Shown: positions 1 to 29,045 of the stretch, one piece after another
Layout of the letters: each line of letters opens with the position of its first letter
How positions within the stretch are numbered: position 1 is the stretch's first letter
Virus record (IMG/VR): IMGVR_UViG_3300025018_000442
Span: 1 to 29,045 of that record
From: a virus
Lineage: Duplodnaviria; Caudoviricetes
Direction: 5' to 3' (one strand)
Length of the DNA stretch: 29,045 nt
The notes under the pieces: model-generated
What the model was told of the DNA's origin: nothing
The model's input: the letters and a program-made list of their open reading frames with translations, nothing else
The model's database searches: none
Program-made: the position numbers and the translations under genes

Positions 1-3
1 GGC

Positions 4-921
4 TTAATAGTCCTCGCTCCCGTCCTCCCCCAGCGGGTCGGCCGGGGTCATCGTCACGCGGCGCGCGTCCTGGTAGATTTCGCTTTTCTTGGCCTCGGCC
101 AGCAGCGCGTTGCCCTCGCTGTTTTTTTCCTTGGCCTTGCCGTATTGGCGCATCGATTCCAGCGCGTCGGCCATGGTGTAGGCCAGAATGGCATTGTCCA
201 AGCTCGGCATGCCGGTGGTGTCGGTATCGGTGGCCATGGGCGGCGCGTGGCGTTTGGCCAGCACCAGCAGGGTGTCGGCCGCTCCCGGGGTTTCATGCAG
301 GCGCAGCCGGGCGTGGCGCTTTTCGCGCTGGGCGGCCAGCAGGGTAAGCAGCGTGGCCGCGCTCGTGGCCCCCGTTACCGTAATGGTGCCGGCCGTGGCC
401 TCCTTGGACAGATTGAGCACTTCGGTGTAGGTGTTCACCGTCTGCACGCTGCTGGTGCCGTTCAGGGTCACGGTTTCGCTCACTTCCTCGCCGGCGTTTT
501 CCCCGTAAATCGACACATTGCCCGTGTCGGCCGCGTTGTTTGATACCAGGTTCAGCTTTTCACCGGCACTGGCCGGTGCCACCGCCAGCGCACTGGCCGG
601 TGGCTGCGAGAAAAACAACGGATCCCCGCTGCGCTCCCAGATCTGCGGGTCGTTGTTGAACAGATATGTTTGATCGACCGGCAATAGTCCCTGGCTGGCG
701 GTCTTGGCGGCCACAATTCGGTCGACCTGCGCACCCATCACCAGCGTGTGCGTGTCGGCCGTCACGCTCTTGGTGTAGATCGAAAGGGTGTCCTTCCAAA
801 GCACCAGCTGCCAAAGCATGTCGCGCCGCAGTTTGGCGTAGGTGCGGATTTTTGCCTTAAACGTGTCGTCGGTCTGGCCGACTTTCCCGCACACGTAGCT
901 GAGAATATCCCCCAGGATCAT
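4..921 (-). CDS. Putative tail adaptor / tail tubular protein A-like virion protein
   Basis: 305-aa ORF downstream of the head genes. Helical N-terminus (ILSYVCGKVG) and C-terminus (LDNAILAYTMADALE..KA) resemble podovirus adaptors, with a Thr/Gly-rich beta insertion in the middle. Confidence 0.55.
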   Translation of the reverse strand: MILGDILSYVCGKVGQTDDTFKAKIRTYAKLRRDMLWQLVLWKDTLSIYTKSVTADTHTLVMGAQVDRIVAAKTASQGLLPVDQTYLFNNDPQIWERSGDPLFFSQPPASALAVAPASAGEKLNLVSNNAADTGNVSIYGENAGEEVSETVTLNGTSSVQTVNTYTEVLNLSKEATAGTITVTGATSAATLLTLLAAQREKRHARLRLHETPGAADTLLVLAKRHAPPMATDTDTTGMPSLDNAILAYTMADALESMRQYGKAKEKNSEGNALLAEAKKSEIYQDARRVTMTPADPLGEDGSEDY

Positions 922-1145
922 GTGGCACCCCCTTGGTTTTTGAGTTCGCGCAGCTGCAGCCGTTCGTTTTCATTTTCCATTTCCGCGAGCTTTGCGGCCT
1001 GCTGCTCGGCGGCGTTGATATACGAGTGCAGCAGGTCGTGGCTCGTGCCCAGCAGCTCGTGCTGCTCGGCGGTCAAAGGCAGTGCGCGGCTGGCCGCGTA
1101 AAGGTTTTGAGCGGCCTTGTGAGCGTTAACGGCGTCGATTTTCAT
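918..1145 (-). CDS. Hypothetical small coiled-coil protein
   Basis: 75-aa ORF, translationally coupled to both neighbours. Confidence 0.65.
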   Translation of the reverse strand: MKIDAVNAHKAAQNLYAASRALPLTAEQHELLGTSHDLLHSYINAAEQQAAKLAEMENENERLQLRELKNQGGAT

Positions 1146-1927
1146 CAGCTGTGCAATTTGGCGGCGACTCGGTAGGTGTTGCCGTTGACGTCTTGGATCA
1201 ACAGGTAGCCCTCAGGCGTGATGGGCGTATTGACGTAGCTGGTCCCCAGCCGGAAATTGACGTTGGCCCCCATGATAAAGACGCCATTCGAATCAATGCG
1301 AAACGCGGTCTCCCGCGTGCTTCCGTCATCGTTGAGCAGCCGCAAAAACAAATCGGTGCCCTCCATTTTTAACTGCGCCACCTTGTTGTCGGCGGTGCCG
1401 TCAGTGTCTGTCAGCCTGAGCGCGCCGCCATCCGCGTGCGACAGGCTCAATCCGGAAAACTGCGGGCTGTGGGCCGTGCCCAGTTCCAGCGTGGTGCGTT
1501 GGGCGGCTGCGTTGGCATCGTCCAACAGTGCGAGCCCGGCCGCGGTCAGGTCGACCAGCGCCAAAGCCCCTCCGCTGTCGCAATGGGGCAGCTTGTTGGC
1601 CGCAAACGTGAGCCCCGCCAGCTCGCCCAGATTGGCGTGAAACGCCTGCACGTTGGTGCCGATCACGAGCCCCAGCGCGGTGCGCACGGCTGCGTAGTCG
1701 GCCGCCTGCAACAGGCTCCAGATATTGTCCGCGATGGCTATTTCCGCCATGTTGGCGCTGCCGCCAGTGCTGTTGCCCAGCAGTTTCTTGGCCGCAATCG
1801 CCTGAAACTTGGAAAATGTCACCGCGTTGGCGGCGATGGTCAGCGCTGCAAACACCCCGTTGAAATCGGTGTGCGTGTAGGTGGTCGGCAGGGCCGCAAA
1901 GGTGGGAAGTGTCGCAAGATCGCCCAT
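1145..1927 (-). CDS. Tail fibre-like structural protein
   Basis: 260 aa, Ala/Gly/Thr rich, with fibre-type motifs AAVRTALGLVIGTNVQA and AAAQRTTLEL and a beta-rich C-terminus. Confidence 0.6.
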   Translation of the reverse strand: MGDLATLPTFAALPTTYTHTDFNGVFAALTIAANAVTFSKFQAIAAKKLLGNSTGGSANMAEIAIADNIWSLLQAADYAAVRTALGLVIGTNVQAFHANLGELAGLTFAANKLPHCDSGGALALVDLTAAGLALLDDANAAAQRTTLELGTAHSPQFSGLSLSHADGGALRLTDTDGTADNKVAQLKMEGTDLFLRLLNDDGSTRETAFRIDSNGVFIMGANVNFRLGTSYVNTPITPEGYLLIQDVNGNTYRVAAKLHS

Positions 1928-1930
1928 GTT

Positions 1931-2200
1931 TTATTTGCTCCAGGTTTTTTTGACTGAATCCAGCGTGTGGTCGCGGCCCAGCTCACGCTGCATCCGGTCG
2001 CGGCCGTAAGTGTTTTCCATGTCCTTCAATCCCTGGCGCACCCCGGCTTCCATGGTGTGGGGGTTCTCGGCCAAGCCCAGCCGGGCCACAGGGAATTCCA
2101 GCACGCGGGTGTGCCCGGGCACTTGGTCGCGGTTGGCGATTGTTTCCAGGCGCACGCTCTGTGCGCCGGTCTTGTTGTGGCGGTAGGTGTAGAATGGCAT
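1931..2200 (-). CDS. Hypothetical protein with FmdB-like N-terminus lacking the Cys ligands
   Basis: MPFYTYRHNKTG resembles the MPxYxYxCxxCG start; tight operon spacing. Confidence 0.6.
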   Translation of the reverse strand: MPFYTYRHNKTGAQSVRLETIANRDQVPGHTRVLEFPVARLGLAENPHTMEAGVRQGLKDMENTYGRDRMQRELGRDHTLDSVKKTWSK

Positions 2201-2203
2201 GGA

Positions 2204-2455
2204 TCAGGGGATTTGCTTTTTCAACTGCTTCACGTTTTCATCGATCCGGATGAGGATTTCCCAGGTGGCCTGCTGCTCTTTTTTGATTTGGATAATGTCG
2301 GCCGCGTTGCGCGTGACCTGGCCGTGTTGGTCCGACCAGGCCGCGTAGCCGATAGCCACGGCCGCAAGCAGGGTCGCCAGCGTGACCAGGGGTAGGGAAA
2401 TCCGCTCCGCGGGGCCGAGGCGCAGGTCGGGGGTCTTGGTAGCATCGTCGCTCAT
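2204..2455 (-). CDS. Single-TM membrane protein with C-terminal coiled coil (holin-like candidate)
   Basis: Hydrophobic segment ISLPLVTLATLLAAVAIGYAAW followed by a heptad-like tail. Confidence 0.55.
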   Translation of the reverse strand: MSDDATKTPDLRLGPAERISLPLVTLATLLAAVAIGYAAWSDQHGQVTRNAADIIQIKKEQQATWEILIRIDENVKQLKKQIP

Positions 2456-3162
2456 GGGGTGGCGGGTTGCGGGATTGAGGATTGACTGGCCACTTTGAGG
2501 CGAAGCTCGGCCAGGTTGCTTTCGTCGAGGTAGTTTTTCTCGCGCTTGACCAGCTTTTTGGCGGCCGTGTCCATGGTGCTGCTCAGGTGCTCCTTGAGTT
2601 CGGCGGCGGCCTTCGGGTTCTCGATCTGGTATTCCTCCACGGCCTGCGCCATCTGCTGGATGCCACTGCGCATCCGGCGGATGACAAACAGGAGAAAGGT
2701 CAGAAACCCGGGGATGAAAATGCAGGCGGCCGCGATGGCGGCGAGGCCGATGATCCCGGCCGGGCCGGCCAGGTTATATCCGGTGCCTTCGAGTTCGCTG
2801 TAGGCATATTTCCGGGCAAAGGCCTGCCACTGCTCGTCCTTTTTCTGCGCGTTCAACAGCCCCTTGCGCAGTTCTTTGATCACCGCGTCCTTGTCCTCGA
2901 TCGTCACGGGCTTTTTGGGCTCGCCCAGGCTCTGCGATAGCGGGGTGGCCACGGCGTGGATCTGCTGGATTTGGTTCGCCGGGTCCGGTTCCACGACCGC
3001 GCTCTTTTGCATGAGGTAGCTGGCGCCCTGGCGCTCGGCCTCGACCTGCTGCGGCGATTTCTCGCCCAGTTTGGGATCGATCTGCTTCTGGAAGACGCGC
3101 CACTGGGGAAGCGCGCAGCCGGCCAGCGCAAACAGGCTGAGTATTGCCAGCGTGCGTCTCAT
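2452..3162 (-). CDS. Lipoprotein with internal TM helix (unimolecular spanin-like)
   Basis: ATG at 3162 overlaps the upstream stop (ATGA). MRRTLAILSLFALAG-C lipobox; second hydrophobic segment IIGLAAIAAACIFIPGFLTFLLFVI. Confidence 0.6.
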   Translation of the reverse strand: MRRTLAILSLFALAGCALPQWRVFQKQIDPKLGEKSPQQVEAERQGASYLMQKSAVVEPDPANQIQQIHAVATPLSQSLGEPKKPVTIEDKDAVIKELRKGLLNAQKKDEQWQAFARKYAYSELEGTGYNLAGPAGIIGLAAIAAACIFIPGFLTFLLFVIRRMRSGIQQMAQAVEEYQIENPKAAAELKEHLSSTMDTAAKKLVKREKNYLDESNLAELRLKVASQSSIPQPATP

Positions 3163-3629
3163 CGTGGGGCCTCCCGATATATGGCGATGATCTCGCCGAC
3201 GTAGTTTGCCGTTGTCACGCGCCACTGCGGTTCACTGCGGGCGTTGTGGTCGCCGCTGGCAATGTAGCCGTAGCGATCCTTGGCTGCCAGGCGGTGCGTC
3301 GTGTTTTGGCCGTGGTTCCAGGCCGGCCGGTAGGTCACCACCTTGCCCAGCAGGTCGTCGGTCAAGGGTGTGGGCACGCAGACCAGCCAGTCCCATTGGT
3401 GGATCAGCGGTTGCATGCTGCCCTCCGGGTTGGTCACCAGCAGGACCGACCCGCCGGCATCGCGGGCGTGCAGGCGCGCCGCTTCCTGGGCTGCGGCCGG
3501 GCTCGACTCATAAAAAAGCGCGGGGTTCTTGTGCTTCGCGTAGCCACAGCCAAAAAGCAAAAGCAGGGCCACGCACACCACGATCGTGGCGACGGTCGAC
3601 CAGCACATGCCTTTGGCTTCGATCGTCAT
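3159..3629 (-). CDS. S26 signal peptidase I-like protein (Ser-His, SipW/Sec11 type)
   Basis: Motifs in the expected order: EGSMQP, VVTY, HRL, SGDHN (cf. KGDNN), YVGEII. N-terminal hydrophobic anchor ending LLFGC. Confidence 0.7.
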   Translation of the reverse strand: MTIEAKGMCWSTVATIVVCVALLLLFGCGYAKHKNPALFYESSPAAAQEAARLHARDAGGSVLLVTNPEGSMQPLIHQWDWLVCVPTPLTDDLLGKVVTYRPAWNHGQNTTHRLAAKDRYGYIASGDHNARSEPQWRVTTANYVGEIIAIYREAPR

Positions 3630-3634
3630 GGCGA

Positions 3635-3880
3635 TTAGGCCGGGAACAGGTGCGCGTTGACGTCGCGGATAAATGTTGCCCCTACGGGCGATCCCGCGAC
3701 TTCGCTTAAGGTGTCCACATCCGCGCCGGCCGGCGCCGTGCAGTCCGACTGCAGCACGGCCTCATTGGGGTCGAGCAGGTCAAACAGCCAATCTCCGCCA
3801 ATTTGCGGCGGCTGCTTGAGCCCCACTTTGGTGGCCCCACTGGCGTGGGCTTGGGCAAGGTCTTGAACGATGTAATACAT
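3635..3880 (-). CDS. Hypothetical protein (possible fibre-associated/chaperone)
   Basis: 81 aa from ATG 3880 (MYYIVQDL), directly after the fibre gene. Confidence 0.6.
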   Translation of the reverse strand: MYYIVQDLAQAHASGATKVGLKQPPQIGGDWLFDLLDPNEAVLQSDCTAPAGADVDTLSEVAGSPVGATFIRDVNAHLFPA

Positions 3881-3900
3881 GATTTTGTGCGGTTGATTTG

Positions 3901-5436
3901 TTACGAAGCTCGGCGGAACACGCACCGGAGTTGCACGGTGTTGCTGGCCCACGATGAGTTGGCGAGGTGGAGCTTTTTGCCTCCGGCCAGCAGGCCGTTC
4001 GAGACGGTGAGGGCGACGGTCAGGGCCGAGGCGGACATGGCTCCGGTTGCGCAGGTGGTGCCGCCGGACGAAGTCTCCTTGACCGTAATTGTGCTGGTCT
4101 CGGTGCCGGTCTGAGTCGCGTAGGCTGCAACAAGTTCGTAGCCGGTGGGGGCAATGACTTGGTCCGCGAGGACGAACCCGTCTGCGGTCATCGCGTTGGA
4201 GAGCACGCTGACCTGCTCCGGCTTGTCGCCTAGCGCGGTGACGCCGGAGGTGAGCAGCATCGGGATGCGGTTGGAGCCGGAGTCGGAGAGCGTCACGGCG
4301 CCGGGTTGGATGGCCCACTTGGCGATGGGGCCGAGCTCTACCAAAGACAAATTGTCAATCACCACGACTGCGCCAGAAATAGCCCCACGAACTGACAATC
4401 CAACATTGGTTAGCGCGGTAAATTCTACAACCTGAGCCAACCCTGCCGTAAGACCCGTTGCATAATTAAGCGAATAAGTCCCCGATGAAATTTGAGCCGT
4501 GCCGGTGCTGATACTTACAATATCGAAAGTCAGTCTGTAGCGCCGACCAACAATCGTTGGCATATATGCTTGACCAAGAACCGCCCCAGAATAAGCACTT
4601 CCGACAGTAATCTCTAGTTGATTGGCAACAATGGCTAGTGTTCCGCCATTGGTGACGGTCCAATTCCCTATCGTTCCACCTGCAAAATCTGCATTGTCGG
4701 TGCCAGTGATTTTACTTACCGCGCTCCCCGTGCCTGCGTAGCACCAGTCGGGCAGCAGGCCGGTTTGGGCGTGGGTCAGGATTTCGGCAGCGGTTAAAGC
4801 ACCGAGCACAAAAACCGGAACATATTGAGGTGATGTCAGGCCCCGGCCTGCAAATATGTTTTCTCCGCCGGCTACATCCGTGAACGGCAGTGGTGTCCCA
4901 CCTGATGTGTCGTCGGTGGCGACCAAAATGCCGTTCACATATAGTGTCACCGTTCCATCAGGCTCCCAATGCCAGTATGCGCTATACCACGTATTGGCGG
5001 ATAATGCTGTGGCGTATCTTTTGCCGGTGTAAATGGTGGATGCGCCGCGCCGCACTTCCAACCGCATTGACGTGTCGAGCCAAAGACCAAGCGATGTGGT
5101 GACATTGAGGCTGCCCGCTGTGCTGCTGTGCCCGCCGAGTTCAATGGGCGACGACGGTGCGGTGGCAGGTGTGCGGAATCTGTAGCCTACACCGTGAGCA
5201 AGGGCGGAAAATCCTGACTGTGCTCCAGTCGCTGCGGAGGCCACGCGCCCCGAGGTCGCACCGTCGAACAGAAGGAAGGGGGCGAGGGCGCGGGGGGCAG
5301 CGTTGCTGTTCGCCTCGTCCTGGCTAAAAACTTCCAGGTTGGTCCGTGCGCTCGCGGCGCTGGCGAGGTCGCTCAGGTTGTTGGCGGAAAGGGCGGCACC
5401 GGCCGCCGGCGTGATGGGTGGCGGGAATAAGATCAT
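3901..5436 (-). CDS. Tail fibre / receptor-binding protein with LamG-like and carbohydrate-binding-like domains
   Basis: NNLSDLASAASARTNL fibre motif; LamG-type NTWYSAYW..VTLYVNG..ALTAAEI; CBM-like GRRYRLTFD..VIDNLSLVEL. Confidence 0.7.
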   Translation of the reverse strand: MILFPPPITPAAGAALSANNLSDLASAASARTNLEVFSQDEANSNAAPRALAPFLLFDGATSGRVASAATGAQSGFSALAHGVGYRFRTPATAPSSPIELGGHSSTAGSLNVTTSLGLWLDTSMRLEVRRGASTIYTGKRYATALSANTWYSAYWHWEPDGTVTLYVNGILVATDDTSGGTPLPFTDVAGGENIFAGRGLTSPQYVPVFVLGALTAAEILTHAQTGLLPDWCYAGTGSAVSKITGTDNADFAGGTIGNWTVTNGGTLAIVANQLEITVGSAYSGAVLGQAYMPTIVGRRYRLTFDIVSISTGTAQISSGTYSLNYATGLTAGLAQVVEFTALTNVGLSVRGAISGAVVVIDNLSLVELGPIAKWAIQPGAVTLSDSGSNRIPMLLTSGVTALGDKPEQVSVLSNAMTADGFVLADQVIAPTGYELVAAYATQTGTETSTITVKETSSGGTTCATGAMSASALTVALTVSNGLLAGGKKLHLANSSWASNTVQLRCVFRRAS

Positions 5437-5442
5437 GGCGGG

Positions 5443-5763
5443 TCAGTCTTTGTATTGAGCCACCTGCAGCGCCGAGTCGGTGCCGGTGGACCGGATGAAT
5501 TTCGCCACGTCGGCCTCCTGCCGGCTCAGGCGGATGAATTGCCCGGCGATGGCGGCAAAGCCGAGTGTGGCGGTGGGCGTGGTGCCGTTGACGGTGTAGC
5601 GCACGGCGGCGTCCTCCACGCAAAGCAGCACCGCCTTGGTGTCGGCGTGCAGCGCGCTTCCGGTCAACAGGCTGAGCAGCGTCACGGCGGTGCTGCTGAC
5701 GGCCAGCGGTCCCTCGTGGGCAGCGTTAAAGTTGGGGATGCCTTGGAAGTCGGATTCTCTCAT
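5443..5763 (-). CDS. Small beta-rich virion protein (decoration/fibre-like)
   Basis: 106 aa with VRYTVNGTTPTATLG motif, located after the capsid gene. Confidence 0.55.
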   Translation of the reverse strand: MRESDFQGIPNFNAAHEGPLAVSSTAVTLLSLLTGSALHADTKAVLLCVEDAAVRYTVNGTTPTATLGFAAIAGQFIRLSRQEADVAKFIRSTGTDSALQVAQYKD

Positions 5764-5807
5764 GTGGTAACGGCGTGCGGCCGGCGCTTGGGTGTTTGGG
5801 TTGCGGG

Positions 5808-6077
5808 TTAGTAGACTTGCGGGCCGTCGCTCTTTTGCGCGTCGCGGCGCAGGGCGGCTTCCTCCTGGTCCATGTTTTCCTCCTGCGCGGTGTCCTGCTT
5901 TACGGGCTGGCCGTTCACAGTTTCCACCTGCAGATAGGCTTCCTCGCCCTCGATGCGGCTCACGGTGGCGGTGCCGCTAAAGTCCACGCTGTCACCCATC
6001 GCGGGGGGCGTGGCCTGGCCTTCGCCCTCTCCGGGCATTGCAAGTGCCGCAGTGGGCACACAAATTTCTGATTTCAT
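5808..6077 (-). CDS. Small acidic protein sharing a helix motif with the scaffold
   Basis: 89 aa; C-terminal ENMDQEEAALR matches scaffold ENLDQEEAALR. Confidence 0.65.
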   Translation of the reverse strand: MKSEICVPTAALAMPGEGEGQATPPAMGDSVDFSGTATVSRIEGEEAYLQVETVNGQPVKQDTAQEENMDQEEAALRRDAQKSDGPQVY

Positions 6078-6142
6078 GGGTGTGGTGGCTTGTAGTTGCG
6101 GGATCTAAAAAAGTGGGTGTGGCGGGGGTAAGGTTCTTGGTG

Positions 6143-6189
6143 AAAAAAGCCGGGCCGCTCGTGGGCGTGGGCCTCGTGGCGGCCCGGCT
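6143..6189 (-). terminator. Rho-independent terminator after the major capsid gene
   Basis: On the minus strand an 11-bp stem AGCCGGGCCGC/GCGGCCCGGCT followed by a T run. Confidence 0.7.
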
Positions 6190-6215
6190 CGTGGTTACGT
6201 TTCAGTGGCCCTCAA

Positions 6216-7202
6216 TCAGGCAAACGTGGTTTTGCAGCGGGTGACGACATAGCGCTTCTGCGCCAGCACCTTCGACACCGCGTAGGCACTCCACGCGGGG
6301 ATGATGAACTGGTTGTGCGGGTCGCTCTTGTCGGGCTTGTCCAGGATCGTGATCTTGGGCTTGAAGGCACTGTTGCCCCCGGCCAGATCCACAAACCCGA
6401 TGGCTTCCTCCCCCAGCGTGAGCACGCAGTAGATCGCGCCGCTGGCAGTGTAGGTGCCGGCGGAATCGGCCACGCTCGCGTCGCGGTAGGGGGTGGTGGC
6501 CTCCACGTAGCGGGTGCCGTAGAGCCGGCCCAGCTCGCGCTTGAACAGCTGTTTGGCCCCGGCATACTTCGCCGGCTCTTCCCACTTGGTGTGCTGCACC
6601 AGGTCAAAGGAGATTTCCGGCGGCACCACGGTGATAAAATCACCGTCGCCAAACGGCGTGGCCTTGCTGGTTTTCAGCTGGGTCACGGCCGCAAGGCCCA
6701 GGATGGGGGTCCAGGGCGAGTTGGCCGCGCTCAATGCCACCAGGGCATTGAAGTTGGCCGCCCCACCCGCATAGCGGTTGTGCCCGGTCGTGGCCTGGCC
6801 GGTCACCAGCTCATTGCGGATGAGGTTGTCGCAGAAGTAGCCGGCGGAAAGCCCCATCTTCTTGGTCCCGCTTTTCAAGCGGTCGAAAAAGCTGGTGAGT
6901 GAGAGGCGGTTTGAGATTTTCATCTTGTCGCCCCAGAACTTCAGCTGCGCGTCGATGTAGCCCAGGTCATTGGTGGAAAACGTCGTGTTCTCCACCGTGT
7001 CCTCGGCCAGTTCGATCACGTCGTCCGCGTCGCCGTCCGGCTCAATGAAGAACCGCACGGTGTCGGCGCCCTGCCCCTGCGGCAGGCCCTCCTTGGTGGT
7101 GAATTGTTCGAGCACTACAGTTTCCTGCAGCGTCTTCAGCATGCGCTTCGAAAAGTGCTTCTGATAGGTGTCTGTCTGGTTGGTGGTGAGTTGAATTGCC
7201 AT
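6216..7202 (-). CDS. Major capsid protein (HK97 fold, N4-gp56-like)
   Basis: 328 aa after scaffold; motifs LPQGQGADTVRF, ELGRLYGTRYVE, DKSDPHNQ; followed by a terminator. Confidence 0.85.
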   Translation of the reverse strand: MAIQLTTNQTDTYQKHFSKRMLKTLQETVVLEQFTTKEGLPQGQGADTVRFFIEPDGDADDVIELAEDTVENTTFSTNDLGYIDAQLKFWGDKMKISNRLSLTSFFDRLKSGTKKMGLSAGYFCDNLIRNELVTGQATTGHNRYAGGAANFNALVALSAANSPWTPILGLAAVTQLKTSKATPFGDGDFITVVPPEISFDLVQHTKWEEPAKYAGAKQLFKRELGRLYGTRYVEATTPYRDASVADSAGTYTASGAIYCVLTLGEEAIGFVDLAGGNSAFKPKITILDKPDKSDPHNQFIIPAWSAYAVSKVLAQKRYVVTRCKTTFA

Positions 7203-7258
7203 TTGTTACAGGCGTGCCATTGGGTCCCGTGGCACGGGGTTGCGGGCCGGTCGCGGTC

Positions 7259-8302
7259 TTAGCCTCCGCCCCTTGCATCGGCCGCCATGGCTTGTTCGCG
7301 CAGCTCTTGCTCCGCTTCATCCAGTGGCAGGTCGTTGATCTTGCGTTCCGCGGGCTTGTGGCCCGGGCCGCCGGGGTGCAGTGAGGTCAGTTCCGTGAGT
7401 CGGGAAATTTCCTGCTGCGCATCGGTCAGCTGTTGCTCCAGGTCGGGCACGCGGTTGGCCTGCAATTGCAAGCCGGCGATTTGCACGGCATAGTTGATGC
7501 CGTCGCCCGAGGTGTGGAGAATCGGGAATTCTTTCAGCAAGCGGGTTACCTCCGTGCGCATTGGCGTGCCTTCCTCGGCCAGCTCGGGATGTTCTTTCCC
7601 GAGCTTTTGGAGATTGGCCTGCCAGTGCTGCTGCATGGCGGCTTGTTCCTGCGCAGTGATGCGGCCCCCGGTGGGCAGTTTGATCAACTGCCCCTCGTCG
7701 GCTGCTCCACCCTGCTGCTTTTGTTCCTCGTCGCGCAGTCGCTTGGCCACTGCCAGCGCCTTGTCGCGCGCCTCCAGTTTGCCCTCGGCCTCAAAGTCTT
7801 TGGCCGCCTCGTCGTATTGCTCGGCGGTAAATCCGTTGTGCTTTGGTTTCTCCGGTGGTGTCGCGCGCTGCTGCTTGGCCTGCTCGATCTGCCTGCGCTC
7901 GGCTTCCAAAGTTTCCCGCTCTTTTTTGAGCTGGTCCTTTTCCGCCGTGATCTGTTTCCACGCCTTGTCCTGCCGCCGTTTCGATTTCTCGTAGGGCGTC
8001 AGTTTCGGGTCGTCGTCGTCGCCCTTTTCATCGGGCTTCGTGTCCTTCTGTTCCTTGGCCTTTTCGGCCTCGGTTTTGTCAGCTGACTTTTGCTCTTTTT
8101 TGCCGGCGTCGGTTTTGTCCTTCGTCGGTTTATCTGTTTTTTTCGTGGTTGGCTCCACGTCGCCGGCCGCCTGTTTGCCGGTGTTTACATCGTCCAACAG
8201 GGTCTTGTCCTCCGCGCGCGGCGGGTCGATTTGCATCGCCTCGTTGCGCAGGGCGGCTTCCTCTTGGTCGAGGTTTTCCAGGTCGTTGTCTTCTTGGTCC
8301 AT
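7259..8302 (-). CDS. Capsid scaffolding protein
   Basis: Highly charged, low-complexity, coiled-coil 347 aa between portal and capsid; GGAG upstream of ATG. Confidence 0.75.
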   Translation of the reverse strand: MDQEDNDLENLDQEEAALRNEAMQIDPPRAEDKTLLDDVNTGKQAAGDVEPTTKKTDKPTKDKTDAGKKEQKSADKTEAEKAKEQKDTKPDEKGDDDDPKLTPYEKSKRRQDKAWKQITAEKDQLKKERETLEAERRQIEQAKQQRATPPEKPKHNGFTAEQYDEAAKDFEAEGKLEARDKALAVAKRLRDEEQKQQGGAADEGQLIKLPTGGRITAQEQAAMQQHWQANLQKLGKEHPELAEEGTPMRTEVTRLLKEFPILHTSGDGINYAVQIAGLQLQANRVPDLEQQLTDAQQEISRLTELTSLHPGGPGHKPAERKINDLPLDEAEQELREQAMAADARGGG

Positions 8303-8310
8303 TTTCTCCT

Positions 8311-8688
8311 TCAGGTATCGCTCAGGTGTTCGAGGTCATCAGGGAGCGATGCCTGATTTTCCTCGGTGGTGTCCGGGTCCGTCCGGACAGACGAAAGTTG
8401 CTTCAGCTTGGCCACGGCGGCACGCAGCCCCCGCGCAAACGTGTTGTGCCCGTAGGCCGTGGCCGGCTGGCAGTTCAGGATCGCGTGCGTGTCGGCATCC
8501 GCCTTGGCGTTCTCCAGTTCCTGCAAAAGCTTGCGGCCCGTGCCGGTGTGCAAAAATCCTTCAAGCGCGCGCGCGTCGTCCTGGGTCCACTGCACGTCAG
8601 CCCGGGTGGCATTGGGCTTGGCCACATACAAAAGCCACAGTTGCACCGTGCGCTGGCGCAGCAGCCATTTGATCAGGTGCTTTTTCAC
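8311..8688 (-). CDS. Hypothetical protein between portal and scaffold
   Basis: GTG start overlapping the portal stop (VKKHLIKWLL..FLHTGTGRKLL); typical position in podovirus head operons. Confidence 0.6.
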   Translation of the reverse strand: MKKHLIKWLLRQRTVQLWLLYVAKPNATRADVQWTQDDARALEGFLHTGTGRKLLQELENAKADADTHAILNCQPATAYGHNTFARGLRAAVAKLKQLSSVRTDPDTTEENQASLPDDLEHLSDT

Positions 8689-10538
8689 CGGGCACCTCCT
8701 GCGGCCGCAAAGGGCAGCAATTGGCCGCCGGGCTGCGCCTGCTGCTGCTGCCGTTGCTCGGCCTGCTGTTTGATCAGCTGCTGCTTTTCTTTCCACCAGG
8801 CCGTGGCGCTCTTGTTGTCGAGCTGTTTCCACAGGGCCAGCCGTGCGTTCAGGTAGCCCACCAGGCCCTGCTGGGCAATCGGGTCAACCGGGGCCCCGCT
8901 CTGGCTCAGCTGCTGCAATTTGGCAAACACCACCTCGGCCCGCACCTGGTGGTTTTGCTGCGGCTCAGGTTTGATGGGCATGCCCTCCATGAGCGCAGGT
9001 ATTTTGATCATCTCGTCCTGCTGCTCGCTATTGGCCTGTTGCTGCGGATCCCGCACCAGCCGTTTTACCCAACGCGGGTTAAGGGTTTCGGTGTAGACCT
9101 TGCGCAACTCGAGCTGGTCATAGTAGCCATCATTTTTGGCGTGCGTGAACAGTGCCTGCGCCTTTTGCATTTCCAGCTGCTTGTTCCAGCTCTCGGCACT
9201 GCCCCCCACGGTCACCTGGTATTTGTCGTGCAGCGCGGCGCGCGGCATGCTGGCCGGGGCCTGCTCATAAAGGTAGTCGAGCGAGTGGCCGCGATACTGC
9301 ACGGCCAAACTCCAGTCCATGGCCAGCAGGCGCTGCAGGCTCAGCCGGAAAACATGGGCGCGCAGTTCCGTGGTGATTCCGCCCAGGCTGGCCAGTTGGT
9401 CAATCTCCGTCGCCGTGCGGGGGTCTTTGCCCGTGTTGCTGCCGCCGATCCCAAAGTCCGGCATGCCCACCCGCTGTTCGGCTATGCCCCGCACGCTCGC
9501 CATTTCCTGGTCAAGGGCCAGCGGCGGCTGCCCAAAGTCCACGCGGCGGATGCCCTTCGGCATGAATTCACCCGGCGAAAAGTGGATGTTCTTGCCCTCG
9601 GCCGCGGCGTCGTCGCTGGTCAAAAGCGGCGTGGCGAAAAAGTCCAGCGCCTCGCCTTTCTTGTTCCACAGTTTGCACAGGTATTTTTCGAACTGCGCCA
9701 CCTTCTCCACCTCGCCGCGCGATGCGTAAAAACCCTTTTCCTTTAGCTCGCGGGGGAAGTCCACAAACGGGGCCATGCCGTGGGCAAACGGGTTCTTCAG
9801 CGGCGGCATGATCACCAGTTCCTTGTCGATCGGGCTCAGGGTTTTCAGCACCCACTTGCCCTGGTGCCCCTCCCACACGTTCCAGACCACTATGCGGTCC
9901 TTGTCCGCGGTGCCGTTCAAGCCTTCGCGCAGCTCGCGCTCGCGCGTCTTGGTCAGGGTGTCCGGGCCCCGGCCGCAGATTTTTTTGATGAAACTTTCAT
10001 CCTGATTGTAGGCCTTGCGCTGCGCGTATTGGTCGCGGGTCAGGCATTCCACGTGCACCATGCGGCCGGCTTCCTGCAGGTCGCTGGTTTCCGGCGGCAC
10101 GATAAAGTGCAGCGGGTCGATCGCATCGTGCTGGATGCGGTTGCGCTGCGCGTTCCAGTAGGGCCGGCAGATCCCCACGCCCCCCAAAAGCAGCGCGTCG
10201 ATCACATAGAGGATTTCACTCAGCAGATTGGTTTTTGACTTCAGCTCGTGGTCAAACCACCGCTCGGCGTGACGGGCATATTCCTCCATCTGCGGCCGCT
10301 GCGGGGTCAGGTCGCTCAACAGCTCGCTGGCAAAAAGCTGGCGATAGTAAAACGGCTTCAGCTTGTCCAGGATCGTGTCGGCCAGCGGGAAATGCAGGTC
10401 CGGCGCGCCCGCATACGGCTTGCGGGCCCGCTTGATGCCCTGGTGCCGCATCTTATACCACACCGCGTGCCGGTCCTCCCACGTCTTGCGGGCCTTCAGG
10501 TCATCGTGCACCAAATCGTGTAAAGTCGTTTCAGCCAT
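8685..10538 (-). CDS. Portal protein
   Basis: 617 aa after TerL; RTATEI motif, Gln-rich C-terminal tail, size typical of P22/N4-like portals. Confidence 0.85.
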   Translation of the reverse strand: MAETTLHDLVHDDLKARKTWEDRHAVWYKMRHQGIKRARKPYAGAPDLHFPLADTILDKLKPFYYRQLFASELLSDLTPQRPQMEEYARHAERWFDHELKSKTNLLSEILYVIDALLLGGVGICRPYWNAQRNRIQHDAIDPLHFIVPPETSDLQEAGRMVHVECLTRDQYAQRKAYNQDESFIKKICGRGPDTLTKTRERELREGLNGTADKDRIVVWNVWEGHQGKWVLKTLSPIDKELVIMPPLKNPFAHGMAPFVDFPRELKEKGFYASRGEVEKVAQFEKYLCKLWNKKGEALDFFATPLLTSDDAAAEGKNIHFSPGEFMPKGIRRVDFGQPPLALDQEMASVRGIAEQRVGMPDFGIGGSNTGKDPRTATEIDQLASLGGITTELRAHVFRLSLQRLLAMDWSLAVQYRGHSLDYLYEQAPASMPRAALHDKYQVTVGGSAESWNKQLEMQKAQALFTHAKNDGYYDQLELRKVYTETLNPRWVKRLVRDPQQQANSEQQDEMIKIPALMEGMPIKPEPQQNHQVRAEVVFAKLQQLSQSGAPVDPIAQQGLVGYLNARLALWKQLDNKSATAWWKEKQQLIKQQAEQRQQQQAQPGGQLLPFAAAGGAR

Positions 10539-10547
10539 GGCTCGGGG

Positions 10548-11978
10548 TTAAAAGGCTCCTGCGTCCATGCCGGCCATCTGCTCGGCTTCCTCCAGTTCCC
10601 GCACCTGTTCGTAGCGGCTGGGCAGCACGCCATGGTGTTGGTTCTCCAGATAGTTTTTGCTCGTGAGCACCGGATAATCAAACGCCACGCCCACCACCGC
10701 GTCCGCGTGGTTGGGGCTCGGCTGCCCGCTGCGGCGCTTGGGCTGCAGCTGCAGTTTGCCATCCTCCCGGCCAAACTGTTTCACCCCGGCCACCAGCACA
10801 AAGTTTTGCTCCCGCGTGCAGGCCTGCCGTTTCAGCGTCTCATCGTGCGGCAGGATCCATGCGCACTGGCCCACCTGCTTGGCAAAGGTCCACCACTGTT
10901 GGGCCACCAGATTGAAATAGTGCGTATCCGTGGCCGGCGCATTGTTGCGCACACCCTCGATGTGGATGCCCCGCAAGTTCAGCGTGGTGATATACCCGTG
11001 CCCCGTGCCGTCCTCGTCGCCCTTCAGGATGTAGCCCTGTTCCTGCAGTGGGCGCAGTGTGCGCTCGAACCGCTCGGCCACGGCCGCCTTGTTGCCGTCC
11101 GGCTTCCACTCGTCGGCAATCTCGATCTTGTTGCCGTCGCGCTTGGCGACAATGCAAAGGTCGCCGCTGTCGGCAAAGTCGCAGAACACCTGCCGCATGC
11201 CGGTCAGCCAGCGCGGCGGGTTGGCCAGGCAACGCTCGTAGTCGTCAAAGGCCACGATTTTACCCTCTTCCTTGCCCTTGGCAAACTGCCCCAGGATCAT
11301 GGAGCGGTAAATGTCGGAGTCCTCCCCGTATTGCTCGCGCATGGCCGCGATGCGCTCGGGGGTGATGTGCGGGCAGTCATCAATCCCGATCTCGTGCTTG
11401 GCAAAGCGCGTGTTCTTGAACGCGTCGTGAAACCGCCCAAAGTGGCCGCCGGGGCTGCTGATATACAGCAGCATGGTCGGGTTGCAGCGGTCGGCCGCCA
11501 CAAAAATGTCGTCCGCGATTGACTTGGCCTCGTCCAGTATGATCAGCAGGTGCCGGCCTTCGGCCAGGGCCGCGTGGAACCCCTCGAACTTGGCCCCGCT
11601 GTCCGTCGCAAAGCCCAGTATGCGTCCGCCATGGCCGTCCTCGATTTCCGTGTCCTTGAAAGTCCAGTGGCCAAACTTTTCCTTGTCCTGCTCCAGCCCG
11701 GCAAATATCTGCGTGCGCACCGCCCGGAACGTCGCGCTGGTCAATACCACTGTGCTGCCGGGGAATTCGTGCAGGCACCATTCGGCCAGGGTCGCAATGA
11801 TTATGCTGGTCTTGCCGGCCTCGTTCGGGGTCACGGCGGCCGTGGGCCGGCCGCTGGCCACGTCGGCCATGACAAACGCCTGCCACTTGTAGAGCCGTTT
11901 TTTGCGCACTACCACGCCAAACTGGATGGGCGACAATCGCGCCTTGGCCTGCGGTATAGTGGCCGTGGTCGCTTCCAT
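10548..11978 (-). CDS. terL: Terminase large subunit
   Basis: Walker A TPNEAGKT, Walker B LIILDEA, coupling motif ISSP, RNase H-like CDFADSGD and SPNHADA. Confidence 0.92.
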   Translation of the reverse strand: MEATTATIPQAKARLSPIQFGVVVRKKRLYKWQAFVMADVASGRPTAAVTPNEAGKTSIIIATLAEWCLHEFPGSTVVLTSATFRAVRTQIFAGLEQDKEKFGHWTFKDTEIEDGHGGRILGFATDSGAKFEGFHAALAEGRHLLIILDEAKSIADDIFVAADRCNPTMLLYISSPGGHFGRFHDAFKNTRFAKHEIGIDDCPHITPERIAAMREQYGEDSDIYRSMILGQFAKGKEEGKIVAFDDYERCLANPPRWLTGMRQVFCDFADSGDLCIVAKRDGNKIEIADEWKPDGNKAAVAERFERTLRPLQEQGYILKGDEDGTGHGYITTLNLRGIHIEGVRNNAPATDTHYFNLVAQQWWTFAKQVGQCAWILPHDETLKRQACTREQNFVLVAGVKQFGREDGKLQLQPKRRSGQPSPNHADAVVGVAFDYPVLTSKNYLENQHHGVLPSRYEQVRELEEAEQMAGMDAGAF

Positions 11979-12635
11979 TTAGTTGCGGCCTCCCACCATG
12001 TCGGGCATGACGACCGGCACCCCCTGCCGGGCCAAATCCATCAGGTGTTCGCGGTCCTCGTCGGTCACCACGCTGAATTTCAATTCCCCCTCGATCTTGA
12101 TTTTCAGTTTGCCCAGCAGCGCAGCCAGCAGGGTCCCCTCGGCCCGGGCCTGGCTCGCGTAAAGCTTTTCGTCGCGCTGGGCCCGGTCGCGCTTTTGCTC
12201 GTATTCAATCCGGTCTTTGGCGTTCTTGCCGTTCTCGTTTTTGAATCCCGAAACGATAAAGGTTTCCGCATCCTTCACCGTTTGCGCTGCCTCCATCACC
12301 TTGGCATGGAAAATCACATAGCGTTCATACGTCGTGCGCACAATCTGCGCGGCGTCGTTGGCCACCTTCTCCGTGCACCGCCGGTAGAACGCAAAAACCT
12401 TCGGTTTTCTCAAGGTTTCCGAGGCGATTTGCCCCGCGCTCTGCTCGGAATATCCCGCTTCCACGGCAGCGCGGGCGCATTGCCCGTGCTCCAGCATGCG
12501 CATCACAAACACCATTTCCCGGCGCGTGAGTTCTGCCACTCCCTCCGGCAGTTCCTTTATCCCGCAGGCGGCAAAACTACGCTCGATCTCCGGTAGCGTT
12601 AACTGCAGCGGGCAAGGGTTCTCGGTTTGACTCAC
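11979..12635 (-). CDS. terS: Terminase small subunit
   Basis: LTRREMVF..ARAAVEAGYS..A..IASETLRKPKV is the classic TerS HTH motif; abuts terL. Confidence 0.85.
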   Translation of the reverse strand: MSQTENPCPLQLTLPEIERSFAACGIKELPEGVAELTRREMVFVMRMLEHGQCARAAVEAGYSEQSAGQIASETLRKPKVFAFYRRCTEKVANDAAQIVRTTYERYVIFHAKVMEAAQTVKDAETFIVSGFKNENGKNAKDRIEYEQKRDRAQRDEKLYASQARAEGTLLAALLGKLKIKIEGELKFSVVTDEDREHLMDLARQGVPVVMPDMVGGRN

Positions 12636-12744
12636 GAGAACTACCGTGGGCCCGGCCAGCCTGTCGGCTCAATCGTGCCACTGTTCCCGTTTGCTCTCGT
12701 TTTAACTCGCGCTGTCTGTTGCGTCCCTTCGGTCAGAAAAGAGG

Positions 12745-12800
12745 GCCGAACTTGCGCTAAAGCCGACACCTGCAGCGCGGCTTAGCTCTGGCTGTTAGGC
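12745..12800 (+). mobile_element. Integron-type attC site 1
   Basis: GCCGAAC-TTGC-GCTAAAGCCGAC...GCGGCTTAGC-TCTGGCT-GTTAGGC: R''/L''/L'/R' boxes, extra base on the left arm, 56 bp. Closely resembles canonical aadA-type attC architecture. Confidence 0.8.
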
Positions 12801-13132
12801 TCCCGCGCTCGCAGCGTTGGCAGAACTAAGTCACGCATCATCTGCCGTGCTTCGACGTAAGAGAGCAGGTTCGTGCCCACTCGATTCGGCCCTTGCCTCG
12901 TGGCGCATAGATCAGAGCACACGCTATCAGGTAGCGGCCATCGTAGAAATTTCTCTGCCAGTTCATCGGCAAGTTTATCCATTGCGTCCGGCTTTAGTGG
13001 CACATCCAGTCGGAAGCTGCGCGGGGCTCCCGGCGTTGGTCCTTTGTCGCCGCAGTTCGCGCAGAATGTCGGGTCTTGTTCGCTGGCCTTGAATTTCTTG
13101 CAGGCCCAAGTTTTGTGTTTTTGCTTTTTCAT
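12782..13132 (-). CDS. Cassette A gene, hypothetical (N-terminal Cys cluster; C-terminal FLRWPLP..GTNLL domain)
   Basis: 116 aa; the last codons PNSQS* are read from attC1. Confidence 0.7.
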   Translation of the reverse strand: MKKQKHKTWACKKFKASEQDPTFCANCGDKGPTPGAPRSFRLDVPLKPDAMDKLADELAEKFLRWPLPDSVCSDLCATRQGPNRVGTNLLSYVEARQMMRDLVLPTLRAREPNSQS

Positions 13133-13141
13133 AAATTCAGA

Positions 13142-13198
13142 GCCTAACCAGTCGGTCCATGGGACGCGCTTTGCGCGTCCCTGACCTTAGTGTTAGCC
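13142..13198 (+). mobile_element. Integron-type attC site 2
   Basis: GCCTAAC-CAGTC-GGTCCATGGGACGCGC-TTT-GCGCGTCCCTGACC-TTAGT-GTTAGCC: 5-nt spacers, two unpaired bases (C, T) on the left arm, 57 bp. Confidence 0.9.
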
Positions 13199-13465
13199 CT
13201 ACCGCTGGCGCACATATAAGGTGAAGTTCCGAGGCGTTGGATCCGGCGCCCCCTTGTGCTCGTGGAATTCGCGCTCTTGCACGGTCCACTCACCGGGGAG
13301 GTGAGCGTCAATATCTTCCGAATGATAGCGCGGATTTACGATCCGGTCTCCTACCTGTGCGTGCAACAGATCGAGATTGAACGTTTGCCTTGCGTCTCCG
13401 ACGTCCATTCCAAAGTCGTCGACGGGCTGAATCCAAATGTGCAGTGGAAAGTAATCTTGTGGCAT
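13199..13465 (-). CDS. Cassette B gene, hypothetical
   Basis: 88-aa ORF exactly filling the space between core sites; a sampled 60-nt line (13321-13380) is 50% GC, lower than the phage backbone. Confidence 0.7.
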   Translation of the reverse strand: MPQDYFPLHIWIQPVDDFGMDVGDARQTFNLDLLHAQVGDRIVNPRYHSEDIDAHLPGEWTVQEREFHEHKGAPDPTPRNFTLYVRQR

Positions 13466-13474
13466 AAAAAAAGA

Positions 13475-13492
13475 GGCTAATGGTCGTTCGGC
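13475..13492 (+). mobile_element. Collapsed attC remnant (R'' and R' only)
   Basis: GGCTAAT-GGTC-GTTCGGC; the left box complements GTTAGCC (13192) at 6/7 positions and the right box complements GCCGAAC (12745) at 7/7. Confidence 0.6.
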
Positions 13493-13887
13493 GTAAGAAG
13501 GGGCATGACCGAAAGGTCCACTTTGCTGCCGTGGTCAAGGTAGAGATTCCACGCGCGCCGGCCGTGCGGCTTGATTGCGGCGCCGGTGGCGTCGTGCACG
13601 TCCTGCTGGCGTTCGCGCTCGTTGCGCAGGATCTGCTGCACTAGGTCGTCGTTGTCCGGAAACTGCCGGCGCGTAATGCCCTCGTAGTCGAGTGCCCCGA
13701 TGTGCTGCATCAGTGCGTCGCGCAGTTCCTCTGCCGTGACTGCGGCGTCTGTCCATGGGCATGCGATCAGGTCAAGGTCGGTTGTGACCGTGCCGTGGAT
13801 GGCCAAAGCATAGCCGCGGGTGCGTGCGACCTCGCACAGCCCGTGGTAGAGCGTCGCGTAGAAGGGGGCGCGGGTAGGTGGTTTCAT
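13477..13887 (-). CDS. Small nucleotidyltransferase-fold-like phage protein
   Basis: GYALAIHGTVTTDLDLIACPW resembles the hG[S/T]x(n)DxD motif; later VDLSVMP could give a third acidic residue; ATGA overlap with the upstream gene. Confidence 0.55.
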   Translation of the reverse strand: MKPPTRAPFYATLYHGLCEVARTRGYALAIHGTVTTDLDLIACPWTDAAVTAEELRDALMQHIGALDYEGITRRQFPDNDDLVQQILRNERERQQDVHDATGAAIKPHGRRAWNLYLDHGSKVDLSVMPLLTPNDH

Positions 13888-14591
13888 TGTGCTTTTACCG
13901 TCGCATTTTTGATCCATTCGATTCGCACCGCATTGGGCAGCCCCGGCAGGTGCGCTATAAAATCCCCCGGCTGCCACGAATACGGCTCGCGGCCGGTGCC
14001 TCCGTAAAGCGTGTGCGGGTAGGCATTGCACTGGCGCTGGGGTATCAGCTTTACCATTACCGCGCTGCGGTTCAGCCAGCGCTCCAGCCGTTGCAACAGC
14101 GCGGGCGATGGCGGTTCACCGCCTTGTTTCAGCCGGCCTACTTTTTGGGTGTAATCGGCGTAGTTCATGGCCTGCGACAATTCGATGTTCAGCGCGTCCT
14201 GCTCGTTGTTGGTGGGCCGGTCCCGGTGGGCGCATACCTCGCGCAGCAACGTTTCGATGGCCGGGCAGCGGCGCAACAGCATCACATCGCTTTGCAGTCC
14301 GTTGCCGTCTGCGGCCACCACCAGGTCGGCCGCCGGGTCGCACAGTTGCCGGGCGTCAATGGTGTGGTTGGTGATCAGTGCGTCCGTGCCGGTAAACAGC
14401 AGCCACTCGTCCGCGGCCATGCTTTGCAAAGCGGCCAGCCAGCCCTCGGGCCGTTGCCAGCAGGTCACCGGGGCAGTCAGTCCTTGTTCGATCAATTCAA
14501 AGCCCCAGCGCGCGGCATAGGTCCGTTTGCCAGGCAGCGTCAGGTCGGCCAGGGCTTGGTAATCGTTGGAATGCTGGGTCAGCAGTTTCAT
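13884..14591 (-). CDS. Glycosyltransferase, GT34 (MNN10/GMA12)-like
   Basis: YAARWGF, EWLLFTGTDALITN, DGNGLQSDVMLLR, NEQDAL, PQRQCNAY, WQPGDFIAHLPG in the family order. Confidence 0.8.
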   Translation of the reverse strand: MKLLTQHSNDYQALADLTLPGKRTYAARWGFELIEQGLTAPVTCWQRPEGWLAALQSMAADEWLLFTGTDALITNHTIDARQLCDPAADLVVAADGNGLQSDVMLLRRCPAIETLLREVCAHRDRPTNNEQDALNIELSQAMNYADYTQKVGRLKQGGEPPSPALLQRLERWLNRSAVMVKLIPQRQCNAYPHTLYGGTGREPYSWQPGDFIAHLPGLPNAVRIEWIKNATVKAQ

Positions 14592-14800
14592 TTTGTCAGC
14601 CTCCGGGCAAAACGTATCTCGGCGGCGCTCGCGCGCGTGTATTCGGGGTGATCAGCCAGCCATTGGTGCGCCTGGCGCAGGCTGGCCCGGCCGCCGGGCA
14701 TCTGAAAACCAAAGCTTTTCATGTCGTAGACATACGACGGGTGCCGCAGCAGCAGCCCGGCCAAGCCCTTTACGTCGTGCAATTCGTCCAAATCTGTCAT
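14588..14800 (-). CDS. Small HTH-like DNA-binding protein
   Basis: LHDVKGLAGLLLRHPSYVYDMK..GF pattern; coupled overlaps on both sides. Confidence 0.6.
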   Translation of the reverse strand: MTDLDELHDVKGLAGLLLRHPSYVYDMKSFGFQMPGGRASLRQAHQWLADHPEYTRASAAEIRFARRLTK

Positions 14801-15477
14801 GGTTGCATCGCCTCGCGGGTTTCGTTGAGTCCTTGTTTGATCACGTTGCGCCGGCTCATCAGGGTGTCGTAGCGCGTGCGCTTCTCTCCGGTCGGGGCGA
14901 CGTTGTAGGCCACGCCACCGGGGCGCAGCAATTGCTCCAGCTCGTGCTCGATCTCCCCCAGTTCCTCGCGCAGGGCCTTCGCCCGCCGCTCGGGAGATAG
15001 CGTTCGCCGGCAGATTTTCGGGGGCAAAGGCGAAGCATCCGGCCCCCCGCGGTGCGGGGGGTTTGGGGGGATTTCTTTCTTTCTTTCTTTCAGGCGCGGT
15101 TTGGGCGGCGGGTCAGGGTCGGTCAGGTCCAGTTCCGGGTCGTCGTCCGGGGCTGGGTAGAGTGCCTGTTTTTTCGCCATCCTTTGGTCGTATCGCATCA
15201 CTTGGCCATATCCCTGTCCGTCGGAGGTGTAGAGCTTTACGAGGCCGAGGGCGTGGCATCGCGCCAGCATCTCTTTCACGTCTCGCTCGCTTACCTTGTT
15301 CAGGATCGGTGCATATAGTCCCGCTCGCAATATTGCCGGGGTGGCATCAAATCGACCGTAGTCGTCTGCCATCGTTAAAAGTCCGTAGTAAAAATCTCGT
15401 TCGCGCCAGGTGGCCTTCGCAAAGCGTGGGCTGTTGCGTATCGCATGGCGGATCATTCTCCCCGCGCGCTGGCTCAT
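14797..15477 (-). CDS. Phage replication initiator-like protein (N-terminal winged helix)
   Basis: FYYGLLTMADDYGRF..GLVKLY..G..Y N-domain and KERKKEIPPNPP linker typical of phage initiators. Confidence 0.65.
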   Translation of the reverse strand: MSQRAGRMIRHAIRNSPRFAKATWRERDFYYGLLTMADDYGRFDATPAILRAGLYAPILNKVSERDVKEMLARCHALGLVKLYTSDGQGYGQVMRYDQRMAKKQALYPAPDDDPELDLTDPDPPPKPRLKERKKEIPPNPPHRGGPDASPLPPKICRRTLSPERRAKALREELGEIEHELEQLLRPGGVAYNVAPTGEKRTRYDTLMSRRNVIKQGLNETREAMQP

Positions 15478-15794
15478 GCGGCGGCCTCCGGGGCCCCCAG
15501 CATGGCGTCAAACATGGCACCGCTGGGTTTCAGGTGGTAGGTTACTGCGCGGCGGTGGATGCCGATTTTATCGGCAATGCGCTGGCTCGGCCAGTTCATG
15601 GCATCAAGCTGGGCAATCTCGCGCAGCTGATCCTGGGTGATCTTGCGCAGCGGGTGCGGGTGGTGGCCCGGCCGGTGGAAAATTTTGATCAATTGGCGCG
15701 CCTGCCCCATGGCCAGCACGGCCTCGGCGCTGTTGCCCTCCACGATCGCGCGCAGCAGGCGCAGCGCTTCACATTCACCGCGCTGGTGCTTCAT
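15474..15794 (-). CDS. HTH domain protein
   Basis: C-terminal PSQRIADKIGIHRRAVTYHL HTH; start chosen at ATG 15794 (15824 possible). Confidence 0.65.
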   Translation of the reverse strand: MKHQRGECEALRLLRAIVEGNSAEAVLAMGQARQLIKIFHRPGHHPHPLRKITQDQLREIAQLDAMNWPSQRIADKIGIHRRAVTYHLKPSGAMFDAMLGAPEAAA

Positions 15795-15912
15795 GCTCGG
15801 CGGCCTTTCGTCGGGCGTTCCCATGGCTGCAGGTTGCGCACGGGTGGTCGGGGTGCGGTCAGTGGCTCCGGGGGCAAGGCCAGCGCCACGGTCACCAGGT
15901 AGATCAGGCAGG

Positions 15913-16545
15913 TCAGCACGGCGCTTCCTCCCTCGGGTGTTGGTTCACGCGGTCGATCTCGCGGGCCTCGGGCGGGATCCATCCAAGGCCCAGCGCGCGC
16001 AGGATTTCGAGCTCGCTTTCGCCGCGCCACACTTCGCCGTCCAGATATTCCACCGTGGGTTTGGCACTGCCGGCCCCGGCCGGTTTGGTTATGGCGTAGC
16101 GGCCGCCGCGCATCAGCCCCTTGTAGGGGGCAAAGTGGTAGCCCTTTTGCTTGGCCAGTTCGGCCAGCCACACGTTGTGCTCGCGGCTGCCGGTCATGGC
16201 CAAAAGCCGCATGCCAAAGTTGCCGGGTATGTAGCCGGCCAGGTCATTGATCGCCGTCCGTGCCATATACAGGTCCACCTGCACGCCATTGGCCAGCAGC
16301 AGCTGCACAATCTGTGGCCCGCTTTTGATCACGCGGGTGTTGGGGTTGGCCCGCACCCGCGCTTCGATCTCCGGGCGCAGGCCGTCCTTGGGCAGCAGCA
16401 CCAGGTCAATGTCGCTGCAGTGCGGCCGCTGCCGGCGCACACTGCCGGCAATCTCGATCTGCGCACAGTAGCCGGCCAATTCGCTGCGGATCAGTTCCGC
16501 AATTTTTTGCGCCGTGGCCAGTGGGATGGTTTGCCCCTGGCTCAT
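15913..16545 (-). CDS. polX: Minimal family X DNA polymerase (palm + thumb only)
   Basis: AGSVRR..SDIDLV, VQVDLY, MTGSREHN, ELEILRALGLGWIPPEARE; 210 aa from ATG 16545. Confidence 0.88.
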   Translation of the reverse strand: MSQGQTIPLATAQKIAELIRSELAGYCAQIEIAGSVRRQRPHCSDIDLVLLPKDGLRPEIEARVRANPNTRVIKSGPQIVQLLLANGVQVDLYMARTAINDLAGYIPGNFGMRLLAMTGSREHNVWLAELAKQKGYHFAPYKGLMRGGRYAITKPAGAGSAKPTVEYLDGEVWRGESELEILRALGLGWIPPEAREIDRVNQHPREEAPC

Positions 16546-16886
16546 GTTTCCACTTCCTCCAGTGCTTCCGCTGCATTGTGGCGCGGCGGTGCCACCTCGG
16601 CGGCCAGCACGCGCAAAAATCGTATTTCCCCCTTGTGCACCCCGTGTTGTATGTAGGGCCGTGTGGCCAGTTCGTAGTCGATCTTTATCCCCCGGCCGCG
16701 CTGGGCCTCGCGCTCCAGATAGTCGCACACCGTGGGGTCCTCGGCCTCGCAATTCCAAAAACTGGGCTGGCGGTGGCTGTCGCTCGTGGCGATGGTCAGC
16801 AGGATCTTTTTCACCATGCTGCCCGGCACGTAGGCTGGGCTGGCTTCCTTCACCACGCCACCGGTTATCGTGCCATGGTTCATCAA
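16542..16886 (-). CDS. ssb: Single-stranded DNA-binding protein-like (OB fold)
   Basis: MNHGTITG..FWNCEA..GRGIKIDYELATRPY pattern and acidic tail. Confidence 0.6.
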   Translation of the reverse strand: MMNHGTITGGVVKEASPAYVPGSMVKKILLTIATSDSHRQPSFWNCEAEDPTVCDYLEREAQRGRGIKIDYELATRPYIQHGVHKGEIRFLRVLAAEVAPPRHNAAEALEEVET

Positions 16887-17947
16887 TCAGCCCTCCTTTC
16901 CAGCACCTGCTTGACCATGGCCGCGATTGCCGCCGGGTGGATGCTGTCGAGCACGTGGCAAAACTGGCTGCGCGCGCAGTGCGCCTGCGGCCACATTTTC
17001 GGCCGGCCATGGTGGCAGCAGCCGGCGCACTCTCCCCTGCCCTCGATCGGCAGCACCGTGGGGTAGTATTTTACCCGCACAATCGCGGGAAAACTCCCAT
17101 AGAGTGCCACGCAGGGGATGCCCAAAGCCCCGGCCACATGCACCAGGCTCGAGTCCGGGCACACCAGGCAATCGCAATCGGCGGCCAGCGCCATGCTCTG
17201 GCGAAAATTCGGGGCCGGGTTTGCCGCCGGCAAAACCTGCACGCGGTCGCTCAGGGCGGCCGTTATCTGCACCGGGTGCCGGCCCGGCTCGCCAAACAGG
17301 CGCAGTCCGCACCCCATGTGCAGCAGCACTTTCAAAAGGTTGTGCACCTGCGGGTAGCTGCGCACGGGGCTGCTGGCGGCCAGCTGCACCCCAACCACGT
17401 GCTTGCCCTTCGGCCGGGGCCACTTCAGCAGCGCGGCCGCCTTTTCAAATTCGCTCAGCCACAGTTCGGGCTGCCGGTCGGGGATGCATAAAAACGGAAA
17501 TTTTCTCCAAAAACACTCCAGCGCGTGTTCCGTGGCCGGATGCTCGGCGTCTTCCACCGTGCCCTCCAGGCTCACCACCGCGTCGTAGCCGCGCAGCAAG
17601 TCAGTGCGCAGCGGGTAGTCGATACATTCGTGCACAAAGTGCAGGCCTTCCAGCACGGTGGCATTGCTTGGCACGGTGCACACACTCACGCGCTGGCCCA
17701 GCTGGTGCAGCGCGCGCAGGATGGGCGTCAGCATGATCAGGTCCCCCAGTCCACCGGGCCGGATTACCAGCACGTTTTTTCTTTTCTTGTCCCATTCCCG
17801 CAATACGGGGGCCGGATGCAGTTCCACCCGGCGGGGATTCTGGGCCAGCCACAGGCCGGCATTCACCGTGTCAGCCAGCCAGCTGCCCCGTGGCAACTGC
17901 CGGCCCCGGCCAATCTCGATGGGTTCGTTTACGATCAGCGTGTGCAT
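16883..17947 (-). CDS. Glycosyltransferase family 9 (ADP-heptose:LPS heptosyltransferase-like)
   Basis: VLVIRPGGLGDLIMLTPILRAL and DSSLVHVAGALGIPCVALYGS; C-terminal CxxC..C cluster. Confidence 0.88.
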   Translation of the reverse strand: MHTLIVNEPIEIGRGRQLPRGSWLADTVNAGLWLAQNPRRVELHPAPVLREWDKKRKNVLVIRPGGLGDLIMLTPILRALHQLGQRVSVCTVPSNATVLEGLHFVHECIDYPLRTDLLRGYDAVVSLEGTVEDAEHPATEHALECFWRKFPFLCIPDRQPELWLSEFEKAAALLKWPRPKGKHVVGVQLAASSPVRSYPQVHNLLKVLLHMGCGLRLFGEPGRHPVQITAALSDRVQVLPAANPAPNFRQSMALAADCDCLVCPDSSLVHVAGALGIPCVALYGSFPAIVRVKYYPTVLPIEGRGECAGCCHHGRPKMWPQAHCARSQFCHVLDSIHPAAIAAMVKQVLERRAD

Positions 17948-17951
17948 GGCT

Positions 17952-18806
17952 TCAAATCGCAAAAGGCAGGGTCTTGCATTTGAATCCACAGGCCTGCCGG
18001 TGGCCTCCACCGCCATATTTCACTGCGATGGGGGAAAAATCTATCTCCGGTTTGCCCGGCACTCCGTAGAGTGATATCCGCCACTGGCCCTGGCCGTCGT
18101 AGCCAAATCCAAGGCACCCTTCGTGCTCCGGTTTTAGACCGGCCGTAAACAAGTGGCTGTTGTAGCGCGCATGGTTGCAGGCCAAAAAGCACCGGCCTTC
18201 AAAGTTCACGGTGAATCCGTTGTGCTTGATAATGGATTCGTTTTGCTTGCCCTGGGCGTAGGCCACGGCGCGGCCGTCCTTCAACAGCGAAAGCACAACA
18301 GCTGAGCGTTTGCCGGCGGTCAGCAATTCCTGCCATAATGCCGGCGTCAGTTCGCAACTGCGCAGGGCGTGCTGAAACAAATCCGTGTCTGGGTCGCGCT
18401 TGTCCCAGATATCATATTCGCCGGCCAGTCGCACGGCGTGCGGTTCTTCCACGGTGCGGTCGTAATATTGGGCCTTGGTCGGCAAGGCAAAGCCGTTGGG
18501 CTTATTAAACCACTGCCAGGCTAAGCGGCAAGCGGCCACTCCGTCGATGCGGTAGCCGGGGATTGTTTCGGGGTATTTTTCAATCGCACTTTTGTGGTGG
18601 TCTATCCACACCAAGCCGGGGTGCTGCATCAAACCATCCACGCTTATGTCAATCATGTAGAGTGTGGCCGCAATGTGCACCTCTGGCACCGGCTCGCCAT
18701 AGTCCCAGCCGATATATTCCGCAGTTTCACCAAAGGCTTGCCGGGCGATTTCCCGCGAAAACAGGCCGTCAAAATCGGCCCGGTGATAGATTACAATCGT
18801 CTTCAT
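17952..18806 (-). CDS. DHH/DHHA1 family phosphoesterase
   Basis: YHRADFDG, MIDIS, WIDHHKS, YDIW, GGGGHRQACGF. Confidence 0.9.
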   Translation of the reverse strand: MKTIVIYHRADFDGLFSREIARQAFGETAEYIGWDYGEPVPEVHIAATLYMIDISVDGLMQHPGLVWIDHHKSAIEKYPETIPGYRIDGVAACRLAWQWFNKPNGFALPTKAQYYDRTVEEPHAVRLAGEYDIWDKRDPDTDLFQHALRSCELTPALWQELLTAGKRSAVVLSLLKDGRAVAYAQGKQNESIIKHNGFTVNFEGRCFLACNHARYNSHLFTAGLKPEHEGCLGFGYDGQGQWRISLYGVPGKPEIDFSPIAVKYGGGGHRQACGFKCKTLPFAI

Positions 18807-18810
18807 AAAT

Positions 18811-19692
18811 TCATGCGTGTTTCCCGAAATAGCGGCACCATTCGCGGCCGGCCCATTCTCCCATGGGCACGGGCACCCCGTTGCCAATCTGCCGGTATTG
18901 TTCCTGCCGGGTGCCGGCAAAGGTAAAGGAGTCTGGCACTCCCTGCAGGCGGGCGTATTCCCGCACGCTGTAGGGGCGCACGCCTTTTTTGTAGCGGTTA
19001 TCAGCCACCAGCCGGGTGCTCACATCCTTGGCGTAGTGCGCCACACAGGTGGGGGCCACGTCGCCGCGCGCGGCATCGCTCACAATGGGTTTGTCCCGGT
19101 AGCGGCCGCGCAGCCGGCGGTAGACATACGCGGGAATTTCCACGTCCGGTTCGCTCTCCAGTATCTCGACCAGTGGCACGGCGCGCGTGGCCTCGGGCGG
19201 CCGCCAGGCAAAGGGCCGCCGGCTGCCAAAAATTATCAGCCGGTTGCGCTTCTGAGGCAGCCATAGTTCGGTGGCTACCGGGCAAAACACACTCACGTAG
19301 TAGTCGGGCAGCTTGGTCATGGCCTCCATTACCACGGTGAATTTTTTCATGCCGGGCACATTCTCCAGCAGGTAGCCTTCGGGCCGGGCAATCGCCAGCA
19401 GGCGAAAAAAGTGCAGGTAGAGTTCGTCCCCCGTGCGCACCCCGTGGATGTCCCCGATGGGCGAATATTTCGTGCACGGGTAGGTCGCGGCCATCACGTG
19501 GCAGCCCGGCTGTTCGGCCACCAGTTTCTGTTTCACATCGGCCTGAATTACGGCGTGGGTGAAATTGCGGCGCAAAGTCGCGCAGCATGTCGGGTCGATC
19601 TCCAGGCTCTGCTGCACGTCCAGCCCCCCGCGGTGCAGGCCCAGGTCAAACAGGCCGGCCCCGGAAAAATAACTGTTCACGCGGATGCTCAT
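18811..19692 (-). CDS. DNA (cytosine-5) methyltransferase, orphan
   Basis: FSGAG (motif I), YPC (IV), ENV (VI), QKRNR (VIII), ARLQG (IX), YRQIGNGVP (X). Confidence 0.95.
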   Translation of the reverse strand: MSIRVNSYFSGAGLFDLGLHRGGLDVQQSLEIDPTCCATLRRNFTHAVIQADVKQKLVAEQPGCHVMAATYPCTKYSPIGDIHGVRTGDELYLHFFRLLAIARPEGYLLENVPGMKKFTVVMEAMTKLPDYYVSVFCPVATELWLPQKRNRLIIFGSRRPFAWRPPEATRAVPLVEILESEPDVEIPAYVYRRLRGRYRDKPIVSDAARGDVAPTCVAHYAKDVSTRLVADNRYKKGVRPYSVREYARLQGVPDSFTFAGTRQEQYRQIGNGVPVPMGEWAGREWCRYFGKHA

Positions 19693-19789
19693 GTTTTCTT
19701 GTGCCGGCCTGTTCCGTTCACGATCAGCTTCCCCCCGATGGGTCGGATCAGGGAAAAGCTGATAGGGATAAATAAAAAAAATTTGCCCA

Positions 19790-20374
19790 TCATGCCGGTT
19801 CCTCAGCCGGGGCCGCGGCAGGTTGCTGCACCAAGCGGCGGCGGTTCAGCAGGCGGGCTTTCAAGTCGGTCAACTCGCGGGCCTGGGCCTGCACAATGTC
19901 GATCAGCACGGTGGCAATCTGTTCGATCCGCTCGTCCATGGGCGTGCCGTCGTTGGGCAGTGGTTTTACCCCCGCCTGGGCTTCCAGCCGTCGCACCACC
20001 CCGGCCAGGCGCGTGGCCATGCGGTGCAGGCCGGCCGTGATTTCGGTTTCCTGTTCCCGGGCCTCCCAGAATTCGGTGGCCTCCTGGTGCAGCTGCACGG
20101 GATTCAACACCATGTCGCGCAGCTCCTGCGCGCGGTCCTCATATACCAGCAAACGTGCGTTGCGCTTGCCTTGGGTCGGCGGGTGGATCTGCGCATTGTC
20201 CAGCAGCCTTTCCACGCAGCTGCGCAGCGTGTGGTAGTGCAGGCTGGTGCCGGCCCAAAGCAGCATGGCCTTTTCCTGCTCGTTCAGTTGCACCGGCAGT
20301 TCGGCGTAGGGCGCCGGGGCCGGGCCGGCGTTGGCGGGAAAATCTTCCAGATTGGCGGGGGGTGATTCGTTCAT
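19790..20374 (-). CDS. Hypothetical helical protein
   Basis: 194-aa ORF in operon context. Confidence 0.65.
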   Translation of the reverse strand: MNESPPANLEDFPANAGPAPAPYAELPVQLNEQEKAMLLWAGTSLHYHTLRSCVERLLDNAQIHPPTQGKRNARLLVYEDRAQELRDMVLNPVQLHQEATEFWEAREQETEITAGLHRMATRLAGVVRRLEAQAGVKPLPNDGTPMDERIEQIATVLIDIVQAQARELTDLKARLLNRRRLVQQPAAAPAEEPA

Positions 20375-20378
20375 AAAT

Positions 20379-20759
20379 TCAGTTGTTCGCTGCGTTGCGT
20401 TCTCCGGTCTCGGGGTTCAGCCCATGGGCCAGCCAGTGCCGGCGGTATTTCTCGGCCTCTTGCTCAAGCACGTGGGCCACGTTGCGGTCCTGCACTCTGG
20501 CCCAGAGCCCCTGCAGAATCATGCCGCTCAGGTCATCGCCATGGCCGTAGAGTTTGAAACGCGTTTGAAAGTCCTGGCTCAGCTTGGTGGTGCGGTCCCA
20601 CAGGCTCCAGTTGTTGCGCAGATACATGCCCAGCGTCATGTGCACGGCCGCGCTGTCCAGCCCGCCAATCTGCGCCTTGTCCTCCTTGGTCAGTGCAGCG
20701 AACAATTGTTCGATCGCCTCGTCCACCGTGGCCGGCACCTGGTCTTCGTTTAGTTTCAT
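20379..20759 (-). CDS. DUF6794-like protein
   Basis: HMTLGMYLRNNWSLW..HGDDLSGMIL motif, recognised from memory of the family. Confidence 0.65.
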   Translation of the reverse strand: MKLNEDQVPATVDEAIEQLFAALTKEDKAQIGGLDSAAVHMTLGMYLRNNWSLWDRTTKLSQDFQTRFKLYGHGDDLSGMILQGLWARVQDRNVAHVLEQEAEKYRRHWLAHGLNPETGERNAANN

Positions 20760-20929
20760 TTGGCTTCGGGTTCGTTGGGCAGGCCCAGCGCGGTGCGCAC
20801 AGCCTGGTGTTGTTCCTTCACGCGCGTAATCATGGCGTCATTTTTCCAGCCCGCGCGGATCAGCTGGCCGTAGAGTTCGGCCAGCAGCTGTTCGCAATCG
20901 GCCAGGGTCTGCATTGCCTCGGGCTTCAT
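20756..20929 (-). CDS. Hypothetical protein (57 aa)
   Basis: ATGA overlaps at both ends (MKPEAMQ...EPEAK). Confidence 0.6.
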   Translation of the reverse strand: MKPEAMQTLADCEQLLAELYGQLIRAGWKNDAMITRVKEQHQAVRTALGLPNEPEAK

Positions 20930-21501
20930 TTGTCGGGCCTCCCCAGCCAGATATGCCACACATACTTGGCCCAAAAATGCAGGGTCAGGCACACGCTCCA
21001 CCACCACACGTGCGTGGTGCGGGTGTTCAAATATTGCGGGCGCGAGCCCCATACGTAGGCGTAGCGCACGGATCCGCCGTCCGCGCAATAGTGTTCATCG
21101 CATACGTTGCCTGTGCAGGCCTGCTGGCTCGAGCTACTCCACACGCCAAATTCTTCCTCGACGATTCGGCCCCGGCCGTGGATTACCCAAAAGCGCAGCA
21201 GATTCTTGCAGCTGCCCCCCTTCAAGGTCAGCGCGCGTTCCCGGCCGCAGGTCACGGTGAAGTTGGAAAACACGTTGTCGTGGTCCTCGCTCGAAATGTC
21301 CACCGCGTCTTCGGTGCCCCCGCCGGCGATTATGAAATTGTGGAAAGTGCAGCCCCGGCGGCGGAAAAACTTTGCCGTGTCCTGCCAGCTGCCCAGTGGG
21401 AATTCCGGGTCGCTCAGTGGTTCCAGCACCACGTTGCTTTCGTCCCGCTGTTCCTCGCTGTCGTAGCTCTTGAAATTGCGGTCATGTCTTGTGCTGCTCA
21501 T
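20926..21501 (-). CDS. Short parallel beta-helix-like protein
   Basis: DTAKF, EDAVDI, ALTLKGGS..N repeats resembling pectate-lyase-type rungs; Trp-rich C-terminus; AAGGA upstream. Confidence 0.55.
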   Translation of the reverse strand: MSSTRHDRNFKSYDSEEQRDESNVVLEPLSDPEFPLGSWQDTAKFFRRRGCTFHNFIIAGGGTEDAVDISSEDHDNVFSNFTVTCGRERALTLKGGSCKNLLRFWVIHGRGRIVEEEFGVWSSSSQQACTGNVCDEHYCADGGSVRYAYVWGSRPQYLNTRTTHVWWWSVCLTLHFWAKYVWHIWLGRPDK

Positions 21502-21516
21502 GGAGTCCTTTCTTTT

Positions 21517-21906
21517 TCAGCCAAACAATTCGGCCTGGTAGTCGTGCACCTGCGGCCGCTGGGGGGTTGCAGGTTGAGCCGGATGCGCGGGCACAGTGTC
21601 ACCGGGGGTGCCTTCCACTAATCCCTTGGTTTCACTCCCGGCGGTGTGCCCACGCTCCGGTAAATTGATCTGCCGGCCGGCGTCACGGGCCGGGCCTGCG
21701 CGTTGAAATACCTCCCTGGCCTGTGCGGGCAGGCGGGCTTTCAGCTGGCCCTCGTCCCGCCACACCAGCCGGTGGTAGGCCAGCCAGCCCAGCAGATTCT
21801 GCATGAGCGGTGCCTGCAGGTTGACGGTGCGGCCGTGCAGCACGTCGTCGTAGAGTGCCAGCCGGGGGCCGCGCAGGCCGGCGATTATGTCAGTCCAAGC
21901 GCTCAC
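21517..21906 (-). CDS. Hypothetical protein
   Basis: GTG start (VSAWTDII) just after the Tad1-like stop. Confidence 0.5.
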   Translation of the reverse strand: MSAWTDIIAGLRGPRLALYDDVLHGRTVNLQAPLMQNLLGWLAYHRLVWRDEGQLKARLPAQAREVFQRAGPARDAGRQINLPERGHTAGSETKGLVEGTPGDTVPAHPAQPATPQRPQVHDYQAELFG

Positions 21907-21913
21907 GGCTGTT

Positions 21914-22354
21914 TCAGTTGCCCTTGTGGGTGCCTTCGGTGCCGGCGGCCACGCGCCGCTGGGTTCGGCTCTGCAGGGTCTCCATGGCCGCCTGCACGTG
22001 TTGCAGGGCGTCCGCGTTTTCCTTGCACGCAAAGGGCCCGGTTTGGAAACACATCAGCCGGTGGGCCACGATCGCCAGCAGGGCCTCCTGGGTCCAGCCG
22101 TTGGGGCCTCTCTCCAGGATCGCCCCGTTTTGGAATTCGATGTGGCACTCTTTCACCAGCGGGCCGGGGCTGCCGGGGGTCAGTCCGGGCCGGCGCAACT
22201 GCAGCTTGTAGTGGTGGCGCGCGCCTCCGGGGCCGGGCTTGTCCACGATCTGGATTGTTACCAGTTCGTTCAGTCCGTTCACCTGGTGGTCGCGCAGTTG
22301 GCTGGTGGCGGGGTGGTCCTGCCACTGCCGCGTTGTTTTCTTTGTTCGGGCCAT
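21914..22354 (-). CDS. tad1: Tad1-like anti-defence cyclic-nucleotide sponge
   Basis: GPGGARHHY, IEFQNG, LLAIVAHRL..FQTGPFACKENADALQHV..R..GTEGT match the Tad1 family pattern. Confidence 0.85.
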   Translation of the reverse strand: MARTKKTTRQWQDHPATSQLRDHQVNGLNELVTIQIVDKPGPGGARHHYKLQLRRPGLTPGSPGPLVKECHIEFQNGAILERGPNGWTQEALLAIVAHRLMCFQTGPFACKENADALQHVQAAMETLQSRTQRRVAAGTEGTHKGN

Positions 22355-22381
22355 TGGGTTCCTTTGGTTGGGGGTTGCGGG

Positions 22382-22630
22382 TTATTCCAGTTCCAGGTCG
22401 CCCTCGGTGGGCTTGGGGCTGGGCGCGGGGGCGTCGATGCGGCCCGCGTTGTGGTCCTCCACGGTGTTGCACTGGGCCGGGTGCACCTCCAGTTCCCGGT
22501 GGTCGCACACCACCCCCAGCACGCCCTGCTTGGGGTTCAGTTCCGTCACCGTGCCCACTTTCAGGCCGTTCGGGGTGTCGATAAATACCCGGTCTTTCTT
22601 TTGGGCCTTGCGGCCGTTCTTGTAGTTCAT
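22382..22630 (-). CDS. Hypothetical small beta-rich (SH3-like) protein
   Basis: 82 aa, MNYKNGRKAQKKDRV. Confidence 0.6.
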   Translation of the reverse strand: MNYKNGRKAQKKDRVFIDTPNGLKVGTVTELNPKQGVLGVVCDHRELEVHPAQCNTVEDHNAGRIDAPAPSPKPTEGDLELE

Positions 22631-22667
22631 GGGTTCGGGTTTCTTTGGTTGGTTGCGGGCCGGCCGT

Positions 22668-23516
22668 TCAGACAGAGCCCAAATGCACGCGCAGCTTAGT
22701 TTCGGTTTCGATTTGCTCGCGGGCGGCCAGCGCGGCTTCGCGCACGATCACGTGCGGCCGGTCCAGCAGGTAGGCAAAGCTCACCGTGCCATTGTTGCCG
22801 ATTCGGAAGCGCAGTTTGGCGTCAATTTCAATGCCCGCATTGCCGACAAACGGCACCAGCCCCAGCCGGAATTTGTCGGGCAGGTTCATGTCGTCAGTTT
22901 TGCGGTTCACCCCTTCGCCTTGGCGCAGCTCGATATCCTCCACGTAGGAGAGAATTACCCGGCCGTCCTTCAGCCGGCGGCCCTGCTTGAAAGTGGCCGT
23001 CTTCTTGCCCTCCAGCAGCTGGGTCATTTCGAGAATTTCGGCCGCGTCCGGTTTGATTATGTCCGTCGCGTGTTCCTCGATGTGCTCGGCAAAGGCCTCT
23101 TGCGGCATCAGCTTTTCGTTTTTGTCCAGCCAGGCCTGCCACTCCGGTGTGGTTTCCAGCGTCAGCAGCGCGCGGTGCGTGCCGTTTTGGGCCGCGTTGT
23201 CCTTGCGTTGGTGCCAGTCGATGATGGCCATAAACTGCACGCGCTCGGGCGTGAACTGGGCAAAAATCACCGTCTGTTCCGGCAGGGCGTGGTCCGTCAC
23301 GTAGTCGATAAAGGAACTCACCTCGGTCAGTCTGATCACGGCCTGCGCTTCGGCGGGCTTGATGCGGAATTTGCTCGGGTCAAACACTCCGGCCGGGCCC
23401 ATTAAAAACGGGTGGTGGCCGGTCAGGGTCACTTCCTTGTGGCGGTTGGCCTCGGCGGCCTCTTTGGCAATGGCGATGATGTGCGGCGCTTCGGCCATGG
23501 AATTATTGTCTGTCAT
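22668..23516 (-). CDS. DUF2303 (YfdQ-like) family protein
   Basis: SFIDYV..AIIDWH..HRA..EWQAW..QEAFAEHIEE..LPDKF..FVG..AKLRFR. Confidence 0.85.
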   Translation of the reverse strand: MTDNNSMAEAPHIIAIAKEAAEANRHKEVTLTGHHPFLMGPAGVFDPSKFRIKPAEAQAVIRLTEVSSFIDYVTDHALPEQTVIFAQFTPERVQFMAIIDWHQRKDNAAQNGTHRALLTLETTPEWQAWLDKNEKLMPQEAFAEHIEEHATDIIKPDAAEILEMTQLLEGKKTATFKQGRRLKDGRVILSYVEDIELRQGEGVNRKTDDMNLPDKFRLGLVPFVGNAGIEIDAKLRFRIGNNGTVSFAYLLDRPHVIVREAALAAREQIETETKLRVHLGSV

Positions 23517-23550
23517 GATTGTGGTTTTTGTTGCGGTTGCGGGTTCGGCC

Positions 23551-23568
23551 CGTGGTGAGCTTGTCGAA
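23551..23568. repeat. Solitary REP-like motif
   Basis: CGTGGTGAGCTTGTCGAA (TTCGACAAGCTCA on the minus strand) in an intergenic spacer. Confidence 0.55.
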
Positions 23569-23573
23569 TCCAG

Positions 23574-23969
23574 TTACTGGCTTTTGGCCAAAGCGGGGGT
23601 GGGTTTGTCGGCGGCCCCGCCGTCCATGGCGGCCAGCTGCATTTCCTGTTGCGCAGGGTTGCGGCGCGTGGGGTTGCCTTCCTCGTCCACAAAGAAAACC
23701 GGCTGCTTGTCGCGCGCGGGTTGTGGCAGGGTGGTTTTGATCGTATCTATGATCTTCACCAGCGGGGTGTCGCCCACTCCGGTGCCGCTGGGTATCACCT
23801 CCAGCTGCAGCACCACCTTGCCCTTTTTGATTGCCAGCTGGCACGCGCGCGTCACTTCGCGCAGGGCGTCGTCCAGGTCGCGCAACACCTGGCCATCGTT
23901 CATGGAACCTAGCGTGGATAGAAACACCCCTTGCGGGGCCTCGGTCGGGGGATTGTTCTTCATCGTCAT
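23574..23969 (-). CDS. Conserved partner of DUF2303 (YfdP-like)
   Basis: L..AL.EV..A...KKGKVVLQL..FFVDEEGNPTRRNPAQ, directly upstream of DUF2303. Confidence 0.75.
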   Translation of the reverse strand: MTMKNNPPTEAPQGVFLSTLGSMNDGQVLRDLDDALREVTRACQLAIKKGKVVLQLEVIPSGTGVGDTPLVKIIDTIKTTLPQPARDKQPVFFVDEEGNPTRRNPAQQEMQLAAMDGGAADKPTPALAKSQ

Positions 23970-24015
23970 GTGTTGGGTTTACGTTGCAAAAAATGCTCTC
24001 GCGCGGGCCGGCTAT

Positions 24016-24321
24016 TTACTTCGCTTTGCCGCTGGTGGGCGGGGTCGGTTTGCCCGAACCGCTGGGGGTTTTATCCTCCGGGGGCACGTCGCCGGGCTTT
24101 CCCGCGTCGAGAGTGGAAAACTTGCTCTTGTCGGCATGGCAGCCGCACCAGTCGCCGCCCATGGTGAGCGGCCAGCGGTTGTCCGTGGCCGGGGGCTGCG
24201 CACGGCATTGCCCCTCGTCGCCGGGGGCGATTGTCACCACGCGGTTGTCATAGACTACGCGGCGCGGCGCGTGACTCTGGCCCAGCTTCAGCCAGTAAAT
24301 GCAGCTATGGCAGGTCTTCAT
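24016..24321 (-). CDS. Small Cys-rich (CxxC..C..WCG) phage protein
   Basis: MKTCHSCIYW..GQCRAQPP..WP..DWCG. Confidence 0.7.
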   Translation of the reverse strand: MKTCHSCIYWLKLGQSHAPRRVVYDNRVVTIAPGDEGQCRAQPPATDNRWPLTMGGDWCGCHADKSKFSTLDAGKPGDVPPEDKTPSGSGKPTPPTSGKAK

Positions 24322-24638
24322 GCGTGTGCAGGCACGATGGTGCCCAGTCCGGTCTTGTGTCGTTGCAGGGCCACCCCGGGCACAAACACCAGGGCCTCAG
24401 CCGCGTAGCCGGCTCCCCGCGTGCACGTGTTGATCACCACCCCGCCGGGCACGGCCATGGCCGCGGTGCGCTTGCTCGCTCCGCTGGCCAGCTGGCGCAC
24501 ACTCTGCAGTGTCACCCACAAATCTTCCGGGCCCACGGTCTTTACCTTGGGGACCGGGTCCGGCGGCGGCGCTTTGGGTTGCGGGGGTCTCGGCGCATAG
24601 GGCCGCCGGGCCCTGGGGGCTTGTTGGGGGTAGGCCAT
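24318..24638 (-). CDS. Hypothetical protein
   Basis: 106 aa with KRTAAM.VPGGVVI..EALVFVPGV; ATGA overlap downstream. Confidence 0.7.
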   Translation of the reverse strand: MAYPQQAPRARRPYAPRPPQPKAPPPDPVPKVKTVGPEDLWVTLQSVRQLASGASKRTAAMAVPGGVVINTCTRGAGYAAEALVFVPGVALQRHKTGLGTIVPAHA

Positions 24639-24644
24639 AAAAGT

Positions 24645-24944
24645 TTAGTTTTTATTGGTGCTCGGCTGCTCTATTTCCCGCTCCTTGAAGCAGGCGGCGT
24701 TGGCCTGCTTGCGCAGCTCCATGCAAAACTCCGCCAGCGGATCGCGCCGAATTGCCGCGCGCGCATCTTCGAGTGCGGGAGAAATCCGAAATGAAGCTTC
24801 CGGCACGTAGCCACTTATCCATTCCCGGTACAGCACGTCGTGCGCTTCGATCAGTGCGCGGGATTCTGGCGGCAGATCTTTTTCGGCCGCCAGCAGCGCC
24901 GTAAAAATCACATGCGAAAGCGTAACCGCAGTTGTCGTGCTCAT
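24645..24944 (-). CDS. Hypothetical protein
   Basis: 99-aa ORF, coupled to the upstream gene. Confidence 0.6.
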   Translation of the reverse strand: MSTTTAVTLSHVIFTALLAAEKDLPPESRALIEAHDVLYREWISGYVPEASFRISPALEDARAAIRRDPLAEFCMELRKQANAACFKEREIEQPSTNKN

Positions 24945-25231
24945 GGAGTTTTTACGGGTTCGTTGGGGGTGTTCCTCAGCTCAGTGATCAACCCGGCCTT
25001 GGCCAGTTGCTCCACCCCGTGGAGCCCGTAGGCTTCGGCCAGGCGCACCAGGTGCACCGGCACTTCCAGGATTCGCGGCCCGTGCTCCCTGGCTCCGGGC
25101 AGGCCCCCCCGCAGGTAGCAGCGGCGGATCGTGCGGGGGTGCACCCCCAGCTTGCGCGCCATCACGGGGCTGCGCACCTTGCCGCTTCTGCGGCCGGCGA
25201 TCGCGTCGATCTCGCGGAGGCTGGGCGTCAC
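24941..25231 (-). CDS. Excisionase/MerR-like HTH protein
   Basis: MARKLGVHPRTIRRCYLRGGLPGA; likely GTG start at 25231. Confidence 0.65.
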   Translation of the reverse strand: MTPSLREIDAIAGRRSGKVRSPVMARKLGVHPRTIRRCYLRGGLPGAREHGPRILEVPVHLVRLAEAYGLHGVEQLAKAGLITELRNTPNEPVKTP

Positions 25232-25233
25232 GA

Positions 25234-25422
25234 TCAACGGGCAGCCCTCCAGTTCAAAAAGAAGCGGGCCGTGCCTCGGCGGTGTTTCGTTGTAACCCCA
25301 ACGTATGTCGCAAGCGTCCGCATTTGGCTCTTTGGCTGGCACGGCCCGAAAGTCGGTTTTCCTCCCGCGTAGGAGATTTCCAAAAGCTGCCGGTCCGCCG
25401 GCAATAAGTCGCGCGCCTTCAC
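25234..25422 (-). CDS. Hypothetical protein (62 aa)
   Basis: ATGA overlap with the upstream RHH gene; fills the operon gap. Confidence 0.5.
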   Translation of the reverse strand: MKARDLLPADRQLLEISYAGGKPTFGPCQPKSQMRTLATYVGVTTKHRRGTARFFLNWRAAR

Positions 25423-25604
25423 TGCTTGGCCCTCCGGGTCCGGCGGCGGGCAAATTGCACTTCTGGCGCCGGGCGGTTTGCTATTTGCTGCCTCAAAATT
25501 TGCCCGGCAATATAGCTCACGCTGCGGTCCTGCTTCAGTGCACGGGATTTGATTTCATTCGCTACGTGCTCCGGCACACTGGTGGATATTACTTCGTTGG
25601 GCAT
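25419..25604 (-). CDS. Ribbon-helix-helix regulator (Cro-position)
   Basis: EVISTSVPEHVANEIKSRA..RSVSYIA..IL RHH pattern; first gene of the leftward operon. Confidence 0.75.
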   Translation of the reverse strand: MPNEVISTSVPEHVANEIKSRALKQDRSVSYIAGQILRQQIANRPAPEVQFARRRTRRAKQ

Positions 25605-25685
25605 CTTAAGACTTAGTGAACTTCTAAGACTTAGGATGTGTTTTCTCTTGCGTCAACTCTTTTTCTTACAATTCTTATAAGTATT
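25605..25685. promoter_or_regulatory. Divergent promoter/operator region
   Basis: AT-rich; TAAGACTTAG at 25607-25616 and 25625-25634 (the second within the palindrome CTAAG-A-CTTAG); TTGACG on the minus strand at 25651-25656. Confidence 0.65.
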
Positions 25686-25994
25686 GTGGCAACTAACTCT
25701 GTAGGTCTAGGCAAGGAAGTGATATCCGCGAGCGTCCCTCAGGCTGTCGCCATGGAAATTATTCGGCGGGCCGAGTTGCTCAAATGGTCCAAAAGCAAAT
25801 ACACGGCGGAATTGCTCATCAATTGGTATGAGCAAGGTTGTCCTCCAATTTCGTCCGCCGACGAAATTTTATATAATCACGAACTAAAAGTGGCGGAGGA
25901 ACAGTTGCCCTACAAAAGTGAGGCGGCAGAAAAGCCGCAAGGGGGAGCAAGCGGGTCAACTTCTCCTGTTCCCCCTGTCAAACACGCCAGTTGA
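25686..25994 (+). CDS. Ribbon-helix-helix regulator (repressor-position)
   Basis: The only convincing plus-strand gene; EVISASVPQAVAMEIIRRA..SKS; GTG 25686 preferred over 25638. Confidence 0.7.
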   Translation: MATNSVGLGKEVISASVPQAVAMEIIRRAELLKWSKSKYTAELLINWYEQGCPPISSADEILYNHELKVAEEQLPYKSEAAEKPQGGASGSTSPVPPVKHAS

Positions 25995-26079
25995 TTCATG
26001 GCCCGCCGGGCATAGCCCGTGCCGTTTCAATCTTCCCTGTTGGTGTCTCCCTGCCCCCTCTTGCGCGATGGCTGATTAA

Positions 26080-26451
26080 TTAGCGTTCGTGCATTTCGTT
26101 TTTATCTGGGCCCATGGGTCGGCCCGCCGGTTGGTGGCTCATCCAAGCCAACGCGGCCAGCATCACGGCCAGGGTGATGGCTATCCCCTTCCACGCGCTG
26201 GCCCTTGCCAGTGCTTTTTCTAAAGTTTCCCGCTGTTGTTTGGTGCGGATATATTCGACCATGCTTTGCGCATGCGACCGGGCTTGTTGGGTCGTCGCTG
26301 TAGCCGCTTCAATTTCCCAATCAGATAACGTGCCAGTGTTGAATGCTATCCGTTCTTGCCGTGCTTTTTCTGCGGCCTCAATTTGTGTGTTTGTCTTCCG
26401 TCTCAACACATGCACGCGCTTTTCCGGGTCGTCCTCGTTGTAGGTTGGCAT
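26080..26451 (-). CDS. Membrane-anchored hypothetical protein (possible lysogeny/exclusion)
   Basis: 123 aa from MPTYNEDD; C-terminal TM GIAITLAVMLAALAWM; lies between integrase and repressor. Confidence 0.6.
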   Translation of the reverse strand: MPTYNEDDPEKRVHVLRRKTNTQIEAAEKARQERIAFNTGTLSDWEIEAATATTQQARSHAQSMVEYIRTKQQRETLEKALARASAWKGIAITLAVMLAALAWMSHQPAGRPMGPDKNEMHER

Positions 26452-26483
26452 TGAAGCTAAGGTGCGCAGGTTTCCTGCGTCCG

Positions 26484-27608
26484 TCAATTGCCGCTTGGGC
26501 GCAGTGCGGCCCATTTGCGGGCCTCCGCGCGGGTGCGCAGGTTCAGGTAATGGCGGTGGATCATGGCTTCGCTGGTGCCGGCCTCGCGGGCGGTCAGGGC
26601 ATCGCTGCCGGTCAGCACGGCCCGGTTGCTGATAAAGGTATGCCGGCATATATCCGGGGCCCAGTGCACCTTTGCCGCGGTGGCGATTTCCTCGCGGCCG
26701 TGCCGGCTCAGCGGGGGCACGCTCGCGGGTGCTCCGGCGGCCTTCAGCCAGGCCAGCGCGGCCGGCATCAGTGGCACGGTGCGGTTGGCCCGGCCCTTCA
26801 ATTTTCCACCCTCGATGCGCGCAAACGGGTGGCGGCCGTAGTGCAGCCGGGTTTCCTCGATCTCGCTGGGCCGGGAACCGGTCCACAACAAAACGGCCAA
26901 AGTGCCCAGCCATTTGCCCTGGCGCATGGTCCGGGCGGCCGTCAATACGCGCGCGGTTTCCTCCACATTAAACACGGGCTTGCGGCCATGGGGCACCTTG
27001 GGCCGGGCCAGTCCCTTCAGCGGGTGGTAGGGTATCAGCTGGCGCTCCATCAGCCACGTGCAAAAGGCACTCACGGCATTCAAATCATTGCGGCGGGTCT
27101 GGGGGTGGGCCTTGCGGGCGCGCAGTGGTTCCACGCTCGCGCGGGATATGTCGCCCAGGTTGGTCACGCTGGCCAGTCGCACCCAGAGCCAGAGCCGGGT
27201 GGATAAATTTTTCACGGTTTCATCGGCCAGCCCGTCGTTGCGCCGGTCCTCCAGAAACGCCTCGATCTGCGGGGCGATCGGTTGCACGGCGGCCGCGTGG
27301 CCGGTCACCTGTTCGGTGTAAAGGTTGGCCAGCTGCAGCAGGCTTGTTTCCAGGTGGCCGGCCAGGTCCAGCTTGCGCCGCGCGGCGATGGCGTCGGCTC
27401 TCACGTTTGCATCGAAATTTACCCCCGCCATTCCCTCTGCAGCAATCTGCCGGTTAAGTTCTCGCTGGTAATTTTTTGCCTCCTCCAAATTCAAAAAGTG
27501 CTTGCGCATTTTGCGGGGACGGCCGCGGCTGTCGCGATTTACAAAGTCCAGATATACCACTTGCCACATGGGCAGCGGTTTGGTGATTGCGTAGAGCTTA
27601 GCGCTCAT
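26484..27608 (-). CDS. int: Tyrosine integrase
   Basis: TGSRPSEI (R), KLKGR (K), DICRHTF, AGTS, HRHY (Y); N-terminal arm-binding and core-binding regions; next to att. Confidence 0.92.
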   Translation of the reverse strand: MSAKLYAITKPLPMWQVVYLDFVNRDSRGRPRKMRKHFLNLEEAKNYQRELNRQIAAEGMAGVNFDANVRADAIAARRKLDLAGHLETSLLQLANLYTEQVTGHAAAVQPIAPQIEAFLEDRRNDGLADETVKNLSTRLWLWVRLASVTNLGDISRASVEPLRARKAHPQTRRNDLNAVSAFCTWLMERQLIPYHPLKGLARPKVPHGRKPVFNVEETARVLTAARTMRQGKWLGTLAVLLWTGSRPSEIEETRLHYGRHPFARIEGGKLKGRANRTVPLMPAALAWLKAAGAPASVPPLSRHGREEIATAAKVHWAPDICRHTFISNRAVLTGSDALTAREAGTSEAMIHRHYLNLRTRAEARKWAALRPSGN

Positions 27609-28225
27609 CGCCGGGCGAGATACTGGGCGGCCAATTCAGTCAATGTGATTCCTTCACCCCGCAGCAGGTTAAGCGCCTGTGCCGCGTCGGTTTGTTCTTT
27701 AAGAATTCCCGCCCGCCAGCTGTCGGTAACCGTGGCAAAATATTCGTTGGCTTCATCCTCGCGGGAAAACCACTTCGCAATTCTGACCCGGCGGCCGTTT
27801 CTTTTGCGGCCGGTTGGATCGGCCCAGCAGATTTGGAAGGGTGTGTCCTTGCGCACGGTGCGGTAAAATCTGGGCTGTTCAGCTGATCTCCCCCCCACCC
27901 ACAACGCGGTTGACGCTGCGGCGATGGCGTTTTTTTCCCATGTCAGTTCCAGCGCCGTGCATACCGTGTCAAATTCTACCGCCAGATATTCGCCGGCCAG
28001 CCGGTGTGGTTTATATTGCTTCAGCACTTGGCTTTCTATCTTTCGGGCCCAAGGCGTCGGCATGGTAATGGCCACGTGCAAAGGATTTTCGTGGGCCAGC
28101 TTTTCGTGTTCCCACACCAGCTGTTTGAGTCGCCGGGTTGTTTCTGCTGCAATCCCTATCTTGGTGCGCTTCGAAAAAGCCAAGACATAGAGCATCGCGG
28201 CCCCGTTGGCTGCCGTCAAAGTCAT
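27605..28225 (-). CDS. T5orf172/GIY-YIG-like domain fused to an integrase-type arm-binding domain
   Basis: LYVLAF..TKIGIA..RRLKQL..IESQVL..GEYL; C-terminus aligns with the integrase N-terminus; AAGGA before ATG 28225. Confidence 0.75.
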   Translation of the reverse strand: MTLTAANGAAMLYVLAFSKRTKIGIAAETTRRLKQLVWEHEKLAHENPLHVAITMPTPWARKIESQVLKQYKPHRLAGEYLAVEFDTVCTALELTWEKNAIAAASTALWVGGRSAEQPRFYRTVRKDTPFQICWADPTGRKRNGRRVRIAKWFSREDEANEYFATVTDSWRAGILKEQTDAAQALNLLRGEGITLTELAAQYLARR

Positions 28226-28303
28226 GGCTTGTTCCTTATGAAATGGTCCCCGGTATTGCCACATGGGGCATTCGCTACCACTGGCTACAGTTTGGCGCAA
28301 GTT

Positions 28304-28502
28304 ATTTGACCAATATACTGTCCGTTAGGTCAATTCTGTCATTTTGTCCGCGCTCCCCAAACCATGCCGTTTTACCTATGAAAACAGCCATGGTGCCCAA
28401 GGCGGGACTCGAACCCGCACACCGTGAGGCACAGGCTTCTGAGACCTGAATTCATATGTTGTATATGAACTACTTGTAATTGCATTTGACCACCATTTGA
28501 CC
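28304..28502. mobile_element. attP region with arm-type repeats
   Basis: ATTTGACC at 28304, 28484 and 28495, plus inverted AATTGACC at 28328-28335, flanking the tRNA-derived core. Confidence 0.75.
28391..28448 (-). other. att core: 3' part of tRNA-Leu(CAG), not a complete tRNA
   Basis: Minus strand CAGGT-CTCAGAA-GCCTG, long variable arm, GCGGG-TTCGAGT-CCCGC, CTTGGGC-A-CCA; no D arm or 5' acceptor strand upstream. Confidence 0.92.
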
Positions 28503-28510
28503 TGTATCAA

Positions 28511-29045
28511 TTACTTTCTTAATGCTTGTGCCAGTAATTTCTCGGCGCGCAGTTCCTCGGCGTCGTCATCTCTGCTGGCGGCATCCAGCATTAGTCCGGC
28601 AAACACATCATCGCGCGGCTGTTGGGCAAATCGCTCACGATAGGCTGTGCTTGCTTTTTTACTGGGGAACAGCTGCCGTTCACGGCGCTTGAACACCTCC
28701 ATGCGCTGCACATAGCGGTAGGCTTGGCGCACATCTTCCTGGGCGGCGGGGCTCAGCTCGGCAAAGAATTGCTGCCGGTATTCGCGTTTCAACGTCTGCA
28801 GGGGGTCTGCCGCGCGCACGCTTGCCGCAAATCGTTCGGCCGTGTAACCGGTGGCCAGCAGTTTGTGGTAAAACTGGATGGCGGCCGGCACGTCGGCCGC
28901 GCGCAGGGTCTTTCGGAAATTAGCCAGCAGCTTGGCGTCGGCCCGGTTGTTGGCCCCAAAGTCAACGGTGCCGCCGTGGGCCTTTTGCCAGGCGTCCACG
29001 CGGTCCAGTGTGGCGTAGTAGCCCCATTGCTCAGGGTCGCGCCGG
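28511..29045 (-). CDS. C-terminal part of a large helical protein (probably internal virion/ejection protein); 5' end outside window
   Basis: The frame is open to the window edge (RRDPEQWGYY...). The function is inferred only from position at the end of the late operon. Confidence 0.6.
   Translation of the reverse strand, partial: RRDPEQWGYYATLDRVDAWQKAHGGTVDFGANNRADAKLLANFRKTLRAADVPAAIQFYHKLLATGYTAERFAASVRAADPLQTLKREYRQQFFAELSPAAQEDVRQAYRYVQRMEVFKRRERQLFPSKKASTAYRERFAQQPRDDVFAGLMLDAASRDDDAEELRAEKLLAQALRK

Follow-up and report, generated by a model that had tools for sequence, protein, structure and literature searches.

The window, i.e. the whole stretch of DNA that was analysed, is a linear viral record of 29,045 bases with an estimated completeness of 74%. 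All genes called by family matches in the window are located on the minus strand. In this reading direction, the first part runs from an integrase-like gene through accessory and replication genes to a glycosyltransferase gene and ORF C, and the second part, from the attC locus described here through the genes for the terminase small subunit and the likely large subunit to the portal, capsid and tail genes. The family matches bear out an earlier note, made from the letters of the DNA alone, which had placed the locus at the early/late boundary: it is located between the replication and accessory genes and the terminase. The terminase small subunit gene (11979..12635, minus strand; PF03592, phrog_51) opens the packaging block 110 bp from the first attC site. 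The gene at 26484..27608 (minus strand; phrog_1) has weak Xer-like matches only and no TIGR02249 match; its product is phage tyrosine integrase-like and not an integron integrase. The accessory enzyme genes are located at 13884-14591, 15913-17010, 16883-18016 and 18811-19692 on the minus strand. GT34-like and GT9 glycosyltransferases, a DNA polymerase X-like protein and a C5 methyltransferase form an unusual set for a small phage, possibly serving DNA or surface modification. TerL relatives were at best 26% identical, with no attC covariance model match among them, and the search for capsid homologues gave no host placement.

The locus contains two attC sites and a remnant, all on the top (plus) strand: attC1 (12745..12800), attC2 (13142..13198) and an 18-bp sequence with two core boxes in inverted orientation, separated by 4 nt (13475..13492). 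Cassette A (12795..13192, plus strand, 398 bp) consists of the reversed ORF A and the attC2 hairpin, which stands ahead of the gene in the reading direction. Cassette B (13193..13486, plus strand, 294 bp) consists of the reversed ORF B and a collapsed site. The earlier note had arranged six 7-mer boxes in nested complementary pairs and derived both cassettes from them; all six boxes lie and pair as it claimed, and the recomputed lengths are the same. The boxes of cassette A are exact complements, and those of cassette B have one mismatch (T for C). In viral arrays the frequencies of the three boxes multiply to approximately 3e-4, which makes chance an unlikely origin of the complete nested pattern. 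ORF A (12782..13132, minus strand, 116 aa) starts with an ATG 9 nt past the core box and has its stop codon inside attC1. ORF B (13199..13465, minus strand, 88 aa) also starts 9 nt past the box, and its stop codon immediately precedes attC2. ORF C (13477..13887, minus strand, 136 aa; PHROG 35913) has a C-terminus that runs through the last core box.

The sites were searched for with a covariance model, R1, built from 36 attC sites of bacterial loci with intI. The source set comprised 80 bacterial loci with IntI1 relatives, from which attC sites were extracted by a script (88 of 91 on the strand opposite to intI); the 36 aligned sites were taken from 57 distinct ones. As a control, 132 of 133 matches in the 80 intI loci, the same loci that had supplied the training sites, were on the expected strand. 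R1 was run over the whole window without filters and gave six matches with E-values up to 10. The strongest was attC2 (45.2 bits, E 2.7e-8), a canonical 57-bp site with 5/5 spacers, followed by attC1 (23.1 bits, E 0.0023), the spacers of which are 4 and 7 nt long instead of the usual 5 and 5–6 nt. The third match was the minus strand of attC2 (12 bits), and the remaining matches in the window scored below 9 bits. The check by a covariance model, done with our own model and not that of IntegronFinder, thus upheld both hairpins of the earlier note, and its 18-bp remnant had no R1 match. attC1 and attC2 are real attC-type sites. Of the 149 viral and 80 bacterial sites passing the pairing score, attC1 is the only one with the 4/7 spacer pair. 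A strict motif script was also tried; it missed attC1 and gave nine matches versus seven in shuffled DNA, and the covariance model was used instead. The Rfam search returned two weak, unrelated matches. Only short chance matches were obtained by blastn with attC1 against plasmids and with attC2 against phage records, and two viral attC sites compared with phage records matched only the P1 class 1 integron and short chance sequences.

In both full sites the bottom strand folds better than the plus strand. For attC2 the bottom strand gave −17.1 kcal/mol (z −5.4) versus −15.0 for the plus strand. For attC1 the respective values were −10.9 kcal/mol (z −0.7) and −10.0, i.e. the shape is right and the stability no greater than that of shuffles. 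The remnant does not fold (−0.7). Extra-helical bases are on the left arm of the plus strand in both sites; attC2 has two of them, and in attC1 the first is an A. Given its poor fold and odd spacers, attC1 may be decayed. The locus is a CALIN by definition, as two attC sites lie within a few kb of each other and the record yielded no integrase. It works like an integron cassette array and departs from classical cassettes in the direction of its genes. No TIGR02249 match, and hence no integron integrase, was found in the 74% complete record, and the gene could be in the missing part. No attI-like head precedes attC1 at the top-strand 5' end, as the search within 1.5 kb upstream revealed no G|TT box complementing the attC1 left box.

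As the sites are oriented along the top strand, ordinary cassettes would carry plus-strand genes, and ORFs A and B are on the minus strand. Judged from sequence comparison, both read against the direction of the attC sites and are members of phage gene families. The motif scan of viral contigs gave at least 129 loci of a total estimated at approximately 570. R1 was run on 71 of the first 80 viral loci (9 overlapping duplicates were excluded) and gave 177 matches. The survey used 166 of these (8 duplicates and 3 isolated weak matches were removed), together with two from the locus L055 and the two of the window. In the loci listed, 119 distinct viral segments between adjacent sites were classified by their longest ORF as reversed (60), forward (4) or unclear (55); bacterial loci with at least two matches yielded 60 segments, 57 forward, 1 reversed and 2 unclear. 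The call by the longest ORF is crude, hence the many unclear segments. The counts support reversal as a general feature of viral arrays. No integron integrase scored over the cut-off in the window record and 31 other array-bearing viral records, seven of them at least 90% complete. In the loci L174/L179 and L187 the attC matches are on the strand opposite to the motif match or on both strands; these are possibly two divergent arrays. At L055:2860-3400, a reversed attC array faces a convergent tyrosine recombinase gene that scores far under the cut-off for integron integrases.

Since box complementarity does not separate crossover at G|TT of the right box from mirror crossover at the left box, shared cassettes were compared. 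An earlier comparison had included three pairs and was confounded by repeat-like hairpins and missed sites. Different viral contigs share 11 near-identical internal stretches, and in nine of these one end or both coincide with G|TT on the top strand. Both ends are at G|TT in two stretches (L188/L232, 352 bp, and L223/L288, 545 bp), and these two are whole cassettes with the hairpin ahead of the gene. The stretch shared by L202 and L234 starts at the left box and belongs to a family of near-identical hairpins; one stretch of the 11 has an end at neither box. The cassette with an ORF C-family gene, front hairpin included, is near-identical from crossover to crossover in L067, L068 and L069, and the DNA outside it is unrelated. 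By analogy with these cassettes of other viral contigs, the boundaries 12794/12795, 13192/13193 and 13486/13487, placed at G|TT in the earlier note, appear to be correct. The crossover at G|TT is that of the classical chemistry, in which IntI strongly prefers the bottom strand (PMC5027507). In 19 of the 48 groups of viral sites in the loci listed, candidate attI-like sequences were seen at the 5' end of the top strand, a count made with no shuffle control. The array heads of L204 and L225, at the same end, consist of two core boxes 4 nt apart (7-4-7), like the remnant, a spacing one base tighter than that of attI1 in L074.

ORF A encodes a phage-type modular protein that combines a Cys-rich N-terminal piece (alone in P0030) with a widespread domain of approximately 50 aa (duplicated in P0005). 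It has 37 homologues, and its family was found in 56 viral loci; no Pfam, PHROG or NCBIfam family was assigned, and the longest plus-strand ORF across it has no homologue. Only three of the 56 loci have an R1 match (L016, L023 and L055), and in L023 and L055 a reversed site is directly ahead of the ORF A-family gene. ORF B is predicted to encode a small beta-rich protein (model pLDDT 69.7). It has six homologues, and third-position changes dominate in this frame in all five relatives compared; no Pfam, PHROG or NCBIfam family and no viral fold match at E≤0.001 were found. In all seven other loci, representing approximately four distinct phage contexts, the ORF B relatives have no attC. On both sides of such relatives, the start-codon region is present as a short direct repeat, 13 bp long in L058:890-1200 and L078 and 9 bp long in L059:705-990 and L081, with L079 listed as a further case. 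The genes look as if they had been inserted with duplication of the start of the next gene. Cluster look-ups and Atlas searches for ORFs A and B returned unnamed clusters and "hypothetical protein" only. Neither gene is an obligate cassette gene.

The GC3 values of ORFs A and B are 0.60 and 0.63, respectively, versus 0.71–0.85 in six backbone genes including ORF C, which fits recent arrival or foreign cargo. In the viral contigs searched, neither cassette A nor cassette B turned up in another context. The suggestion that they are captured integron-type cassettes holds for the foreign cargo and the G|TT ends; their antisense genes of phage families set them apart from ordinary bacterial cassettes. 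Cassette A is intact, and its predicted excision product is a circle of 398 bp. For cassette B, excision by itself is likely no longer possible, and the 294-bp circle also foreseen in the earlier note is unlikely to arise by the hairpin route because the site of this cassette is reduced to 18 bp.

The earlier note had further proposed that attC1 is a resident attC of the phage that serves as a gene-capture hotspot. In favour of residency, no attI-like head precedes attC1, removal of both cassettes does close one attC, and the in silico empty site folds to −15.8 kcal/mol versus −10.9 for the filled one, a gain expected from the box match itself. On the other side, no relative was found in which the site is empty or has other contents (the TerL relatives being at best 26% identical), the outer boxes are frequent ones (14 and 11 of 168 viral sites in the loci listed), and two rival readings compete with this one. 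The resident site is plausible, with chances a little better than even; the hotspot is a suggestion drawn from one genome. At L067:2414-2978 a single cassette with an ORF C-family gene is enclosed in a closed attC between TerL and head genes. The outer boxes of this site close exactly and occur 1 and 0 times among the 168 viral sites of the loci listed. The L067 site, the cleanest example of a landing pad that was found, shares with attC1 the 4-nt left spacer, which is present in 5 of 127 viral and 2 of 74 bacterial sites of the loci listed; the coincidence was noticed post hoc. At L076:318-740 one small reversed gene is enclosed by an attC1-like site with 4/7 spacers and by another, degenerate site, the group being located between an HTH-like gene and head-joining and portal genes; here the search pattern itself had selected for the spacer. 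That search for attC1-like sites gave four loci, among them L294 (the same contig as L076) and L293 (canonical spacers), and two others were read as chance matches. L233 was considered as an empty closed site and rejected because of a matching box 64 bp upstream.

Taken together, the locus is probably, with considerable room for doubt, a reversed phage attC array, into which an IntI, likely that of the host, inserted cassettes at G|TT of a likely resident attC upstream of the terminase genes. The sites, their polarity, the strand of the genes, their foreign codon use and the G|TT breakpoints of other viral arrays were observed, and no integron integrase was found in the record; the enzyme, the residency of attC1 and the following order of events are inferred. 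During infection or lysogeny, host IntI would recombine the folded minus strands of a reversed cassette and attC1. Since the hairpin is in front of the gene, the bottom strand, which is predicted to fold and recombine, is the coding strand, and the cargo would come to lie in line with the phage genes, matching their one-way (minus) order. Cassette B would have been inserted first and then fixed by loss of its hairpin, making it the likely older one; cassette A would be a later arrival, predicted to be still mobile. New genes would thereby be appended, in the direction of expression, where the run of early genes ends. Related published observations are insertion into attC in V. cholerae lacking attIA, although attI is preferred (10.1101/2020.11.24.395434), activity of phage attC sites as IntI1 substrates, five of six tested sites being active (PMC9892861), slippage deletion of attC hairpins and IntI insertion at GWT sites (10.1101/2022.09.11.507474), and a truncated attC in GES-1 (PMC8876359).

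The best surviving alternative, which is less probable and still a serious contender, is a decaying array of four cassettes, i.e. an ORF-less one with attC1, A, B and a domesticated ORF C, with no resident attC. The first insertion would then have been at G|WT or at an attI-like site since lost, and the match of the outermost boxes would be a coincidence, for which the probability is approximately 8% for that pair alone. A degenerate near-complement of the attC1 left box at 12727..12733 (plus strand; C replaces G before TT, with one further mismatch) pairs with this box in the plus-strand fold and is a possible start of the ORF-less mini-cassette. In L076 a perfect box precedes the attC1-like site by approximately 30 bp, and closure of that array is missed by one base. 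The ORF C family is cassette cargo in three of five loci (L067–L069), and the last box may accordingly be the former start of ORF C; both GWT insertion and loss of hairpins by slippage are documented (10.1101/2022.09.11.507474). Against this account, ORF C has backbone-like codon use (GC3 0.80), overlaps the upstream stop codon and has no trace of a front site, the outer box GCCGAAC occurs once on the plus strand of the window, and L067 closes on rare boxes at a comparable position.

Compared with this, a mirror arrangement is improbable. In it the remnant would be an attI-like double-stranded site of the minus strand, the cassettes would be of the gene-then-hairpin type, and crossover would occur at the left boxes (13480/13481, 13147/13148 and 12750/12751) with preference for the other strand. 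The minus-strand layout indeed resembles the textbook one, with a two-box site, an ATG 9 nt past the box and a stop codon at the next box, and the 7-4-7 arrangement heads the arrays L204 and L225. However, the shared cassettes bring the front hairpin and not the rear one, the attI-like candidates in 19 of 48 groups (no shuffle control) are at the end opposite to the remnant, the crossover here would be at A|TT, and IntI strongly prefers the bottom strand (PMC5027507).

It is highly improbable that a piece of a bacterial integron was captured en bloc and is now inert, as bacterial cassettes are forward in 57 of 60 segments, both gene families occur in viral contigs, and the junctions fall within the terminal parts of ORFs C and A, with no junk flanks; the low GC3 of ORFs A and B and the captures of this kind described for Vibrio and Shewanella phages (PMC9892861) speak for it. 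That the hairpins arose by chance or are terminators between small phage genes is scarcely credible given two adjacent same-strand R1 matches with E-values of 2.7e-8 and 0.0023 and no terminator-like site found in 12500-14000, even though the attC1 fold is no better than shuffles and the plus strand of the window has eight short two-box patterns with an upstream complement.

The preferred reading, a reversed array loaded by IntI, may be compared with known systems. Qi et al. (2023) found 17 phage CALINs, which, like our locus, have at least two attC sites and no intI; such sites recombined there with attI1 under IntI1 (PMC9892861). Phage TJE1 has three R1 matches on the strand of its annotated genes, i.e. 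forward, whereas in the window the genes are antisense. Neither a class of reversed genes nor a resident acceptor site is reported in the main text of that paper (PMC9892861). Classical cassettes of class 1 and chromosomal integrons share with the locus the attC anatomy, the complementary end boxes and the G|TT crossover. Unlike them, the locus has neither intI nor a head attI found, a gene reversed behind its hairpin, phage-type cargo and the 4/7 spacers of attC1. SALINs and GWT insertions are attC units far from the integrase that use IntI in trans, as would be the case here (10.1101/2022.09.11.507474), and by analogy attC1 could have first arrived through an insertion of this type. The insertions described there are in bacterial genomes, whereas the window has two nested cassettes in line with the phage gene order. 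In the blaGES-1/aacA4 fusion most of the hairpin (91 bp) was lost and both genes were kept (PMC8876359), as at the remnant; the latter, in contrast, joins a cassette to a possible phage backbone. Clusters of attC in phages are thus already known, and the reversed layout was not found in the literature searched. Likewise, that search, which left most subscription journals outside, yielded no paper on reversed phage cassettes or on a resident acceptor attC of a phage.

Phage mosaicism is usually ascribed to homologous and illegitimate recombination. With approximately 570 stored viral stretches estimated for just one attC motif, arrays of this kind are not rare, and the locus adds to them the geometry of a closed attC and the lead of the 4-nt spacer. 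Two questions are raised, namely, why the gene is reversed and whether the 4-nt spacer makes an attC an acceptor. Integrons carry anti-phage cassettes (10.1101/2024.07.02.601719). We tentatively suggest, as a possibility rather than a likelihood, that phages have their own pool of back-to-front cassettes and that in one group of them a resident attC with the 4-nt spacer replaces attI next to the head genes and is loaded by host IntI with phage genes oriented for expression; ordinary host cassettes, anti-phage ones among them, would end up antisense and silent, and polarity would act as a firewall between the two pools. If the preferred reading is true, a host enzyme acting by site-specific recombination would let some phages acquire and shed small accessory genes, and cassette polarity would separate phage cassettes from the host pool.

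Follow-up and report, generated by a model that had tools for sequence, protein, structure and literature searches.

The window analyzed here is a whole virus record of 29,045 bases, nearly all of whose genes lie on the minus strand, among them genes for a portal-like protein, the large and small terminase subunits, a replication initiator, a DNA methyltransferase, and a tyrosine integrase. Upstream of the terminase small subunit gene (terS; 11979 to 12635, minus strand; PF03592, phrog_51), a backbone gene, lie two attC sites with their top strands on plus, attC1 at 12745 to 12800 and attC2 at 13142 to 13198. They are associated with three minus-strand genes: gene A (12782 to 13132; 116 amino acids, a phage orphan family), gene B (13199 to 13465; 88 amino acids, function unassigned), and a nucleotidyltransferase (NTase)-like gene (13477 to 13887; 136 amino acids). 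A glycosyltransferase family 34-like gene (13884 to 14591, minus strand; PF05637, E 1.8e-5) is part of the same insert and has no adjacent attC, and beyond it is a small backbone gene that looks HTH-like by eye (14588 to 14800, minus strand).

Anatomy and polarity of the attC sites

Both sites have R'' and R' boxes with AAC and GTT plus an L''/L' inverted repeat. attC1 consists of R'' (12745 to 12751), a 4-nt spacer, L'' (12756 to 12763), L' (12780 to 12786), a 7-nt spacer, and R' (12794 to 12800), and attC2 of R'' (13142 to 13148), 5 nt, L'' (13154 to 13161), L' (13180 to 13186), 5 nt, and R' (13192 to 13198). In both, two unpaired bases lie on the left arm, the one with the plus-strand AAC. 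Since the arm that bears AAC and the unpaired bases defines the top strand of an attC site (Nivina 2016, PMC5027507), the top strand of attC1 and attC2 is plus and the recombining strand is minus. The minus strand also has the better fold energy (-10.9 versus -10.0 kcal/mol for attC1 and -17.1 versus -15.0 kcal/mol for attC2). The attC2 minus strand forms a near-perfect hairpin that folds better than 200 of 200 shuffles (z -5.1), and the attC1 fold is not above its shuffles (z -0.4; 67 of 200 shuffles equal it), its two strands being equally likely to adopt the recombinogenic shape (0.64 versus 0.65). A strict attC finder, which returns a count and not positions, gave 3 matches in the window versus a mean of 0.22 in 60 shuffles, 0 of which reached 3. 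The preliminary description had placed the attC top strand on plus and both cassette open reading frames (ORFs) on minus, the reverse of the classical layout. The unpaired bases and the minus-strand fold agree with this, A and B are conserved genes, and A, B, and the NTase-like gene are all on the bottom strand.

The attC consensus has central spacers of 5 and 6 nt. attC1 (4/7) and attC2 (5/5) depart from this rule, which 37 of 39 comparable viral sites keep, and finders built on 5/6 spacers miss attC2 and the sites of phage TJE1. The 4/7 geometry recurs in P12002L_attC1 and in two sites of an Acidobacteriota record (L297), and we therefore dropped the idea that the attC1 spacers are a one-off mutation. 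The attC1-type 4/7 pattern occurs in 0 of 351 and 0 of 201 genomes, and no host family for 4/7 sites was found in them. The P12002L site (NC_028924, 30005 to 30059) is antisense; the two L297 sites (559 to 631 and 6182 to 6254) stand among mostly sense genes. Sites with 4/7 spacers are possibly a minor class.

Cassette A spans 12795 to 13192 and cassette B spans 13193 to 13486. attC2 belongs to cassette A, lies 9 nt ahead of the gene A start codon, and has an R'' that is the exact complement of the cassette A core (7 of 7); the cassette B core matches its R'' at 6 of 7 positions. The cassette architecture is therefore core, reversed gene, start signal, and attC, with the gene's own hairpin before the start codon and its 3' end towards the crossover. 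attC1 closes a 76-bp ORF-less stub (12719 to 12794). The 26 nt of this stub ahead of attC1 (12719 to 12744) are likewise ORF-less, and the core there matches attC1 R'' at the triplet only. attC1 and attC2 are on the same strand, 397 nt apart, in a contig from which intI is absent, and the locus is thus a CALIN as defined (at least two attC sites within 4 kb and no intI). Sequencing run X1, which may be the source run, has no differences across attC1 and attC2.

Cassette genes

Gene A continues past the crossover, keeping AAC in frame, to the TAA at 12782 to 12784 in the L' box of attC1, so that it does end EPNSQS-stop inside attC1, as first described. It has 37 homologues among 40 candidates, with a conserved core; a single-protein viral scan gave one weak locus, and the four closest homologues do not end PNSQS. 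Gene B stops at its own TAG (13199 to 13201), outside attC2 and just before the core, and all 6 of its 6 candidate homologues (53 to 93% identity) end at the same place or one residue past it. Genes A and B have no match in Pfam, PHROG, or NCBIfam, and the ESM Atlas also gave no function. Their plus-strand shadow ORFs likewise have no Pfam or PHROG match.

The NTase-like gene is conserved and ends TPNDH-stop inside a collapsed junction. Its predicted structure (pLDDT 84) has pol-beta-type nucleotidyltransferases as its best Foldseek rows (best E 0.005, none at 0.001), and a PDB sequence search with the NTase alignment gave nothing; the structural model thus supports the NTase label weakly but consistently. 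In three relatives (L001 to L003), a conserved attC lies upstream of the gene and the sequences part right after AAC at the 3' end. The hairpin and the gene downstream of it therefore move together, and this establishes the polarity independently of the unpaired-base rule. By this comparison, the NTase-like gene itself appears to be a cassette gene whose attC is missing here. NTase relatives occupy differing phage contexts with sharp edges. In L001 (2591 to 3260) the NTase cassette lies between terL and portal genes, and in L555 (1405 to 2371) attC-like halves seem to contain the start codons, which would make both gene ends site encoded. Relatives of gene A and of the NTase-like gene are found in viral contigs, and an adjacent site was detected in 5 of 60 loci, 5 of 5 being antisense (one or two of them doubtful).

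Edges of the insert

The third junction (13475 to 13492, plus) has an R''-like heptamer, 4 nt, and a G/TT core; the L boxes and the hairpin are missing. The heptamer matches the cassette B core at 6 of 7 positions, and the fold is no better than shuffles (z about 0). The hairpin may have been lost by slippage, and folded attC sites are reported to be easily deleted (attG preprint, 10.1101/2022.09.11.507474).

The left edge of the insert is a G/TT at 12718 to 12724 (plus), a tentative attG- or attI-like site that is likely to be the point of entry. In run X1, a minority contig (depth 8.3) shares 12687 to 12720 and diverges right after G-T-T at 12718 to 12720, where depth is 40.7 to the left of the branch and 30.5 to its right, and continues with the core heptamer of the L001 to L003 NTase cassettes. 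A break after GTT has a chance of about 1 in 64, and one contig in one run is weak evidence for entry at 12718. Other low-depth divergent contigs of run X1 over the early region likely represent a second strain with a common late module. In an array-free relative (L453; terS 75% identical), a match to the 14588 to 14800 gene (74% DNA identity) directly precedes terS, with neither an array nor the glycosyltransferase gene between them, and the DNA left of 12718 resembles, by eye, the spacer before terS in that relative. A metagenome scan with the 12700 to 12720 motif found the window's own record only, and runs X1 to X4, of which X2 to X4 cover short pieces only, gave no joint of an excised or shuffled cassette A or B. 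The G/TT at 12718 is without the attI-like motif common to IntI-bearing viral arrays.

An ancestral empty site had also been proposed, in which the NTase-like gene would end TPNSQS-stop at the same TAA. Joining 12794 to 13487 does give this end, which follows from the common frame and so is no demonstration of an ancestral empty site, and L453 has no attC at the locus. The core at 13486 also lies upstream of the NTase homologue in L555 and in 9 of 160 viral sites among the matches listed; as it recurs elsewhere, its match to attC1 R'' is no proof of an empty site either.

Phage genome and host

The phage's own tyrosine integrase (26484 to 27608, minus strand; phrog_1, E 1e-13) has no TIGR02249 match and is therefore not IntI. 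It is the sole integrase found in the 29-kb contig, which may be incomplete. A search for a Pc promoter gave one sigma-70-like match in 12500 to 14100, at chance level and beyond the array, and Rfam gave one match in 11500 to 15000, also at chance level. The host of the phage is uncertain: the best terL matches are Akkermansia phages (28 to 33% identity), and of 351 genomes in the phylum of a Luteolibacter record, presumably Verrucomicrobiota and taken here as the likely host phylum, 1 carries a terS relative. Two further terS relatives (L450, 95 to 1120; L451, 522 to 1202) have, a few genes upstream, a recombinase-like gene whose translation looks IntI-like by eye.

Elsewhere in the window, the early region at 13884 to 19692 is rich in accessory genes (two glycosyltransferases, PF05637 and PF01075, a pol-beta palm/thumb protein, and a C5 methyltransferase). 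A 62-nt repeat, 76% identical, at 5819 to 5889 and 8218 to 8309 lies between two structural-region genes 2.4 kb apart. The AT-rich stretch at 25560 to 25990, with a short plus-strand ORF (25638 to 25994) that has no Pfam match, is likely the immunity region.

Gene orientation at viral and bacterial sites

Viral contigs were scanned with two oriented attC patterns and GTDB genomes (6 of 64 parts) with the second of these, and all counts are among the matches listed. Matches were retained if the L boxes paired and the core folded; gene direction came from a codon-based caller, which is imperfect (it misses A and B in the window), and the patterns favor GC-rich sites. With the same pattern and script, the 126 listed viral sites (129 loci) comprise 115 antisense, 3 sense, and 8 mixed, whereas the 131 listed genome sites (126 loci) comprise 11 antisense, 96 sense, and 24 mixed. 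Pooling both viral scans gives 147 antisense, 4 sense, and 9 mixed of 160 listed sites, and merging shared flanks gives 98, 4, and 7 of 109 listed viral clusters. Distinct cores among these matches have antisense-to-sense ratios of 77:3 in viruses versus 11:88 in genomes (Fisher p 2e-34). A Shine-Dalgarno sequence with a start codon stands on the bottom strand beside R'' at 85 and on the top strand beside R' at 5 of 153 listed viral sites; the corresponding numbers for listed genome sites are 7 and 27 of 128. When 148 of the 172 flanking ORFs listed were scanned, 48 had a PHROG match, and 46 of those 48 are antisense; DNA methyltransferase, the best match in 11 of the 148, is the commonest named cargo among these listed matches. 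A caller-free test of stop-free frames did not favor the bottom strand at the 160 listed viral sites (23 bottom, 30 top, 81 both, 21 neither, and 5 too short) and is uninformative in GC-rich viral DNA.

Matches came from 20 of the 351 genomes of the likely host phylum. Five of the 31 matches examined failed the hairpin test, and the remaining 26 comprise 21 sense, 3 antisense, and 2 mixed. The sole NTase homologue in these 351 genomes (L555) is antisense and adjoins terL, so that the check for host homologues in normal orientation turned up none for this gene. Among the 11 genome sites scored antisense, four (L248, L249, L274, and L303) are scoring errors in which a sense gene ends at R'', two (L256 and L262) adjoin phage-like methyltransferases, and five (L271, L333, L337, L354, and L355) stay ambiguous. 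Two dispersed attC-like chromosomal sites in genome G353 (L532 and L547) are antisense and have bacterial-looking neighbors, a possible exception to the phage link.

IntI-bearing viral arrays and isolated phages

An IntI alignment gave 80 viral loci, and 14 of 15 tested pass TIGR02249. We analyzed 74 of the 80, leaving out the 6 weakest and keeping redundant copies in the counts. At least two sites are present in 19 of the 74, and 17 of these 19 arrays are antisense (L409 alone among the 17 being HMM checked); all lie upstream of intI with the top strand opposite intI, which is the classical geometry. One IntI locus, L432, has a sense array. Several IntI-bearing viral arrays have a common attI-like motif with a G/TT of the same polarity. 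This motif lies 50 to 135 nt before intI, ahead of the first cassette, in L378, L382, L384, L397, L419, L420, L424, and others. The cassette genes of these arrays point towards intI and may share its transcript.

The isolated phage PH101 (NC_029094, 75919 to 77990) has three sites, attC1 and attC2 at 75923 and 76533 with their top strands on plus and a further copy at 77935, and 20 of 20 annotated genes are on minus. The bottom strands of PH101_attC1 and attC2 are reported to recombine with IntI1, and the top strands less well (Qi 2023, PMC9892861). Because the bottom strand recombines and the genes are on that strand, the recombining strand is the coding strand in an isolated phage; this published assay, although made on other sites, supports the polarity assigned here. 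Phage TJE1 (NC_019930, 244 to 1519) is a counterexample, a sense array with 5/5 spacers. Its methyltransferase gene runs into the second site on the top strand.

The antisense layout is thus biased towards phages. That cassettes with genes antisense to attC form a phage-associated class had been suggested from the window's sequence alone, and the viral survey, the IntI-bearing arrays, and PH101 agree with this suggestion, the tabulated orientation being 115 antisense to 3 sense at listed viral sites and 11 to 96 at listed genome sites.

Stops and reading frame across the crossover

Genes of this layout end in three modes: before the core, at a TAA of their own core, or across the crossover with a tail and stop from the next site. 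Gene B is of the first kind, and gene A and the NTase-like gene are of the third. Among the 147 listed viral antisense sites, 27 had no gene call and 120 genes were scored. Of these, 29 read into the hairpin, 52 stop at the TAA of the core belonging to their own cassette, 2 at another place in the core, and 37 ahead of the site. AAC is in frame in 28 of these 29 listed read-in genes, and the commonest end, in 16 of them, is the L'' TGA (SA-stop). Only a 7-nt spacer brings the L'-box TAA into this frame, and 0 of 39 comparable viral sites have one (56 distinct matches, 17 of them without R''); in P12002L_attC1, with its 7-nt spacer, the TAA is geometrically in frame too. Bottom-strand stops are present in L'' of 61 of 87 distinct viral versus 35 of 121 distinct genome cores, and in L' of 63 of 87 versus 42 of 121, among the matches listed.

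The common trait is therefore that the crossover is read in one fixed frame; which tail follows varies with the neighboring site. The earlier proposal that attC gives a common C terminus and stop holds as to the single frame, found in 28 of the 29 read-in genes listed. It fails as to the tail, since PNSQS-stop needs a 7-nt spacer (0 of 39) and gene B stops outside attC.

DISCUSSION

Based on the anatomy of the sites, the viral survey, and comparison with published arrays, we consider it likely that the locus is a small, partly decayed cassette array of the integron type in a phage operon, with its genes reversed, that was probably served by an IntI from outside and is probably read from phage promoters. 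Within a striking class, it is a modest member in decay. The IntI, whether from the host or from a co-resident element, would recombine the folded minus strand, which is the coding strand; the array would start at the G/TT at 12718 in the backbone ahead of terS, its cassettes would be transcribed with the phage operon, and later hairpin losses would have fixed gene B and the NTase-like gene in place. The flip might have been kept because new cassettes are then read with the phage operon while host-type cassettes enter silent, a step that we put forward less firmly. The flip may also raise shuffling: attC folds best on the lagging-strand template (PMC5371416), and if genes are aligned to replication, as we assume, the coding strand would be that template.

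A misreading of the polarity, in which a Xer-like enzyme or the phage integrase cuts the other strand and the genes have the ordinary orientation for that enzyme, seems to us very doubtful. The spacers are non-canonical, the phage encodes a non-IntI tyrosine recombinase, and P12002L_attC1, with the 4/7 geometry, is the one of six sites that IntI1 did not recombine (Qi 2023, PMC9892861). Against this, the hairpin travels with the gene in L001 to L003, which fixes the polarity without the unpaired-base rule; the IntI-bearing viral arrays and PH101 agree on it; and the attC1-type 4/7 pattern is in 0 of 351 and 0 of 201 genomes, with the two L297 sites standing among mostly sense genes. The possibility that the phage took up ordinary host cassettes, inverted or in one block from a host integron, and that nothing is phage adapted, is more remote still and is largely refuted. 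Phages do take up integron segments (Qi 2023, PMC9892861), TJE1 is sense, and inverted insertion by top-strand recombination is known (Nivina 2016, PMC5027507). However, inverted insertion turns gene and site together and cannot explain a gene reversed against its own site, as found here, and we rejected it. Moreover, sites in the host phylum are mostly sense (21 of 26), the relatives of gene A and the NTase-like gene are in viral contigs, where the 5 adjacent sites in 60 loci are all antisense (one or two doubtful), and a DNA methyltransferase is the best match for 11 of the 148 flanking ORFs scanned, among the matches listed.

It is unlikely that attC is built to give all cassette proteins one common C-terminal tag and stop. 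The single frame of 28 of 29 listed read-in genes, 16 of which end SA-stop at L'', would fit such a design, as would the excess of bottom-strand stops in both L boxes of listed viral over genome cores, but 91 of 120 listed called genes never enter the hairpin, tails differ between homologues, PNSQS-stop requires the 7-nt spacer seen in 0 of 39 sites, and the enrichment of stops may reflect site lineage rather than selection. A rather more open matter is whether the locus has stopped moving, with dead sites left to act only as stops, spacers, or RNA hairpins. This may well be so, although we lean slightly against it. The third site is collapsed, the NTase cassette lacks its attC, the spacers are odd, the contig has no IntI, runs X1 to X4 (X2 to X4 as short pieces) have no joints, and folded attC sites are easily deleted (10.1101/2022.09.11.507474). 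On the other side, attC2 is a near-perfect hairpin with the 5/5 geometry of TJE1 sites, which recombined with IntI1 in a published assay (Qi 2023, PMC9892861), and the minority contig diverges exactly after G/TT at 12718. The question concerns present activity, and dead sites are compatible with the origin that we propose, an integron-type array with reversed genes.

We also advance, tentatively and as a possibility, that phages run a mirror-image cassette pool, governed by the same enzyme and strand rule as the host pool, with the two pools mutually silent; some phages would carry IntI and the common attI motif, and integrase-less ones would borrow the enzyme and open arrays at G/TT.

CALINs in phages are already in print, and the reversal of genes against attC appears to be the new part. 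The published phage CALINs (Qi 2023, PMC9892861) likewise have at least two attC sites, no intI, small accessory genes, and 5/5 and 4/7 sites, and the PH101 array is also antisense. They differ in that TJE1 is sense; in the accessible text of that paper, the TJE1 and PH101 arrays are called typical and their orientation against attC is unremarked. With the classical cassette (PMC5027507, PMC4889954) the locus shares the R''-L''-L'-R' hairpin, the unpaired bases on the AAC arm, complementarity between core and R'', and a promoterless single gene. Unlike in that cassette, the gene here is on the bottom strand with its own attC before the start codon, the C terminus can come from a neighboring site, and the locus has no intI and no clear Pc or attI. 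In the attG/SALIN system (10.1101/2022.09.11.507474), IntI places cassettes into short GWT motifs away from att sites, with possible later deletion of attC, which fits the 12718 edge and the collapsed site; those are classical cassettes in a bacterial chromosome, whereas here a phage array would have used 12718. The inverted-integrase integrons of Treponema (Cury 2016, PMC4889954) also have intI and cassette genes in the same direction, but there intI is turned against attC, and in viral arrays intI and attC are classical and the genes are turned. ORF-11 (PMC8876359) likewise crosses a crossover, at attI1, and takes its stop from the neighboring cassette core, but it is a top-strand leader peptide, and here a cargo gene is on the bottom strand. 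In the full-text literature searched, which includes few subscription papers, we found no description of genes reversed against attC in phages.

In integron theory, the choice of attC strand puts promoterless genes under Pc, and the phage class shows that this rule is reusable for phage operons. Surveys that assign to each attC the gene upstream of it on the top strand would probably miss or misassign such cassettes. Since assays on the sites of PH101, an isolated phage, already exist (Qi 2023, PMC9892861), the idea is testable at once. With this layout, phages would be able to gain and shuffle accessory genes, probably transcribed from phage promoters, by a specific and testable route. It also connects phages with the host integron system, in which anti-phage genes are stored (Kieffer preprint, 10.1101/2024.07.02.601719; also 10.1101/2024.07.02.601686). 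If the mirror-image pools are real, a phage operon would leave incoming host cassettes, many of which act against phages, unread, and a host integron would do the same to phage cassettes.
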